From the NCBI GenBank assembly GCA_963787625.1, contig CAWBDH010000001.1:524175-588174 (forward strand): a stretch of DNA of 64,000 nucleotides. The letters run 5' to 3'. A program made the translations under genes and the position numbers. Shown in pieces: positions 1 to 64,000 of the stretch; position 1 is the first letter of the stretch; each line of letters begins with the position of its first letter. The notes under the pieces were generated by a model. The model was not told where the DNA came from, searched no databases, and saw only the letters and a list, made by a program, of their open reading frames with translations. The stretch comes from Vulcanimicrobiota bacterium (lineage in GTDB: Bacteria; Vulcanimicrobiota; Vulcanimicrobiia; Vulcanimicrobiales; Vulcanimicrobiaceae).

Positions 1-7
1 CGCGCGC

Positions 8-1567
8 GTGGCGTTGCTCTGTTACGGTTTACTGGTCGCCGCGTGGATCGTCGATCTGCTGACGCCGCAGCTGTTCATCGCCGCGATCCTCTTCAACGGC
101 CCCATCGCGCTGAGCAGCCTGGCATTGCGGAGCCGGATGACGACGAACCTCGTCGTCGCAGCCGTGATCGCGAACTTCGTCGCCGCGTTCGTCAACGGCG
201 TTCAGTCGGGTCATCGTTGGGATGCGGTCGCGCTCGGCGACCGGCTGTTGTTGGCGGCCTCGTTCGTGCTCGTGGGCTATTTGAGCGTACGCACGCAGGA
301 CTACGCACGCGAGGCCGGCGTCTCCGCGGGCCGCATGCGGCAGGTTGCCATCGAGAAGGCGCTGCGCGAAGGGACCGGCCGGGTGCGCGAGACGCTCAAC
401 GTGGAGTTGGTCCAGCGCGCCATCACGCGAGAGTCGGTGCGTCTGCTCGGCGCCTCGAAGGCGACGCTGATTGCCCGTGACGCGCCGTTCGTACCGCCGC
501 TGGTGTTTTCGTATGGTTCTCGGGATACCGACGTCGCGGTCGAGCGGCGAACGCTCTCAGCGGAGATCGGCTCCGTCGTTGCCCGCGCCGCCGATACCGG
601 CGAGGCCTTCGCGATTGCCGAGAGCGACGCATTCGGGCGTCTGGCGCTGGCCGCGCTCGGCGCTGTGGAAGCGGTCGTGACGCCGATCGTGACGAGCGCC
701 GGCCCAACCCACGTGCTCCTCGTGTCCGTTGCCGGCGGCGATGCGTTCCTGCCCGACGCGCTCGGGACGCTGCGCAGTTTCGCAGAACAAGGGTCGATGG
801 CGCTGGAACAAGCCGGACTCTTCCGGCAGCTCGGGGAGCGGAACGACGAAATAGCGCGGCAAAAGGACGAGCTTGCAAACCGAAGCGACATCATTCGCAA
901 CATCGTCTATGCGCTTGCTCACGATCTTCGGACGCCGCTCGCGGCGGCGCACGTCACCATGAATCAGGCGCTTTCCGGCGCGTACGGCGAACTCCCCGAG
1001 CGCTATCGGGCGATCCTTGGCCCCACGTTGGCCGCCAACGACGACGAGCGGCGCATCGTAGAGACGCTGCTGCTCGTGGCCCGTTACGAAGCGGGAGAGT
1101 CGTCAACCATCCGCGAGCAGGTGTGGTGCGGCGAGGTCGTGAGCGGCGTCGTCGCTGAACTGCGGCCGGTCGCCGAGATCAAAGGCGTTGACCTAACGGC
1201 GAGCGTCGCAGAAGCGTTGCCGCCGGTGCTCGGCGATCCGCACGAGATCCGCCGGGCGGTCGTGAACCTCGTCGGCAACGCGCTGGATGCGACGCCGGAG
1301 GGCGGCCACGTGGCCGCGTCGTGTGCCACGGTGGAACGATCGATCGCCATCGTCGTGGAAGACGACGGATACGGCGTGCCCGAGGATCGACGAGGCAACC
1401 TCTTCCAGCGTTTCGGCGGCGGCGGGTTACGGGGAGGAACCGGACTTGGTTTGTACGTCGTTCGGTGCATCGTGGAGAAGCACGGCGGAGCGGTGGAGTA
1501 TTCCCCACGCGAACCACGTGGGAGCCGGTTCACGATATCGCTGCCGACGGGTAGCGTCGATGGCTGA
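8..1567 (+). CDS. sensor histidine kinase (membrane N-terminus, GAF-like middle, HisKA + HATPase_c)
   Basis: Track ORF 8..1567. The N-terminus has hydrophobic segments. The H-box is AHDLRTPLAAAH. ATPase motifs are VGNALDAT, DDGYGVP and GTGLGLYVV. The GTG at 8 is the first start in the window, so the true start could lie upstream. Confidence 0.85.
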   Translation: MALLCYGLLVAAWIVDLLTPQLFIAAILFNGPIALSSLALRSRMTTNLVVAAVIANFVAAFVNGVQSGHRWDAVALGDRLLLAASFVLVGYLSVRTQDYAREAGVSAGRMRQVAIEKALREGTGRVRETLNVELVQRAITRESVRLLGASKATLIARDAPFVPPLVFSYGSRDTDVAVERRTLSAEIGSVVARAADTGEAFAIAESDAFGRLALAALGAVEAVVTPIVTSAGPTHVLLVSVAGGDAFLPDALGTLRSFAEQGSMALEQAGLFRQLGERNDEIARQKDELANRSDIIRNIVYALAHDLRTPLAAAHVTMNQALSGAYGELPERYRAILGPTLAANDDERRIVETLLLVARYEAGESSTIREQVWCGEVVSGVVAELRPVAEIKGVDLTASVAEALPPVLGDPHEIRRAVVNLVGNALDATPEGGHVAASCATVERSIAIVVEDDGYGVPEDRRGNLFQRFGGGGLRGGTGLGLYVVRCIVEKHGGAVEYSPREPRGSRFTISLPTGSVDG

Positions 1568-2198
1568 CGATCGACTCCGCATCGTCATCGTCGAAGATCA
1601 CGCGTTGACGCGCGCCGGCCTTCGGACCACTCTGCAAGGTACCTTCGACGTCGTCGCCGAGGCGGCGGACGGACCGTTCGGCTTGGAAGCGATTACGCGC
1701 GAGAAGCCCGACGTGGCGGTAATTGATATCGGACTTCCCGGGATGGACGGCGTCGCGTTAACGAAGAAGGTCCGCGCCGAACTGCCCGGGACGCGAGTGG
1801 TGATCGTTACGATGATCGATCTCGAGAACGAGGTGGTCGCGGCGCTGGCGGCGGGGGCGGACGCGTACTGCTTGAAAACCGCGGATCCGGAACGCATCGT
1901 CGAAGCGGTTCGCATCGCCGGGGAGGGCGGCGCGTACTTCGACCCGCTCATCGCGCACGTGGTTTTGGGCCGCTTCTCCGAGACGAAGGCGAACGACCTC
2001 ACCGGTTCGCCGCTCACACCGCGCGAAACGGAGATCTTGCGCTTAATCTCCGGCGGCCGAGGTAACTCCACGATCGCCGAGACCCTGCACATCGGGCTCG
2101 GCACGGTGAAGGGGCACATTCGCGACATTCTGGACAAGCTCTCGGCATCTGACCGCACGCAGGCGGCCGTCGTAGCGCTGAGAAAGGGCTATATTTAA
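1560..2198 (+). CDS. NarL/LuxR-family response regulator
   Basis: ATG at 1560 (MADDRLRIVIVEDHALTRAGL) overlaps the kinase stop by 8 nt. Receiver motifs include DIGLPGMDG. The C-terminus carries a LuxR HTH (LTPRETEILRLISGGRGNSTIAETLHIGLGTVKGHI). Confidence 0.9.
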   Translation: MADDRLRIVIVEDHALTRAGLRTTLQGTFDVVAEAADGPFGLEAITREKPDVAVIDIGLPGMDGVALTKKVRAELPGTRVVIVTMIDLENEVVAALAAGADAYCLKTADPERIVEAVRIAGEGGAYFDPLIAHVVLGRFSETKANDLTGSPLTPRETEILRLISGGRGNSTIAETLHIGLGTVKGHIRDILDKLSASDRTQAAVVALRKGYI

Positions 2199-2896
2199 GG
2201 AACCGGCGTCGAATCGGTCGCGCCGAACATAGCTCGGATACGCTCTCCGGCGCCGTCCTTCACGATGACGATCATCGCATCGCCGGCGCGCAGCGTCGTG
2301 TCGCCGGTAGGAATCTCGAGGTCGCGGTCCGGGCGGTCGACTGCCACGATTACGGAGTTGTGCGGAAAGTCGATCTCCGAGAGCCGCTTGCCGTCCACGG
2401 GCGAGCGCTGCGGTATCGCTACCTTCACCAGCTGCATGTTGCCTTTACCGAACAAATGCATCGTTTCCAGCATGGAACGGTACTTCGTCGCGTTGACGTG
2501 CTCGTTGAGGACGTCGAGGATGAGCTCGGTAGAGGAGATGACGATCACAGGATCGTCGGTATCCAAAGAACTGAAAATCAGTTTGTTGGCGGGGTTATTG
2601 ACGCGCGCGATGCAGCGCGCCCTCGACTTTCGCTTGGCGAGCAGCACGACGACGAGGTTGTCCTCATCGTCTCCCGTGTCGGCCACGACGACGTCGGCGC
2701 GCGCAACCCCTGCCGCGTCGAGAACGAGCGGGTCGCACCCGTCGCCAACGACGGAAACGTGGCGGTCGATCAGGCGTTCGAGCATCTTGGCCTTGCGCTC
2801 GTACTTCTCGATGACGACGACCTCGTGACCCTGGTTCAGCAGCGCACGGCTCAGGTACGAGCCGACCTTTCCTCCGCCGACGATCAGGACGAACAT
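2195..2896 (-). CDS. TrkA-family K+ transport regulatory protein (TrkA_N + TrkA_C)
   Basis: MFVLIVGGGKVGSYLSRALLNQGHEVVVIEK Rossmann motif at the N-terminus, with a C-terminal TrkA_C-like region. It sits 2 nt downstream of a paralogue. Confidence 0.85.
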   Translation of the reverse strand: MFVLIVGGGKVGSYLSRALLNQGHEVVVIEKYERKAKMLERLIDRHVSVVGDGCDPLVLDAAGVARADVVVADTGDDEDNLVVVLLAKRKSRARCIARVNNPANKLIFSSLDTDDPVIVISSTELILDVLNEHVNATKYRSMLETMHLFGKGNMQLVKVAIPQRSPVDGKRLSEIDFPHNSVIVAVDRPDRDLEIPTGDTTLRAGDAMIVIVKDGAGERIRAMFGATDSTPVP

Positions 2897-2898
2897 CG

Positions 2899-3573
2899 CT
2901 AGGCCGGCGTCACGGCGCGGTTGGCGCCGTCGGCGAAGCGGCGTGCGAAGTCACCGATTGCGTCGGGGCTCAGGACGGCGCTCAGCTCGTCCCCGGTGCG
3001 CAACACGAAGTCGCTCGACGCCACGATGACTTCGCGCTCTCCGCGCCGGACGGCGGCGATGCGGATGCGGCCGGCAATTTCGATGTCGGAAACGCGCTTG
3101 CCGTCGTCGTCCGGCGCAACGACTGCCGAGACCGACGTCAACTTGCCGTAATCGAAGGTTTGCGTTTCCCACGGGGCCTTGATGAGGACGTCGCGGATCA
3201 GCTTCGCGCCGACGGTCGTGGGACAGACGGTTTCCACGCCGAGCTCCCGGTACATTTGGCCGCGGGGCGGGTCGTAGATGCGCGCCACGATGCGCTTGAT
3301 CTTAAACATACGCTTGGCGATGAGCGCTGCCATGATGTTGCGGTTGTCGCCATTGGTCACGGCGATGAAGCCGTCGGCCGTGGCGCCGCCGGCGCGTTTG
3401 AGCACGTCGTAATCGATGCCCGTCCCAACGATCTCGTGTCCGCGAAATTTCTGTCCCAGACGCTTGAACGCCGCTGGATTTTCATCCACGACGATGACTT
3501 CGTGACCGTCGGCATCGAGCAGTTTCGCGAGCGCGGAGCCGACGCGTCCGCACCCTACGATTAAATATCTCAT
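2899..3573 (-). CDS. TrkA-family K+ transport regulatory protein (TrkA_N + TrkA_C)
   Basis: MRYLIVGCGRVGSALAKLLDADGHEVIVVDEN from the ATG at 3573. The track ORF extends to 3603, but the Rossmann motif normally sits at the N-terminus. Confidence 0.85.
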   Translation of the reverse strand: MRYLIVGCGRVGSALAKLLDADGHEVIVVDENPAAFKRLGQKFRGHEIVGTGIDYDVLKRAGGATADGFIAVTNGDNRNIMAALIAKRMFKIKRIVARIYDPPRGQMYRELGVETVCPTTVGAKLIRDVLIKAPWETQTFDYGKLTSVSAVVAPDDDGKRVSDIEIAGRIRIAAVRRGEREVIVASSDFVLRTGDELSAVLSPDAIGDFARRFADGANRAVTPA

Positions 3574-3674
3574 GAATTCGGATTGTCGGTTTCCCAGTTT
3601 CACGCCGCTTTCAGCAAGCCCTTGCAGGGCGGTAAAGGAGGGCGCCGCGCACCTGCGAAAACGTCGTGACTCCT

Positions 3675-3748
<74 letters not shown>

Positions 3749-3780
3749 AATCTTTCTCCGCCGGGGAGCCGGGAGACCGT

Positions 3781-4185
3781 TTGTTCTCGAAATTCAACGT
3801 CGCGGCGCGTCGCGTGCTGAGAGTGGCCGAGCAAGAGTGCCGTAATCACAGCCACTACTACGTCGGCGCGGAGCACCTCCTGGCGGCCCTGCTGGAAGAG
3901 CGGGATCCCGCGACCCTCGAGGCTCTCGACGCCGCAGGCATCGACGTTCCGGAAGCCCACGCCGAGGTCCGCCGCACCCTCGGTACCGGCGAAGAACGCC
4001 TGTGGGAGGGGATTCTGATTACGCCGCGCGTGCGCCGCATCATCGAGCTCGCCGAGGAACGAGCGCCCGGACGCGAAGTCGCTCCGATCGATCTCTTTGA
4101 GGCATTGCGATCCGAAGGCGGCAGCTCTGCCGCGGAGATCCTGCGCCGAGCGTCGTCCCGAAACACCGCTTCGACCGTCGAGTAA
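3781..4185 (+). CDS. Clp N-terminal (Clp_N repeat) domain protein
   Basis: Two Clp_N-type repeats (ARRVLRVAEQECRNHSHYYVGAEHLLAALLEE and TPRVRRIIELAEERAPGREVAPIDLFEAL). The track ORF starts inside the tRNA. The TTG at 3781, preceded by GGGAGA, is the first plausible start after the tRNA. Confidence 0.7.
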   Translation: MFSKFNVAARRVLRVAEQECRNHSHYYVGAEHLLAALLEERDPATLEALDAAGIDVPEAHAEVRRTLGTGEERLWEGILITPRVRRIIELAEERAPGREVAPIDLFEALRSEGGSSAAEILRRASSRNTASTVE

Positions 4186-4191
4186 GGGCTC

Positions 4192-4803
4192 TTGGTGGAG
4201 CATCTGCAGCAAGCCGTCGTGGCCCTGATCGATCATTACGGTTACTTCGGCCTCTTCATCGGCCTTGCGCTCGGTAATCTGGGCGCGCCGATCGGCACGG
4301 AGGTGATCTTGCCCATCGCGGGAGCGTTGTCGGCAACGGGGCACCTCAGCAGCGTGTGGCTGACGATCGGCGTTGCATTGAGCGGAGAGCTGGCCGGAGG
4401 GACGGCGGGATACGCGGTAGGGCGCTTTGGCGGCGTCCCGCTCATCGAACGTTATGGCCGGTACGTGCACATCACGCACGATCGCTTAACGCTCGTCCAT
4501 CGCTTCTTCGAACGTTGGGGCACGTTCGCCATCTTCGTGTGCCGTTTTTTGCCGGTCCTGCGAGGCATCGCTGCAATTCCCGCCGGCATTGCAGAGATGA
4601 ATCTTGCGCTGTTTTATCTGTGGACGTTCCTGGGTTCGCTGATCTTCTGCAGCCTCTTGATTTTGCTCGGAAACGCCTTCGGCGGACATCTCGACACGAT
4701 ACTGCCATTGCTTCGCCGCGGCGCGTACCTGCTGCTCGGCCTCGTCGTCGCGGCGGTCGTTGCCGCGGTCGTCGTGATCCGCACCCGACCCAAAGCGGTG
4801 TGA
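4192..4803 (+). CDS. DedA/SNARE-associated family membrane protein
   Basis: GYFGLFIGLALGNLGAPIGTEVILPIAG motif and a multi-TM profile. The stop overlaps the uvrC GTG (GTGA). Confidence 0.8.
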   Translation: MVEHLQQAVVALIDHYGYFGLFIGLALGNLGAPIGTEVILPIAGALSATGHLSSVWLTIGVALSGELAGGTAGYAVGRFGGVPLIERYGRYVHITHDRLTLVHRFFERWGTFAIFVCRFLPVLRGIAAIPAGIAEMNLALFYLWTFLGSLIFCSLLILLGNAFGGHLDTILPLLRRGAYLLLGLVVAAVVAAVVVIRTRPKAV

Positions 4804-6768
4804 CGACGCCTCCCAATCTCGCGCAGATCCCCGACGCGCCGGGCGTCTACCTCATGATCGGGCACGACGGCGACATATTGTACATCGGCAAGGCGATCTC
4901 GCTGCGCAACCGAGTCCGCTCGTACTTCCAGGAGGGGGCGGTCCATCACGTGCGGACGGCGGCGATGGTCGATAAGGTAGCGGACGTCCGGACCATCGTC
5001 GTGACGAACGAAGTCGAAGCGCTGATTCTGGAGGCGAACCTGATCAAGCGGCATCAGCCGCCTTTCAACGTTCGGCTGCGCGACGACAAGCGCTATCCGT
5101 ACCTGAAGGTGACCAACGACCCTTTCCCGCGCGTCGTTTTTACCCGCATGGTTCGCAACGACGGCGCACGGTACTTCGGGCCGTATACGAACGCGCACGG
5201 GCTTGCGCGAGCTGATCGACCTCGTGCGCCTCGTGTTTCCTCTGCGCACCTGCCGCGAGCCGATCGACGGCAAGCGCAAGCGGCCGTGCCTCCAGTACCA
5301 CATCAAGCGCTGTCTCGCGCCGTGCGTCGGCTATCAGACCGAAGAAGAGTACGACCAAACGATCGACGAGGTCGTACTTTTCCTGGAGGGAAAACAGGAA
5401 TCGTTGCTGCGGCGCCTCCAGCGCGAGATGACGGATTCGGCCGAGCAATTCAATTTCGAAGCCGCCGCGCGCCTGCGCGACCGCATCGTCCAAGTTCGGC
5501 GGGTGACCGAAGGCCAAAAAGTCGTCTGGAAGTCCCGCCTCGACATGGACTTGATGGCCGTTGCACGAGCGCAGGGACAGGCATGCGTCCAAGTGTTCTT
5601 GGTGCGCGGCGGCAAGCTGATCGCGCAGGAAAACTTCATTCTCGACGGCGTCTACGAGCAGTCGTCCGAGCTGCTGACCGGCGAGTTCCTGAAGCAGTTC
5701 TACACCGCGCGTACGGCGGGTGCGCCGGAGGACAAGGCGCTGTCGCTCGCGCGCGTCGCCCGCGACAATCAGGCGCCCGTGCCCGAGAAGCGGCGTGCAA
5801 GCCAAACGCAGGCATCGGCGGTGCCGAAGGAGGTTTTGGTTTCGGCGCTTCCCGAGGAGCGCACAACCATCGAGGCGTGGCTGTCTGTGATCAAGGGCCA
5901 GCGCGTGCGCATCCTGCAGCCGCGGCGCGGCCCGCGCGCGGAATATCTGCGCCTGGTGCAACAGAATGCGGAACAAAATTTGAAGGCGTTCCTCGCGCAT
6001 CAGGAAGTGCAGGAAACGGCACAGGCGCGTTCGCTGACCGATCTGGCCGACGCACTCGAGCTTCCGGAGCCGCCGCACCGCATTGAGTGTTACGACATCT
6101 CGAACATTCAGGGGACGAATCCCGTCGCATCGATGGTCGTATTCGTCGAAGGACGCGCGAAGAAGAGCGAGTATCGCAAGTTCAAGATTCAGTACGATCG
6201 CGGACCGAACGACTTCGCAATGATGCAGGAAACGCTTCGCCGGCGGCTCCGCTATCTGCGGCGTGAAACGGATCGCACCGATACGCCGATGGAGCGGGAG
6301 CTGGCAAAGAAAGAAAAGTTCCACAAGAAGCCCGACCTCCTCCTGATCGATGGCGGAAAGGGCCAGCTCAGCGCCGTGATGGAGGTGTTGGAAGAGCTCG
6401 ACATGACGGGGCTGCCCGTCGCGGGCCTGGCCAAGGAGCACGAGTGGCTTTATTTGCCGCAGCAGTCGGAGCCGATCGTCCTGCCGGCAAACTCGCCCGC
6501 GCTCCACCTCGTCGCGCGCGTACGCGACGAAGCGCATCGGTTTGCCGTGACGTACCACCGTCAACGACGCGCGAAGTCCATGACGCGTTCATCGCTGGAC
6601 GCGCTCGCCGGCGTCGGACCGGTGCGTCGAAAGCGGCTACTGACGGCCTTCGGCTCGCCGGCCGGAATTCGGCGCGCACAACTCGACGAGATTGCCGCCG
6701 TCAAAGGGATGACGCCGGCGTTGGCCGCAAAGGTGAAGCAAGGGCTCGAAGGAGGGTACAAATCGTGA
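4800..6768 (+). CDS. uvrC: excinuclease ABC subunit C, reading frame broken by an apparent 1-nt insertion near 5200
   Basis: The GIY-YIG N-terminus (GVYLMIGHDGDILYIGKAISLRNRVRSYF ... YFGPYTNAHG) runs in the frame of GTG 4800. The rest (LRELIDLVRLVFPLRTC ... UvrBC-like and HhH C-terminus) continues in the +1 frame from about 5203 to 6768. Confidence 0.9.
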
Positions 6769-7136
6769 GCTTGTTACTCCGGTTCCTGGTCAATGCGATC
6801 GTGCTGTATCTCATCGCGAAATACGTCCCGGGATTCAACCACGACGTGACGGTCTGGACGGCGGTCGTGGCCGCGATTGTCTTCGGGCTCGTCAACGCAC
6901 TCATAGGCCCCTTGCTGCGACTGATCGCGTTTCCGATCACGTGGCTCACGCACGGCCTGTTCTCCATCGTTATCAATTACGTGCTGTTCGTCATAACGGT
7001 GTGGCTCGCGCCGCACTTTCACAACACCGGCGAAATCAGCCCCTGGCTCGCGAACTTGTACGGTGCGATCATCATGATGATCGTCTCGACGATCATGCAG
7101 CAAGGGAGTAAAACCGAAGGCCGCTCCCGTTTCTAG
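6765..7136 (+). CDS. 4-TMS phage-holin superfamily IV-like membrane protein (YvlD/PF04020-like)
   Basis: GTG at 6765 overlaps the uvrC stop. LLLRFLVNAIVLYLIAKYVPGF ... GLVNALIGPLLRLIAFPITWLTHGLFSIVINYVLFVITVWLAP matches my recollection of the family consensus. Confidence 0.7.
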   Translation: MSLLLRFLVNAIVLYLIAKYVPGFNHDVTVWTAVVAAIVFGLVNALIGPLLRLIAFPITWLTHGLFSIVINYVLFVITVWLAPHFHNTGEISPWLANLYGAIIMMIVSTIMQQGSKTEGRSRF

Positions 7137-7199
7137 GCGACCTCGGGAGGCCTGAAACCCCGGCTTGCGTCGGGATGTTATACTGATGTAAGCGATCGC

Positions 7200-7553
7200 G
7201 GGGCTGAAATAGGTTCGACAAGACGGTCCGTGATCGGTGTCAGCAGGCGGAGTTGCGAGCTCTCCTAAAACGATCGCAACGGCAATATCTGCCAACAACG
7301 AATACGCACTGGCTGCCTAATCTAGGCTAGTCACCGGGCGCGGAGAGTCGGCCCGAACCACTCCGCCTTCCGGTCATAAACTCGGGCTGGCACGAGCGCG
7401 TGATCCGACGCGCGTGCGAGAAAAGGATCTGCAGCGAACGGTAAGCTACGCTTCGAGGCGTCCGTTCGATCAAGACAAACTCGAAGCTGAGCCTGGAGAA
7501 CGCGCCGGTTAGGCCGCTTGGACTCGGGGGGCAGCACCCCGACAGCTCCACCA
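7200..7553 (+). ncRNA. ssrA: tmRNA (ssrA), tag ANNEYALAA
   Basis: The 5' end GGGGCTGAAATAGGTTCGAC pairs with the 3' end CAGCTCC-ACCA (G3:U wobble present). The tag frame is GCC AAC AAC GAA TAC GCA CTG GCT GCC TAA. The 3' end resembles the E. coli GGAC...CAGCUCCACCA but has an unusual T-loop. Confidence 0.9.
7290..7319 (+). other. tmRNA tag-peptide reading frame (ANNEYALAA, stop TAA)
   Basis: Read directly. It is preceded by an AT-rich resume region (GCAATATCT), and the terminal ALAA is typical of ssrA degradation tags. Confidence 0.85.
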
Positions 7554-7566
7554 TTCCTCTGCTCTG

Positions 7567-7631
7567 TTAAAGAAATCCAATTCGCATGTCCATTTCTCAA
7601 ATTAGTGGAGGACCGAAGTGGATTTCTTTAA
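7567..7631. repeat. perfect 13-bp inverted repeat (TTAAAGAAATCCA / TGGATTTCTTTAA) with a 39-nt spacer
   Basis: Read directly at 7567-7579 and 7619-7631, 14 nt downstream of the ssrA CCA end. Confidence 0.8.
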
Positions 7632-7854
7632 TTAGCGATTCAGCCGTCGGGGCGCGTCCGACGCTCGCATCGGAAAGTGATCGAGTACCCGGCAGGCATT
7701 GAACCGGGTGTTGGGGCGCCGGAGTCCAGCCCGCTCGTCTCTATACAGCTATGGTTTTGAGGTTTTTCTGGGGAAAGAAATACAAGAGATACCACCGGGT
7801 CGCAGCATGGCGGGATAGGAGTTAAGCAATCCAAGACGAGACACCCCGACCGCA

Positions 7855-8030
7855 GCGCCCCAAGCGAGCTCCAAGCGATCGAAGCCGCCGCGATCCAAGC
7901 TGCAACGCGTTACGCGCCGCGATCCAAGCTGCGAAACTGCGAGCTACTGCGAGGCGCCGCGAGCGTACCTGCGAGGCTGCAATGCGTCGTGCGATCGGCG
8001 CCTGGCTGCGCAGCTGCGAGGTTCTAGGCT
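7855..8030. repeat. cluster of short reiterated motifs (CCAAGC x4-5, CTGCGAG x4, CCGCGATCCAAGCTGC x2)
   Basis: Read directly. CCGCGATCCAAGCTGC occurs twice about 40 nt apart. CTGCGAG recurs at irregular 10-40 nt spacing. No listed ORF covers the interval. Confidence 0.7.
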
Positions 8031-8068
8031 GCTAATCCCCTAGCGCGATGCGGACTCGCCGGTGCAAG

Positions 8069-8657
8069 TCAATATTTACCGCAATAGCCCCAACCCTTAA
8101 GATGCTTGCCGTTTATGACGCATACAAGGTTCTCGCGAAAGGCCGCCGCTGATATGTCTTGCCTCACGAACTGGACGCGTCCCCGCGGCGATACGCTCAA
8201 AGCAAGTTCGGCTCTCTCGCCATCGGTTAAATCGAAACGTAAGAAGTACTTATCCGGGCCGAAACCTTCTCCGTAATAAGCACCATCTTGGAGGATAAGA
8301 GGAATAGCTTGTCCTTTCGCGCCGACAAGCCAGCCCGCACTAGGGCGGATCGCGAGAGAGCCCGCGACAGCGTTGAAACCAGCCATAACCCTGTCATCAA
8401 AACCGTTGAACTGGTTCCGAGTCGCTAATGAAACGACTCTTGCATGTCCGCCAAGGACGGTGGCATGAATATACTTGGCTTCGCAATGAGGTGAGCCTAG
8501 TCGAAAGAGATAGGTCCCTTGTTCGATTGCGTAGGTAACGCTAAAATAACCGTCCTCGACTCTTTGCCGGGACACGGCGCGAATGGGGCCGTAATAGTCC
8601 AAGTGGGCTGGTAATGTGAAAGCGTTAGGGTTTTGAAGGTCTGCCAGCGACCTTATG
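8069..8657 (-). pseudogene. C-terminal portion of a lipoprotein gene split by IS3 insertion
   Basis: Track ORF 8069..8719 runs into the IS left end, so its first about 20 codons are IS sequence. The remainder (IRSLADLQNPNAFTLPAHLDYYGPIRAV...) has no recognisable family and is on the same strand as the N-terminal piece at 9906-10074. Confidence 0.5.
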
Positions 8658-8711
8658 TGGAGCTGACCCGGTTTCGTGGAGTCTTTCCGCTTTGCGGAGA
8701 AGGACCCCACC

Positions 8712-9023
8712 ATGGCCAAGAAACGAGTCTATCCAGCGGAGTTCCGGGCTAAGATCGTTGAGCTGATTCGGTCCGGAAAAAATGCCAACGCGATCGCCCG
8801 GGAGTACGAGATATCTCGTCAATCGATCATCAACTGGCTCAAGCAAGATGATCTCGACGTCGGCCGTCGCACAGATGGCATGACGAGCGCCGAAAGCGCA
8901 GAGAACGCAAAGTTGCGCAAACGAGTCCGCGAACTCGAGATTGAACGCGACATTTTAAAAAAAGCAACGGCGTGGTTCGCTCGCGAGACCGATTCGGTAC
9001 CCGGAAAATCTTCGAATTCGTGA
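8712..9023 (+). CDS. IS3 transposase OrfA (HTH)
   Basis: MAKKRVYPAEFRAKIVELIRSGKNANAIAREYEISRQSIINWLKQ, followed by a leucine-zipper-like LRKRVRELEIERDILKKA. Confidence 0.9.
   Translation: MAKKRVYPAEFRAKIVELIRSGKNANAIAREYEISRQSIINWLKQDDLDVGRRTDGMTSAESAENAKLRKRVRELEIERDILKKATAWFARETDSVPGKSSNS
8957..8964 (+). promoter_or_regulatory. programmed -1 ribosomal frameshift slippery site A AAA AAA G
   Basis: A run of seven A at 8957-8963 lies in the orfA/orfB overlap (TTA AAA AAA GCA in the orfA frame). This is the classic IS3 A6G-type motif. Confidence 0.75.
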
Positions 9024-9865
9024 GAGCGCACCATGCCGTCTGGCCAGTTGCTACGCAGTGCCGCGTGCTGAACGTCTCGGTCAGCGGGTACTACGCGTGG
9101 ATCAAACGCCCGCCATCGGACCACGCGGAGGCCGACATCGCGATCGGCGATGCTCTTGAGGTGTATCACGAGCGTTCGCGAGAGATCTATGGTCGGCCAC
9201 GACTCGTTGACGACCTCATTGACGCTGGTTTTCGAACAAGCGAAAAGCGCATCGCACGATTGATGCGAGAACGCCAGATTCACGGCGCTAGCAGGCGAAA
9301 AAGCTTCAAAACGACCGTGCGCGATCGCGATGCTCGACCCGCGCCGGACTTGGTCGACCGCAACTTCTCAGCGACTGCGCCCGATAAGCTCTGGGTCGCT
9401 GATATCACCTACATTCCAACCTGGAGCGGCTTCTTGTTCCTTGCCGTCGTTCTGGACGTATTCAGCCGTCGAGTCGTCGGCTGGGCAATGGCTACTCATC
9501 TCCGGACCGAACTCGTCCTCGATGCGCTCGAGATGGCGTTCCATCAGCGCAAACCAAGAGCAGTGATTCATCATTCAGACCAAGGCTGCCAATACACGTC
9601 GATCGCATTCGGCAAGCGCTGCGAACAGATGGGAATCAAACCTTCAATGGGTTCGGTCGGTGATTGCTTCGACAACGCGATGTGCGAGAGCTTCAACGCA
9701 ACTCTGGAATGCGAGCTGCTCGTCAAGCACCGCTTCAAAACTCAGAGAGAAGCTGCGCTGGCGGTCTTCGATTTCATCGAGGGATTCTACAACCCTCATC
9801 GCCGGCACACCTCGATCGGAAACATTTCGCCGGCCGAGTACGAACGGCGGAGTCAAGCCGCCTGA
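8972..9865 (+). CDS. IS3 transposase OrfB (DDE/rve catalytic domain, expressed as an OrfAB fusion)
   Basis: WVADITYIPT...HHSDQGCQYTS...DNAMCESFNATLECE DDE triad context. It lies in the -1 frame relative to orfA. Confidence 0.9.
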   Translation: MVRSRDRFGTRKIFEFVRAHHAVWPVATQCRVLNVSVSGYYAWIKRPPSDHAEADIAIGDALEVYHERSREIYGRPRLVDDLIDAGFRTSEKRIARLMRERQIHGASRRKSFKTTVRDRDARPAPDLVDRNFSATAPDKLWVADITYIPTWSGFLFLAVVLDVFSRRVVGWAMATHLRTELVLDALEMAFHQRKPRAVIHHSDQGCQYTSIAFGKRCEQMGIKPSMGSVGDCFDNAMCESFNATLECELLVKHRFKTQREAALAVFDFIEGFYNPHRRHTSIGNISPAEYERRSQAA

Positions 9866-9905
9866 TGTCCAATCAACAATCCTCTACGATAGTGGGTCAG
9901 CTCCA

Positions 9906-10074
9906 CTGGGTATGAGAGGAGGCACTCGTCCAAGGTTGCCAGACAGCTATTGCTGAGACTGAGGTTTAGGAATGTCGCGACGCCAAGTGTAGAAAACCCT
10001 TTGACACAGCCATTGAGAGTCATTAATAGTAGCGATATCAATAGGGCGACAGCCTTAGAACATAAGGGTTTCAT
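9906..10074 (-). pseudogene. N-terminal portion (lipoprotein signal peptide) of the gene split by IS3
   Basis: AAGGAGG lies 6 nt before the ATG at 10074. MKPLCSKAVALLISLLLMTLNGC is a lipobox-type signal peptide. The ORF runs straight into the IS right end at 9905. Confidence 0.55.
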
Positions 10075-10180
10075 CAAACGCCTCCTTTACAGCCGGGGTA
10101 GCTCCTCACCTTCGGTAAGCATGCGCAGCGCCGGCTTAGCAGAGGTGGCGCCGGTTTTTTGAACAGCCAAGCGGCCCTTC

Positions 10181-10330
10181 TTATGTGATGAACCTCCCAA
10201 GATACGCCGCTTTCGCCAGCGGCTGACTGAAGTATGCTGCGTCCGGTGTTTGGCCCCCAAGTGCGGAGTGCGGTCGCAGCTCGTTGTAGAAGGTCACGTA
10301 GCGGCCGATGAAGATGCTTCGCGTCAGAAA
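10181..10330 (-). pseudogene. C-terminal remnant of a DDE (rve) transposase
   Basis: RYVTFYNELRPHSALGGQTPDAAY is the conserved C-terminal motif of IS481/IS3-type integrase-core transposases. The catalytic domain upstream is missing. Confidence 0.6.
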
Positions 10331-10381
10331 CGCCACCGTACGCGCGCAAGTAGACCTCTTCGTTTCAGCTGTTAGCGCCGG

Positions 10382-10420
10382 TTGAAAAGCGACCCAGCCC
10401 GCCGATTGAAAAGGGACCCA
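10382..10420 (+). repeat. two direct 15-nt repeats TTGAAAAG(C/G)GACCCA spaced 24 nt start to start, possibly an IS end with transposase-binding repeats
   Basis: Read directly at 10382-10396 and 10406-10420. A GGACC-TTCG-GGTCC hairpin follows at 10435-10448, then an HTH-like ORF start at 10449. Confidence 0.6.
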
Positions 10421-10448
10421 CCTGAGCCTTCCTCGGACCTTCGGGTCC

Positions 10449-10560
10449 ATGATTGCAAAGGAGCTTCAGGTGGAAATCAAGGTCCTCGCCCGGCAGGGCA
10501 CGCTAACGGTCACCTCCGCTCGGCTAGCTGCGTATCATCGCAAGCGTATCCGATGGCAAA
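10449..10560 (+). pseudogene. N-terminal HTH fragment of a transposase (IS21 IstA-like?), decayed
   Basis: MIAKELQVEIKVLARQGTLTVTSARLAAYHRKRIRW resembles the IstA-type N-terminus (xEIKxLxRQG...AR.L...R.T(V/I)R). A shifted frame reads KRPRMSSIEAYTEYV, compare RPSKLDPYKxYI. Multiple stops follow downstream. Confidence 0.3.
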
Positions 10561-11501
10561 GTTCCTCGCTCGCAGGAACATATGCGAATCCTAGAGTGCG
10601 CAATTCCTGCGGCTGCAAAAAGACCCCGTATGTCCAGCATCGAAGCTTACACGGAATACGTTGTCGTCTTTTTCCACGCTCCACGGCGAATCCGATACTT
10701 GCGTGTAAACAACGTTATCGATCTGAACCTGAGGTGGAAAAAACGGATCAAGATGAAACTGTGAGTTCGGGCATACGGTCAAGGAGAACTCACGTGAGGA
10801 AAAGTCGCTTTATCGAGGCATAAATCGTCGCCATCCTTGAGGACTGGACGCCGGCACATTTGTAACCTGAGCTTGAGGCGACTCAGCTTTAATTGCCAAC
10901 ACGATCCAGGGAATGGCGGTTGGAGCGAAACTCCAAATCGCCGAAAGCACGGGCACCATTTCGTGGCCGCCAAGGGCTAATCTCTATAAGACCGAAGAAT
11001 AACTGCGTCGGCCCTGGCTGCGGCTTCTGCGAGTCGCGCGCGCTGGGTGACGTCAATCGGTGCGCTAATAAGAGTTTCCATGCCAGATGCGTGACTTTAG
11101 CCGCTGGGCGCCGTCAGAATTACGACGAACTGCCCCGATTCGTTCGGGCGACGCGCCCGGCGTCCGAAGCTCCTTTACGGCATCGGCGAGTAGGGAAGCC
11201 CGAGCCATAGCTTGTTCCTCCAGAGAGCGCATTAATTACGGTGAGGTTGGGCCAGGCAGAATCCTCGCGTTCTTCCCTCCTCCATTGACGAATCTGCTCA
11301 AAGCACTTGGCAGCAGTTCCATAGTAGGCGTGCGCGACGGTATGGGTACGCCTTCGCGAATACCGATCTCGCGCGACGCGCATGGCACATTGGGCGAACT
11401 CGCGACGCTGCTCATTTCGACTCGTTTGCAGGAGCGGACGTGAGAGTCGTTCATGGTAATACGTTGCACCCGCATTGGAGGGGCGAATATGCTCGAGGAG
11501 C

Positions 11502-12025
11502 TTACCCTCGACCTACTAAAACGACTCTGGCGCTCCCCGGCCCAACCCCAGAGCCAGCTGAAACGCGCGTTTCATCCGTTGACTTCGCTGATGCCAACTG
11601 ATTGAGGCTATTTAGGCCGCACGCTGGATAGACGGTAGATGGCCGCCTTTGCGTCTTGAGTATTACGGTGTTTTCGCCGCCAAAGAACGTCGGAGAGTAG
11701 GGCCTTCGGCTCAACGTTCTCAACCACTTCGCGGAGCGCATCAACGCCTCGAAATGCTCGTCGACGAGGTCCTCGGGTAAGGCCGTGCGCGCACCGTCAG
11801 CCCTGATGCTCAGAGGACGAAAGGGCGTCTTGGGATTATCTTCCTGTAACATGAAGCCGACCACTATGTACAGCAACTTGAGAAGTGCCGCGTCCTGGGT
11901 GTTTCCCGCTTCCCGAGCCCGCTGGAGTTCCTCACGGACCGGAAACTGGAAATAGTTATGATCGGCGGGTCGGCCCTGGCAACGATGCCGTCGATATCAA
12001 AGAGCGTATTCGGTCCAGCGAGCAT
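11502..12025 (-). pseudogene. frameshifted hypothetical gene with a HAD-like motif I
   Basis: ATG at 12025 gives MLAGPNTLFDIDGIVA (DxDG motif I of HAD hydrolases) and stops after 53 codons. Track ORF 11502..11876 continues in another frame. The family is not otherwise recognisable. Confidence 0.25.
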
Positions 12026-12253
12026 CGGGGATGGTCAGGCATAGCCGACCGGGTTGGCTCACACCGTGTCCTTTCGACACGCCCGGCCGCTTTCCGCAGT
12101 TGCGTTGCCCAAGTCAAATTGGATTTCGCAAATTGGCGAGCGGCAAACTTGGATTATTTGAATTGGTCCAATTCCGGAACAAAGCCCCATTCCACCATTC
12201 CACCATTCCTCCACTGTGTTCCAAAAGTCCACTTTGGGTGCTTTTAGACCGAC

Positions 12254-12742
12254 GTGATTATCACCGGCCCCACGCTTGCAACAATAATCGTCGCTGCATT
12301 CGGAGGCGTGTGGTGCCTCTACGGTGCCTCACGACTGCCCGGACGCCGCCGAGCGATCGCTGCGGTAGCAGCGGTGGTCATTTCTGTTGTGCTGATCGCC
12401 GGCGGAATCCACCACACCGGAGTGGTGGGGCGGGAGTTCTTGCTGCCGACCTACTACGCCGCGGTTGCATTCGAAGCGATCGCTATTATCGTTGTAGTAG
12501 CCGTCATGCGACGGTCCAACCGCGTCACAATGATCGGTCCCAGCATCGCCATCATCGTGGGCCTCCACTTTATCGGCCTTTTCCTGGCTACCGGCGACGC
12601 TCTCTTTCTTTGGCTTTGCGCGGCTCTCTGCGCCGTCGGCATTGGAGCGGTGCTGCGGCAGCCGTCATCGCGTGCCATGGCGGCCGGGTTCGGCAGCGCG
12701 CTCGTCCTGTGGGCCGCTGCGCTGACAATGATCGTACGGTGA
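12254..12742 (+). CDS. hypothetical integral membrane protein (about 5 TM)
   Basis: Track ORF from GTG 12254. Strongly hydrophobic segments. The codon G+C matches the host genome. Confidence 0.6.
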   Translation: MIITGPTLATIIVAAFGGVWCLYGASRLPGRRRAIAAVAAVVISVVLIAGGIHHTGVVGREFLLPTYYAAVAFEAIAIIVVVAVMRRSNRVTMIGPSIAIIVGLHFIGLFLATGDALFLWLCAALCAVGIGAVLRQPSSRAMAAGFGSALVLWAAALTMIVR

Positions 12743-13035
12743 GTGCAGCACTGAATTTAAGAGTGCGCGGTGTGCAGCCATCACATCGAATCTCGTCGCG
12801 AAGCGGAAGTTGCTTGTGCCCGGAAGGAGCGTCCAAGGCGCTTAGGCCTTCTTATGTTTGCAGCGCTTTTTGAGCGTTAGTTGGGTGTCGCCAGGTCCTT
12901 CGGAACAGCGCCCGCGCAATTCCGAATCTGAAGACGGCGTCAACGACCCGGCCCGTAGCGAGATCGGGCCGCGCTATTGAGAGTCCCGGGCGATGCAGGA
13001 GGACCCAGCGGTCCCGCCAGCCCTAATAGGAAACG

Positions 13036-13659
13036 ATGAAGTATAACCGTGTCGCGGTCGTCGCCGTCTTGCTGGCCGGGTTCGTGGGTTGTGCAAGTGG
13101 TGTCAAGCAATCCGCGGCGCAGCCGTCGCCGGCAGCCGACACGTACCGCGTCGCCTTAAACACCAGCAAAGGCGCGGTGATTATCGAGGTCGACCGTAAG
13201 CACGCGCCGCACGGAGCCAAACGCTTCTACGATTTGGTCAAGGCAGGCTATTTTGACGGCGCCCGGTTCTACCGGGTCGTACCCGGCTTCGTCGTGCAGT
13301 GGGGCGCTGCAGCGAAACCGGGGGTGACCAAAAAGTGGGACGTCACCATTGCCGACGACCACGTCGTGGGGTCCAACACTCGCGGAACAGTAACGTTCGC
13401 TGCTACGGGGCAGCCCAACAGCCGTACGACGCATTTGTTCATCAATCTCGCCGACAACGCTCGCCTCGATGCGATGGGTTTCTCTCCCATCGGCACCGTG
13501 ATCAGCGGTATGCCGGCGATCGAGCACATCTATTCCGGTTACGGTGAACGGCCTGACCAGACGCGAATCGGCGCCCAAGGGAACGCCTATCTCGAAAAAG
13601 AGTTTCCGCGCCTGGATTATATCAGGTCGGCCCGCATCCTCACCGGCTCATCGCGCTAA
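13036..13659 (+). CDS. cyclophilin-type peptidyl-prolyl cis-trans isomerase, lipoprotein
   Basis: Signal/lipobox AVLLAGFVGCASG, then TSKGAVIIEVDRKHAPHGAKRFYDLVKAGYFDGARFYRVVPGFVVQWG. Confidence 0.9.
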   Translation: MKYNRVAVVAVLLAGFVGCASGVKQSAAQPSPAADTYRVALNTSKGAVIIEVDRKHAPHGAKRFYDLVKAGYFDGARFYRVVPGFVVQWGAAAKPGVTKKWDVTIADDHVVGSNTRGTVTFAATGQPNSRTTHLFINLADNARLDAMGFSPIGTVISGMPAIEHIYSGYGERPDQTRIGAQGNAYLEKEFPRLDYIRSARILTGSSR

Positions 13660-13675
13660 CTACTCGCTCTCGTCC

Positions 13676-14530
13676 CTACTTCAACAGGCGGGAAAGCGCG
13701 CGGTCCGCGAGGATTCGGCCGCCGGTCTGGCATTCCGGGCAGTAGTTCGTTTCGTTGTCGGCGTAGCGGATGCGCTGCACCGGCGTGGCGCAGACCGGAC
13801 ACGGTTTGCCGAACCGTCCATGTACCGCCATGCCGGACCGGAATGCGGTCACCTTTTCGGGGAATTCCCGCCGCGCTTCGGCCTGCAGCCGTTCGGTCCA
13901 TTCGGTCAAGGTGTCGCGGGTCGCAGCGTACAGCCGCGACCACTGTTCCGAATCGAGACGCCCCGTGAGCAACAGCGGCGAGAGGCGCGCGGCGTGCAGG
14001 ATTTCGTCGGAGTAGGCGTTCCCAATGCCGCTGAGCACGCGCGGGTCCGTCAGTGCGCGTTTGAGTGTGCGGTTTTCCGCAGCGAGCGCGGTGCGAAACG
14101 CGTCTTCGTCGGCTGCGAAGACGTCGATGCCGCCGCGATCCAGGGCCGCGAGGGCCTCCTCTCCGCGAATCACGTGAATTGACGCCCGCCGCTTTGCGCC
14201 CGCCTCGGTCAGTGTCAGCCTGCCGTTTGGAAACTGCAATGTGGCTAGCGTCGACCGCGGCCGCGCGCCGCCGCGTTCGCCCGGCTTCCAGTGGAGCCTG
14301 CCCGCGATCATCAGATGCAGCACGAGCCAATTGTCTTCGCCAAACCTGACGGCGATGCGCTTTCCCACGCGACGCAGTTCGAGCACCGTCTTCCCCTCCA
14401 GTTCCCCCACCGGCGGCGCAATCGTTCGCAAGACAAACGGCTTGGCGATGGTAATTTTCAGTAGCGGTTGACCGACGATGCGTGCGCTTAGGGCGGAGAT
14501 GTAAGCCGCAACGTCCGGCAGTTCGGGCAC
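13676..14530 (-). CDS. Fpg/Nei-family DNA glycosylase / AP lyase
   Basis: GTG at 14530 gives (M)PELPDVAAY with the catalytic N-terminal Pro. The C-terminus has a zinc finger CPVCATPVQRIRYADNETNYCPECQ. The track ORF extends a further 72 codons upstream without family support. Confidence 0.85.
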   Translation of the reverse strand: MPELPDVAAYISALSARIVGQPLLKITIAKPFVLRTIAPPVGELEGKTVLELRRVGKRIAVRFGEDNWLVLHLMIAGRLHWKPGERGGARPRSTLATLQFPNGRLTLTEAGAKRRASIHVIRGEEALAALDRGGIDVFAADEDAFRTALAAENRTLKRALTDPRVLSGIGNAYSDEILHAARLSPLLLTGRLDSEQWSRLYAATRDTLTEWTERLQAEARREFPEKVTAFRSGMAVHGRFGKPCPVCATPVQRIRYADNETNYCPECQTGGRILADRALSRLLK

Positions 14531-14582
14531 CCCGGGATCATAGCACGCGGGAACGGCGCCGCCTGGCAGGCAAATCCTCCCC

Positions 14583-15320
14583 ATGGCACTCTCGAGACGC
14601 GTTTCGGCGGAATTCCTGGGGACGTTCTGGCTCGTTTTCGGCGGCTGCGGAAGCGCCGTCATCGCCGCGGCGTTTCCGCGACTCGGCATCGGTTTTGCCG
14701 GCGTCGCGCTTGCCTTTGGGCTTACGCTCCTCACAATGGCATACACGATCGGCCCAATCTCCGGTTGTCACATAAACCCGGCGGTGACGTTCGGACTGTG
14801 GCTCGCAAAGCGGTTTCCGTCGCGCGACGTCGTGCCGTATATGATCGCTCAGGTCGTTGGCGCCATCGCCGCCTCCGGGGTGCTGTATTTCATCGCCAGC
14901 GGGAGGCCCGGCTTCGTCGCCGGCCAGTTTGCCAGCAACGGCTACGGCGCGCTCTCGCCGGGCGGCTACGGTTTGGCATCGGCGCTCGTCGCGGAGATCG
15001 TTCTGACGTTCGTCTTTTTGACGGTGATCTTAGGCGCGACGGAGCGCCGGGCTCCCGTTGGCTTCGCCGGAATTGCGATCGGTCTGGTGCTGACGCTCAT
15101 CCACCTCATCAGCATCCCCATCGACAACACGTCGGTGAACCCGGCCCGCAGTACGGGCCCGGCGATCTTTGCCGGCGCGGCTGCACTGTCTCAGCTCTGG
15201 CTGTTTTGGGTCGCGCCGCTCGTCGGCGGCGGCCTCGCGGGTATCATCTATCCGTTACTTTTCGGCGAAGAGGTGAGCGAAGTGCCGATCGTCGGCCGAT
15301 CGACGGTCACGGACAAATAG
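14583..15320 (+). CDS. aqpZ: aquaporin Z
   Basis: [19 protein letters not shown] and two NPA boxes ([17 protein letters not shown]). Confidence 0.9.
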
Positions 15321-15383
15321 GGCCCCGCCGGCGGTGATGCGGCTCATCGCTGGTTCGGAAGTCGTGCGCGTGCGGACTATTCC

Positions 15384-16157
15384 ATGCGCGTAATTTCGCT
15401 CAACGCCAACGGCATACGCGCGGCGATTCGGCGGGGTTTCTTCGAATGGCTGCGGACGCAAGAGGCCGACGTCGTTTGCCTGCAGGAAACGCGCGCGCAG
15501 GAGCATCAGCTTGCAGCCGAAGCGACGGCGCTGCCGGGCTTCACCGGCTACTTCGTCGATTCACAGCGACGCGGCTATAGCGGTGTGGCGCTGTATTGCC
15601 GCCAAGAACCGACCCAAGTGCGCCGGACGCTGGGCTGGGAGGATATAGACGCTGAGGGGCGTTTCGTGCAGGCCGACTTCGGCAGCGTCACCGTTTCGTC
15701 GCTGTACGTGCCTTCCGGGATCACCGGGCCGCCGCGGCAGTCCTTTAAGATGAACTTCCTCGAGCGTCTGCTCGGCGTGCTTGCGGGCATGCGCAACTCC
15801 GGGCGGGAGCACATCGTGTGCGGCGATTTCAACATCGCGCACAAGGCAATCGACATCTACAATCCGGTGCGCAACGCGACAGTCAGCGGCTTTCAGCCCG
15901 ACGAGCGCGCCTGGATGGACGTGTTAATCGAGCGCGTGGGGTGGATCGATGCGTTTCGCGTCGTAAACTCGGCGCCCAAGCAATATACGTGGTGGTCGAA
16001 CTGGCCGGCGGCGTGGCAGCGCAACCTCGGCTGGCGTATTGACTATCAGCTCGTGACGCCCGGTCTGGCGAGTCGAGTGTTTCGCGCGTCGATCTTCACC
16101 GGCGAGCGTTTCAGCGACCACGCCCCCCTAACGATCGACTACGACCTGGAGCTATGA
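15384..16157 (+). CDS. xthA: exodeoxyribonuclease III
   Basis: MRVISLNANGIRAA...DVVCLQETRAQ...GDFNIAHKAIDIYNP...WWSNW...RIDYQL...SDHAPL. Confidence 0.9.
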   Translation: MRVISLNANGIRAAIRRGFFEWLRTQEADVVCLQETRAQEHQLAAEATALPGFTGYFVDSQRRGYSGVALYCRQEPTQVRRTLGWEDIDAEGRFVQADFGSVTVSSLYVPSGITGPPRQSFKMNFLERLLGVLAGMRNSGREHIVCGDFNIAHKAIDIYNPVRNATVSGFQPDERAWMDVLIERVGWIDAFRVVNSAPKQYTWWSNWPAAWQRNLGWRIDYQLVTPGLASRVFRASIFTGERFSDHAPLTIDYDLEL

Positions 16158-16226
16158 ATCGATCGTATTATTGCCTTGGCTAGGGAAAAATGCAACGGCA
16201 AGCGGCCTCGTCGTCATCGTGCTAGA

Positions 16227-17264
16227 CTATTTTTTCGCTGCCGTCACGCCGAGCGGTTGGTCGAAGTCGCCGGTGAAGGTTGCGACCGGCGTACCGCCGG
16301 CTGGGTAGTTGAAGACCTCGGCGCCGTCATTTCCGGCGTCGGCGCAATACAGCAAACCCTTAACGATCCACGTCTGTGCGCAGTCGCTGGCCCCCGTGAG
16401 CTGCACGGTGTTTTTCAACGTCGCCGTCGTTCCACTAATCATGTACTGGTACAGCTCGTTAGTCTCCTGATCGAACACCGTCACGTACGTACCGTCCCAT
16501 TGCACCGAGCCAGGAAACTGGGGGGTGTTGGGCGTTGTGATTGTAACGAAGTTATGTTGTCCCCTCGGAAGCTCGACCAATGCGAAACCGTTTGGCCCGA
16601 AACCGTCGGCAAAGAGATTGCCGCTGGAATCGTAACCATCGAAGTACTCTTCCTGCAACGGCGTGTTGTACACTTTGCCCGAGCCGGTCGCGTTCTTGAA
16701 GATCACCACTTGACCGCCGGCGCTGTAAGAATTTCCCAACAATATTCCCACTGCGAGATCGCCGCTCGTGTTCATGGCGCAGCTTGATGTGAATGTGTAG
16801 CCAAGAAACAGCGTCCTCAGTAGCGTATCTGGAACCTGATATTCGGAAATCAGGTCGTTCGTGCGCCCCGCGTTCCAGATAATCTTTTTCCCATAGCCGT
16901 ACAAAGTGTTGGTGCAGCCTTGGCCGCCCGCTCCAGCAATCTGACCGATCATGTCGGTACTTTTTGGATAGTCGAAAATGCCCGCGAACGTACCGTAATA
17001 GTTGAAGATGTACTCGAACCTCTTCCTCGACTTCGATCGATCGGGTACGAGTTCTGCGTAACGCGGCAGCGGATTCAGCCTCGCCGCCGTTACCGGCCGT
17101 CCGTTGAGGAACAGCGTCTTTCCTACATAGGCCGCGCCGCGCGTACCGGCTGACGGCGCGCCCGTCATGCCGTTCTGCGCCTGTCCAAGCCCGCCTCCGC
17201 ACCCAGTAAGGATTACGAGTGTAACGGCAACGCCGGTGGACTTCACTAAACCGAGGGTGTTCAT
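16227..17264 (-). CDS. hypothetical lipoprotein (beta-rich, possibly propeller-like)
   Basis: ATG at 17264 preceded by AAGGAG. MNTLGLVKSTGVAVTLVILTGCGG is a lipobox. The upstream 89 codons of the track ORF have no support. Confidence 0.65.
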   Translation of the reverse strand: MNTLGLVKSTGVAVTLVILTGCGGGLGQAQNGMTGAPSAGTRGAAYVGKTLFLNGRPVTAARLNPLPRYAELVPDRSKSRKRFEYIFNYYGTFAGIFDYPKSTDMIGQIAGAGGQGCTNTLYGYGKKIIWNAGRTNDLISEYQVPDTLLRTLFLGYTFTSSCAMNTSGDLAVGILLGNSYSAGGQVVIFKNATGSGKVYNTPLQEEYFDGYDSSGNLFADGFGPNGFALVELPRGQHNFVTITTPNTPQFPGSVQWDGTYVTVFDQETNELYQYMISGTTATLKNTVQLTGASDCAQTWIVKGLLYCADAGNDGAEVFNYPAGGTPVATFTGDFDQPLGVTAAKK

Positions 17265-17458
17265 TGAATATTGCTCCTTTTCGCTTCGAGCATCATTTGC
17301 ACGCTCGAAGCGTGCAATCCCGCGTACGGCGAGCCGCTGTCTTTGTCGTCGCCCTAGCCGGACTTTTGACGCAGGCAGCGCCCACGCGCTGGGAACGGGC
17401 TCGCGCCGCGGGAAAACCTCCTGTGCCCGCCAATCACTTGTGCTTCGGGAGGGTCGCA

Positions 17459-17806
17459 TATGAGGGAATCGCCTCGCTACGCTCTTAGCATCGGTGCCGC
17501 TGTGCTCATTACTGCCTGCGGAGGAAGGCAAACATCGGCGCGGGCGGCCTGGTCGACGTCGACGGTGCTCTTTACGGAACGACGCAAAATGGCGGCGAAA
17601 ACCGCAACGGTACCATCTTTCGTTTGAACGCTAACGGTTCCGGCGAGCGCGTGGTTCACAGCTTCGGCGGCGGCAGCGATGGCGCGCGGCCCGTGGCGGG
17701 ACTGCTCGAGGTCAACGGCACGTTGTATGGCACGACCAGCAAATGCGGCAGTTCTCGATGCCAAGGCGCCGGCTGCGGGACGGTCTTCGCGTTTACCCCA
17801 CATTGA
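17459..17806 (+). pseudogene. frameshifted small lipoprotein with two GxLYGTT...GTVF (GloVer-type) repeats
   Basis: ATG at 17459 gives MRESPRYALSIGAAVLITACGG (lipobox), then a stop at about 17620. The shifted frame reads GLVDVDGALYGTTQNGGENRNGTIFRL and GLLEVNGTLYGTTSKCG...GCGTVFAF up to 17806. Confidence 0.45.
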
Positions 17807-18678
17807 AACGCGTGCTCGCGTTCCCGCTGATCCGCTTGCTGCTGATCGTGCTGCTCTTCGCACTCTTGGCGACACCGCTCGTGCTCGTGCTGCATCCGCC
17901 GCATTCGACCTGGGGCGTCATCGCGGTCACTGGCGGACTCGTCGCACTGCTGCTGATCTCCATCGCCGTCGTCGAGCGTGTCACCGTCGGGGTGTCGCTC
18001 GCGGCCGCCGGCCTCGGCCCGCGCAGCGGAATCCGCGACCTCGTCCTGGGTGCGCTGCTCGGCCTCGCCCTCTTCTCCGCCGTGATCGCCGAGCTCGCGA
18101 TCGGCGGCCACTATGCGATCGGTGGCGTGCACCTGAGTCCCGAGTTGGGCGTCACGGTGCTGCTGGTGATTCTGGCGGCCGCCTTCGAAGAGTTGCTCTT
18201 TCGCGGCGTGGTGTTCCGCCTGATCGAGCAGTGGGCGGGCACCTGGATTGCGCTGGCCGTTTCCGCCGCGATCTTTGGTTTGGTTCATGGTGCGAACCCG
18301 GGTGCGACGTGGGTATCGACGCTGGCGATCGCGCTCGAGGCGGGCGTCTTGCTCGCCGCGGCGTACGTCGTTGCCGGCAACCTTTGGTTTCCGATCGGCC
18401 TGCACTTTGCGTGGAACTTCGCAGAGGGACCGATCTTCGGAACGCAGGTGTCCGGTCACGATTTCGGCGCCGACATCGTCGCCGCGCGCGTCAGCGGGGC
18501 GCCGCTCATCACCGGCGGGGCGTTTGGGCCGGAGGCGGGAGTCTGCGCAATCCTCACCTGCCTCGTGGTGGCGGCCGCGCTGCTTGCGCTCGCCGTGCGC
18601 CGTTCTCAGATCGTGCCGCCGCGCTGGCAGCGCGTCAGTGCAGCGCCGCGAGTACTTTCGGCGGAATCAAATAGGTGA
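17743..18678 (+). CDS. CPBP-family (CAAX/Abi) intramembrane protease
   Basis: Motifs AAFEELLFRG, FGLVHGANP and HFAWNF. The alternative TTG start at 17803 overlaps the upstream stop and is as likely as 17743. Confidence 0.85.
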   Translation: MRQFSMPRRRLRDGLRVYPTLKRVLAFPLIRLLLIVLLFALLATPLVLVLHPPHSTWGVIAVTGGLVALLLISIAVVERVTVGVSLAAAGLGPRSGIRDLVLGALLGLALFSAVIAELAIGGHYAIGGVHLSPELGVTVLLVILAAAFEELLFRGVVFRLIEQWAGTWIALAVSAAIFGLVHGANPGATWVSTLAIALEAGVLLAAAYVVAGNLWFPIGLHFAWNFAEGPIFGTQVSGHDFGADIVAARVSGAPLITGGAFGPEAGVCAILTCLVVAAALLALAVRRSQIVPPRWQRVSAAPRVLSAESNR

Positions 18679-19117
18679 GGACGCCGGCGGATGCGACGGA
18701 CGCAGGCAGTTCCACGCACGCGAACGCGCCTTTCTTCAGCTCGATTTGCGCGCCGCCGATCAGCGCTCCGACCGCGGCGCTCATCGTCGGCTCGTGACCG
18801 ACGAACAGAAGCGAAGAAGGTTCGCCTCGTTCGCCGACGATGGCACGCACCGCCGCGGCATTGAAGCCCCGTGCAACGCGACGGTCGTCGACGAATGCGG
18901 CGAACGGAAGCCGTTCGGCGACGATCTCGGCCGTTTGGCGCGCGCGCAAGATCGGGCTCGTGACGATGACGTCGACGCCGGAGACCAAATCGGCGACGCC
19001 CTTCGCCTCGCGCTCCATCCGCTTATAGCCCTCGCGCGTCAGTGGACGGTCGTCGTCGCTCCCGTGCCACTCCTGGGCATCGACGGCAACCCCGTGCCGT
19101 AGGAAATAACAGTTCAT
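18635..19117 (-). CDS. sixA: phosphohistidine phosphatase SixA
   Basis: MNCYFLRHGVAV...RPLTREG...SPILRARQTAEIV histidine-phosphatase motifs. The 3' end overlaps the CPBP 3' end by 44 nt (convergent). Confidence 0.8.
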   Translation of the reverse strand: MNCYFLRHGVAVDAQEWHGSDDDRPLTREGYKRMEREAKGVADLVSGVDVIVTSPILRARQTAEIVAERLPFAAFVDDRRVARGFNAAAVRAIVGERGEPSSLLFVGHEPTMSAAVGALIGGAQIELKKGAFACVELPASVASAGVLTYLIPPKVLAALH

Positions 19118-19139
19118 CGCCGCCAACTACGCAGAGCAG

Positions 19140-20306
19140 ATGAAGACGACCTGGCAAACCCGCCTCCTCCACGCATCGCCGCGCGTACCCGAGGGCTTTC
19201 GCTCCCTGTCGTCGCCGGTGTATCGGGCATCCACGACGCTGTTTGCGTCGGCGGCCGCCGTCAACGACGCATGGGATCAGGAACGCGTTGGCTACACGTA
19301 CGGGCTGTATGGCACGCCGACCTCGCTCGAGCTGGCCGCGCGCATCTGCGAGATCGAAGGCGGACGCCACACGATCCTCACGCCAGGAGGGCAATCTGGG
19401 ATCTCGCTAATCGACTTCGCGCTGCTCTCAGCCGGCGATCACGTGTTGGTGCCGCGCAGCATCTACGGGCCGAACCGGCAGCTCACGACGGCGCTCCTCG
19501 CACGCTTCGGCGTACGTGCGACGTTCTACGACCCGACGATCGGCGCCGACATCGCCTCACTCATCGAGCCCAGCACGCGGCTGGTCTGGACGGAGAGCCC
19601 CGGCTCGGTAACGATGGAGGTGCAGGACGTGCCGGCGATCGCTGCTGCGGCGCACGCGCGCGGCGCGACGGTCGTCCTCGACAACACGTGGGCCGCCGGC
19701 GTGCTGTTCGACGCGTTCGCGCACGGCGTGGACGTCACGATGCAGGCGCTTACGAAGTACGTCGGGGGGCACAGCGACTTGCTGCTGGGATCGATCACCG
19801 TCCGCGACGACGCCTTGTACCGGCGACTCGGGGCGACCCGGCAGGTCGTAGGCTGCGCAGTTTCGCCCGACGACTGCAGCCTCGCGCTGCGCGGTCTACA
19901 GACGCTCGCCGTCCGCTTGAGCGCGATCGAAGCATCGGCGCTGGAAATCGCGCGCTGGCTCGCCGCATGCCCGGAAGTGGAACGCGTGCTGCATCCCGCG
20001 CTGCCGTCGTGTCCGGGACACCAGTTTTGGCAACGCGACTTCCTCGGTTCGTCGGGCGTTTTCTCCCTCGTCTTTAAGCCGGGCCCGTCGCGCCAGCAGG
20101 TCTTCGCCTTCGTCGATGCGCTCGAGCTCTTCGAAGTCGGCTACAGTTGGGCGGGGACTACCAGCCTCGCGGTCGCGTACACGATCGCACCGTCGTCGCA
20201 ACGGCCGCATTACGACCATCGGCTCGTGCGCTTGAGCGTCGGCCTGGAATCGACGCGCGACCTCATCGCGGATTTGGAAGCGGCGTTGCCGGCGCTCGGG
20301 CGTTAA
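19140..20306 (+). CDS. metC: cystathionine beta-lyase (Cys/Met-metabolism PLP enzyme)
   Basis: YGLYGTPTSLELAARICEIEGG and the PLP-lysine context TKYVGGHSDLLLGS. Confidence 0.8.
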   Translation: MKTTWQTRLLHASPRVPEGFRSLSSPVYRASTTLFASAAAVNDAWDQERVGYTYGLYGTPTSLELAARICEIEGGRHTILTPGGQSGISLIDFALLSAGDHVLVPRSIYGPNRQLTTALLARFGVRATFYDPTIGADIASLIEPSTRLVWTESPGSVTMEVQDVPAIAAAAHARGATVVLDNTWAAGVLFDAFAHGVDVTMQALTKYVGGHSDLLLGSITVRDDALYRRLGATRQVVGCAVSPDDCSLALRGLQTLAVRLSAIEASALEIARWLAACPEVERVLHPALPSCPGHQFWQRDFLGSSGVFSLVFKPGPSRQQVFAFVDALELFEVGYSWAGTTSLAVAYTIAPSSQRPHYDHRLVRLSVGLESTRDLIADLEAALPALGR

Positions 20307-21097
20307 GGGATCGAGAACGTCCCCTCGAGCACCGGCACGCAGTCGCCTGCAAGGCCAACGCGAGCGCCGCGATTCGCGACCCATAGCTCTCCGCCGCGCG
20401 AAGAAAGCTGTCGCGCAAAGAGCTCCGATTTGCCGAGGACCCCAGCCCAGTATGGCGCGAGAACGCAGTGTGCGGAGCCCGTGACGGGATCTTCGGCTAT
20501 GCCGATCTTCGGCGCGAAGAAGCGCGAAACGAAATCGCAGTCGCCGCGAAAGCCGCATGCCGTTACGACGAGACTCGCGAAGGGCAGCGCCTCGATCAAC
20601 GCGATGTTGGGACGCAAGTCCCGGACCTGCGCCGCATCGCCGAGCACCGCCATCGCGCGATCGGCTTCCCAGAGCGCGACGGGCCGCACGCCGATCGCCT
20701 CGGCGACCATCGCCGGATCGAGTTCCCGCTCAAGCGGCAACGCCGGAAAGTCCAGCGCAAGTCGCTCGCCATCGCGCGTAACCTCCACCGGACCTGAGAG
20801 CGTTTCGAATCGCACGAGCTCGCGTCCGGGCTCTAGAATGTTGAGCAGCACGTACCCCGTCGCGAGCGTCGCGTGACCACACAGAGCAACTTCGGTGGCG
20901 GGCGTGAACCAGCGCAGCCGATAGTTCTCACCTTCACGCACGAAGAACGCCGTTTCGGCGAGATTGTTCTCGGCGGCAATTGCTTGCAGCACGTCATCCT
21001 CGAGCCAACGCTCCAGCGGACAGACCGCAGCCGGATTGCCGCCGAACGGCTTGCGGGTGAACGCGTCGAGCTGGTAGATCGGAATGTTCATCGGCAA
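20303..21097 (-). CDS. PhzF-family isomerase
   Basis: IPIYQLDAFTRKPFGGNPAAVCPL...AAENNLAETAFF...CGHATLA. Confidence 0.85.
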   Translation of the reverse strand: MPMNIPIYQLDAFTRKPFGGNPAAVCPLERWLEDDVLQAIAAENNLAETAFFVREGENYRLRWFTPATEVALCGHATLATGYVLLNILEPGRELVRFETLSGPVEVTRDGERLALDFPALPLERELDPAMVAEAIGVRPVALWEADRAMAVLGDAAQVRDLRPNIALIEALPFASLVVTACGFRGDCDFVSRFFAPKIGIAEDPVTGSAHCVLAPYWAGVLGKSELFARQLSSRGGELWVANRGARVGLAGDCVPVLEGTFSIP

Positions 21098-21113
21098 GGG
21101 AAGGCGCGCGTTG

Positions 21114-21605
21114 CTATTTGTTGCAGACGGTGTGACTCGTCGTCATCGTACCTTGCGGACCGGGACCGTGCGAGTCGAGAATGTACTGTGTGGCCGACAC
21201 GAGGTGGAGCACCGCGCCCCCGTTGTCCGCCGGGTAGGTGTCCATCCAGACGGAGCCGTCGAGATCGGGCGAAGAGCTTGCTGCGGTAAAATACGACCCA
21301 TTGGTATCGACGCCCGTGATCACCCAACGCGCCTTCTTGACGTCGTACCCAATGAAGCTAACGCCGGTACCGCCCGGGGCTCCGGCCTGCGCCGCGAACG
21401 CGGAACTGGTGCGCAGCCAGTTGCCGTACATCGTGTTGGTGTCCGTCTCGCGGAACGTTGTGCTGTCGCTCGAATGGCTGACGCACGTCCACGTACCGGT
21501 CAATTCTTGCAGCGCCGCCTGGGCCGCGGACGCGCCGGCGGCGGCCGGCATCACTACGATGAAACTGGCGGCGACCGTTGCGGCTATACAACGAACTGAA
21601 AACAT
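21114..21605 (-). CDS. hypothetical secreted protein
   Basis: ATG at 21605 preceded by GGGAGGAAG. Signal peptide MFSVRCIAATVAASFIVVMPAAAGASA. No family recognised. Confidence 0.6.
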   Translation of the reverse strand: MFSVRCIAATVAASFIVVMPAAAGASAAQAALQELTGTWTCVSHSSDSTTFRETDTNTMYGNWLRTSSAFAAQAGAPGGTGVSFIGYDVKKARWVITGVDTNGSYFTAASSSPDLDGSVWMDTYPADNGGAVLHLVSATQYILDSHGPGPQGTMTTSHTVCNK

Positions 21606-21823
21606 GTGCTCTTCCTCCCTGGATCCAGACCTGAGTTTCGGGCTTCGCGACCGCCCAAGCGCTCCCTTGTTAAGAGCGGCGTCTTTTACCCACTTGCGGA
21701 TTCGAACAATGCAGCTTAGACGACTTCCGTTCGCTTCGTGAGCGCGCAGCGTCAGCGAGGCTTCTCGAAAGCGGAGCACCAGCTGCATCGTTTCAATCGT
21801 AACACGTTGGGCACCATAACTGC

Positions 21824-22087
21824 ATGGCCAGAAAGCATCGGTATTCCGAAAAGGAGCACCGCCAGGTCGAGCACATCAAGGAGAGTGAGGAGGCGCGCGG
21901 CGTCTCGCCGGGAGAGGCCGAGGGTGTCGGCTATGCCACCGTCAATAAACGCAATCCATCCAAACATCGCTACTCCGCCAAGGAAAAGCGGCAAGCCGAG
22001 CACATCATGGAATCGGAGGAGAAGAGCGGCAAATCGGAAGGGGAAGCCAAGCGCATCGCCTATGCCACGGTCAATAAGCGTTCTTGA
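21824..22087 (+). CDS. small charged protein made of two about 40-aa tandem repeats (ChaB-like?)
   Basis: KHRYSEKEHRQVEHIKESEEARGVSPGEAEGVGYATVNKR is followed by KHRYSAKEKRQAEHIMESEEKSGKSEGEAKRIAYATVNKR. The A..(V/I).YATVNK tail recalls ChaB AHKVAWAAVK. The family assignment is uncertain. Confidence 0.5.
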   Translation: MARKHRYSEKEHRQVEHIKESEEARGVSPGEAEGVGYATVNKRNPSKHRYSAKEKRQAEHIMESEEKSGKSEGEAKRIAYATVNKRS

Positions 22088-22091
22088 CGCT

Positions 22092-23444
22092 TTAGGAATG
22101 GGCGGGAAGCGCAGCTCGAAAGCCTGCGAGCGCCGTTCCCGCCGCCGCGAAGGCTAGGAGTGCTGATGCGATCATTGCACCGCGGAAACCGTTGAGGTAT
22201 GACGGTGCCACGGTAACGATGACACCGAGCGCCGCGACGCCGATTAGCCCCGCCGTCCGCGCGACGGCGTTGTTGATTCCCGACGCAACGCCGGAGTGTT
22301 CGACGGGAACGGAGTTCATCACCGTAGTCGTGAGCGGCGCGACGAAGAGCGCTCCACCCAGCCCCAAAATCGTCGCGGCGGGGAAAAACGTCGTCCAATA
22401 CGAGCCGCCGCTTCCGGGCAGGGCATAGGCGAGAAACCCGACGCCCGCCAGGATCGAACCGAGCAGCAGCGGCATACGGGGCCCAACGCGTCCTACGAGG
22501 CCGCCGGACCAGCGCGATGCCGCGACCATGATGGCGATGAACGGCAGCAACGCCGCACCGGCCCCCGTTGGAGAATAGTGGTGGACGTTGATCAAAACGA
22601 ACGGGACGAAGTAGAGGCTGCCGCCGACCGCCGTGTAGAGGAAGAACGTGTAGACGTTCGCGGCGCTAAAATCGCGCGAGGCGAACAAGTCGCAGCGGAC
22701 CATCGGATCGGGCGTGCGCCACTCGAACAAAACGAACGTCGCTAGCGCCGCGAGTCCGACGAAGACGGCGCCCGCTGCCGGCGCCGTAACGCGACCGGCG
22801 TTCATTCCGATGAGCCCGTACACGAGCAACCCCAATCCGATCGTTGCCAGCGCCGCTCCCGCCACGTCGATGCGCCGGTCTGCCGTTTCGTCGCGGCTTT
22901 CGCCGACGCGGAAGACGAGGATCAGTAAAACGATCGCTGCGATCGGAAGGTTGATGATAAAGATGTAGCGCCAGGAAAAACTCTGCGTTAGCCACCCGCC
23001 GAGGATGGGCCCGAAGGCGGCGGTGAGCGCAGAAAAGCCAGACCACAAACCGATGGCGCGCCCGCGAGCGTCGCCCTCGTACGCCGCGCTGATTAGCGCC
23101 AAACTGCCCGGTGTCGAAAGCGCGCCGCCGATGCCTTGAACGCAGCGCGCCGCGATCAGGAGGTCCGCGCTCGGCGCGAACGCGCAGGCGAGCGAAGCGG
23201 CCGCGAAGAGCACGATGCCGGCGCCGAACACCAGGCGGCGCCCGTACAGATCGCCGAGCGCTCCGCCGAGCAGAATGAGCGCGGAAAGGAAGAGCGCGTA
23301 TCCTTCGATCACCCATTGCGTCTGGCCGGTCGTCGTGTGGAGTTCGCGCTGCAGGATCGGAAGCGACACATTGACGGCCGTGCTGTCGATGAACGTCATT
23401 GCGGAGCCAAGAATCGCGGCAACGAGCACCCACGCGACGTTCAC
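22092..23444 (-). CDS. MFS transporter, DHA2 (EmrB/QacA-like) family
   Basis: AAILGSAMTFIDSTAVNVSLPILQRELH...LGGALGDLYGRR motifs and about 14 TM. GTG at 23444 is chosen because the upstream track extension overlaps the divergent gene. Confidence 0.8.
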   Translation of the reverse strand: MNVAWVLVAAILGSAMTFIDSTAVNVSLPILQRELHTTTGQTQWVIEGYALFLSALILLGGALGDLYGRRLVFGAGIVLFAAASLACAFAPSADLLIAARCVQGIGGALSTPGSLALISAAYEGDARGRAIGLWSGFSALTAAFGPILGGWLTQSFSWRYIFIINLPIAAIVLLILVFRVGESRDETADRRIDVAGAALATIGLGLLVYGLIGMNAGRVTAPAAGAVFVGLAALATFVLFEWRTPDPMVRCDLFASRDFSAANVYTFFLYTAVGGSLYFVPFVLINVHHYSPTGAGAALLPFIAIMVAASRWSGGLVGRVGPRMPLLLGSILAGVGFLAYALPGSGGSYWTTFFPAATILGLGGALFVAPLTTTVMNSVPVEHSGVASGINNAVARTAGLIGVAALGVIVTVAPSYLNGFRGAMIASALLAFAAAGTALAGFRAALPAHS

Positions 23445-23517
23445 CGCCCGGCCTTTGGTGCCGCGCCGGATTCGCCCTTTACAAAGACCTGCGACTGCGC
23501 GCGGCCAATGCTTACAG

Positions 23518-24456
23518 GTGCGTTTCGATCGGCCGCTGCGAACGGCGATTCTTGCCGCGGCCGGCAACCCGACGGTCCGCGCAGCGGTCACGCGTCACGG
23601 CATGCGTCTGGGCGCTCGGCGCTTCGTCGCCGGCGAGAGCACCGATGACCTGCTCGCGGCGGCGCGCGCGGCGAACGCACAAGGATTCGCGGTCGCCGCC
23701 ACGCTGCTCGGCGAGAGCATCCGCGAACGTCAGGAGACCGCCGCGGTCACCGATGAGTACTGTCGCCTTTTGTCGCTCTTCGACGAACGGCGCCTCGATG
23801 CCAACGTCGCGTTCAAGCTGACGCACGTGGGGCTGGATATCGATCCCGAGCTGGCCTTCGAAAACGCTGCGCGCATCGCGTCCGCGGCGGACGACCGCGA
23901 AAACACCGTGCGGATCGACATGGAACAGTCGCGTTACGTCGACGCGACGCTCGCGCTGTACCGGCGCCTGCGCGCACGTAGCGCCCGCGTTGGTTTCGTC
24001 GTCCAATCGTATCTCTATCGCAGCCGTGCCGACCTCGCGGCGCTGCTGCCGCTGGTGCCGAACGTCAGGATCGTAAAGGGTGCGTACCTCGAACCGCCGT
24101 CGATCGCGTATCCAAAAAAACACGACGTCGACGAAAATTACATCGAGCTCGTCGAGACGGCACTGTCGGGGGAGGGCTACACCGCAATCGCGACGCACGA
24201 TTCCACGATGATCGAACGCGCGATCCGCTTCGCGCGCGAACGCGGCATTCCCAAGCGCGGGCGCTTCGAATTTCAGATGCTGTACGGCATCGCGACGCCG
24301 CTGGCGCGCCGGGTGCTGGAGCGGGGGTATCGCGTGCGCCTCTCGATCCCGTACGGCGACTACTGGTTTCCGTACTTGATGCGCCGACTTGCCGAACGGC
24401 CCGCGAACCTGGCGTTCTTTCTCAAGGGCGCCTTTGCGCGCGGCGCGCGGGCGTAG
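23518..24456 (+). CDS. proline dehydrogenase
   Basis: FVAGESTDDLLAAARAANAQGFAVAATLLGE...AFKLTHVGLDI...VRIDMEQSRYVDATLALY...VQSYLYRS...RIVKGAYLEP...FQMLYGI. GTG at 23518 gives a typical length of about 312 aa. Confidence 0.85.
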   Translation: MRFDRPLRTAILAAAGNPTVRAAVTRHGMRLGARRFVAGESTDDLLAAARAANAQGFAVAATLLGESIRERQETAAVTDEYCRLLSLFDERRLDANVAFKLTHVGLDIDPELAFENAARIASAADDRENTVRIDMEQSRYVDATLALYRRLRARSARVGFVVQSYLYRSRADLAALLPLVPNVRIVKGAYLEPPSIAYPKKHDVDENYIELVETALSGEGYTAIATHDSTMIERAIRFARERGIPKRGRFEFQMLYGIATPLARRVLERGYRVRLSIPYGDYWFPYLMRRLAERPANLAFFLKGAFARGARA

Positions 24457-24458
24457 GC

Positions 24459-25364
24459 GTGCGCGGCGGGATCTGGGCGGCGGTGCTGACGCCCGTCGAT
24501 CGGAACGGTGCCCCGGACGGGCGACGTGCCGTAGAATATTATCGCGATCTGCTGCGGGATGGCTGCGACGGCGTCAACGTCCTCGGCACGACCGGCGAAG
24601 CTATGTCGCTCGGCGTGACGGAGCGGTTGCGATTCATGGAGGCGGTCGCATCGAGCGGCCTGCCGATGGACCGCGCCATTGTGGGCACCGGGGCGGCATC
24701 GTTCGACGACGCCGCACTGCTGACGCGCCAGGCCTTTGCGTGCGGCTTCGCGGCGGCGCTCGTCATGCCGCCGTTCTTTTATCGCGATGCCGCCGACGAC
24801 GGCATCGTCGCCTTCTTCGACGCCGTCCTATCGCGCGCGAATCCGCCGCCGGGTGCGATATTGCTCTACAACTTTCCACGCATGAGCGGCGTCACGTTCC
24901 ATCCGGCGCTGGTCGATCGTTTGCTGCGTGAATTCCCGGACGCCATCGGCGGCATGAAGGACAGCTCGAACGACGCGCCGCTGCAGACGGAGCTGCACGT
25001 GCGCCATCCCGTCTTGGCGATCTTTCCGGGTTCCGAAGGCGATCTCGCACGGGCAAAGGCACGAGGCGCGGCCGGCTGCATCTCTGGAAGCGTCGCGCTG
25101 TGGGCTGCTTTCGCGCGCGAAGTATGGACGTTGGGCGATGCCGCACAGGCGAACGCGCTTTCGGCGCTGCGTGGGACGCTCGACGGCCTTCCGTTGATTC
25201 CGGCCATGCGCTGCCTTACCGCGGCGTCGCGCCGCGACGCGCCGTGGGAACGCGCAATTCCGCCGCTGAGTCCGCTCCGCACCGAACAGCGGGACGAACT
25301 CCACTGCCGCCTCGAGCCGTTTCACATGTTCCTCGGTCGAACGGCCGGCGATCGTAACGCATAG
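24459..25364 (+). CDS. dihydrodipicolinate synthase/N-acetylneuraminate lyase-family protein
   Basis: AAVLTPVDRNG...DGVNVLGTTGEAMSLGVTER...YNFP. It starts 3 nt after the proline dehydrogenase stop. Confidence 0.75.
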   Translation: MRGGIWAAVLTPVDRNGAPDGRRAVEYYRDLLRDGCDGVNVLGTTGEAMSLGVTERLRFMEAVASSGLPMDRAIVGTGAASFDDAALLTRQAFACGFAAALVMPPFFYRDAADDGIVAFFDAVLSRANPPPGAILLYNFPRMSGVTFHPALVDRLLREFPDAIGGMKDSSNDAPLQTELHVRHPVLAIFPGSEGDLARAKARGAAGCISGSVALWAAFAREVWTLGDAAQANALSALRGTLDGLPLIPAMRCLTAASRRDAPWERAIPPLSPLRTEQRDELHCRLEPFHMFLGRTAGDRNA

Positions 25365-25397
25365 GAGTTCGGGCGACCGAACATCAAGGCCATCGTC

Positions 25398-26219
25398 ATG
25401 ACGCAGCCCATCGATGGATCGCAGATGACTCCGGCGGTCGAAAAGGTGGTCGTGGACGTACCGGGATGGCAGCAGATACGGCCGCGCATTCCCGATACGC
25501 AGCAGCGCCGCACGCTCGAGCGCCGGCGCAGCATTCGCGAGATCGTGTTCGGAGTGCAGGACGGCATTTTGACGACGCTCGGCATCATCACCGGCGTCGG
25601 GGTCGCCGAAGGCCAGCGCTCGGCCGTGTTGATCAGCGGCTTTCTCGCACTGCTCGCCGGAGCGCTCTCGATGGGCGTCGGCGAATACTTGGGGCGCAAG
25701 TCGGAACGCGAGGTCGTGCAGGCCACGATCGACATGGAAAAGCGGGAGATGGCGGAGGATCCGCAGGGCGAGTTTACGGAGCAGGTCGCCTACTACAAGC
25801 TCAAGGGCTTTAGCGCGGAAGAAGCGGAGATGATCGTCAAGCGCCTAACGCAGCATCCCGAGATCTACCTTTACGAGATGGTGCGCGACGAGTTCGGAAT
25901 CGATCCCCGTGAAGCGGAAGACGCAGGGTTGCGAGGGCCGCTCGCGATGGGACTGTCGTACGGCGCCGGCGCGCTCGTCCCCATCGTCGCGTTCGTTCTG
26001 CCGCTGTCAATGCCGCACGCGACGTTCGCCTCGCTGCTGCTCGCCCTCGCGGGACTCTTCGCGGTCGGGTATTATGCCGGTACGCTGAGCGAGCGCAACG
26101 CGTTCGGCAAAGGTCTCGAGGTGGTGCTCTACGGCTGCGTGGTCTTCATCCTCTCGTACCTCGCCGGGCATTTCATTCCGCCGTTATTCGGTCACGCGCC
26201 GGTTTCCGTCGGCGGCTGA
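25398..26219 (+). CDS. VIT1/CCC1-family iron/manganese transporter
   Basis: IREIVFGVQDGILTTLGIITGVGVAEG and C-terminal TM segments. Confidence 0.8.
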   Translation: MTQPIDGSQMTPAVEKVVVDVPGWQQIRPRIPDTQQRRTLERRRSIREIVFGVQDGILTTLGIITGVGVAEGQRSAVLISGFLALLAGALSMGVGEYLGRKSEREVVQATIDMEKREMAEDPQGEFTEQVAYYKLKGFSAEEAEMIVKRLTQHPEIYLYEMVRDEFGIDPREAEDAGLRGPLAMGLSYGAGALVPIVAFVLPLSMPHATFASLLLALAGLFAVGYYAGTLSERNAFGKGLEVVLYGCVVFILSYLAGHFIPPLFGHAPVSVGG

Positions 26220-27307
26220 TGGCGTCGATCGTGGCGCATGCCCTGCTCGCAGGGCTGACGCAAGCGGCGTCGTTCTTTTGGGACAGCCTGTTTGGGCTGA
26301 TCTTCGGCTTTCTCGTCTCGGCAATCGTGCAAGTAAAGCTGACGCCGGCGGCGATGCAGCGCTATTTGGGGCCCGGTGCGAAGGGATTTCTCTACGGCGC
26401 CGGTTTCGGCATCATCTCGTCGGCGTGCTCGTACGGCGCGGCCGCGGCGGCGCGGGGGTTTTACCGCAGGGGCGCCGACGTCCGCTCCGTCTTCGCGTTT
26501 CTGATCTCCTCGACCAACATGAACCTCGCAATCCTCATCCTGTTTTGGTCGCTGCTCGGTTGGAAGTTTGCGTTCGCCGAATTCTTCGGCGGCATCATCA
26601 TCATTACCGTGGTGACGGTCGGCTTCTCCGTGCTGTTTGGGGCGGGCGAGCTCGAGCGGCTCGGCCGCGCGTATCGCGATGCGGTCGACGAGGCGGCGCA
26701 CGAGCATTGCCACGCCGCAATGGCGGAAGCAGACGATCGTGGATGGGCGGCCATCGCAACGACGGCGGTCGCCGACGTGCGCATGCTGCGCACCGAGCTG
26801 ATCGCCGGCTACCTGATCGCCGGCTTCGCGGCGGCACTTGTGCCGGCCGGCTGGCTCGCCGCGGTGCTCCATGCCGTCGGCGCGGTGCCCGCGGTCGGGT
26901 ATGTGTTGCTGCTGGCCGTCGGTCTGCTCATCGCCGTCGCGACCTTTATTTGTTCGATGGGCAACGTCCCCGTCGCGCGCTATCTTGCCAATGCCGGCAT
27001 ACCGCTTGGCGCCAACACCGCGTTCATCTACGGCGATTTGCTGATTCTGCCGCTGATCGCGATTTACCGCAAATCGTTTCCGCCTCGAATCGCCTGGACG
27101 TTCGTCGGCCTCTTTGCCGTCGGCGCGATGCTCGCGGGTGCCATCATGGAGCGCGTGATCGGCAACGGCCTGGGTGGAATGTCAATGGGTTCGATGGCGC
27201 TCAACGATCGCTTTACGCTCGTGTCGAACGTCGTGGCGCTCGCGGCGGTCGCCGCGCTGGCCGTCGCCGCTTTTCCACGCAGACGGCTCCCAATCAGCCG
27301 GACGTAA
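26219..27307 (+). CDS. predicted permease (PF03773/ArsP-like)
   Basis: Multi-TM protein. GAGFGIISSACSYGAAAAARGF and ICSMGNVPVARYL resemble the duplicated Cys-containing motifs of this family. The ATG overlaps the upstream stop. Confidence 0.6.
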   Translation: MASIVAHALLAGLTQAASFFWDSLFGLIFGFLVSAIVQVKLTPAAMQRYLGPGAKGFLYGAGFGIISSACSYGAAAAARGFYRRGADVRSVFAFLISSTNMNLAILILFWSLLGWKFAFAEFFGGIIIITVVTVGFSVLFGAGELERLGRAYRDAVDEAAHEHCHAAMAEADDRGWAAIATTAVADVRMLRTELIAGYLIAGFAAALVPAGWLAAVLHAVGAVPAVGYVLLLAVGLLIAVATFICSMGNVPVARYLANAGIPLGANTAFIYGDLLILPLIAIYRKSFPPRIAWTFVGLFAVGAMLAGAIMERVIGNGLGGMSMGSMALNDRFTLVSNVVALAAVAALAVAAFPRRRLPISRT

Positions 27308-27938
27308 ACGCGATGACGTCGCCCTCCTCGCGGAGACTCGTCCACCATTGTTTGCCGTCGAACGCCAGTCCCCGTGCGTCTGCAGGAAGCGGCGCGATCG
27401 GCTCTGCGGCCGGCGAGGCCTCGCGCACGTCGATCCGTGCTAACGCCAGTTCGTCGAAGTCGGCGTCCGCGGAGATGATCGCGCAGCTTCCCGGTGCGTC
27501 GAACGCGAAGCCGCCGCACCGCGCGGGCAGCGCGATCTCGCGCTGCACGTTTGCGGCGTCGTCGATGGCCAGGATCCGGCGCTTGCCCTGCTGGCACAAG
27601 TAGAGCGACGCGCCGTCCGCGGCCAGGTGCGAACCCGTTACGTCGGGGCACGGCGACTTGCTGCTCGCATCGAACCCGCCGCCCGGCGAAAAGCGGAAGA
27701 GATACCGGTCGTCGTCGTCGAGGGCGACGACGGCGAACAGGCTTTCGCCAACCGATGCGAGACCATAGGGTCGGCCCGGTGCCGCGATCTCCTGAAGGAT
27801 TGTCCAGCTGTGCGGATCCATCGCGTAGAGACGATCGGTGTCCCACGAGCCGATCCAGAGCACGCCGCCGTGGAACGCGAGGGGCTGAGGACGGCCGCCC
27901 GGCGAGCGGTGGCGCGCAGTTTCTTCGAAGGTTTGCAT
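27294..27938 (-). CDS. hypothetical protein (repeat/beta-propeller-like)
   Basis: ATG at 27938 (MQTFEETARH). Recurrent G..L(W/Y/F) blade-like segments. No family assigned. Confidence 0.5.
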   Translation of the reverse strand: MQTFEETARHRSPGGRPQPLAFHGGVLWIGSWDTDRLYAMDPHSWTILQEIAAPGRPYGLASVGESLFAVVALDDDDRYLFRFSPGGGFDASSKSPCPDVTGSHLAADGASLYLCQQGKRRILAIDDAANVQREIALPARCGGFAFDAPGSCAIISADADFDELALARIDVREASPAAEPIAPLPADARGLAFDGKQWWTSLREEGDVIAFTSG

Positions 27939-28028
27939 GACACCAACGACGCGCGGCACCGCTCGACGGTTGCAGCGCCTTTACAATCTAACCGGCACCG
28001 CGGCGCGTTCCATCGAGAGTGCGCAGTG

Positions 28029-28586
28029 ATGGCGGCAGCGAAGGAGCGCGGCGTGGAAGACGCTGGGCGGCTCATGGAGCGAGTGCGCGCCCGTGACCCC
28101 GCTGCTTTCGAGGCGCTGTACGACCAGTACCACCGCCTCGTCTACGGGCTGGCGCTGCGCGTCCTCGGGGATCGTGCCGCCGCAGAAGACGTCACCCAAG
28201 CCGTGTTCCTAAAGCTATGGGACAGTCCGGGCGTCTTCCGCGAGGGCAACTTTGCTGCGTGGATTGCCCGTGTCGCGCGCAACCGCGCGCTGGACGTCGT
28301 CCGCAGCCGCGCGTCTTCCGCCGAGAGTGAGGCGGCCGAAGCGATCCCCGTGGAGGACACGCTGGAGGACGTCGCGATCGCCCACGTCGACGGCGCGCGC
28401 GTTCGCGAGGCTCTGGCGCGGCTGCCGGCCGAACAGCGAGAGCCTATCGAGTTGGGATTCTTCGGCGGCATCACGCATCAGGAAATCGCGCGGCGCGCGG
28501 GCGTGCCACTCGGCACGGTGAAGACCCGCATCCGTACGGGCCTGCGACGGTTGCGCAGCACGCTTGAAGGGGCGGTCACGGTATGA
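28029..28586 (+). CDS. ECF-type RNA polymerase sigma factor
   Basis: FEALYDQYHRLVYGLALRVLGDRAAAEDVTQAVFLKLW (region 2) and EQREPIELGFFGGITHQEIARRAGVPLGTVKTRIRTGLRRLR (region 4). Confidence 0.9.
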   Translation: MAAAKERGVEDAGRLMERVRARDPAAFEALYDQYHRLVYGLALRVLGDRAAAEDVTQAVFLKLWDSPGVFREGNFAAWIARVARNRALDVVRSRASSAESEAAEAIPVEDTLEDVAIAHVDGARVREALARLPAEQREPIELGFFGGITHQEIARRAGVPLGTVKTRIRTGLRRLRSTLEGAVTV

Positions 28587-29320
28587 TGCCGCACGACGCA
28601 ATGCTCGACGACGTCGCCGCGTACGCCCTCGGCGCGCTTCCGCCGGCCGAGGCTGCCGCCGTGGCGGAACACCTGCGAACGTGCGAGCGCTGCCGCGAGG
28701 AGTACGGCTTCTTGCGTCCGGCGGTCACGGCGGTCGGCTATTCTGCGGAGGCGTGCGCGGATCCGGCGATGGGGGCCGTCGCGAGCCCACTGCTCAAGGC
28801 GCGCGTGATGAAACACGTCCGCGCCGGGGCCGTGCGGCGTGCGGTGCCGCTGCTGTGGCCCGCGTACGCAGCTGCGGCGGCCTGCCTCGCAATCGCGCTG
28901 ATCGCCGGCGCGTTCGACATTTCGCTCAACGGCCGGCTGGCTCGCGAGCGCGCCGCGATGGCGCTCGAACGCACGGCAATGGCGCAGCAGGCGGAGACGA
29001 TGGCCGACTTCACGGCGCCCGACGCGCTTCGCCGCCGCTTTCCTCACGGCGAAGTGCTCGTGCACGGTCGACGGCTCTACATTGCAATGCGCGACATGAC
29101 GATGCCGCCGCGCGGCCGCGTGTACCAGGCCTGGACCGTCCGTAACGGATCCAAACGCGTGGAGCCGTCAAAGACGTTCGTGCCGGCGGGTCGAGGCATG
29201 ACGGTCGTGCGGCTCCCAGAGGTGGCCACCCGGATCGCGGCGGTAGCCATCAGCGTCGAGCCGGCGGGCGGCTCGGATCAGCCCACGACGAAGCCGATCG
29301 CAGTGGTGGCGCTCCACTAG
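28583..29320 (+). CDS. anti-sigma factor (zf-HC2 N-terminus, RskA-type C-terminal domain)
   Basis: 4-nt overlap with the sigma gene. AYALGALPPAEAAAVAEHLRTCERCREE, one TM, and C-terminal YQAWTV...AVAISVEPAGGS. Confidence 0.85.
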   Translation: MMPHDAMLDDVAAYALGALPPAEAAAVAEHLRTCERCREEYGFLRPAVTAVGYSAEACADPAMGAVASPLLKARVMKHVRAGAVRRAVPLLWPAYAAAAACLAIALIAGAFDISLNGRLARERAAMALERTAMAQQAETMADFTAPDALRRRFPHGEVLVHGRRLYIAMRDMTMPPRGRVYQAWTVRNGSKRVEPSKTFVPAGRGMTVVRLPEVATRIAAVAISVEPAGGSDQPTTKPIAVVALH

Positions 29321-29395
29321 CAATCCAAAGGGGCACAGCGCCCGTTTCTTTGGGGTCTTACCTCTTCACCGGAGCTACGGCTCGGAAAGGACCTC

Positions 29396-30025
29396 ATGAA
29401 GAACGTGCGATTGACCGCAACTTTTGCGGTCACCCTCGCGATGATCGGAACCGGCGTCGCGCTTGCAAAAATGATGCCCAACGTCGTCGATCAGCCCACG
29501 CGATTTTCGGGATCGTGCTGCGTCTATACGGGCGCTCCGGCACTGCCGGTAACGCTCTCGATGGTCATGGCGGGCGGCGGCCCAAAGGACTTCAGGACCG
29601 CGACGCTGCTCGAGGCGCTCGCCGGCGCGAACTTCGATGCCGAGGTCGCGAAGCTGACGAAGCAGTATGGCAAAGCGGAAGTTGGCCAGTTCCTCAAGAC
29701 GTTCGATTTCGTCGTGAGCGATTCGCTCAGGATCGTGACGGAAAAGCACGTCATGCTCCCGAGCAAGCCGAGCCCCGATCCGAGCAACGGCGCGGCGCTC
29801 GCCGGTGCGCTCTGGGCGGCCGGCCAAACCGGCAACGGCTACAACGTTGAAGTGATGCTCGATCGCGCCGTGTCGCATCCAATCCATCTTCAAGTGATGG
29901 GTGACATCGACTCGAAGTACGGTCTTGCGGCGGACGCGCAATACCATGCGATCCTGACGACTGCAATGAAGGACCTCGCGGCGGCCTATCACCTCAACGC
30001 CATGGGTCACATGCAGAGCATGTAA
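29396..30025 (+). CDS. hypothetical exported protein
   Basis: Signal peptide MKNVRLTATFAVTLAMIGTGVALA. A CC pair and a His/Met-rich C-terminus (HLNAMGHMQSM). No family recognised. Confidence 0.55.
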   Translation: MKNVRLTATFAVTLAMIGTGVALAKMMPNVVDQPTRFSGSCCVYTGAPALPVTLSMVMAGGGPKDFRTATLLEALAGANFDAEVAKLTKQYGKAEVGQFLKTFDFVVSDSLRIVTEKHVMLPSKPSPDPSNGAALAGALWAAGQTGNGYNVEVMLDRAVSHPIHLQVMGDIDSKYGLAADAQYHAILTTAMKDLAAAYHLNAMGHMQSM

Positions 30026-30070
30026 AAACACGGGCAGGGTGGCGCGGCGTGGGCCGCAGAACAGGCGACC

Positions 30071-31048
30071 ATGCCTGCACTGCGAACCGTCGTCGTCGCC
30101 CTTTTCGCTGCCGCCGTCGCCCTCGCCGGCGCGCCGGGCGCGCTGGCCGCACCGACGGGGCTCGCGTGGGATGCGGTTTCGAAGATCGCGATGAACGCCG
30201 ACGCCGCGACGCTCTCGCCCGGCGATTTCGACCAAGATTTCGCGCAGGCGTCAAACGTCGAACCGCCGCCCGATTCGTCGAGCGGCGGCTTCATGGCCAA
30301 GATGGGCCAAGCGATGGCGATGGGCCGGCACATGCAGGCGCTGATGCAGAACGGCTTTGCCGAGAAGCATTACGTCGCGGGTTCCAAGGAGCGGACGGAT
30401 CAAGTGGCCGAGCAGACCGCCACGATCGTGGACTGTGCCGCACGGACGATCACGAAACTCGATCTTCGCCGCAAGACCTATACGGTGACATCGATGGATC
30501 AGTCCTCGGCGGCCGGCTCAAGCGGCGGTTCGTCGGCGCCGGAACCGCGTGCGAGCGACGACGGCACGCGCCTGGCAATCACAATCGCCAACACGACGCT
30601 CGGCTCGCGCGACGTTTCCGGCTTGCCGGCGAATGGATATCGCTCGGAAATAACCTTTACGGAGACCAAACCGTCAGGCGAGTCGCACACGCAAAACGGC
30701 AACCTCGTCGGCTACTACAGCAACTATGCGAACCCGGTGCCGTCGTGCGGATCCTTCGGCGAGCCCGCCGGTGCGCAGGGCGCGAACGGCCGCTTCTCGG
30801 CGATGACGGCGGGATTCTCGCGGCTGATGCGCGCGATGTCCGCCGTCGGAAACGATTCTCGCTTTAGCCTCAAGCAGAGCGGTCCGCCGCTGCCGCGCTC
30901 TAAGATGGCGCTCTACGAGGCGGCGACCTTCGGGGCCGGCGACCGCGGAGCAGCGGGCACCTTCTTGACGGAGCGCGGCCACGTGCGCGCGATTTCTGAG
31001 AACGACCCGGCGTTTACCATTCCTAGCGACTTCACCCGCGGGCAGTAA
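30071..31048 (+). CDS. hypothetical exported protein
   Basis: Signal peptide MPALRTVVVALFAAAVALAGAPGALA. A Met-rich segment FMAKMGQAMAMGRHMQALMQ. No family recognised. Confidence 0.55.
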   Translation: MPALRTVVVALFAAAVALAGAPGALAAPTGLAWDAVSKIAMNADAATLSPGDFDQDFAQASNVEPPPDSSSGGFMAKMGQAMAMGRHMQALMQNGFAEKHYVAGSKERTDQVAEQTATIVDCAARTITKLDLRRKTYTVTSMDQSSAAGSSGGSSAPEPRASDDGTRLAITIANTTLGSRDVSGLPANGYRSEITFTETKPSGESHTQNGNLVGYYSNYANPVPSCGSFGEPAGAQGANGRFSAMTAGFSRLMRAMSAVGNDSRFSLKQSGPPLPRSKMALYEAATFGAGDRGAAGTFLTERGHVRAISENDPAFTIPSDFTRGQ

Positions 31049-31354
31049 CTACCCGGACGGAGGCGCAACCGGGGCCGGCACGTTGCGTGCCGGTTGATGG
31101 AGTAACGACGTCGACACGTACGCGCCGATCCACGAGCCGGCGGCGGCAAAGAGCACGTAGGTCCAATCGCGCGTGTACGTGATCACGGCAAACGAGGAGA
31201 GCAAGTACCAGGCGCTGCTCCAGGATGCGGCCGAGACGCGCCGGCGAGCCGAAACCGCGGCGGTGAAGAAGACGTACACTGCGTCGGTGGCGGCGGTGCT
31301 GACCACGACGCCGATGGCGAGCAACGGATGAACGTTCGCAAAGTGCTGGAACAT
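31049..31354 (-). CDS. small hypothetical membrane protein (3 TM)
   Basis: ATG at 31354 (MFQHFANVHPLLAIGVVVSTAATDAVYVFF...). The longer track ORF 31049..32125 is antisense to the better-supported + strand gene. Confidence 0.45.
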   Translation of the reverse strand: MFQHFANVHPLLAIGVVVSTAATDAVYVFFTAAVSARRRVSAASWSSAWYLLSSFAVITYTRDWTYVLFAAAGSWIGAYVSTSLLHQPARNVPAPVAPPSG

Positions 31355-31408
31355 ATCGGGCTGTTTCGCACGGGCGGCCTCGAACCATGGCAGCGCGAAG
31401 TTGGAGCG

Positions 31409-32197
31409 ATGCTGGAAAACCTCGCCAACAGGCCCGACCCGGTCGCCTATCTCGTTATCATCGTTCCGCTGTCGCTCGTCGCGCTCGTGGTCGGGTACGT
31501 TCTCGCCGCCCGCTATCGCAGAATCGAGGACACAGCGGCGGAGTCGGCCTTCGGCTTGGCGCAAACCGCGATCTTTGGGCTCATCGCGTTGATCCTGGCC
31601 TTTTCGTTCGCGTTTGCAGCCGAGCGGTTCGAGGCGCGCCGCGCGCTCGTGGTCGCCGAAGCGAACGCGATCAGCACCGCCTTCGCGCGCGCGGCGTTCC
31701 TGCCGGAGGCACGACGGCCGGTTTTCCGGCGCGCGCTGATCGACTATACGAGGGCACGCCTCGAAACCTACGCGAGCGTCGCGGACGCGCCATCGCATCT
31801 CCGATCGATCGAACGCGGCAAGGCGCTGCAGGGCAACCTTTGGGAGATCGCGTCGAACGCCGCGCGCACCGATCCACGGAATCTGTTGTACGAGAAGGTT
31901 GCGGATTCCGTAAGCGAAACGATCGACGTTGCCGACGAACAGTCCGCGGCCTTCAACAACCACGTACCGCTTCCGATCATCGGGATTGCGCTGCTCTCGA
32001 CGATCGTCGGTGCACTGTTGCTCGGAGTGACCTTCGGCCGGGCGAAGGCGCCCAACGCCGCGCTTTCTGCAATCTTCTGCGTGCTGTTTGCGGCCACGAT
32101 TTTCACGATCATCGATCTCGATCATCCGGCAGGCGGCTTCATCAGCGTCGACGCCGCCCCACTGCAGGCGACGCTCGACGACATGACGGCGTTATGA
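31409..32197 (+). CDS. DUF4239-like (bestrophin-like) membrane protein
   Basis: MLENLANRPDPVAYLVIIVPLSLVAL...AERFEARRALVVAEANAISTAF...PLPIIGIALLSTIVGALLLG. Architecture is two N-terminal TM, a helical middle and two C-terminal TM. Confidence 0.55.
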   Translation: MLENLANRPDPVAYLVIIVPLSLVALVVGYVLAARYRRIEDTAAESAFGLAQTAIFGLIALILAFSFAFAAERFEARRALVVAEANAISTAFARAAFLPEARRPVFRRALIDYTRARLETYASVADAPSHLRSIERGKALQGNLWEIASNAARTDPRNLLYEKVADSVSETIDVADEQSAAFNNHVPLPIIGIALLSTIVGALLLGVTFGRAKAPNAALSAIFCVLFAATIFTIIDLDHPAGGFISVDAAPLQATLDDMTAL

Positions 32198-32201
32198 ACG
32201 A

Positions 32202-33470
32202 CTAGGCGCTGGGCTGAAGGTCTGCGTGAAAGAGATACCGTCCTTCAACGGGAGCGCAGTTGGCGCGTTTTGGAGCGTACGTGGTCTTCCGAGCCGCCTC
32301 CATGACGGCATTGTCGATGGCCGCATTACCGCTCGAATGAAGGACGGAAGCATGCAGAACGCGTCCGTTGGGAGCGATGGTGACGGCGACGACCGCCTCG
32401 CCCTTCAAACGTACGCCGTGCGGCAGTTCCGGCGGCGCTGCGGTGATGACGGAGGCCTCCGAGTTTGGATGGCTGCATGCGGCCGCCACAGCCGACGCCG
32501 TCGATGGTATGCCGATGCCGGCGGCTGCCGGCGGCAGCCCCAGTGCGGGGGCGAACGCCTGAAGCGCAAGAGTCGTCGCGATGAAGAGCACGATCGTTCC
32601 TCCGATGGTGAGTGCGTTAGCGGTTAGCGGGCGCCGCGCGCCCGCGTTCAGTCGCTCGATGCGCGCGGCCAGTGCGCGGCGCGAACCGAAGGCTCCCGGT
32701 GTCAGCAGCGGCGGCTTTCGTGCCAGGGCGAACCGCGCGACGGTAGCGAGGCACGAAGCGTAGGCGTCGGGGTTTCCCATCTCTTCGACGACCCGATCGT
32801 CGCAGGCCGCCTCGCGCTCGGTGCAGAGATGCCGTGCGGCGAGGTGAACCCAGGGATTGAAGAAGAGCCAGGCCTGGACGAACCGCTGGATGAGGTTGAA
32901 GAACGCATCGCGGCGGCAAACGTGTGCGCGCTCGTGCCGAACGATGCGCTGGAGATCCAGCGGCGTCAGCGCGCCGAGGAGGCTTTGCGGAATAACGATC
33001 GCCGGCAAGAAAACGCCGATGACGACCGGCACGCTGACGTCTGCCGAAACGAGCACGTTGGATTCGGCGCCTTCTAACCGCCGCGCGTGACGCCGTATCC
33101 GATCGATCGCCGCCAAGCCGCAGCCTAATCGGATGAGGTTGAGCGCCACGCCGCCGAGCCACGCGCAAAGAAACCATGCCGCCGACCGTTCGAACCACGC
33201 ATCGGCATGGTGAACCAACGCCCCGGCCGGGACCAGCGAGACGGTGTAGCCCATCCTGTTCGAGTGAGCCGCAAATGCCTCAAGCAGCAACGCGCCCGCG
33301 CTGCTCAGCGTCGTGAGAACCGGAATTACGACGAGCGCGATCAGCGTCGTCAGCCACACGGCGTAGCGTGTGGCTGCGTCGCGCTTCGAAACGGCGCGTG
33401 ACAGCAAATAGGCGATAGCGACGATGAGTGCGCCCTGCCATAACCCGTTGAGAAGCACCGAAACGATCAT
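32202..33470 (-). CDS. M56-family (BlaR1/MecR1-type) membrane metalloprotease fused to a TonB C-terminal domain
   Basis: N-terminal TM block, HEXXH as RIVRHERAHVCRRD and a further TM. The C-terminus reads GEAVVAVTIAPNGRVLHASVLHSSGNAAIDNAVMEAARKTTYAP...GRYLF, typical of TonB_C. 4-nt overlap with blaI. Confidence 0.8.
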   Translation of the reverse strand: MIVSVLLNGLWQGALIVAIAYLLSRAVSKRDAATRYAVWLTTLIALVVIPVLTTLSSAGALLLEAFAAHSNRMGYTVSLVPAGALVHHADAWFERSAAWFLCAWLGGVALNLIRLGCGLAAIDRIRRHARRLEGAESNVLVSADVSVPVVIGVFLPAIVIPQSLLGALTPLDLQRIVRHERAHVCRRDAFFNLIQRFVQAWLFFNPWVHLAARHLCTEREAACDDRVVEEMGNPDAYASCLATVARFALARKPPLLTPGAFGSRRALAARIERLNAGARRPLTANALTIGGTIVLFIATTLALQAFAPALGLPPAAAGIGIPSTASAVAAACSHPNSEASVITAAPPELPHGVRLKGEAVVAVTIAPNGRVLHASVLHSSGNAAIDNAVMEAARKTTYAPKRANCAPVEGRYLFHADLQPSA

Positions 33471-33862
33471 CGTTTGCTTGTCCGCCGGCGGGACAGCATC
33501 GCTTCGATCTGCGCGAGGTCCTTTGCGCTCAACCGCGCATCGTCGAGCAGTGCGACGGCCAACGCTCCGGGTGAGCTGCCGAAAAAGCGATCGAGCACGT
33601 GGCGGATCGCAGACTTCGCCGCATCGGTGCGTTTGACCGACGGCCGGTAGACGAAGGCGCGGCCGTCTTCGCCGTGCGTCAAGTGCCCCTTTTGCTCGAG
33701 CGTCCGCAGCGTCGTGAGCACCGTGCTATAGGTGAGCTTCGGCGGCGGGAGGGCGCGGACGACCTCCGCGACCGTCGCACGTCCTTTACGCCAGACGATT
33801 TCCATGAGCCGGAGCTCGTGATCCGTGAGGACCGGCGACTTTTGGCGCGGCATGCGCGGCAT
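33467..33862 (-). CDS. BlaI/MecI/CopY-family transcriptional repressor
   Basis: LTDHELRLMEIVWRKGRATVAEVVRALPPPKLTYSTVLTTLRTLEQKGHLTH winged-helix motif. GGAGGG RBS before the ATG at 33862. Confidence 0.9.
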   Translation of the reverse strand: MPRMPRQKSPVLTDHELRLMEIVWRKGRATVAEVVRALPPPKLTYSTVLTTLRTLEQKGHLTHGEDGRAFVYRPSVKRTDAAKSAIRHVLDRFFGSSPGALAVALLDDARLSAKDLAQIEAMLSRRRTSKR

Positions 33863-33868
33863 ACCCTC

Positions 33869-33892
33869 CTGATATTAGTTTTCTAATAGCAG
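33869..33892. promoter_or_regulatory. candidate BlaI operator, 10-4-10 palindrome CTGATATTAG-TTTT-CTAATAGCAG
   Basis: Read directly. 9 of 10 positions are symmetric. It lies between the putative -10 and the RBS of blaI. Confidence 0.55.
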
Positions 33893-33919
33893 GATAGCGA
33901 CTCCAATCGCGATTGTCAA
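33891..33919 (-). promoter_or_regulatory. candidate sigma-70 promoter of blaI-blaR (TTGACA - 17 nt - TATCCT)
   Basis: On the minus strand, TTGACA is at 33919-33914 and TATCCT at 33896-33891, with a 17-nt spacer, about 30 nt upstream of the ATG. Confidence 0.5.
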
Positions 33920-33934
33920 CTAGTATTATAATAG

Positions 33935-35521
33935 TTAGCTCAGCATCACGCGCGCCGCGTTCCAGCCCGACGCGCCCATGACGCCGCCGCCCGGATGAGT
34001 TGCCGCGCCGCAGAGGTAGAGGCCCCGGATCGGCGTCGCATAGCTCGCGTAGCCGGGGACGGGACGAAACGCAAAGAGTTGGTGCAGCGGCATCGCGCCC
34101 TGGAAGATGCTCCCGCCGGTCAGCCCGAACGTTCGCTCGAGGTCGACCGGCGTAAGGACTTGGCGATCGATCACGGATGCCTTAAAGCCCGGCGCGTACC
34201 GCTCCACCACTTCGAAGCAGCGATCGGCATACTCGTTCCGCAGCGAGTCGGTCCACGGACCGCTCGCGAGGCGGTACGGCGCGTATTGCGTGAACATCGA
34301 CATCAGGTGCTTCCCGGGCGGCGCGACCGTCGGATCGAGCGACGAAGGCATCGTGCATTCGACCACGGGCTCCTTGGAGAAGCTGCCGTACTTCGCTTCG
34401 TCGTACGCGCGCTCGATGAAGTCCTGATCGGGGCAAAGGTGAACCGTGCCGAAGTGCTGCGGCCCCGGCTCGTGGCCCGGCAGCGCGGTGAAGCTCGGAA
34501 GCCGCTCGAGCGCAACGTTGATCTTGCACGACGCACTGCTGTAGGAGATGCGTGCGACGGCCTCGCGAAATGCCGGTGGGAGATCCGCCGGATCTACGAG
34601 CCGTTCGAACGTCAGATGGCAGTCGACGCCGCTCGCGACGCGCCGGCCGGAAATCTCGTCGCCGTTTGCCAGCGCGACGCCGGTCACGCGTCCGCCGCGC
34701 GTGAGAATTTTCGCGACCTCCGCGTCCGTCCGGATCTCGACGCCGAGTGCCTTGGCCGCCGACGCCAGCGCCTGCGTCAGGCCGCCCATGCCGCCGCGCA
34801 CGTAGCTCCACACGCCGCGTTTCCCATTCGTCTCGCCCATCACGTGGTGAAACAGCACGTACGCCGTGCCGGGCATCGAGGGCGCCATGAACGCGCCGAT
34901 GATCGCATCGGTCGCGATCGTTCCCTTGAGCTCTTCGGACTCGAACCAGCGGTCGAGGATTGGGCGCGCCGCGCCCGTGAGCACCTCGATCGCCTCAGCC
35001 ATATCGGGCCCGAGCCGCTGCAGTGCGCGGCCCATTTTCCCGGCCTCGAGCAGCTGGCGCAGCGTGGGATGGAGCAGGTTCGGCGGTACTTGCGTGAGCG
35101 TCGGCTCGACGACGGAGGCCACGCGCTGCAGCATCGCCTCGTACTTGGAGTAGTTTCCTGCGTCGCGCTTGCTGAACTTTGCGATTTCTGCAACGTCCTT
35201 CTCCGCGCCGGCACCGAGCATCAGGTACCGCCCGTCCAAGAACGGCGAGAACGACGCCGGATTGCGTTCGATCGTTTCAAAACCGTACTCGTGCAAACGT
35301 AAGTCGCGCGCGATCTCCGGGCGGAAAAGGCTGTTCACGTACGCCGCCGTCGACACTTTGAAGCCGGGAAAGATCTCTTCGCTGACGCACGCGCCGCCCA
35401 CGATATACCGCCGCTCGAGCACGAGCACGCGCCAGCGCGCCCGGGCCAAGTAGCACGCCGTAACCAGGCCGTTGTGGCCTCCGCCGACGACGATCGCGTC
35501 GTAGCTGCGCCGGGGAGCCAT
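33935..35521 (-). CDS. FAD/NAD(P)-dependent oxidoreductase, phytoene-desaturase (CrtI)-like family
   Basis: YDAIVVGGGHNGLVTACYLARARWRVLVLERRYIVGGA dinucleotide fold. The C-terminus reads LYLCGAATHPGGGVMG. The ATG overlaps the upstream OMP stop (TGATG). Confidence 0.8.
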   Translation of the reverse strand: MAPRRSYDAIVVGGGHNGLVTACYLARARWRVLVLERRYIVGGACVSEEIFPGFKVSTAAYVNSLFRPEIARDLRLHEYGFETIERNPASFSPFLDGRYLMLGAGAEKDVAEIAKFSKRDAGNYSKYEAMLQRVASVVEPTLTQVPPNLLHPTLRQLLEAGKMGRALQRLGPDMAEAIEVLTGAARPILDRWFESEELKGTIATDAIIGAFMAPSMPGTAYVLFHHVMGETNGKRGVWSYVRGGMGGLTQALASAAKALGVEIRTDAEVAKILTRGGRVTGVALANGDEISGRRVASGVDCHLTFERLVDPADLPPAFREAVARISYSSASCKINVALERLPSFTALPGHEPGPQHFGTVHLCPDQDFIERAYDEAKYGSFSKEPVVECTMPSSLDPTVAPPGKHLMSMFTQYAPYRLASGPWTDSLRNEYADRCFEVVERYAPGFKASVIDRQVLTPVDLERTFGLTGGSIFQGAMPLHQLFAFRPVPGYASYATPIRGLYLCGAATHPGGGVMGASGWNAARVMLS

Positions 35522-38500
35522 CAGAACTTGACCTTCACGCTCACGTACGCATTGAACGGTTCGCTGAGAGAGCTCGTTTGGTCGTTATACGTGCCGAAAT
35601 ACGGCTCGTAGGGATAGCGCAGGAACGTCTGAACGTTCGCACCAGGATTGTACGCATTGCCCACGGGCGGCGTGTATGGACCGCCGATGAGGTTCGTGTA
35701 CGAGCAGGTTTGATTGCTCCAGTAGTACGTGAAGGGCGTGTGCTGGCCGCCGAAGCACGTCTGCAGCAGGTTCGCGAGCGTTATGCTGACGCTGACCCGC
35801 GGCGTCAACTCGTACCCGATCTGCAGGTGTCCCAGGAGCTGCGCTGGCTCGCGGAACGCACCAATGCCGTCGAACTGTCCGGTGTAGGGGTCGGGGATCG
35901 AAAGCGTCGCGGCGCAACCCGAGCCGTTGGCGTCGAACGGACTGCCGCCCGAGCCGCCGTAGGGGTAACGCGGGTCGCCGGTGACCGTTCCCGCCAGCGG
36001 CTTCCCGCAGCCCGCTGCGGGGTCGATGCCCGGCGTCGTCAGCGGCGCCCCGTAGCGATTGCCGGCCACGAACTGGAGCGACGGCGTGATCGTCAGGCGG
36101 TCGTGCTTGTAGTTGAGCAGTAGCGTCGCGACGTACGGGAAGTTATAGGCGTTGACGCCCGAGCCGATGCCGCCGGGGAAGATCGAGAACGGGAGATATG
36201 CGGCGGACGGGTCGAACAACGAAAACGCCGGCGAACGCCAGTATGGATTCGCGATCGAGCCGGCCGTGCACGACGGATCCGGCGCGCCGCGCGGGCGGTA
36301 GCACGGCGCCGCTGGGCGACCGTTTGTCGTCGCGCCGCAGAGAGCTTCCCCGAACTGTTGTTTGCCGTACGCACTACCGCCCGGCGCGCACGCTTCGGTG
36401 TACGCGTTGTACTGTGCGATGCCGGAGTTGATCGGAGACAGCACCGTTGTGCCGTTCGGAAGCACGCTATACTTCACGGTCGCGTAAGTGTACGCAAAGG
36501 AAAGCTGTCCGGCAAACCCGTTGCGGGTGAAGTCCCCTTTGTCGAACTGGAACTCGAAGCCCGAGGACGTCTGATAGCCGGCGTTGAGACCGGAAGTGAT
36601 GCCCGCCGTGTAGTTGATGTAGAAGTTTTCCACCTGGTCTTGCGTCTTGCGCAAGAACGGCGAAAGCTTGAACGACATGTCCGTCCCATGGATGCGGTGT
36701 TCGATCGACAGGTCGCTGTTGTAAGAAACCGACGGCGCGACCGCATGTCCGGGCGTTGTGAAGCCGAGCGGGTAGAACTGCGCCAACGTATCGGGCAGGT
36801 TCTGTTCCAGAGAATTATACTGCTCGTAGGCGGCGCTGGGCTGCTCGTTGTAGCGTCCGTAGCTCGCCCGCAGCACCGTGTCGGGGTTCACGGTATAGGT
36901 CACGCCGAGTCGCGGCTGCGGGATGTTATAGTCGAACTTTCCCGGCACGTTTTGAATGTTTGCGTTGACGTATTGCTTGCCGAACGACGAGCAGGGCCGC
37001 TGCCCGTTCGTGCTCCATGGGCCGCTCCCGACGAGGGCGCTACGGTCGACGAGCGTCAGCGTCTGCGTGTCGTAGCACGTGTCCTGGTTGAAGGCATTGA
37101 ACCAGAAGTTGCGCGCCGGGCCGGTCGCAGTATTGGCGCCGACGTAGTCGTAATTGTCGACCCGGACGCCGAGATTGAAGTAGAGCCGGTCGCTCGGGCG
37201 CCACTGGTCCGTGATCGAGTATCCGGTAAAATACGGCGTCACCGTGTTGTTCAGACCGTACGTGCCGTTCTCGACCACGTAGTACGCGCAGGGGCCGCCG
37301 CCGCAGCCCACGCCGCTTACGTCGCCATGCGCCGCCGGACTGCTGAGCTTCAAGAACGTCGGCAGCAAGCCGTAGTCTACGCCGCCGGCCTGCCCGTCGC
37401 TGCACGTCGTCGGCGTCGTGTACGGGCTGCTGCCTCCCGAGAGGTGATAGCACGTGCCGCTGAATGGATGGTTCGCGTTGACCAGGACGGCGAACGCGTT
37501 GCCGTATGAATGCCCGTATGCAAACGGCTGCTCGTTGTAAATGCGTGCGCCCGTTGAGGTCGTGTACGAACCCTCGACCTCGAGCAGGTGCGCGGGAGTG
37601 ATCTGGTCGGTGAAGGCGGCGCTGACGCCCCGCGTGTGATTATTGATCTCGTAGTCGCCCGAATCGTAGTATGCATACGGCTGCAGCGACATCATCGGGC
37701 CGTTTTCGATCCAATCCGAGTAGTATGAATAGCCGTAGACTCGCAGGAACGCCGACGAGCTAAAATTCTTTTGATACTGCAGCTTCAATATCGCCTGCCC
37801 GTTGTAGCCTCGGTCGCGCTGATTGAAACCGTCGGGAATCGGTCCCTGGAAAGCGTGCGGCGGAGAGGACGGATAAAGATACGGGGTCACCAGGGAGAGA
37901 TAATTTGTGGGCAGGAGCTGGCCGATTGGCCCACGGTATTGGTAGGTATCGAGATAATACGGCGGCAAAACGCCGACGGTGTTCAGCCAGTTGCTCACTC
38001 CCTCGTCGTTTACCGAGCTCAGGAACGTCGTGAAGATCTCGTCGTTGTCGTACAACAGTTGGATATCGTCGCGCAGCGAGTCGTCGCGGTGAGGCACCGC
38101 TATGTGGACGTTGACGACCGCCGTGCGCGTCGCGACGTTGGCCGCGTTAATGGAGCCGAAGCCGATCGGACCGAGGATCCAGCCGGGCGAACCGTTGAGG
38201 CTCACGTTGGGCGCGCCATTGGTGAAACACGAGGGCAAGCTCCGGCCGAGCGATGCGGCGCTCGGACACGACCCGAGCTGCTGTCCGAACTCGTTGCTGA
38301 CCGACGCGCCGCCGAACTGGTCGACGTAGCGGTGATCCTGATTGTAGCCGCCGATTCCGACGTAGTAGGAGAAGCTGCGGCTCGGCGTCGAGCCGCCGGC
38401 CTCGAGGTCAAAGCTGTGATAGAACGTCGGCGTGCCGGCGCTCGCGTTGACCGTTGCGTAACCGGGGAAGATTCCGGTCTTGATGACCTGGTTGATGAAC

Positions 38501-39201
38501 CCGGCCAGACCTTGCGCCTCGGCGTTCGACGGCGTCGCGCCCGTATAGACTTGCAACTCGAGCTGGCCGAGCGATGACAGCGAGCCCGACGGAAAGTTGT
38601 CGAACGCGCGGTTCACCGGGATGCCGTCAAACTCGTAGCCGACTTCGTACGCATCGCCGCCGCGTACGTGAACGGCCTGCAGATAGCCGTTTTGGTTCGC
38701 CGGCACGTACGCTCCCGGCACCGATGCGATGGCGGAATATGCGCTGTTGAGCGAGCCGCCGCCACCGAGCACCGCCGTTCGTTCTTGCTGCGCCGCATTG
38801 ACCGAGTAGAGATCGGCCGTCGTGCCGGGCCGCACGAGACTCGATGCGCTCCGCGCCGTGACGTTCGCGATCGTCTTGAGCGCAGCGTGCAGCACGAGCG
38901 ACAGTGTTTGCTGGGCGTCGGCGAAGACGGCGACGCCCGCATAGGACGCCGGCGCGTATCCGCTCTTTTGCAGGGCGATCGTATATTCGTCGGGCGCGAG
39001 CGAGACGAATGCGAAATGGCCCCCTCCGTCCGTCGTTACCGTCGCGCGCTGCGACGGGCTCGTCACGCTCACGGTGACGCCGGCCAGCGGCGCCGACGTG
39101 CCGTAGTCGACCACCGTACCGCTGATGCCGCCAGTGGTCCCTGCAGCGACCGGCGCGCACAACGCGGCGACGAAAAGAATCGCGCAACCGAAATATTTCA
39201 T
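35521..39201 (-). CDS. TonB-dependent-receptor-like outer-membrane protein with an N-terminal CarboxypepD_reg domain (about 1226 aa)
   Basis: Signal peptide MKYFGCAILFVAALCAPVAAG. Carboxypeptidase-regulatory fold (GISGTVVD...GVTVSV...TTDGGGHFAF...Y). TonB-box-like LKTIANVTA. Plug motif VHVRGGDAYEVGYEFDGIPVN. A long beta-rich barrel ends in ...YVSVKVKF. An alternative ATG lies at 39216. Confidence 0.8.
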   Translation of the reverse strand: MKYFGCAILFVAALCAPVAAGTTGGISGTVVDYGTSAPLAGVTVSVTSPSQRATVTTDGGGHFAFVSLAPDEYTIALQKSGYAPASYAGVAVFADAQQTLSLVLHAALKTIANVTARSASSLVRPGTTADLYSVNAAQQERTAVLGGGGSLNSAYSAIASVPGAYVPANQNGYLQAVHVRGGDAYEVGYEFDGIPVNRAFDNFPSGSLSSLGQLELQVYTGATPSNAEAQGLAGFINQVIKTGIFPGYATVNASAGTPTFYHSFDLEAGGSTPSRSFSYYVGIGGYNQDHRYVDQFGGASVSNEFGQQLGSCPSAASLGRSLPSCFTNGAPNVSLNGSPGWILGPIGFGSINAANVATRTAVVNVHIAVPHRDDSLRDDIQLLYDNDEIFTTFLSSVNDEGVSNWLNTVGVLPPYYLDTYQYRGPIGQLLPTNYLSLVTPYLYPSSPPHAFQGPIPDGFNQRDRGYNGQAILKLQYQKNFSSSAFLRVYGYSYYSDWIENGPMMSLQPYAYYDSGDYEINNHTRGVSAAFTDQITPAHLLEVEGSYTTSTGARIYNEQPFAYGHSYGNAFAVLVNANHPFSGTCYHLSGGSSPYTTPTTCSDGQAGGVDYGLLPTFLKLSSPAAHGDVSGVGCGGGPCAYYVVENGTYGLNNTVTPYFTGYSITDQWRPSDRLYFNLGVRVDNYDYVGANTATGPARNFWFNAFNQDTCYDTQTLTLVDRSALVGSGPWSTNGQRPCSSFGKQYVNANIQNVPGKFDYNIPQPRLGVTYTVNPDTVLRASYGRYNEQPSAAYEQYNSLEQNLPDTLAQFYPLGFTTPGHAVAPSVSYNSDLSIEHRIHGTDMSFKLSPFLRKTQDQVENFYINYTAGITSGLNAGYQTSSGFEFQFDKGDFTRNGFAGQLSFAYTYATVKYSVLPNGTTVLSPINSGIAQYNAYTEACAPGGSAYGKQQFGEALCGATTNGRPAAPCYRPRGAPDPSCTAGSIANPYWRSPAFSLFDPSAAYLPFSIFPGGIGSGVNAYNFPYVATLLLNYKHDRLTITPSLQFVAGNRYGAPLTTPGIDPAAGCGKPLAGTVTGDPRYPYGGSGGSPFDANGSGCAATLSIPDPYTGQFDGIGAFREPAQLLGHLQIGYELTPRVSVSITLANLLQTCFGGQHTPFTYYWSNQTCSYTNLIGGPYTPPVGNAYNPGANVQTFLRYPYEPYFGTYNDQTSSLSEPFNAYVSVKVKF

Positions 39202-39212
39202 AGCAAAGTGTC

Positions 39213-42173
39213 TCATGGCGAAGGATGCCCGGAGCAGGCGGTCGGAACGCCATCGGGCGGCAAATGGCGCGCCAATAAGAACGCACGGTACGAAGCCATT
39301 GCGGTCGCGAACTGCAGGTGGATGGCGGCGGCTTCGCGCACGTGCGGCGGCAGAGGCGGCCCCTGCGACAGCGCGAGAACGCCCTGCAGGTTCGTCAATC
39401 GCTCGCGAAGGCGGTCAGGCATGAGCTGATCGTCCTCGGAGTTTACGACGCCCGACGTGAACGCCGCATACACACGGCGGTCGCCGCGGCGCTTACCCAG
39501 TGAGTCGAGCCGGTTGAGGGCGACGTCGATTGCCGAAAGCTCGTCTGCAAGCGACTTCAGGAATGCATGGCGCGCGGCGTATTGCGCCGGCGACCACGCG
39601 GCGCGCGGGTCGGGCCGCACGTCCAGCGCCGCTTCCGAAACGGCAGCGCCGGCATGGAGTCGAATGGCGTAGCGTCCCGGCACGACCGTCTGGCCGTCGC
39701 TTCCGGCGTTCCAGTCGCGGGCCGCGTGCCAAGGGACCGGCGCGTCTTCGGTGAGGTCCCACGACGTTCGGTTCACTCCCGGAGCGCCCGGCGCGTCAAA
39801 GCATCGAACGCGCCTGCCCGTCTCGTCGCTCACCTCGACCCACGCCGGCGCCGGCTTCGGCAGATAGTAGGTGATCGCCGCGCCGACGGGCGGATCTTCG
39901 CCGGCGAAATTACCGGCAGCGAGGCAGCACTCATCCGGGTGCGTCCCGTAACTGCCGGGCCACTGGCGATGCCACGTGTAGGCGATGGGAAGGGCGAACA
40001 GCCGTGGCACCGCGGCCCGCAGCGCCTCGCGGAGTGCGCCGATCGCGCCGACGTCGTCGAGAATCCAGAAGCCCCGTCCGTGCGTCGCCGCAATCAGGTC
40101 GTGGCGCTGCGGCTGAATTCTCATGTCGTGCACGGCCACCGAAGGCATATTGAGCCGAAGGCTTTCCCAGTGGACGCCTCGGTCGACCGTGAACCAAACG
40201 CCTTGCTCGAGCCCTGCAAACAACACGTCGGGATTTGCGGGATCTTCGCGCACCACGTGAACGTATTGGTCGGCGGGAAACCCGTTGACGATTGGCCGCC
40301 AACTCGCGCCGGAGTCGTCGGTGACGAATAGGTACGGACGGCGGTCGCCCATCACGTGGCGATCGATCGCGACGTAGGCGCGGCGCGCGTCGGCGTTCGA
40401 GGCTTCGACGGTATCGACGCGGCCCCACGGCGCGACGGCCGCCGGCGTGACGTTGCGCCAGCTCGCGCCGCCGTCGGTCGTGAGCTGTACGAGCCCGTCG
40501 TCCGTGCCTACCCAGATCCGGCCCGCTTCCACGCGTGACGGCGCGATGTCAAAGATCGTGTCGTAAAATTCCGCGCCCGACACGTCGGTGTTGATGGGGC
40601 CGCCGGCCACGCGCTGCCTGTCGGGATCGTTACGCGTGAGGTCGGGGCTGATGGCCTTCCACGTGCGTCCGAGATCGCGCGTCTGGAACAGGACGTTCGC
40701 GCCGAAATATGCGCGGCGATCGAACGCGGAAAAGGCGATCGGCGCTTCCCAGTTCGAGCGAAACGCCAGTCCCGCGAGCGCGCGCCCGTTCGTGTCGGTG
40801 ACGTCGGGCGAGATGTCGTAGTTTTGACGCGAGCGCATGTCGTAAATGCCGAGCTGACCGTTGAGCTGGCTGACGCCGACGTTCCAGATCGACGACGGAT
40901 CGCCGGGCTGCGGCCACACCCAGGAGCCGTCGCCGTCGTTGCCCACATCGCGCCAGTCGGCGTTCTCAATGCCGAGCGGGCTGAGCGAATCCGACGGTCC
41001 GCAGTACGAGTCGTTGTCCTGCAAACCGCCGCACACGTGGTACGGGTTCTGCTCGTCGTAGCCGATGCGATAGATCTGCCCAATAGCGACATTGTATCGC
41101 CAGTCCCACGTCTTGCCGCCATCCAGCGAAATCGGCGCCCCGCCGTCGTCCGCTTCGATGATACGCCGGCCGTCGCGGGAAATCCAGAAGCCGTGGTGAT
41201 CTTGGTGGACCGCCGAGGCGACGTCGCGGTACGTGATGCCTCCGTCGCGCGTCTCGATGAGATCTTCGGACGCAAAGAAAACGTGGTTGGCGTTCGACGG
41301 ATCGACGGCGAGCCGGCTCATGTAGAATGGCCGCTGGTTGACGAGCGTGTCGCGCGTCATCAGGCGCCAGTGCGCTCCACCGTCGTCCGAGCGCCAAAGC
41401 ACGCCGTGCTTGGATTGGATCACGGCGTACACGCGCGGCCCCGCGACGGCGAGGCCGATGCGGCCCATGTCGCCCACAGGGAGGCCGTTGCCCCGGAGCC
41501 GACGCCACGTCGCGCCGCCGTCTGTCGACTTGTAGACGCCGTCGGCAGCGCCGCCGCTGCTGAAGCTCCAGGGGACGCGGCGGAACTGCCAGATGCCGGC
41601 GTATACGACGTTCGCATCGCGCGGATCGACGGCGACGTCCGACGCGCCGCTCGAGGGTCCGGCGAAGAGCGTGCGTTTCCACGTGCGGCCGCCATCGGTC
41701 GTGCGGTAGATGCCGCGCGCCGTACTGCCGCGGTAGGGATCGCCGACGGCCGCGACCCAGATGCGCCGCGAGTCGCGACGATCGACGACGACTTGCGCGA
41801 TCGCCCAGGTGTCGCGCAAGCCCACGTTGCGCCAGGTTGCGCCTCCATCATGCGTCAGCCACAGCCCATCGCCGTACGACGCGTCGTTGCGAACGTTCGG
41901 CTCGCCGGTTCCAACCCACACCGTCGCTTTATTGCGGGGGTCGATCGCGATTGCGCCGATGGCACCGACCGCCTCGTGCGGCCATACGTCGCGCCACTCC
42001 AAGCCGCCGTTGGTCGTCTTCCACACGCCGCCGTCGGCGGCGCCGAAGTAGTAAAGGTTTGGATCCTGGTCGGTTCCGGCAACACCGGAGGCCCGGCCGC
42101 CGGCGAGCGCCGGTCCGATGTTGCGCCAAGTGAGATCGTGCAGGGCCGCTCCCCAGACACCGGCTGCGAGCAA
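39213..42173 (-). CDS. BNR/Asp-box repeat protein (sortilin/VPS10-like, glycosyl-hydrolase-like beta-propellers)
   Basis: About ten Asp-boxes (THDGGATW, TTDGGRTW, STDGGATW, SDDGGAHW, SLDGGKTW, TTDGGASW, TDDSGASW and others). The N-terminus reads WRNIGPALAGGRASGVAG. The stop overlaps the OMP ATG (ATGA). The start is uncertain: TTG at 42173 with only a partial signal peptide. Confidence 0.8.
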   Translation of the reverse strand: MLAAGVWGAALHDLTWRNIGPALAGGRASGVAGTDQDPNLYYFGAADGGVWKTTNGGLEWRDVWPHEAVGAIGAIAIDPRNKATVWVGTGEPNVRNDASYGDGLWLTHDGGATWRNVGLRDTWAIAQVVVDRRDSRRIWVAAVGDPYRGSTARGIYRTTDGGRTWKRTLFAGPSSGASDVAVDPRDANVVYAGIWQFRRVPWSFSSGGAADGVYKSTDGGATWRRLRGNGLPVGDMGRIGLAVAGPRVYAVIQSKHGVLWRSDDGGAHWRLMTRDTLVNQRPFYMSRLAVDPSNANHVFFASEDLIETRDGGITYRDVASAVHQDHHGFWISRDGRRIIEADDGGAPISLDGGKTWDWRYNVAIGQIYRIGYDEQNPYHVCGGLQDNDSYCGPSDSLSPLGIENADWRDVGNDGDGSWVWPQPGDPSSIWNVGVSQLNGQLGIYDMRSRQNYDISPDVTDTNGRALAGLAFRSNWEAPIAFSAFDRRAYFGANVLFQTRDLGRTWKAISPDLTRNDPDRQRVAGGPINTDVSGAEFYDTIFDIAPSRVEAGRIWVGTDDGLVQLTTDGGASWRNVTPAAVAPWGRVDTVEASNADARRAYVAIDRHVMGDRRPYLFVTDDSGASWRPIVNGFPADQYVHVVREDPANPDVLFAGLEQGVWFTVDRGVHWESLRLNMPSVAVHDMRIQPQRHDLIAATHGRGFWILDDVGAIGALREALRAAVPRLFALPIAYTWHRQWPGSYGTHPDECCLAAGNFAGEDPPVGAAITYYLPKPAPAWVEVSDETGRRVRCFDAPGAPGVNRTSWDLTEDAPVPWHAARDWNAGSDGQTVVPGRYAIRLHAGAAVSEAALDVRPDPRAAWSPAQYAARHAFLKSLADELSAIDVALNRLDSLGKRRGDRRVYAAFTSGVVNSEDDQLMPDRLRERLTNLQGVLALSQGPPLPPHVREAAAIHLQFATAMASYRAFLLARHLPPDGVPTACSGHPSP

Positions 42174-42188
42174 CAGCGCCAGCGTAGC

Positions 42189-43316
42189 CTAACGCTCCAT
42201 CACGCCGACGTAGTGGCGATCGAATGCGCTCAGCAGTCCCTCGGCGTTCGAATACGGGCCGGGCGAATATGCGCGGGAACTCAATCCGAGCTGCGTCAGC
42301 TCGTTCACGTGCCAGTCCTGACGGTTCGTCGTGTCCCAGAAACCGACGGCGTCGTTCGGGTCGAAGCCGGGCTGTGCCATCGTCTGCGGATCGAAGAGCC
42401 ACGCGCAGACCACGTCCGTGCGATCGGGCGCTCGGGGCTTTACGTAGTGCACCATGACGTAATCGGCATGCGTGCTCAGGAGCAGCGACGGAAAGATCGT
42501 GTAGTAGTAGTCTCGATCGAGATCCGCACCGTCCACGGTGCCGAGCGGGGGACGCGACCGTCGCCCGGTGGTCGTGAGGCTGCTGCCGGGCCGGCGCAGT
42601 TCCGAGTATCCGCCTAATACCGGCCCTTCCGTGAGATCGTTGCGCCCGCTGTCCGACGGCGACAGTCGCTCGAGCTGCGGATGCACGAGCGGGCAGTGGT
42701 AACATTCCGAATAGTTGAGGAACACGAGCTTCCAGTTGCACGCGAGTTCGTACGCGATCGTGCGCGCCGTTTGCAGCCGTCCGATATTCCAGCGCGCGAA
42801 CCGCCCGATCAACGCCCCAAGCGCCTCCTCGAACGTGTCCGCGGGGCCATTCGTCTGCGCTTCGACCGGTCGGATGAAAACAAATCCCTCCCACAGCGCG
42901 ACGGATGCCTCTTTGAGGGGATAGGCGTCGCGGTCGAAGCCGGATACGTCGGCCATGTTGCGCGCCGCCTTCAGCGCGCCGTCGAGGCCGTACGTCCATC
43001 CATGATACGGACACTGGATCGAGCCGTGAAAGCGGCCCGCGGCCTGTTCGCAGATGCGCGTGCCGCGATGGCGGCAGACGTTGAAGAACGCTCGGACGGC
43101 GCGCCGGTTGTCCCGCGTGACGATGAGGCTCTCGCCGGCCGCTTCGACGGTCAGGAAATCGCCGGCGCTGGCGACCTGCTCTTCACGAGCAATGCAGAGC
43201 CATTCGCGCGAAAAGATGCGCTGCCGTTCGGCCTCGAAGACGTCGGCGGAAGTGTACCAGAATGCCGGCAGCGTCAATGCGTCGGCGCCGACCGACGGCC
43301 GTTCGAACGTTTGCAT
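42189..43316 (-). CDS. Rieske [2Fe-2S] non-haem-iron oxygenase alpha subunit (GbcA/Stc2/CntA-like group)
   Basis: Rieske motif CRHRGTRICEQAAGRFHGSIQCPYHGWTY. Mononuclear iron motif LNYSECYHCPLVHP. Confidence 0.85.
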   Translation of the reverse strand: MQTFERPSVGADALTLPAFWYTSADVFEAERQRIFSREWLCIAREEQVASAGDFLTVEAAGESLIVTRDNRRAVRAFFNVCRHRGTRICEQAAGRFHGSIQCPYHGWTYGLDGALKAARNMADVSGFDRDAYPLKEASVALWEGFVFIRPVEAQTNGPADTFEEALGALIGRFARWNIGRLQTARTIAYELACNWKLVFLNYSECYHCPLVHPQLERLSPSDSGRNDLTEGPVLGGYSELRRPGSSLTTTGRRSRPPLGTVDGADLDRDYYYTIFPSLLLSTHADYVMVHYVKPRAPDRTDVVCAWLFDPQTMAQPGFDPNDAVGFWDTTNRQDWHVNELTQLGLSSRAYSPGPYSNAEGLLSAFDRHYVGVMER

Positions 43317-43429
43317 CGCCTCTCCTAAGCGGTGAGTCGAAGGTTTCTATGACGTTTGACGGAATCCGCTCCGGAGCAGCGCTTTATGTGGCCATTTGGT
43401 AGACTTAGCGCCGAAAGTTCGGGACAATC

Positions 43430-44527
43430 GTGAATAAGCCGAACGATTTGGAAACGTCGCTTCCCCGAGCCGCCTACTGGGACGATGCATTTTACGCCCG
43501 CGAGCAGCGCGCGATCTTCTGGGATCGGTGGTTCTACGCCGGACGCGCTGCCGAGCTTGCAGCAGACGGAGCCTATAGAGTGCTCGACGTGGCGGGCGAG
43601 AGCGTCATCCTGGTGCGCGACGGCAACGGCCTGAACGCGCATTTGAACTTCTGTAGACACCGCGGGAGCCGGCTGCTCTGCGGCGAGGGCACCCTGCGCG
43701 GCGCGATTCGCTGTCCCTATCACGCCTGGGCGTACGCGCTGGACGGGCGGCTCGTCGCGACGCCCTTTGTACCCTCAGACGCCGTGCCTCCGCAGGCACG
43801 GCGGCTCCATCCGGTGGGCGTTGCGCAGTGGGGCGGCTTCATCTTCGTGCGCGTCGCGAGCGGTGACGGGGACGGCGCGGACGCGTCGCTGGCGGCCCAG
43901 CTCGGCGCCGTGCCGCAACGACTCGCGCGCTATCCGTTGCAAGCGCTGCAGATCGGGCGGTCGCTGCACTACGAGGTTGCAGCGAACTGGAAGGTCGTGC
44001 TCGAGAATTACAACGAGTGCTATCACTGCGCGGGCGTGCATCCGGAGCTCTGCCGCATCGTTCCGGCGTTCCGCCACCAAGGCGGCGCCGAGCTCGATTG
44101 GGAACGGGGCATTCCGCACCGCGGCGGCGCCTGGACCTTCACCGCAGACGGCACGAGCGCTCGCGCGCCGTTCCCGACGTTGAGCGAGGAGGAGAAGACG
44201 CGCCACAAGGGCGAGCTCATTTACCCGAACTTTATGCTTAGCCTCGCTGCCGATCACGTGGCAGCGTTCTCGCTGTGGCCGCGTGGGCCGTCGGCGACGG
44301 CCATCGTCTGCGACCTTCTCTTTCACTCGGACGAGGCCGCGAAGCGGAGCTTCGATCCTACGGACGTCGCGGGATTCTGGGATATGGTAAACCGGCAGGA
44401 TTGGGCGGTGTGCGAGGGCGTGCAGGCCGGAATGCGCTCGCAAGCGTTCGATCGCGGATACTACGCGCCGATGGAGGATGCGAGCCTCGACATCCGCCGC
44501 TACATCGCCGCGCGGCTCGACGAATGA
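43430..44527 (+). CDS. Rieske [2Fe-2S] non-haem-iron oxygenase alpha subunit (paralogue)
   Basis: CRHRGSRLLCGEGTLRGAIRCPYHAWAY and ENYNECYHCAGVHP. GTG start at 43430. Divergent from the first Rieske gene. Confidence 0.85.
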   Translation: MNKPNDLETSLPRAAYWDDAFYAREQRAIFWDRWFYAGRAAELAADGAYRVLDVAGESVILVRDGNGLNAHLNFCRHRGSRLLCGEGTLRGAIRCPYHAWAYALDGRLVATPFVPSDAVPPQARRLHPVGVAQWGGFIFVRVASGDGDGADASLAAQLGAVPQRLARYPLQALQIGRSLHYEVAANWKVVLENYNECYHCAGVHPELCRIVPAFRHQGGAELDWERGIPHRGGAWTFTADGTSARAPFPTLSEEEKTRHKGELIYPNFMLSLAADHVAAFSLWPRGPSATAIVCDLLFHSDEAAKRSFDPTDVAGFWDMVNRQDWAVCEGVQAGMRSQAFDRGYYAPMEDASLDIRRYIAARLDE

Positions 44528-45690
44528 ACCGAGAGTTCGACGCTATCGTCGTCGGCCTCGGCGGCATCGGAAGCGCCGCGGCGTATTGGCTGGCCAAGCG
44601 GGGCGCGCGCGTGCTCGGTCTGGAGCAATTCGAGCTCGGACATGCGCGGGGCGAATCGCACGATCACTCGCGCATAATCCGCTATTCGTATTTTTCGCCC
44701 GATTACGTGCGGCTCGCGAAGCAGGCCTACGCCGCCTGGGATTCGCTCGAAGGCGACGCCGGCGAACGCGTCGTCTTCAAGACGGGCGGCCTCGACGTCC
44801 GCCCGCGCGAGGGGGCAATACCGCTGCAGCCGTACGCCGATTCGATGCGCGCGTGTGGCATCGCGTACGAAACGCTCGACGCCGCCGAAATCCGCAAACG
44901 CTGGCCGGCATGGTGCATCGGCGACGACGTCCACGGCCTCTTTCAGGCCGATGGGGGGATCGTCGCCGCGGCACGCGCGACGGCCGCGCAGCAGCGCGCG
45001 GCGCGCGCGCACGGCGCCACGCTGCTCGACCATACGCCGGTCACGGCGCTGCACGGTCGGGGCGGCGAAATCGTCGTCGAAGCGGGCGACGCTCGATACC
45101 GCGCGGCCCGGCTCGTGATCGCGGCCGGCCCGTGGAGCGCCCAGGTCCTCGCGCACTTCGGGGTGCGGCTTCCCCTCGAGGTCACGAAGGAGCAGGTGAT
45201 GTACTTCGCGTCCCGCGACCTCCAGGCGTTTGCCTTTGGCGCGTTTCCGATCTGGATTTGGATGGACGACCCGGCGTTCTACGGTTTCCCGGTCTTCGGC
45301 GAACCGGATGCGGTGAAGATTACGCAAGATGCCGGGGGCAAGCCCGTGGACGCCGACACGCGCACGTTCGATGAGGATTGCGACATCACGGCTCGCGTCC
45401 TCGCCTTCCTCGAGCGCTATCTTCCGGGGGCGCTGGGTCCCCTCAAGCTGTTCAAGACGTGCCTCTATACGCTTCCGCCCGACCGCGACTTCATCATCGA
45501 CACGCTGCCGAACCATCCGCACGTCAGCGTGGCAATCGGCGCAGGACATGCGTTCAAGTTTGCGTGCGTCATTGGCCGCGTACTCGGCGACCTCGCGCTC
45601 GGAGGCGTTGCCGGCGCCGATCTTGCGCCGTTCGCGATCGACCGGCCGATCCTAACGATGGAGTCGCCGCCGAGAACGTACATGGTGTGA
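44524..45690 (+). CDS. monomeric sarcosine oxidase / N-methyl-L-tryptophan oxidase-like flavoprotein
   Basis: ATG at 44524 overlaps the upstream stop (ATGA). FDAIVVGLGGIGSAAAYWLAKRGARVLGLEQFELGHARGESHDHSRIIRYSY. The C-terminus has GAGHAFKF. Confidence 0.8.
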   Translation: MNREFDAIVVGLGGIGSAAAYWLAKRGARVLGLEQFELGHARGESHDHSRIIRYSYFSPDYVRLAKQAYAAWDSLEGDAGERVVFKTGGLDVRPREGAIPLQPYADSMRACGIAYETLDAAEIRKRWPAWCIGDDVHGLFQADGGIVAAARATAAQQRAARAHGATLLDHTPVTALHGRGGEIVVEAGDARYRAARLVIAAGPWSAQVLAHFGVRLPLEVTKEQVMYFASRDLQAFAFGAFPIWIWMDDPAFYGFPVFGEPDAVKITQDAGGKPVDADTRTFDEDCDITARVLAFLERYLPGALGPLKLFKTCLYTLPPDRDFIIDTLPNHPHVSVAIGAGHAFKFACVIGRVLGDLALGGVAGADLAPFAIDRPILTMESPPRTYMV

Positions 45691-45759
45691 CGGGCCGGCG
45701 TCACAGCCCGATGGTACGCCGCGTTGCCGAAACGGTTCCGTGAAGGCACAGGAGGATCG

Positions 45760-46392
45760 ATGAAGTCATTCGTTGGCGCCGCACTTCTGGCGGCTTTTTT
45801 GGCGCTCGGCGCCGTCGCTCGCGCGGACGAGCAGCCCACCTTCGTCGGCCCCTTATCACCCGGTGAGGCGCAGTTCGTAGAGACGGTCAAGCGCGACCTG
45901 ATGGCGCATTTTCCCCGCGTCACCGATGCGGAAAAGGCCGGCTACGTGCGCTATACCGGCGTGGACAGCACCGGCGCAATCAGCTACACCAATCAGCAAT
46001 GGAGCTCCGATCCGACGCACCCGAGCCAGCTCTGGTACGACAAGGACGGCAACCTCCTCGGCGCCGACTTCTCGGTACTGCGGCCGCACGACGAGCCAAG
46101 GCCGCAGCTGTGGGGCATCAATCCCGGCCGTTGGTACGAGTTCGACGGCCACGTGCACTACGTAATCGAGGAGCCGGGCAGCGGCAAGCCCGTCTACGAC
46201 CAGTGGATTTGGAATAGCGACTTCCGCGACGCCGGAGGCAACGTCTCGAAGCCATCCGCCGAAACGGTCGTCAAGCTGGGGCGCGTACCCAGCGCCAATT
46301 ATGTCGCTACGGATCTTCGAGTTCCCGACGCTATGGGATCTGATCGTTTGGGTCAAGCCGCACGACGCGGGCCCATTCCGCTGGTAGGGTAG
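45760..46392 (+). CDS. hypothetical secreted protein
   Basis: MKSFVGAALLAAFLALGAVARA signal peptide from the ATG at 45760. No family recognised. Confidence 0.55.
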   Translation: MKSFVGAALLAAFLALGAVARADEQPTFVGPLSPGEAQFVETVKRDLMAHFPRVTDAEKAGYVRYTGVDSTGAISYTNQQWSSDPTHPSQLWYDKDGNLLGADFSVLRPHDEPRPQLWGINPGRWYEFDGHVHYVIEEPGSGKPVYDQWIWNSDFRDAGGNVSKPSAETVVKLGRVPSANYVATDLRVPDAMGSDRLGQAARRGPIPLVG

Positions 46393-46413
46393 CGTTTCGG
46401 CGTCCTGCGCATT

Positions 46414-47196
46414 TTGGCGGTAAACCTTCGCGCGGGCGGCACGCGAGCGACGCTCGACGCGTTGGTCGCGCGCTGCGTCATTCATCGGCCCGACGTGCTG
46501 GCGCTTTCCGAATTCCGGGCGAACGCGACCGGCGCTTTGCTTCGCAAGTGTCTTGCGGCCGAAGGGTTCACCTGTCAGGCCGGGAGCACCGAACACACAG
46601 GCAACGGCGTCCTGGTCGCATCGCACCAAGCGTTCGAGCCGCTGCACAACCCGTTCGGGCTCGGCCAAGACGAATATCCCAACGCGATCGTCGAGGCGCG
46701 CTTCGGCGACCTGCGGATCTACGCCGTCTACCTGCCGGGGCAGGACCGGAAGCGGCCACATCTACGGTGTCTGATCGCGGCGGCGAAGCGCTGGAACGAA
46801 CGCGACGTGCTCGCAATGGCGATCGGCGACTTCAACTCCGGACGCAACGAGACCGACATCGAGCTCAACGCTGGGAAGAAGCGCTTGCTCGACCAGTTCA
46901 GCACTGCCGATCTCTATGCAGAGCTCGAGCAGCACTGGACGGAGGCGTGGCTGCACCGTCATCCCGCGACGCTGGAGTACAGCTGGTACCCGTTTCGCAA
47001 GGACGCGCCGCCCAATCGCCGCAACGGCTGGCGCCTCGACAAGGCGTTCGTCTCGAATGCGCTGCTGCCGAGCCTGTTGACAGCCTCGTACGACCACGGC
47101 TTCCGGCTCGATGGCCTCACCGATCACTCGGCCCTCGTCGTGGATCTCGCGCCAACCGCAATGCGCGGACGAGGTGCGAACGGCTCGGCGGTCTAA
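46414..47196 (+). CDS. endonuclease/exonuclease/phosphatase (EEP) family protein
   Basis: PDVLALSEFRA...IYAVYLPG...AIGDFNSGR...RLDKAF...LTDHSALVVDL follow the ExoIII/EEP catalytic motif order. Confidence 0.75.
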   Translation: MAVNLRAGGTRATLDALVARCVIHRPDVLALSEFRANATGALLRKCLAAEGFTCQAGSTEHTGNGVLVASHQAFEPLHNPFGLGQDEYPNAIVEARFGDLRIYAVYLPGQDRKRPHLRCLIAAAKRWNERDVLAMAIGDFNSGRNETDIELNAGKKRLLDQFSTADLYAELEQHWTEAWLHRHPATLEYSWYPFRKDAPPNRRNGWRLDKAFVSNALLPSLLTASYDHGFRLDGLTDHSALVVDLAPTAMRGRGANGSAV

Positions 47197-47207
47197 TACC
47201 AATTTCT

Positions 47208-47954
47208 ATGCATAGCGCTTCGATTCGCGCGGTATTTGCCATATGCTCTATCGGCGCGTTGAGCGCACAAACGCCGGCGCGGAGCACAACGCCGCTGCGT
47301 CACCTCGAGTATGCGTTCGCGGTGGATAGAGAAGGAGTGAGCGAATACCATTTCAACGGCATCGGCGGCGGCATCGTCACTAGCAGCGGCGTTGGCGGCG
47401 TATCGTCGAACATCGGCGGGCGCGGCACGATGTACGTCGACATTTTGTCGATCGCGCCGGACGGATCGCTCAACGTCAGGATTTCCGAGTGGGTAAAAGA
47501 AGAGCCGCGCGCACGTGCTGCGTATACCTGCGCCGTCTACGGCAGCACGGCGGTCGTCTGTCCGTCGGTGCCCGCTCCGAGCGAGGCGGAGTGGGTGCTG
47601 CTGAGCTACCTCGGGCGGCGATTCGTGGACGGAGCGCCGTGGGATGCACGCAACCACTGGCAGCGCAAGAATGACACCGCGCGTTATCTCATGGTGGAAG
47701 ACTTTACGATAGTCGACGGCTCGGACCCCAAGCATACCCTCATCCGTGAGACGAAGCGTACGGAAACGCACAATGGCGGCTTCGGCACCCGCACTGAAGA
47801 CATCGACATTGCCTACGACCGGTCCCTCGAAGTCCCCGATGCCGTCCATGACGTCGCCCAATCGGCGAGCGGGAGCGGTTCAGGCAACGCCGTCTTCGAT
47901 TTCAAATTGACGGCCGACTCCTTTGCGCGCGGCGCCGCCCCGCCACGAAGATAG
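47208..47954 (+). CDS. hypothetical secreted protein
   Basis: ATG at 47208. Signal peptide MHSASIRAVFAICSIGALSAQ. The earlier part of the track ORF from 46548 lies in another frame of the EEP gene region. Confidence 0.5.
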   Translation: MHSASIRAVFAICSIGALSAQTPARSTTPLRHLEYAFAVDREGVSEYHFNGIGGGIVTSSGVGGVSSNIGGRGTMYVDILSIAPDGSLNVRISEWVKEEPRARAAYTCAVYGSTAVVCPSVPAPSEAEWVLLSYLGRRFVDGAPWDARNHWQRKNDTARYLMVEDFTIVDGSDPKHTLIRETKRTETHNGGFGTRTEDIDIAYDRSLEVPDAVHDVAQSASGSGSGNAVFDFKLTADSFARGAAPPRR

Positions 47955-49314
47955 CGGCGCCTCCCAGCAGCATCATTGCGGTGAATCCGACGACTTTGAT
48001 AACGGCGAGCGGCTTATTGGGATCGTCGTCGGCGGGGAATCCGGCAAATACAAGCGCGACGAGTGTCGTTGCCAAGCCGACCAGCGCTGCGACACACACG
48101 GTCCACCGTCCTCCGGGGATGCGAATCGTCTGCGGCTTCGCCGGCTCCGCGTGCAACTTCAGTGCAGCGGCGAACAAAAAGACGAATGGCACCATCGTGA
48201 TGACGACGGTCGAGCTCACGAGCACGCTATAGGCGCCTTTGACGCTCGTGCCGCCCTGTCCGAGGAAGATAAAGAGTGCGGTGATTGCGGCTTGCGCTAC
48301 CAACGCCGCCACGGGCGAGCCCCAGCGCGGGTGCATGCGCGCGAATATCGGCGGCAGATACGCGTCGATGCCGGCCACGAAGGGGATGCGCGCGACCGCC
48401 CCCAGCCATGCGCTCGTGCTGCCGATGCAGCTGACCGCGACGAGCACCGCCGCAATCGGCGTAAGCGCTTCCCAATGCATCCGCGTCGCGACCGACGCGA
48501 TTGCCTGCATGACGCCGGACGAAGCATTGACGTCGCGCGGCAGCACGGCGGCCAGCACGCTGAGCGTGCCGCCGATGTAGATGATTGCGATAGCCGGCGC
48601 GGCGAAAAGCAGGCCCAGCGGAATGGTTCGGGTGGGATTCTTGATCTCGCCGCCCATGAACGCGATCGACTCGGGCCCGGTCCAGGCGAACGCGATCACC
48701 GACCAAAAAATTACGTCCTTGAGGTGCATGCTTGGGCGCATTGCGGCGGCGTCGACGTGCGTCGCGGACCCGAAGCGCCATGCTGCGACGGCGCCGACCA
48801 ACACGAGCAGCAGCGTCGCGCTCCAGCGCGAGACCGCTCCCAGGTTGTTCAGCCACTTGCCGATCTGCAGGCCGAAGATGTTGACGACCGTTGCGAGCGT
48901 CAGGCCGCCGATTGCGACGGCAATGAAGTATCCGGGCGACGCGGCGAGCGCACTGCCGCGCGGCCCCGCCACGAAGAGTGCGTTTCCTGCCGCGAAATAC
49001 AGCAAGGCGGGGAAGTACGGGAGATTACTCGCCCAGTACGTCCAGCCGGTGATGAAACCCGCAAAGGGCCCGAAGGCGCGCTTGCTCCAGACGTAGAGGC
49101 CGCCTTCGTCCGGATGGTGCGACGCGAGAAAGACGACGGCGATCGAGAGCGGCACGAACATAGCGAAGCAGCCGATGAGCCAAACGGGAACGGAGCTTGC
49201 GCCCGCGGCGGCGGCCGTCGCTACCCACTGTAAATTCGATCCGGCGACGACGAAAAACAGCGTCACGTCGGTCAAGCCCATCGTCCGACGCAGCCGCATT
49301 TGAGCGAGGTTCAA
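47902..49314 (-). CDS. APC-family amino acid permease
   Basis: LTDVTLFFVVAGSNLQW...HPDEGGLYVWSKRAFGPFAGFITGWTYW and about 12 TM. Confidence 0.85.
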   Translation of the reverse strand: MNLAQMRLRRTMGLTDVTLFFVVAGSNLQWVATAAAAGASSVPVWLIGCFAMFVPLSIAVVFLASHHPDEGGLYVWSKRAFGPFAGFITGWTYWASNLPYFPALLYFAAGNALFVAGPRGSALAASPGYFIAVAIGGLTLATVVNIFGLQIGKWLNNLGAVSRWSATLLLVLVGAVAAWRFGSATHVDAAAMRPSMHLKDVIFWSVIAFAWTGPESIAFMGGEIKNPTRTIPLGLLFAAPAIAIIYIGGTLSVLAAVLPRDVNASSGVMQAIASVATRMHWEALTPIAAVLVAVSCIGSTSAWLGAVARIPFVAGIDAYLPPIFARMHPRWGSPVAALVAQAAITALFIFLGQGGTSVKGAYSVLVSSTVVITMVPFVFLFAAALKLHAEPAKPQTIRIPGGRWTVCVAALVGLATTLVALVFAGFPADDDPNKPLAVIKVVGFTAMMLLGGAAIFVAGRRRAQRSRPSI

Positions 49315-49390
49315 CGGGCGAACGCGCGTCGCCCACCGGTGCCGTTATGGCACCGATGGGCGATGCATTATGGCAAGTGGTCTATGCTGC

Positions 49391-49717
49391 TTAGTAGGGG
49401 CGTCCCCAGTGACCGGGCTTCCAGGCCCAGCCGTTACGGGTGTGACCCCAATGTCCGGGATGCCACGTTGCGCCGGCATATGGACGATACGCATAGTGGC
49501 CGTGGGTCCAAACGTAACGATAACCGTTCCATTGCCAGTAGCCGCCTTGCCAGTAGTATCCCGGCCCCGGCGAGACCGGCACCGTTTCGTACATGGGTGC
49601 CGGAGGCGCCGTCTGCACGTAGACGCCGCCGTACACCTGTGCCGCTGCGGGAACCGCCGCGCCGACCGCGGCCGCACCGAGAACACAGGCGAGGAGCAAG
49701 TTGCGTAAGTTCATCAT
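49391..49717 (-). CDS. YXWGXW/WxxGxW-repeat small exported protein
   Basis: Signal peptide MMNLRNLLLACVLGAAAVGAAVPAAAQ, then YYWQGGYWQWNGYRYVWTHGHY...WHPGHWGHTRNGWAWKPGHW. Confidence 0.65.
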   Translation of the reverse strand: MMNLRNLLLACVLGAAAVGAAVPAAAQVYGGVYVQTAPPAPMYETVPVSPGPGYYWQGGYWQWNGYRYVWTHGHYAYRPYAGATWHPGHWGHTRNGWAWKPGHWGRPY

Positions 49718-49785
49718 GCTTATTGAATTACCACCGTACGAGGATGCTTCGCCGTGCAGATTGATTAAAGACTCATTCAAATTCG

Positions 49786-50364
49786 ATGAGACGCACGCAC
49801 AAGGGTATTCGGCGTTCCCTCCCCGAACACGACCGGCCAGACGTGAGATTGCCGCGCCTGTCGTTGCTCGTCGTGCTCCTGCTCATCGTGGCGGTGGGCA
49901 CCTGGTACGCAATCTCCCATCGCGCCGAACGCAGCGGTGAAACCGTCACGATCTATTACACGAAGGAAGATGGAACGTCGCTCGGGGCCGCACGGGTGTC
50001 GCTGCGGCCCCGAGCAGCCGGCGAGAGCGCCGCGGAGCGGTTGCACAACACCGTCGTGTACGCCGCCGTCCAGGCGGTGGCGGGACCGCCCAACGGCGTG
50101 CAAGCCATTCGCTTTCCGCCCGGCACTCGCGTGATCGGCGCATCCGTCGCCGATTCCATCGCAACGGTCGATCTTTCCAAAGACGTCGAACGGCAAGCCG
50201 GCGGAACGTTCGGCGAAAACGGTGAATTCAAGGGGCTGGTCTACACCATCACTGGGATCCACGGCATCGGCGCGCTGCGCGTGACGGTGGAGGGCACGCA
50301 GCTTGAAACGCTCCCGGGAGGACACCTCGAACTCGATGAACCGCTTCGTCGCTCGGACTTCTAG
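49786..50364 (+). CDS. GerMN-domain protein
   Basis: N-terminal TM, then VTIYYTKEDGTSLGAARVSL...TVDLSKDV...FKGLVYTITGIHGIGALRVTVEG...LPGGHLELDEPL. Confidence 0.75.
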   Translation: MRRTHKGIRRSLPEHDRPDVRLPRLSLLVVLLLIVAVGTWYAISHRAERSGETVTIYYTKEDGTSLGAARVSLRPRAAGESAAERLHNTVVYAAVQAVAGPPNGVQAIRFPPGTRVIGASVADSIATVDLSKDVERQAGGTFGENGEFKGLVYTITGIHGIGALRVTVEGTQLETLPGGHLELDEPLRRSDF

Positions 50365-52228
50365 AATCGCGGCGCCGTTCGCACTCTGCGCAATCGCGCT
50401 GGCGTCGGCGATGCCCGCGGCCGCCGATGCGCCGCTGAGCGCGACGTATCAGGGACAGACCATTCGCTTTAGCCACGTGATGCAGGCGTCCGGTACCGAG
50501 GCCATCGGCGTCGGCGATTCCGGATTTCAAGCGCTGCTGCGTGCGACCGGCGCCACACTGACGTGGAAGCCCGGGGAACGCTACATTCTGATCACGACGT
50601 CGGCTCCCATGGTCGTCAGCTTCGCGCTTGGCGACCGCCGCTACGACGTCGGTCCAATCGCGCTGCAGGCGTCGTTCGCGCCGTTCGAACGCGGCGACGA
50701 AGCGTATTTGCCGTTCGACGAAGTGCTGCACTCGCTCGATCTGGCGTTACGCCGCGACGCGCGCGGCACGGTGCTGCAGCCGCAGATTACGGTTCTCGAC
50801 GTCCGCCAGGACGGCAATCGCACGACGCTGACGGCGCGCGCCGCCGCGACGCTGCATCCGCGCGTCGTGCGGGAAAGCGACGACGAGGTCGTCTATGCGT
50901 TCCAGGGACTCGGCACGTCGTTGACCGGTACGCGTAAAGTGAACGCGGGGGGCGTGCGGACGCTCGAGATTGCGACGACCGGCACAGTGCGCGACCCGAC
51001 GACGGTGCTCACCGTCAAGCTCGCCGCAGGGGCGGCGGCCGAAGCGCCACGCGAAGAGGAGCGTGACGTCGTGCTTTCGTTCGACGGAACACCGTCGGCC
51101 TCTCCGCCGATGGCGCAGTCGCCGCCTACGCCGGAACCGACGCCTGGAGGTCCGGGCCCGAGCGCACCGACGCTCGTGACGGGTGTCGCGGTTGCGCCGG
51201 CGGACGACGGCGTGAGCGTCGTGATTGCAATTAGCGGCGACGCGCACTACGAGTGGCATCGTTTGCGCGATCCCGATAATCGCTTTTGGATCGACATCAA
51301 GGGCGTAACGCTGCAGGGGCCGCCCATCGAGGAGAGCGCGCCGTCACCGCTGACTTCGATCCGCGTGCGCCAGGGGGACCCAAGCACCGTTCGCGTCGCT
51401 CTCTCGCTGCAAGGTCCGAAGCCGGTAGCGGTCGTTCCGTCGGAGAGCGGCCTCGTGCTCACGGTCGGCGCGCAGGACGTCGCGCAGCTGCCGCGTTCGG
51501 GTACGGGAAGCGTCGGCAGCGTGGTGTCGGCCGCGCAGCAGAACACCGCACCAGTCACGCCGGCGCCCACTGCCGACACCTCCGGCCCCGATACCGACAC
51601 CGATGCGGCTTGGAAATTCGGCCCGCGAAGCAGCTACGTGCCGACGAACCCGCGTCTGATCGTGCTCGATGCGGGCCACGGCGGCAGCGATCGCGGCACG
51701 ATTCATGGGGGCGTCGCTGAAGCCGATCTCACGTTGGACATGACGAAACGCCTGCGCGACATCCTCGTCGCCCGCGGCTGGCAAGTACGACTAACCCGCG
51801 ATACCGACGTCGATGTCTACGCGCCGAACGACAGCGCTCACGAGGAGCTGCAGGCGCGCGTGGACGTTGCGAACAAGGCGGGCGCCCGGCTTTTCGTCAG
51901 CATTCACGTAAACGCGTTTATCAACGCAGGTCCGTACGGAACGACCGTGTACGTGTCCAAGCCGGATGACGTAGCATTGGCGCGCGAGGTCGAAACGCAC
52001 TTGGCATCCGACGGCACCAAGGACGACGGCATCGTCAAGAGCCATCTCTACGTCACGCTGCATACGCGGATGCCCGCGGTACTCGTCGAGACGGCATTTC
52101 TCTCGAATCCGAGCGATTACGCGCTGCTGACGTCGGGCGCGTGGCGGCAGAAGGTCGCGCAAGAGATTGCCGACGGCATCGCGCAATACACGCGCCAAAA
52201 TCCCGTTACGGGCCAACCCACGCAGTAA
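50336..52228 (+). CDS. N-acetylmuramoyl-L-alanine amidase with amine-oxidase-like stalk and AMIN domains
   Basis: Signal peptide MNRFVARTSRIAAPFALCAIALASAMPAAADA. AMIN-like RFWIDIKGVTL...IRVRQGDPSTVRVALSL. Amidase_3 motifs VLDAGHGGSDRG, FVSIHVNA and VLVETAFLSNP. Confidence 0.85.
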   Translation: MNRFVARTSRIAAPFALCAIALASAMPAAADAPLSATYQGQTIRFSHVMQASGTEAIGVGDSGFQALLRATGATLTWKPGERYILITTSAPMVVSFALGDRRYDVGPIALQASFAPFERGDEAYLPFDEVLHSLDLALRRDARGTVLQPQITVLDVRQDGNRTTLTARAAATLHPRVVRESDDEVVYAFQGLGTSLTGTRKVNAGGVRTLEIATTGTVRDPTTVLTVKLAAGAAAEAPREEERDVVLSFDGTPSASPPMAQSPPTPEPTPGGPGPSAPTLVTGVAVAPADDGVSVVIAISGDAHYEWHRLRDPDNRFWIDIKGVTLQGPPIEESAPSPLTSIRVRQGDPSTVRVALSLQGPKPVAVVPSESGLVLTVGAQDVAQLPRSGTGSVGSVVSAAQQNTAPVTPAPTADTSGPDTDTDAAWKFGPRSSYVPTNPRLIVLDAGHGGSDRGTIHGGVAEADLTLDMTKRLRDILVARGWQVRLTRDTDVDVYAPNDSAHEELQARVDVANKAGARLFVSIHVNAFINAGPYGTTVYVSKPDDVALAREVETHLASDGTKDDGIVKSHLYVTLHTRMPAVLVETAFLSNPSDYALLTSGAWRQKVAQEIADGIAQYTRQNPVTGQPTQ

Positions 52229-52237
52229 AATTTTCCC

Positions 52238-52972
52238 GTGATCGGACTCTTCGACTCGGGCCTCGGCGGCCTCACGGTTCTCGCGCGCGTTCGCGAGCGG
52301 ATGCCAACGGTCGACATCGTCTTTTTCGCCGACCAGGCGAACGTGCCGTACGGCGATCGTAAGCACGCCGAGCTGCAGGAGCTCGTCGCGGCGAACGTCG
52401 GGCTGCTCGACGCACGGGGTGTGGACGCGATCGTTACGGCCTGCAATACGTCGTGCGCCGTGGCCGAGCGTTACGGATGGCCAAGCAGCCGCGCCCCGGT
52501 CGTCGATCTCATTCAATCTGCGGCGATGGCCGTAACGCGCGGTCGTTTCCGGCGCGTCGGCGTCGTCGCAACCGCCGCGACGGTCGGAGCGGGATCGTAC
52601 GGGCGCACGCTTCGCGCGCGTGCGGGCGGAATCGACGTCGTCGAAGTGCCTGCGCCCGCGCTCGTACCCCTCGTCGAAGCGGGTAATGTGGAGGGCCGCG
52701 AGCCCCGAGCGGCCGTTGCGGAGGTTTGCGCGCACCTTCCGCACGACCTCGACGCCATCGTCTTTGGCTGTACGCATTACCCCGTGCTCGATCGGCATTT
52801 TCGCGCGGTCCTCGGAGATAACGTCGCGCTAATCGACCCGGCCATCGTGCAGGCCGAGCGCGCGGCCGACCTGCTTGGCGAACGCGCGAACGGCAACGGC
52901 ACGACGGAGTATCTTACGAGCGGCGACGAAGCGGCGTTTCTGCGTAACGTCGCGCGGTTCACCGCCCGATAG
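52238..52972 (+). CDS. murI: glutamate racemase
   Basis: IGLFDSGLGGLTVL...FADQANVPYG...TACNTS...GCTHYP. Confidence 0.9.
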   Translation: MIGLFDSGLGGLTVLARVRERMPTVDIVFFADQANVPYGDRKHAELQELVAANVGLLDARGVDAIVTACNTSCAVAERYGWPSSRAPVVDLIQSAAMAVTRGRFRRVGVVATAATVGAGSYGRTLRARAGGIDVVEVPAPALVPLVEAGNVEGREPRAAVAEVCAHLPHDLDAIVFGCTHYPVLDRHFRAVLGDNVALIDPAIVQAERAADLLGERANGNGTTEYLTSGDEAAFLRNVARFTAR

Positions 52973-52989
52973 CCCTCGGTGTAACCGCG

Positions 52990-53682
52990 TCAGGGGGCCG
53001 CCGCGAGCAGCCCGACGTGGAAGACCGAGAAGAAGAACGCCGTCGTCGCGATCGCGAGGCCCGCGCCGGCGAGAACTTGCATGAGCGTGTGCGACCGCAA
53101 GTACACGCGCGCCCAGCACACCATGGGGATGAGTACTAGAAAGGGCAAGGGCTGCCGGCCGTAGATGAGCGTCAGCGCCGCAAGGGGAGCGGTGATGCCG
53201 ATCGCATGCGTGCTGATCTTCCAGTAGCGCGTGATGAATTGCACGAGCAGCGTCGAAACGAGATACCCCAGCATCGCCGCGATAAGCAGGCGCGGGGCGT
53301 GGATCAGCCATAGAGCGGCGACGCCCAAGAAGTCGAACACGACGAACGCCGTGAAGACCATCTCGCGCTCCGTTCGCACCGACATGTCGAGGTCGGAGAT
53401 GCGGTCCGTTGCGTAGAGCCAGAACACGTAGAGCATCGGGCCGATCGAGGTGAAGAAGGTCGAGACGAACAGCAGCGTCCAGAACGATAGCGTATCCTTC
53501 GCCACGATGATGGCGAGGATCGCGAACAGCGCCAATGCGGTCAAGAAGGGGTTGAAGATCGTCGAAAGTATGCGGGCGAGGTCGTCCCAAACGCGCCGCC
53601 GTTTGAGTGGGACCACCGTGGGCGACGGCTGCGCTCGCCTGTGCGTACGGGCCACGTGACGCTGTTCGGTCCGCCCGGCCAA
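52990..53682 (-). CDS. PAP2-like integral membrane protein (degenerate phosphatase motifs)
   Basis: KISTHAIG and ARVYLRSHTLMQVLAGA resemble PAP2 motifs C2/C3, with Q in place of the usual D. The start codon is uncertain. Confidence 0.45.
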   Translation of the reverse strand: MAGRTEQRHVARTHRRAQPSPTVVPLKRRRVWDDLARILSTIFNPFLTALALFAILAIIVAKDTLSFWTLLFVSTFFTSIGPMLYVFWLYATDRISDLDMSVRTEREMVFTAFVVFDFLGVAALWLIHAPRLLIAAMLGYLVSTLLVQFITRYWKISTHAIGITAPLAALTLIYGRQPLPFLVLIPMVCWARVYLRSHTLMQVLAGAGLAIATTAFFFSVFHVGLLAAAP

Positions 53683-53846
53683 TACTCCGCGAAACCCGTG
53701 CAGGCAGGCACGTCGGCGGCGGCGGTCGTAGAGAGTGCCGCCATCTTTCTTTTAAGGAAACGACGCAATTGAACCCGCTCTTGTTCGTGGCCACGGCGCC
53801 CCCGCAAACCGCCCCCGTGCTGCCGACGCTCGCTCCGCGCAGCTGG

Positions 53847-54095
53847 ATGGCACAGCACCTGCCTTGGGCGACGCACGGCGCTGCGGGACTCTTCGTCCTC
53901 TCTGCGCTGCTGCTGATCGCTCTGCTCGCCGTTCAAACGACGAAGCAGGAGGGCTTGACGGGCTCGATTGGCGGCCGGGTGGAGAGCGCGTATCGCGGGC
54001 GGCTTGGTGCTGAAGAGCAGCTGAAGCGCGCCACCGGCATCGTCGCGGTCGTTTTCGTAGTGACCGGCTTCGTGCTTTCCTTGACCGGCATCTAG
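53847..54095 (+). CDS. secG: preprotein translocase subunit SecG
   Basis: ATG at 53847. GLFVLSALLLIALLAVQTTKQEGLTGSIGG...LKRATGIVAVVFVVTGFVLSL fits the SecG two-TM pattern with a Gly-rich loop. Confidence 0.7.
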   Translation: MAQHLPWATHGAAGLFVLSALLLIALLAVQTTKQEGLTGSIGGRVESAYRGRLGAEEQLKRATGIVAVVFVVTGFVLSLTGI

Positions 54096-54103
54096 GCGCC
54101 GCA

Positions 54104-55129
54104 TTGCAGCTGCTCGAGGTCGCCAACCTCCGGACGACGTTCCGTACCGAGGACGGCCTCGTCACCGCGGTCAACGGCCTGTCGTTTGCACTCAACGCCG
54201 GCGAAACGCTCGGCATCGTCGGCGAATCCGGTTCGGGAAAGTCCGTGACCGCGCTCTCGATAATGCGGCTCCTGGCGCGCAACGCTGCGGTCACCGCCGA
54301 CCGCATGGCGTTCAACGGCGAGAACCTCCCCGATAAGAGCGAAGCGGAGATGCGCAAGATCCGCGGCTACAAGATCGCCATGATCTTCCAGGACCCGATG
54401 ACCTCGCTCAACCCGGTCCTGACGATCGGCGAACAGATTTCCGAGGTGGTGCGCCTGCATCTCGACGCCGGAAAACGCGAAGCACGCGACCGCGCCGTCG
54501 AGATGCTGAACAAGGTCCGGATTCCGCGGCCGGAAACGCGGCTCGGGGATTATCCCCATCAGTTTTCCGGCGGCATGCGGCAGCGCGTCATGATCGCGAT
54601 GGCGCTTTCGTGTAACCCGCAGCTGCTGATCGCCGACGAACCAACGACGGCGCTGGACGTGACGATTCAGGCGCAGGTGCTCGAACTGATGAACGAGCTG
54701 CAGCGCGAAACCGGTGCGGCGATCGTCCTCATCACGCACGACCTCGGGGTCGTCGCGGAGTTCTGCAAGAACGTGTTGGTCATGTACGGCGGCAACCTGG
54801 TCGAATACGGCACCGCCGAACAGATATTCGCGCAGCCGCGCATGCCCTATACGCAGGGACTGCTCGCGTCGCTGCCGCGGCTCGACGACAGGGAACATCG
54901 CCGGCTCGAGCCGATCGTCGGCCAGCCGCCCAATCTCTTACGTCTGCCGCCGGGGTGCGCGTTCGCGCCTCGATGCGCGTACCGCATGCCGATTTGCGAC
55001 GAGCCGGTGCCGCTCTACGACTTCGGTGCGGGCCACGTCGCCCGGTGTTACCTGTACGACGAACGTGCACGCGACCAGCGTCCGCTATCCGTGCAGGGAC
55101 TGCCGACCGTTCCGGTGGGCGGCGGATGA
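54104..55129 (+). CDS. oligopeptide/dipeptide ABC transporter ATP-binding protein (OppD/DppD-type)
   Basis: Walker A GESGSGKS, signature FSGGMRQR, Walker [13 protein letters not shown], and the C-terminal oligopeptide-type extension with Cys residues. Confidence 0.85.
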
Positions 55130-56133
55130 ACGGCGCGCCGCTACTCGAAACGAGAGATCTCTACAAGTACTTTCCGATTCACGCGGGATTCATGTCGCGC
55201 CACGTCGCGGACGTGCGTGCCGTCGATGGCGTAAGCTTCACGATCCAGCCGGGGGAGACGCTCGGACTCGTGGGCGAATCGGGCTCGGGAAAGACGACGG
55301 TCGGGCGACTCCTATTGCGCCTGCTGCCGGCTACAAAGGGCGAGATACGCTTCGAAGATCGCGACGTGCTCGGCATGGGCCGCGGCGAGATCCGCCGGCT
55401 TCGCCGCTCGATGCAAATCATTTTTCAGGATCCGTTCGCGTCGCTCAACCCGCGCATGTCCGTGGGCGACATCATTGCCGAGCCGCTGACCATCCACCAT
55501 TTGGCTGCCGGCAAGGATCTCGACCGGCGGGTGCGCGAGCTATTGGAGCTGGTGGGGCTGCAGCCGTACCACGCCAACCGCTATCCGCACGAGTTCTCTG
55601 GGGGCCAGCGCCAGCGTGTGGGCGTAGCGCGGGCGCTGGCGGTCAATCCAAAGTTCATCGTCTGCGACGAGCCCGTATCGGCGCTGGACGTCTCGATTCA
55701 GGCGCAGGTCATCAACTTGCTCGAGGACTTGCAGCAGCAGTTTCGCCTCACGTATCTGTTCATCGCGCACGACCTTTCCGTGGTCCGGCACATCTCGACG
55801 CGCGTCGCCGTGATGTATGTGGGCAAGATCGTCGAGCTGGCCGACCGGGACGCACTGTACGAAAACCCGCTGCATCCGTACACACAGGCGCTGTTGTCGG
55901 CGATCCCAATCCCCGATCCGGTGTTGGAGAAGCGGCGCAAGCGCGTCGTGCTTACCGGCGACATCCCTTCGCCGGTGAATCCGCCGTCGGGATGCCGCTT
56001 CCACACTCGCTGCCCCGTCGCGTTCGACCGCTGCGTGGTCGAAGAGCCGCCCCTTAAGGAATACGAGCCGGGTCACTTCGCCGCTTGTCACTGGGTCGAG
56101 GAGCACGGCGGCCGCGGTCCCGATCTGGCATAA
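55126..56133 (+). CDS. oligopeptide/dipeptide ABC transporter ATP-binding protein (OppF/DppF-type)
   Basis: The ATG overlaps the upstream stop. [29 protein letters not shown] and the C-terminal [17 protein letters not shown] motif. Confidence 0.85.
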
Positions 56134-56140
56134 AAGAAAA

Positions 56141-56172
56141 ACGGGCGAACGCACAGCGTTCGCCCGTTTTTA
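56141..56172. terminator. bidirectional rho-independent terminator
   Basis: A perfect 12-bp stem ACGGGCGAACGC / GCGTTCGCCCGT with a 3-nt loop. It is flanked by an A-run upstream and a T-run downstream, between convergent oppF and the basic-repeat gene. Confidence 0.8.
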
Positions 56173-56186
56173 GCCGTTCTCGGGCG

Positions 56187-56681
56187 TTAACCGCCCTTCT
56201 TGCGCCCGCCCTTTTTGCGTCCACCGGTTTTTTTGCGGCCGGTGCTCTTCTTGCGTCCGCCGGTCTTCTTGCGACCGGTGCTCTTCTTGCGGCCGCCGGT
56301 GCTCTTCTTGCGTCCGCTGGCGCTCTTCTTACGTCCGCTGGAGCTCTTCTTGCGCCCCGTAGAACTCTTCTTGCGTCCGCTGGAGCTCTTCTTGCGTCCG
56401 CTGGAACTCTTCTTGCGTCCGCCCTTCTTCCGACCGTTCGTCGACTTCTTTCGGCTGGTGCTCGCGCTCTTTTTGCGGCCGCCCTTGCGGGTCGCTTTTT
56501 TGCGGCCGCCGGTGCTCTTGCGCGTCGAACTGGTCTTGCGGCCACCGGTGCTGGACTTCTTTCGGCCGTTACTCGACTTCTTGCGGCCGGACGTCGAAGC
56601 CGCTTTACGGCGCCGCCCATTGCGACGCGGGCCTTCATCCTCCATCCCGTTGCCGCCGTTCATTGTGGAATCCGAGTCCAT
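56187..56681 (-). CDS. extremely basic low-complexity protein with about 17 GRKK(S/T/G) repeats
   Basis: ATG at 56681 preceded by GAGGAGGA. It has its own TTGCAT-17-TATGAT promoter and a terminator downstream. Short acidic N-terminus MDSDSTMNGGNGMEDEG, then only G/R/K/S/T/A/N residues. Confidence 0.7.
   Translation of the reverse strand: MDSDSTMNGGNGMEDEGPRRNGRRRKAASTSGRKKSSNGRKKSSTGGRKTSSTRKSTGGRKKATRKGGRKKSASTSRKKSTNGRKKGGRKKSSSGRKKSSSGRKKSSTGRKKSSSGRKKSASGRKKSTGGRKKSTGRKKTGGRKKSTGRKKTGGRKKGGRKKGG
56200..56600. repeat. imperfect tandem 21-nt (7-codon) coding repeats
   Basis: Units such as GCTCTTCTTGCGTCCGCTGGA recur head to tail. All reading frames on both strands stay open here, which explains five overlapping track ORFs. 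Confidence 0.8.
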
Positions 56682-56749
56682 TCATTCCTCCTCGTCCCCA
56701 GGACGATTAGCGTTAGTTGGACAGCGCCGCAGTCGGCGCTTTTGAGCGA

Positions 56750-56778
56750 ATCATAGAGGATTTTGCCAAATCATGCAA
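56750..56778 (-). promoter_or_regulatory. candidate sigma-70 promoter of the basic-repeat gene (TTGCAT - 17 nt - TATGAT)
   Basis: On the minus strand, TTGCAT is at 56778-56773 and TATGAT at 56755-56750. A 7-bp hairpin AGCGCCG-ACTG-CGGCGCT lies in the leader. Confidence 0.5.
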
Positions 56779-56807
56779 ATTCACGTGCGCGCGCGACGTT
56801 GTCGAAT

Positions 56808-56836
56808 TTGCTGGTCCTTGACCCCGGCGGTATACT
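56808..56836 (+). promoter_or_regulatory. candidate sigma-70 promoter of topA (TTGCTG - 17 nt - TATACT), would give a near-leaderless mRNA
   Basis: TTGCTG at 56808-56813 and TATACT at 56831-56836. The GTG start at 56844 is 7 nt after the -10, and there is no Shine-Dalgarno sequence. Confidence 0.45.
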
Positions 56837-56843
56837 AGGGCCC

Positions 56844-58958
56844 GTGAAAAAGCCCCTCATCATCGTGGAGTCTCCCACGAAAGCGCGGACGATCAAGAAG
56901 TTCTTGCCTGCGCGCTTTGCGGTGAAGGCATCGGTGGGACACGTTCGCGACCTTCCCAAGAGCTCGCTGGGGGTCGACGTCGCGCACGACTTCGCGCCGA
57001 AGTATCTTACGATAAAAGGGAAAGGCGACGTCATCAAGGATCTGCGCGGCGCCGTTAAAACGGCGACGGACGTCTATCTGGCGACCGATCCCGATCGCGA
57101 AGGTGAGGCAATCGCCTGGCACTTGGCAGAGCTTCTCAAACTGTCCGATCCCAAGCGCATCGAGCTTCACGAAATTACGAAAGAAGCGGCGTTGGCCGCG
57201 CTCCAGGAACCGCACCGCATCGACATGGACCGGGTCAACGCTCAGCAGGCGCGCCGCATCCTCGACCGTCTCGTGGGCTACAAAATCTCGCCGCTGCTCT
57301 GGTCCAAGGTGCGCGGGGGCCTTTCGGCCGGACGCGTGCAGTCGGTGGCGGTAAAACTCATCGTCGACCGCGAGCGCGAGATTCAGGCGTTCGTTCCGCG
57401 GGAGTATTGGAGCGTCACGGCGGTGCTCGCTGCCGCCGGTGATCCGGAGTCGCCATTTGCGGCCGACCTCGTGTCGCACCGCGGGCAGAAGATCGAGATC
57501 GCCTCCGGGGCGGCGGCGGACGCGGTGCTCCGCGCGCTCGACGGAGCCGCGTATCGAGTCGCGTCGGTGAAGAAGCGGGAGCTGCGGCGGCACGCGCCCG
57601 CGCCGTTCACGACATCGACGCTGCAGCAGGAAGCGTCGCGCAAGCTGCGCATGCGCGTGCGACGCGCGATGCAGTTGGCCCAGGCGCTCTACGAAGGCAT
57701 CGACGTCGGCGGCAGCGAGGGCACCGTCGGGCTCATCACCTACATGCGCACCGACTCGACGCGCATCAGCGATCAGGCGCGTGACGCCGCTCGCGAGTAT
57801 ATCGTCGGCACGTATGGGGAGGACTACCACGCCGGCACGCGTCATCGCGTGCGTCAGGGCGCTCAGGATGCGCACGAGGCGATCCGGCCGACGTCGGTGC
57901 TGCGGACACCCGAAAGCCTCGCGGGTCTGCTCAAGCGCGACGAGTTGCGGCTTTACACGATCGTGTGGGAGCGCTTCGTCGCATCGCAAATGGCCTCGGC
58001 GGTGCTCGACCAGACCGTCATCGACACCGAAGCCAACGGCTACGTCTTTCGAGCCACGGGCACGATTGTGCGGTTCCCCGGGTTCACGCGCGTCTATAAG
58101 GAAGAAAAAGAGGACGACGCCACCGTCAAGGGACGGCCACGGCTGCCCGCCATCGAGGAACGTGAGGCGCTGGAGTGCCGCAAGCTCGAACCGAAGCAGC
58201 ACTTCACGGAGCCGCCGCCGCGCTATACCGAAGCGGCGCTCGTGAAGGCCCTCGAGGAGAACGGCATCGGGCGTCCCTCGACCTATTCGGCGATCGTGGA
58301 AACGATTCAGGCCCGCGGGTACGCGACGCAGCAAGAGCGCCGGTTCGTGCCGACGGAGATCGGCAGCGCGGTCAACGATCTGCTCGTCGAGCACTTTCCG
58401 AACATCGTCAACCTTGACTTTACCGCGCAAATGGAGGGCGACCTCGACCGGATCGCCGACGGCCACGAAGACTGGATCGCGCTGCTGCAGCGCTTCTACG
58501 GTCCGTTCGAAAGCGAGCTCGACGCCGCCGAGAAGAGGCTGCCCCGCCTCGAGATTCGCGACGAGCCGACCGACGAGATTTGCCCGAACTGCGGGCGTCC
58601 GATGGTGATCAAGACGGGCCGTTTTGGTCGGTTCATCTCGTGTAGCGGATATCCCGAGTGTAAGACGACCAAACCGATCGTCAAGCAGACGGGCGCGGAC
58701 TGTCCGAAGTGTTCCGGTGCGGTCGTCGAGCGCCGTTCGAAAAAGGGACGCGTCTTTTATGGGTGCGCGAACTATCCAAACTGCGACTTCATTTCGTGGG
58801 ATGCCGTCGCGCGCGAGCGCTGCCCGGTCTGCGGCTCGTACGTGGTCGCCAAGACGCGCCGCGGCGGCGCGGTGCAGCTGCTGTGCGCCGCGGACCGCAC
58901 GCATCACGTCCCCGCGCCCGCGCTCCCAGCCGAGGAACCCGCGCTGGCATCGACCTGA
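56844..58958 (+). CDS. topA: DNA topoisomerase I
   Basis: GTG at 56844 gives VKKPLIIVESPTKARTIKKFL (Toprim). Also ATDPDREGEAIAW, the active-site region LITYMRTDS, and three C-terminal zinc ribbons (CPNCGRPM..., CPKCSGAV..., CPVCGSYV...). Confidence 0.95.
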   Translation: MKKPLIIVESPTKARTIKKFLPARFAVKASVGHVRDLPKSSLGVDVAHDFAPKYLTIKGKGDVIKDLRGAVKTATDVYLATDPDREGEAIAWHLAELLKLSDPKRIELHEITKEAALAALQEPHRIDMDRVNAQQARRILDRLVGYKISPLLWSKVRGGLSAGRVQSVAVKLIVDREREIQAFVPREYWSVTAVLAAAGDPESPFAADLVSHRGQKIEIASGAAADAVLRALDGAAYRVASVKKRELRRHAPAPFTTSTLQQEASRKLRMRVRRAMQLAQALYEGIDVGGSEGTVGLITYMRTDSTRISDQARDAAREYIVGTYGEDYHAGTRHRVRQGAQDAHEAIRPTSVLRTPESLAGLLKRDELRLYTIVWERFVASQMASAVLDQTVIDTEANGYVFRATGTIVRFPGFTRVYKEEKEDDATVKGRPRLPAIEEREALECRKLEPKQHFTEPPPRYTEAALVKALEENGIGRPSTYSAIVETIQARGYATQQERRFVPTEIGSAVNDLLVEHFPNIVNLDFTAQMEGDLDRIADGHEDWIALLQRFYGPFESELDAAEKRLPRLEIRDEPTDEICPNCGRPMVIKTGRFGRFISCSGYPECKTTKPIVKQTGADCPKCSGAVVERRSKKGRVFYGCANYPNCDFISWDAVARERCPVCGSYVVAKTRRGGAVQLLCAADRTHHVPAPALPAEEPALAST

Positions 58959-58960
58959 TC

Positions 58961-60331
58961 GTGGTGTCGCTCCAACGCTTGACCGTCATCGGAGCCGGGC
59001 TCGCCGGCTGCGAAGCGGCCTGGCAGGCGGCGCACCGCGGAGTCGGCGTCGATCTCTACGAGATGCGGCCGCACAAGAGCGGCCCCGCGCATCGCACCGG
59101 CGCACTCGCGGAGCTCGTCTGCAGTAATTCGCTGCGCGGCGTGTCGCTGGAAAACGCCGTCGGGCTACTCAAAGAGGAGCTCGCGCGCCTCGGATCGTTG
59201 ATCGTTACAACTGCGCGCGACACGGCGGTACCGGCCGGCGGGGCATTGGCCGTGGATCGCGAGCGTTTCGCAGCCATGGTCGAGTCGCGCATCGTAAGCG
59301 AACCGCTGATCACGTTGCGTCGGCAGGAGGTCTCGAACGTGCCGCTCGACCGTCCGGCGATCGTCGCGTGCGGTCCGCTGCCAAACGAGGAGTTCGCAAG
59401 CAGCCTCGATGCGGTGCTCGCGGCCGCCGGGACCGGCGATGGACGCGTTCGACTCCACTACTATGACGCCGCGTCGCCGATCGTCGCCGCCGATTCGCTC
59501 GACGAATCGCCGATGTACCGGCGTTCGCGCTACGACAAAGGCGATGGGGACGACTATCTCAACATCCCGCTCGACCGCGCGGCGTACGCCGAGCTCGTGA
59601 ACGACCTGCGCACACTCGAGCGGCATCCCGCGAAGGAGTTCGAGGCGACGCGCTATTTCGAGGGCTGCTTGCCGATCGAGGAAATGGCCGACCGAGGCGA
59701 CGAGGTGCTACGCTTCGGCCCGCTCAAGCCGGTCGGGCTTCGCGATCCGCGCACGGGGACGATGCCGCACGCCGTCGTGCAGCTGCGCAAAGAGAACCTG
59801 GCCGGAACCGCCTACAACCTGGTCGGGTTTCAGACGCGCCTGTCTTGGCCGGCGCAGCGCGAGGCGTTCGGCAAGCTTCCCGGACTGCATCACGCCGAGT
59901 GGCTGCGCCTCGGCGTGATGCACCGAAACACGTTCGTGGACTCACCGCGGCTCCTCGATTCGCGGCTGAAGCTGCGCGGCACCGAAGCGCTGTATTTCGC
60001 CGGCCAGATCACCGGCGCCGAAGGATACGTTGAAGCGGCCGCATGCGGCGCAATGGCCGGCATCCACGCGGCGCGCGCGGTGCAGTCGCTCGAGCCGATC
60101 GACGTTCCGCGTGAAAGCGCGTTCGGCGCAGTTGTCGCCCATTTGCAAAATCGGCACACGGCCGACTTTCAGCCCGCGAACGTCACGTGGGGCGCCTTCC
60201 CGCTCTCTGCCGAAGCACGAGCCGGCGTGCGCGCCGGGAAACGCGAACGGCGCCGGGAGATCGCGGAGCGCGCGCTGGCGGCGATCGAAGGCTTCGCAGC
60301 TGAAACTCTCGCAGCGCCGGTCGGGTACTGA
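58961..60331 (+). CDS. trmFO: methylenetetrahydrofolate--tRNA-(uracil54-C5)-methyltransferase
   Basis: [18 protein letters not shown]...[10 protein letters not shown]...[19 protein letters not shown]. Confidence 0.9.
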
Positions 60332-60338
60332 CGCTAGC

Positions 60339-60869
60339 ATGAGGATTCGGTCGACTACGATCTTGGCGGTACGCCGTGACGGCAGGCTCGCGATTGCCGG
60401 TGACGGTCAGGTGACCCTCGACAAAACGATCGTGAAGCACGGCGCGCGTAAGGTCCGAAAAACGTCGGGCGGCAAGGTGTTGGCGGGATTCGCCGGATCG
60501 GCGGCGGATGGCATCACGCTGCTGGAAAAATTCGAAAGCAAGTACGCGGAGTTCAAAGACTTGACGCGCGCCGCCGTCGAGCTGGCGAAGGACTGGCGCC
60601 AGGATCGCGCGCTGCGCCGCCTCGAGGCGATGATGATCGTCGGCAACGCCGAGCATTTGTTCCTGCTTTCGGGAACCGGCGACGTGATCGAGCCCGACGA
60701 GGGCATCGTCGCAATCGGCAGCGGCGGCGCCTACGCGCAGGCGGCGGCGGCCGCTCTGCTGCGAAACACGTCGCTCGACGCCGCCGAAATTGCGCGTAAG
60801 GGTTTGGAGATCGCCGGCGAGATTTGCATCTACACCAACGACGACGTCACCGTGGAGAGCCTCCCATGA
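60339..60869 (+). CDS. hslV: ATP-dependent protease subunit HslV
   Basis: [27 protein letters not shown]...[12 protein letters not shown]...GSGGAYA. Confidence 0.95.
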
Positions 60870-62299
60870 CGACGGCATTGCCGGCGCTCGACGCCGCGGC
60901 GCTCACGCCGCGCCAGGTCGTCGCCGAACTGGACAAACACATCGTCGGGCAGGCGAAAGCGAAACGCGCGGTCGCGATCGCGCTGCGCAACCGGTATCGC
61001 CGCGCCCGCGCGCGCGAGGACTTGCGCGAGGAAATCACGCCAAAGAACATCCTCATGATCGGCCCGACCGGCGTCGGCAAAACGGAGATCGCACGGCGGT
61101 TGGCCGCGCTGGTCGGTGCGCCGTTCGTCAAGGTCGAGGCGACGAAATATACCGAGGTGGGATACGTCGGCCGCGACGTCGAGTCGATGGTGCGCGACCT
61201 CGTAGAGGCCGCCATCCGCACCGTGACCGAGGAGCGTCGGGACGACGTGCGCGAGCCGGCAGCCGGCCACGCGGTCGAGCGCGTCATCGACGCGCTGCAC
61301 CCCGAAACGCGGCCGCCGTCACCATCCGGCAGCAACCCGCTGGGAGCGGCACTCGGCTCGATTTTCGGCAGCGGCGCTGGAAGCGCGCCCCCGGCGGGGG
61401 CGCCGGCTTCGCCGTCGCCCGACGCGCAGCGCGTCCGAGACCAAACGCGCAGCGAGATCGAGCGCGGCTTCTACGACGTGCGTCTGATCGAGATCGAAGT
61501 CGAAGAGACGCCCAGCCTGCCCATCGGTGTTATCGGCGGCGGCATGGATCAGGCGGGCGACCTCGGAGAAATGCTGGGCGGCATCCTTCCGAAGCGCCGC
61601 ACGAAGAAACGGGTCACGGTCGCCGAGGCGCGTAAAATCTTCGAGCAGGAAGAAGCGGCGAAGCTTATCGACATGGACGCCGTCAAGCGCGAGGCGCTGC
61701 GCCGCGCCGGCGAAGACGGCATTATCTTCATCGACGAGATCGACAAGGTTGCCGGGTCGCACCAGCACGGGGGCGGTCCCGACGTATCGCGCGAGGGGGT
61801 TCAGCGCGACATCCTACCGATCGTCGAAGGCTCGACGGTGAACACCAAGCACGGGCCGATCAAGACCGACCACGTCCTCTTCATCGCCGCAGGTGCGTTC
61901 CACACGAGCAAGCCGTCGGACCTGATCCCGGAGCTTCAAGGGCGCCTCCCGATCCGCGTCGAGCTCGACTCGCTGACGGCCGACGACTTCAAGACGATCC
62001 TGACGCAGCCGAAGAGCGCGCTCGTCGAACAATACAAGGCATTGCTCGCTACGGATCGCGTGACGCTCGAATTTCGGGACGATGCAATCGAGCAGCTCGC
62101 GGACTTCGCGATGCGGGTTAACGAGCAGACCGAGAACATTGGCGCGAGGCGCCTGCATACGGTGCTCGAGCGCGTCCTGGAAGACATCAGCTTCGACGCG
62201 CCCGAGACGACCGGTGCGGTCGTCGTCGACGGCGAATACGTACGCAAGCGGCTCGCCGACGTCGTGGCGAACGCCGACCTTTCGGGCTATATTCTCTAA
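60866..62299 (+). CDS. hslU: ATP-dependent protease ATPase subunit HslU
   Basis: The ATG overlaps the hslV stop. [34 protein letters not shown]...[20 protein letters not shown]...IIFIDEIDK...[10 protein letters not shown]. Confidence 0.95.
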
Positions 62300-62356
62300 G
62301 ACAATTCACATTAGGCCGGGCAGGCCCTGCACCGGTGCAACGAGGATGGTTTTCCT

Positions 62357-62830
62357 ATGAAACAGTCGATTGGCGTTCTCATCGTTCTGGCCGGGGCGCT
62401 CCTCGCGGGGTGCAACGGCAACAACAGCATCGCGACGCCGCCGGGGACCGGCACGAACTGCGGCGGCCCACCGAGTTCCAACGAACTCGAGGTGCTCTAT
62501 CCCAAGCCGAACTCGCACAATGCCCCAGTGGCGCTCGGCAACATCTACGTTTCGACGAAGGGACAGCTGCCGCCGAACAACAGCTTCAACTTCTTGCTGG
62601 CGCAGTCGAACGGGTCGCAGACGTTCACGGGGTTCTTCGCCGGCATCAATAAGGGGCAGATCCCCCCGCAGCACGCGAACCCGACGTATTCCAATCCCGT
62701 TTACTATGCCACGTCGCTGCCGCCGAGCTACATCGTCGGCCCGAGTCAATCCGTTACCTTGCTATGGAACGACGCCGGCACGGGCTGCACGCCGCACTTC
62801 CTGGTGAGCTCGTTCAAAACCAAGGGCTAG
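62357..62830 (+). CDS. hypothetical lipoprotein
   Basis: MKQSIGVLIVLAGALLAGCNG lipobox. No family recognised. Confidence 0.6.
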   Translation: MKQSIGVLIVLAGALLAGCNGNNSIATPPGTGTNCGGPPSSNELEVLYPKPNSHNAPVALGNIYVSTKGQLPPNNSFNFLLAQSNGSQTFTGFFAGINKGQIPPQHANPTYSNPVYYATSLPPSYIVGPSQSVTLLWNDAGTGCTPHFLVSSFKTKG

Positions 62831-62859
62831 TAAGCCGGCAATAAGAAGAGCGGGCCGCG

Positions 62860-63366
62860 ATGCCCTACATTCGCGACATCATCACCGACGGCCATCCGGC
62901 GCTACGCCGGATGGCCCGGCGGGTCGACCCCAAGGAAATCGCGGAGCCGCTCTTCCAGCAGCTGATCGACGACATGTTCGCGACGATGTACGCCGCACCG
63001 GGCGTCGGCCTCGCCGCGCCGCAAATCAACGTTTCGAAACGCGTGTTCGTGTGCGACGTCAACGACGATCGTCACCCAGCCGCCGTCGTCATCAATCCGA
63101 AGCTCGAGCCGCTGGGCGACGAGGTCGAGCTGCGCGAGGGTTGTTTGTCGATTCCCGGCATGGTCGGTGAGATCGTACGATACGAGCGCGCGGCCGTGAC
63201 GGGTCTCGACCGCAACGGGCGGAAGATTCGTATCGAGGGCGACGGTCTGCTGGCGCAGTGCCTGCAACACGAGGTCGACCACCTCAACGGCGCACTCTAC
63301 ATCGATCGGGCGACGAACGTGCGCGCGGCCGAGAGCGAAGAGGAGAAAGAAACCGCGGAAGCGTGA
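62860..63366 (+). CDS. def: peptide deformylase
   Basis: GVGLAAPQI, EGCLSIPG and QHEVDHLNG motifs. Confidence 0.95.
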   Translation: MPYIRDIITDGHPALRRMARRVDPKEIAEPLFQQLIDDMFATMYAAPGVGLAAPQINVSKRVFVCDVNDDRHPAAVVINPKLEPLGDEVELREGCLSIPGMVGEIVRYERAAVTGLDRNGRKIRIEGDGLLAQCLQHEVDHLNGALYIDRATNVRAAESEEEKETAEA

Positions 63367-64000
63367 TGAGGACGCTGTTTCTCGGCACGAGCGAATTCGC
63401 GGTGCCGAGCCTTCGCGTCGTCGCCGCCCGCACGGACCTCGTACGCGTCGTGACGCAGCCGGACCGCCCCGCCGGGCGGGGCCAGCGCCTCCGACCGAGT
63501 GCGGTCAAGGCCGCCGCACGCGAGATCGGCGCGCGCGTCGACGAGCCGGCGAACCTGCATGAGTACGCGGCCGCGCTTCGCAGTGACGGCATAGACTTGA
63601 CCGCGCTGGCCGCATACGGACGGATATTGCCGCGGGAACTCCTCGCACTGGCACCGCTCGGTGCGCTCAACGTGCACCCGTCGCTGCTGCCCAAGCATCG
63701 TGGCGCGACGCCCATTCAAGCTGCGCTGCGTAATGGCGAACGCGAGACGGGCGTCAGCATCATGCTGATGGATGCGGGTCTCGACACGGGCGGCATCGTG
63801 GTGCAGCGCCGCGTCCCCATCGGATCGACCGAAACCTACGGTGAACTGCACGACCGCCTGGCACGGTTGGGCGCCGATTTGCTCGGCGATGCGATCGAAC
63901 TTGCCCGCGCCGGCACACTCGAGGCAACCGCACAAAGCGGCGCCGCCGACCTGACCCGCCCACTGCGAAAGGACGACCTCGCGGTGGATTGGAGCTGGTC
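63366..64000 (+). CDS. fmt: methionyl-tRNA formyltransferase (3' end outside the window)
   Basis: Not in the ORF track because there is no stop within the window. I translated it by hand from the ATG at 63366, which overlaps the def stop: MRTLFLGTSEFAVPSL...VVTQPDRPAGRGQ...LNVHPSLLPKHRGATPIQAAL...GVSIMLMDAGLDTG. Confidence 0.9.
   Translation, partial: MRTLFLGTSEFAVPSLRVVAARTDLVRVVTQPDRPAGRGQRLRPSAVKAAAREIGARVDEPANLHEYAAALRSDGIDLTALAAYGRILPRELLALAPLGALNVHPSLLPKHRGATPIQAALRNGERETGVSIMLMDAGLDTGGIVVQRRVPIGSTETYGELHDRLARLGADLLGDAIELARAGTLEATAQSGAADLTRPLRKDDLAVDWSW

Follow-up and report, generated by a model that had tools for sequence, protein, structure and literature searches.

The C-terminal domain of eukaryotic linker histone H1 and the protamines are disordered, hyper-basic polypeptides whose function is driven by composition. 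In bacteria, nucleoid proteins with H1-like, Lys-rich regions of low complexity include mycobacterial HupB/MDP1, with its PAKK-type tail, Streptomyces HupS and DdbA (PMC5676037, PMC3643593). The KPAA tail of AlgP has also been described as H1-like and DNA-binding, and AlgP localises to polyphosphate (polyP) granules and spaces them (PMC9239181), while in the chlamydial histone H1-like protein Hc2 the number of Lys-rich repeats varies between strains (PMC2848022). Two further systems concern topoisomerase I itself: the Lys repeats of Streptomyces TopA stabilise the enzyme-DNA complex and give it processivity (PMC5714199), and mycobacterial (M. tuberculosis) HU stimulates TopoI through direct contact (PMC4176182).

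Here we describe a gene for a hyper-basic repeat protein that lies next to topA in a stretch of 64,000 nucleotides from a Vulcanimicrobiota bacterium, the whole of which is called the window below. The Vulcanimicrobiota/Eremiobacterota are abundant in soil and in Antarctic desert but have almost no cultured representatives, and we know of nothing on the organisation of their chromosomes. On balance, we lean towards reading the product of this gene as a disordered histone-H1/protamine-like nucleoid polycation that is co-regulated with topA. The features of the locus are as follows, in window coordinates:

56137..56171, either strand: bidirectional intrinsic terminator, a perfect stem of 16 pairs (9 of them G-C) with A and T runs on its flanks
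56187..56681, minus strand: CDS of the hyper-basic repeat protein, 164 aa, ATG start, stop TAA at 56187-56189
56190..56630, minus strand: polycationic body, residues 18-164, PRRNGRRRK followed by 17 GRKK with S/T/G spacers
56238..56423: degenerate 21-nt tandem repeat core, one GRKKSSS heptad per unit (TRF)
56631..56681, minus strand: acidic N-terminal head, residues 1-17, MDSDSTMNGGNGMEDEG (translation and family consensus)
56682..56743, minus strand: predicted 5' UTR of about 62 nt with HP1, GUCCA and HP2 (folding and covariation)
56686..56693, minus strand: Shine-Dalgarno sequence GAGGAGGA (sequence reading)
56750..56778, minus strand: promoter of the basic gene, TTGCAT (56778..56773), 17-nt spacer, TATGAT (56755..56750) (promoter scan)
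56782..56795, no strand: alternating purine-pyrimidine tract CACGTGCGCGCGCG between the divergent -35 boxes
56808..56846, plus strand: topA promoter, TTGCTG (56808-13), 17-nt spacer, TATACT (56831-36), 7 nt, GTG (56844)
56844..58958, plus strand: topA, DNA topoisomerase I with a Zn-ribbon C-terminal domain and without a Lys-rich tail (ORF translation)

An earlier note, made from the sequence alone, had described an ORF of 164 codons with a 17-residue acidic head, about 17 GRKK motifs as counted by eye and an encoding by degenerate 21-nt tandem repeats, and each of these particulars is borne out. The product, of 17.3 kDa and net charge +61 as computed from the translation, contains exactly 17 GRKK and 18 RKK motifs and has the residue counts K40 G33 S31 R26 T15 N5 A5 M3 D3 E2 P1. 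Its D, E and M residues lie exclusively within residues 1-17, and residues 18-164 use an alphabet limited to G, A, K, T, R, P, N and S. TRF finds the array at 56238..56423 with a period of 21 nt, 9.1 copies, 80% matches and a score of 207, together with related periods of 15, 18 and 42 nt; in the protein, the spacing from one RKK to the next is 7 residues in the core, then 6, and then 5 nearer the C-terminus. No Pfam or NCBIfam domain was detected in the window protein, and a single-sequence AlphaFold2 model, in itself weak evidence, is devoid of secondary structure (pLDDT 54, pTM 0.12), an output consistent with a disordered protein.

That this CDS is a genuine stand-alone coding gene in the K/R frame is confirmed by its relatives. 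It might otherwise have been taken for a non-functional by-product of a repetitive stop-free array or for an assembly artefact, given that every frame of the array is open, that the family is absent from public gene calls or mis-started in them and that the repeat count in the window is known from the assembly alone. Several observations render such an explanation scarcely credible. The same frame, start codon, Shine-Dalgarno sequence and head peptide are kept across about 65 related loci, as is the promoter, with synonymous codon changes within the head-coding stretch (TCG/TCC/TCA, GAC/GAT), and the basic frame is retained although the repeat sequence turns over completely. GC3 is 0.78 in the basic ORF, a value that fits the genome, 0.81 in topA and 0.43 in the A/R/P-rich frame, and thus suits the K/R frame only. 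Where near-identical or closely related loci differ in length, the indels measure 3, 12, 30, 33 and 54 nt, all multiples of three: those of 3, 12 and 54 nt occur in pairs at 95-100% DNA identity and those of 3, 12, 30 and 33 nt in pairs of the L105/L154 type (92-93% identity). This count took in pairs of at least 95% identity and the comparison of L105 with L154, L157 and L158 (92-93%, few gaps), and left out more distant pairs of orthologue DNA, whose many non-triplet gaps are artefacts of low-complexity alignment. The repeat number, whose variability the earlier note had wished to see checked, therefore does vary between near-identical strains, always in frame. The gene also occurs on contigs spanning 0.3 to 2.8 Mb. 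The same note had allowed that relatives might reveal another frame or strand to be the conserved one, but it is the K/R frame, with its ATG, Shine-Dalgarno sequence and head peptide, that they keep. The A/R/P-rich frame at 56054..56638 was rejected as the true gene, as it lacks a conserved start in addition to its low GC3 and overlaps both the terminator and the 3' end of oppF.

The features common to these roughly 65 topA-linked loci are the head, a PRRKxRRRK-type motif, the repeat body, the promoter and the hairpin-Shine-Dalgarno leader, and the window carries the full set. The head has the family consensus MDSDSxxNGGxxxEE, in which conservation reaches at least 90% at D2, D4 and G9, and is followed by the further motif PRRKxRRRK. 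Across 60 distinct orthologues 99.6% of the D and E residues fall within the first 20 residues, the K+R content stays between 0.36 and 0.52, and F, W, Y, C and H are wholly absent. The spacer residues, by comparison, differ completely from one orthologue to another, being A/V, A/P, G or S/T, and L105, L154, L157 and L158 have repeats of the type KKPAAKKAA / AGGRKKAAKK. What this shows is selection on charge and not on sequence. Across orthologues S and T make up between 0 and 0.32 of the body, the window protein (0.30) being near the maximum. As S/T content is not conserved, the conserved function cannot hinge on phospho-regulation; the earlier suggestion of regulation through Ser/Thr phosphorylation finds no support at the family level and is ruled out as a general property.

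The basic gene and topA share a control region of 162 bp, in which their -35 boxes are 29 bp apart. The strong ribosome-binding site and the TTGCAT-17-TATGAT promoter that had been proposed for the basic gene are both present and conserved. The GGAGG core of the former (56693..56686) has its last base 5 nt ahead of the ATG, and GGAGGA is almost invariant in 44 aligned leaders; the promoter scan gives the latter as TTTGCA-18-TATGAT at the same site, against a chance expectation of 0.1 such sites, and the AATTTGCAT...TATGAT block is kept across related loci. If transcription starts where the -10 box implies, the predicted leader would form HP1 (56740..56723) and HP2 (56706..56692), the second abutting the Shine-Dalgarno sequence, and GUCCA (56722..56718) would pair with the UGGAC of the start region AUGGAC. 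The leader in the window has a minimum free energy of -30.7 kcal/mol (z = -4.09), a stability equalled by 0 of 200 shuffles. Among 47 distinct leaders HP1 and HP2 are each predicted in 46 and a paired AUG in 42, the HP1 stem shows many compensatory variants, and HP2 and the GUCCA/UGGAC helix reappear in the RNAalifold result. An Rfam search of the leader returned no family, its sub-threshold matches lying only at the terminator hairpin. Judging from these folding predictions, the AUG-pairing leader probably limits or regulates translation of the basic gene.

At the position of the tract between the two -35 boxes, an alternating purine-pyrimidine run of at least 12 nt is found in 56% of 48 distinct intergenic regions as against 4% of 1642 length-matched background windows; its position is fixed and its sequence variable. 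The possibility that TTGCAT-17-TATGAT with an upstream alternating tract is a general promoter type was discarded, the combination being unique to one site in the window. On the other side, the topA promoter-start block CTTGACCCCGGCGGTATACTAGGGCCCGTG is nearly invariant among related loci, and the start of topA at GTG 56844 looks leaderless from its spacing. The terminator at 56137..56171 is common to the basic gene and the convergent gene for an oppF-like ABC ATPase (54955..56133), and can act both ways because A and T runs flank its stem; it had correctly been called perfect and bidirectional, but its stem has 16 pairs and not the 12 first given.

The hyper-basic gene is divergent from topA in all of the 57 related loci that reach topA, so that the synteny asked about in the earlier note holds without exception; the orientation had rightly been given as divergent but wrongly as back to back, the two genes being head-to-head. 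In one locus (L145) the orientation of topA towards oppF is reversed, and the basic gene has moved along with topA. A stand-alone basic ORF upstream of topA was found in 0 of 73 topA loci from other phyla. These comparisons have a defined scope: a contig scan with full-length TopA was swamped by a universal motif and gave 2 close relatives, its other 78 loci becoming the negative control, and the relatives were all retrieved via one lineage-specific anchor, for which reason they constitute a single clade, and part of the synteny may reflect common descent and not selection. Within this scope, the basic gene is linked to topA throughout the Vulcanimicrobiota/Eremiobacterota lineage of uncultured soil bacteria. 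The window TopA, which is 72-75% identical overall to those of relatives, has Cys4-type Zn-ribbon motifs at its C-terminus, followed by ...PAPALPAEEPALAST. Lys repeats fused to TopA as in actinobacteria are absent from the window, where the repeats belong to the separate, divergently transcribed gene.

The homology search suggested in the earlier note found no named family; some orthologues proved H1-like and fell just under the HC2 threshold. No database record of the exact window protein was found. Its only significant database matches (E = 2e-13 to 5e-4) are to DUF6496 proteins, and a word-indexed search with it returned DUF6496 repeat-linker proteins alone. A phmmer search against 1.84 billion representatives gave 25 weak matches, one to a mis-called orthologue (P0034) and the rest to unrelated low-complexity sequences; searches with the orthologue L002 and with a profile of 61 orthologues recovered no more than a few versions, all unnamed and either mis-started or frameshifted. 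The GRKKSS repeat had been said to belong to no recognised family, and the GRKKS(S/T) unit is indeed without a Pfam or NCBIfam match. PF20106 (DUF6496) has no match in the window protein, and tblastn of DUF6496 proteins against the 64-kb window reaches the repeat region only, with no N-terminal or DUF6496 segment. A remnant DUF6496 domain past the stop codon was considered and dismissed, the tblastn run-on being a chance basic stretch over the terminator.

With regard to the H1-like profiles, the window protein has no match to Pfam PF07382 (HC2) even at E <= 10, and none to NF038052 (Hc2) or NF038053 (Burkholderia-type H1-like), whose curated NCBIfam cut-offs are 135 and 80 bits. Five of the 61 orthologues match HC2 at E <= 0.01, the best scores being 37.6, 36.3, 30.5, 29.1 and 20.7 bits, all under the gathering threshold of 40 bits; the A/K/P-type orthologues score 29-37.6 bits. 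NF038052 weakly matches 4 of 61 and NF038053 7 of 61, none at the curated cut-off (L001, for instance, scores 31 and 25.3 bits, respectively), and in such low-complexity orthologues profile matches are largely compositional. The A/K/P-rich orthologues just under the HC2 threshold nevertheless tie the family to the H1-like class. Of the features of this class, the window protein displays the charge of +61, an RKK every 5-7 residues and the want of a folded domain, and the in-frame variation of repeat number between strains is as in Hc2. A Lys/Ala/Pro-rich repeat (KPAA, AAKK, PAKK) is present in the orthologues L105, L154, L157, L158 and L001 but not in the window body, which has 3% Ala, one Pro and S/T/G spacers.

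Under the H1-like reading, the body of about 145 residues, with an RKK cluster every 5-7 residues, would bind the DNA backbone without sequence specificity, and by neutralising its charge would compact or bridge DNA and constrain supercoils; DNA is in this respect the ligand that we infer. The 17-residue acidic head, the sole sequence-specific part, could conceivably serve in partner docking or in self-inhibition. As the -35 boxes of the near-consensus promoter and of topA are only 29 bp apart, local supercoiling should couple synthesis of the basic protein to that of topoisomerase I. The topA neighbourhood is suggestive, and the GRKKS(T) repeat shared with a protein encoded beside NHEJ genes may be counted in favour of the same reading. 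Against it, the window protein itself is unmatched by any H1-like profile, a structured AUG-pairing leader would be unusual for an abundant nucleoid protein, and a polycation is equally able to bind RNA, ribosomes or polyphosphate.

There are other readings of the same locus. One holds that the basic protein, topA and the 162-bp control region constitute a dedicated supercoiling-homeostasis module, in which the protein is a trans-acting partner of TopA and the split equivalent of its Lys repeats. The Z-DNA-prone tract and the divergent promoters would then sense negative supercoiling, which would co-induce, in balance, the relaxing enzyme and a stand-alone polycationic "tail", and this tail would dock on TopA via the acidic head and tether it to DNA. 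The divergent pairing in 57 of 57 loci that survives inversion, a window TopA that ends in Zn ribbons without a Lys-rich tail, and a head that is conserved as the body drifts freely would all agree with such a partnership, as would the stabilising Lys repeats of Streptomyces TopA (PMC5714199) and the direct stimulation of TopoI by an M. tuberculosis nucleoid protein (PMC4176182). Yet the Zn-ribbon TopA of other phyla (73 control loci) functions with no partner of this kind, the near-consensus promoter and strong Shine-Dalgarno sequence would point to an abundance above that of a stoichiometric cofactor, and neighbourhood alone cannot tell a TopA partner from general nucleoid binding; we regard both the module and the partnership as conceivable but doubtful.

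It is unlikely that the polycation instead associates with RNA or ribosomes, for instance as an RNA chaperone or as a ribosome-bound basic protein specific to the lineage, with the topA neighbourhood incidental. Its composition suits RNA as much as DNA, and the AUG-occluding leader recalls the autogenous control of translation that is typical of operons for ribosomal proteins; but the gene is monocistronic, with no ribosomal or translation genes nearby, and the weak match of one orthologue to S20 profiles (E = 7e-4 in Pfam, 3e-5 in NCBIfam) is single and compositional. This reading would also leave the strict linkage to topA through inversion unexplained, and the fast turnover of repeat type and number would not be expected at a fixed rRNA site. 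Quite unlikely, in our estimation, is a scaffold of polyP granules or condensates that bridges polyP and DNA, or phase-separates in starvation or desiccation. Such a role is suggested by AlgP, an H1-like repeat protein that sits at and spaces polyP granules (PMC9239181), by an extreme charge and predicted disorder that would suit complex coacervation, and by two loci in which GRKKST/DUF6496 genes and a Ppx-GppA gene are separated by about 1 kb. The Ppx neighbourhood, however, belongs to that different protein family, the topA locus itself has no polyP gene, and the structured N-terminal domain of AlgP is missing here; scaffolding would in any case be compatible with nucleoid binding and not exclusive of it.

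A lineage-wide and essentially unannotated protein family is defined here, for which public gene calls are missing, mis-started or frameshifted. It is a strong candidate for the part of a major polycation of the nucleoid, and its invariant pairing with topA via a highly conserved bidirectional control region allows the connection of a histone-like protein with supercoiling control to be tested. It also provides a natural experiment in composition-driven protein evolution, in which charge density, the 17-residue head and position are fixed and the repeats turn over. If the protein merely coats DNA non-specifically, it would be a modest extension of the Hc2/AlgP class.

Compared with the systems described at the outset, the family comes near to Hc2 (HctB; PF07382, NF038052) in that each is a stand-alone repeat protein of about 165-237 aa, rich in Lys and Arg and of low complexity throughout. 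It differs in its repeat unit, GRKKS(S/T)(S/G) in the window as against the A/K-rich pentamers of Hc2, in its conserved acidic head and constant topA linkage, and in its occurrence in a different phylum without a developmental-cycle context. With AlgP (AlgR3) of Pseudomonas and the H1-like proteins of Burkholderia/Bordetella (NF038053) it shares a tandem basic repeat tail with a composition like that of the H1 C-terminal domain; AlgP, however, has a structured N-terminal domain, whereas the window protein has only the 17-residue acidic head and, unlike the AlgP type, about 3% Ala and one Pro. HupB/MDP1, HupS and DdbA join their tail to a folded DNA-binding or DksA-like domain, and the window protein has no folded domain. 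The S/T-K/R motifs of the H1 C-terminal domain and the protamines are also found in the window variant, but there is neither a globular winged-helix domain nor homology to linker histone H1, and the likeness is compositional only. In the Lys-repeat C-terminal domain of actinobacterial TopA, basic repeats are genetically coupled to TopA as they are here; there they lie within the enzyme, and here they form a separate polypeptide, divergently transcribed, whose functional coupling to TopA would be putative. Finally, the three-domain DUF6496 (PF20106) proteins of the same lineage share the (G/S)RKKS(T/S) repeat with the window protein. In them the repeat is a linker from an N-terminal domain of about 75 aa (MATAQRT..LRIDF..FLYDP) to the DUF6496 domain, neither of which is present in the window protein. 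A DUF6496 gene directly follows the genes for the LigD Prim-Pol and DNA ligase (NHEJ) in two loci and lies near LigD Prim-Pol in a third, and this recurrence of the GRKKS(T) module beside NHEJ genes hints at a portable DNA-tethering repeat in the phylum.

The gene under study lies between an oppF-like ABC ATPase gene (54955..56133), with which it converges, and topA (56844..58958, + strand), and the following features can be read from the sequence around it.

56187..56681, - strand: coding sequence of the basic protein, 164 codons with an ATG start
56693..56686, - strand: Shine-Dalgarno sequence GAGGAGGA
56778..56773 and 56755..56750, - strand: promoter of the basic gene, TTGCAT and TATGAT with a 17-nt spacer
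56137..56171: terminator hairpin, perfect, 16 pairs, with A and T runs on its flanks

The protein begins with MDSDSTMNGGNGMEDEG, an acidic head of 17 residues, followed by 147 residues that comprise only G, A, K, T, R, P, N and S; with 40 Lys and 26 Arg it has a mass of 17.3 kDa and a net charge of +61. As assembled, its translation contains exactly 17 GRKK motifs, the number that the earlier note had estimated by eye, and the ribosome-binding site, TTGCAT-17-TATGAT promoter and perfect bidirectional terminator described there are all present. The same note placed the gene both divergent from and "back to back" with topA; the genes are indeed divergent, that is head-to-head, and the second wording is wrong. 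As judged from its structure, the hairpin can terminate both the basic gene and the convergent oppF-like gene. Tandem Repeats Finder detects a 21-nt period over 56238..56423 (9.1 copies, 80% matches), plus related periods; it corresponds to GRKKSSS heptads, which shorten toward the C-terminus to hexamers and then pentamers. An AlphaFold2 model of the single sequence lacks secondary structure (pLDDT 54, pTM 0.12), which is consistent, as weak evidence, with disorder.

The ORF is a real gene in the K/R frame, and it is the related sequences that decide this. The head codons vary synonymously among orthologues (Ser TCG/TCC/TCA, Asp GAC/GAT), which indicates purifying selection on the head peptide. 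Loci whose coding DNA is 95-100% identical differ pairwise by indels of 3, 12 or 54 nt, and the L105/L154-type pairs (92-93% identical) by indels of 3, 12, 30 and 33 nt; as every one of these is a multiple of three, repeat number is polymorphic, and in frame only. We accordingly give practically no credence to a non-functional ORF or an assembly artefact. In this window of 64.3% G+C, third-position G+C is 0.81 in topA, 0.77 in oppF and 0.78 in the K/R frame, versus 0.43 in an A/R/P-rich frame (56054..56638), which the earlier note had raised as a possible alternative and which was rejected.

Scanning species-representative genomes with TopA as anchor yielded two close relatives, L001 and L002, the latter from a Vulcanimicrobiota MAG; in each, a K/R-rich repeat ORF on the opposite strand separates oppF from topA. 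In the NCBI taxonomy the phylum is called Vulcanimicrobiota, and it is presumably the one also named Eremiobacterota; one protein match carries the name Candidatus Baltobacteraceae. A metagenome scan anchored on the lineage-specific OppF C-terminal tail, and not on the repeat, produced 80 further loci. The topA start is included in 57 of these loci together with L001, L002 and the window, and a divergent hyper-basic ORF is present in 57/57, all relatives belonging to one clade reached via one anchor; the synteny check proposed earlier thus came out in favor of a basic repeat gene adjoining topA. About nine further loci carry the basic gene on contigs that stop before topA, and the remainder end straight after oppF or represent a different opp locus without topA nearby. 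In eight (L122, L130, L137, L148, L151, L153, L155, L156) genes of other kinds come after the same OppF tail and the fetched DNA contains no topA; they represent a second opp locus, or else relatives in which the gene order differs. The linkage is to topA, since in L145, where the orientation of topA relative to oppF is reversed, the basic gene has gone with topA and still diverges from it. Of 73 topA loci outside this phylum, none had a stand-alone basic ORF upstream of topA, the lone match being TopA's own N-terminal extension. That match is the short Lys/Ala-rich extension MTTKTAKKPARKTAAKKESKKAQK of a Schwartzia MAG TopA (L033:1718-4051). Downstream of topA in the window, an ORF at 58709-60331 (+ strand) looks by eye, from its translation, like TrmFO/Gid, and we take this candidate topA-trmFO order to resemble the Bacillus arrangement.

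A comparison of 60 distinct orthologues (91-164 aa, K+R fraction 0.36-0.52) reveals that 99.6% of the acidic residues lie inside the first 20 positions, and that Phe, Trp, Tyr, Cys and His are absent from all 60. Sequence is conserved in the head (consensus MDSDSxxNGGxxxEE), in a PRRKxRRRK motif and at the C-terminus (GGRKKK); in the body the charge is kept and the sequence is not. Repeat flavors include ARKVRKAGRK, VRRKVARKAV, GGRKKAAKKA with KKPAA stretches, GRKKAGG and the window's GRKKS(S/T)GG, and the S+T share of the body ranges from 0 to 0.32, the window being near the top at 0.30. The flavor changes quickly, as L110 and L098, among the loci with the TopA closest to the window's, bear A/V-type repeats.

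Between the ATG (56681) and the topA GTG (56844) lie 162 bp that are strikingly conserved in related loci and contain, besides the basic gene promoter (AATTTGCAT-17-TATGAT), the following elements.

56808-56846, + strand: topA promoter and start, TTGCTG-17-TATACT, 7 nt, then the GTG at 56844; no Shine-Dalgarno sequence
56782-56795: alternating purine-pyrimidine (CG/CA) tract CACGTGCGCGCGCG, between the -35 boxes
56682-56743, - strand: predicted 62-nt leader of the basic gene, from a putative transcription start

On the topA side some 45 related loci share the block CTTGACCCCGGCGGTATACTAGGGCCCGTG almost unchanged, and this block and the GTG only 7 nt after TATACT suggest a leaderless topA mRNA. 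The divergent loci L001, L106, L127, L144 and L161 have instead a longer topA leader, apparently with a Shine-Dalgarno sequence. The two divergent -35 boxes are 29 bp apart, and the tract between them is fixed in position and varies in sequence, with runs of up to 35 nt among related regions; alternating runs of at least 12 nt occur in 56% of 48 distinct intergenic regions versus 4% of 1642 length-matched background windows. Such tracts are Z-DNA-prone, and this one may act as a supercoiling sensor or be a factor-binding site. In the basic-gene leader, predicted elements are a 5' hairpin whose stem has many compensatory variants and a hairpin UCGUCC..GGACGA abutting the Shine-Dalgarno sequence (each in 46 of 47 distinct leaders), and a GUCCA/UGGAC helix (UGGAC of AUGGAC) that encloses the Shine-Dalgarno sequence and pairs the start codon (42/47). 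This last helix is invariant in sequence in the main group and hence outside the reach of covariation. The window leader is more stable than its shuffles (z = -4.09) and matched no Rfam family; on these predictions it could control translation, either through autoregulation or by sensing temperature.

The window protein matched no Pfam or NCBIfam model and has no record as a called gene. Word-indexed searches and exhaustive phmmer, in which E-values are unreliable for low-complexity matches, recovered only two kinds of relative. The first consists of a few unnamed, mis-started, truncated or frameshifted versions of the family (P0034, P0044-P0046, P0048), named at most "hypothetical protein". 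In public gene calls the family is missing, or the start is set too far upstream and the call runs across the promoter into antisense topA, or the call is otherwise faulty, with read-through into antisense oppF or a frameshift in a long-read contig. The second is a separate family, most members of which join an N-terminal domain of ~75 aa (MATAQRT..LRIDF..FLYDP), a (G/S)RKKS(T/S) linker and a C-terminal DUF6496 domain; P0018, from L165, lacks the N-terminal domain, and neither domain occurs anywhere in the 64-kb window. Three of its genes were located.

L162:6001-6639: DUF6496 repeat-linker gene
L163:3509-4201: DUF6496 repeat-linker gene
L165:4551-4973: DUF6496 repeat-linker gene

In L162 and L163 the gene stands directly after those for LigD Prim-Pol and an ATP-dependent DNA ligase (NHEJ) and ahead of a rhodanese gene, and in L165 it is 0.9 kb from LigD Prim-Pol; two of the loci also have a Ppx-GppA gene at a distance of ~1 kb. 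The LigD neighbors provide a DNA-repair context for the GRKKS(T) module. A metagenome protein of 206 aa, P0047, combines a seemingly unrelated N-terminal region and a PAAxP-rich linker with a ARKVARKVRRAGRK tail, the repeat flavor of many topA-linked orthologues. Basic repeats, recurring in these two settings, thus behave as portable modules and seem to have been reused as tails in this lineage.

From these comparisons it is evident that the basic gene is conserved and looks expressed, and that its product is selected for charge density, acidic head and topA-adjacent position, not for a particular repeat sequence. We lean, at slightly better than even confidence, toward a nucleoid protein: a disordered polycation that would bind a polyanion, most likely DNA, because the topA pairing is invariant, some orthologues are H1-like, the sister repeat has an NHEJ context and there are precedents among bacterial H1-like proteins. 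A dedicated TopA tether is conceivable by analogy, as a Lys-repeat C-terminal domain gives Streptomyces TopA its processivity (PMC5714199) and mycobacterial TopoI is stimulated by HU (PMC4176182), and we consider it unlikely. AlgP, the KPAA tail of which is described as H1-like and DNA-binding, also organizes polyphosphate granules (PMC9239181); a polyP or condensate scaffold is here very improbable. An RNA- or ribosome-binding protein would be only a little less so.

The back-to-back promoters, ~100 bp apart, should be coupled through transcription-induced supercoiling, as the twin-domain model expects of such promoters, so that the basic protein and TopA would be co-regulated. More speculatively, the head might serve to dock on a partner, for example TopA, or might fold back onto the tail, and the leader might confer autogenous or temperature control.

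H1-like repeat proteins are already known from bacteria, and the literature searched contained no link between Eremiobacterota and histone-like proteins. On the Pfam model HC2, for the histone H1-like nucleoprotein of chlamydiae, five A/K/P-type orthologues (L154, L157, L158, L105, L001) reach 20.7-37.6 bits, the gathering threshold being 40, and several match NCBIfam Hc2 and Burkholderia-type H1-like models weakly; these matches are compositional and below threshold, and therefore do not confer membership. They nonetheless show that the syntenic loci form an unbroken series, with H1-like A/K/P repeats of the classical type at one end and the S/T/G variant of the window at the other. Like Hc2, the length of which differs through its number of Lys-rich repeats (PMC2848022), the topA-linked family varies in repeat number. 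It differs from the known H1-like repeat proteins in that it fails their profiles, its acidic head is distinctive and conserved, one of its repeat variants (S/T/G) is seen elsewhere only in one lineage-specific sister family, and its divergent arrangement with topA is invariant and elaborately conserved.
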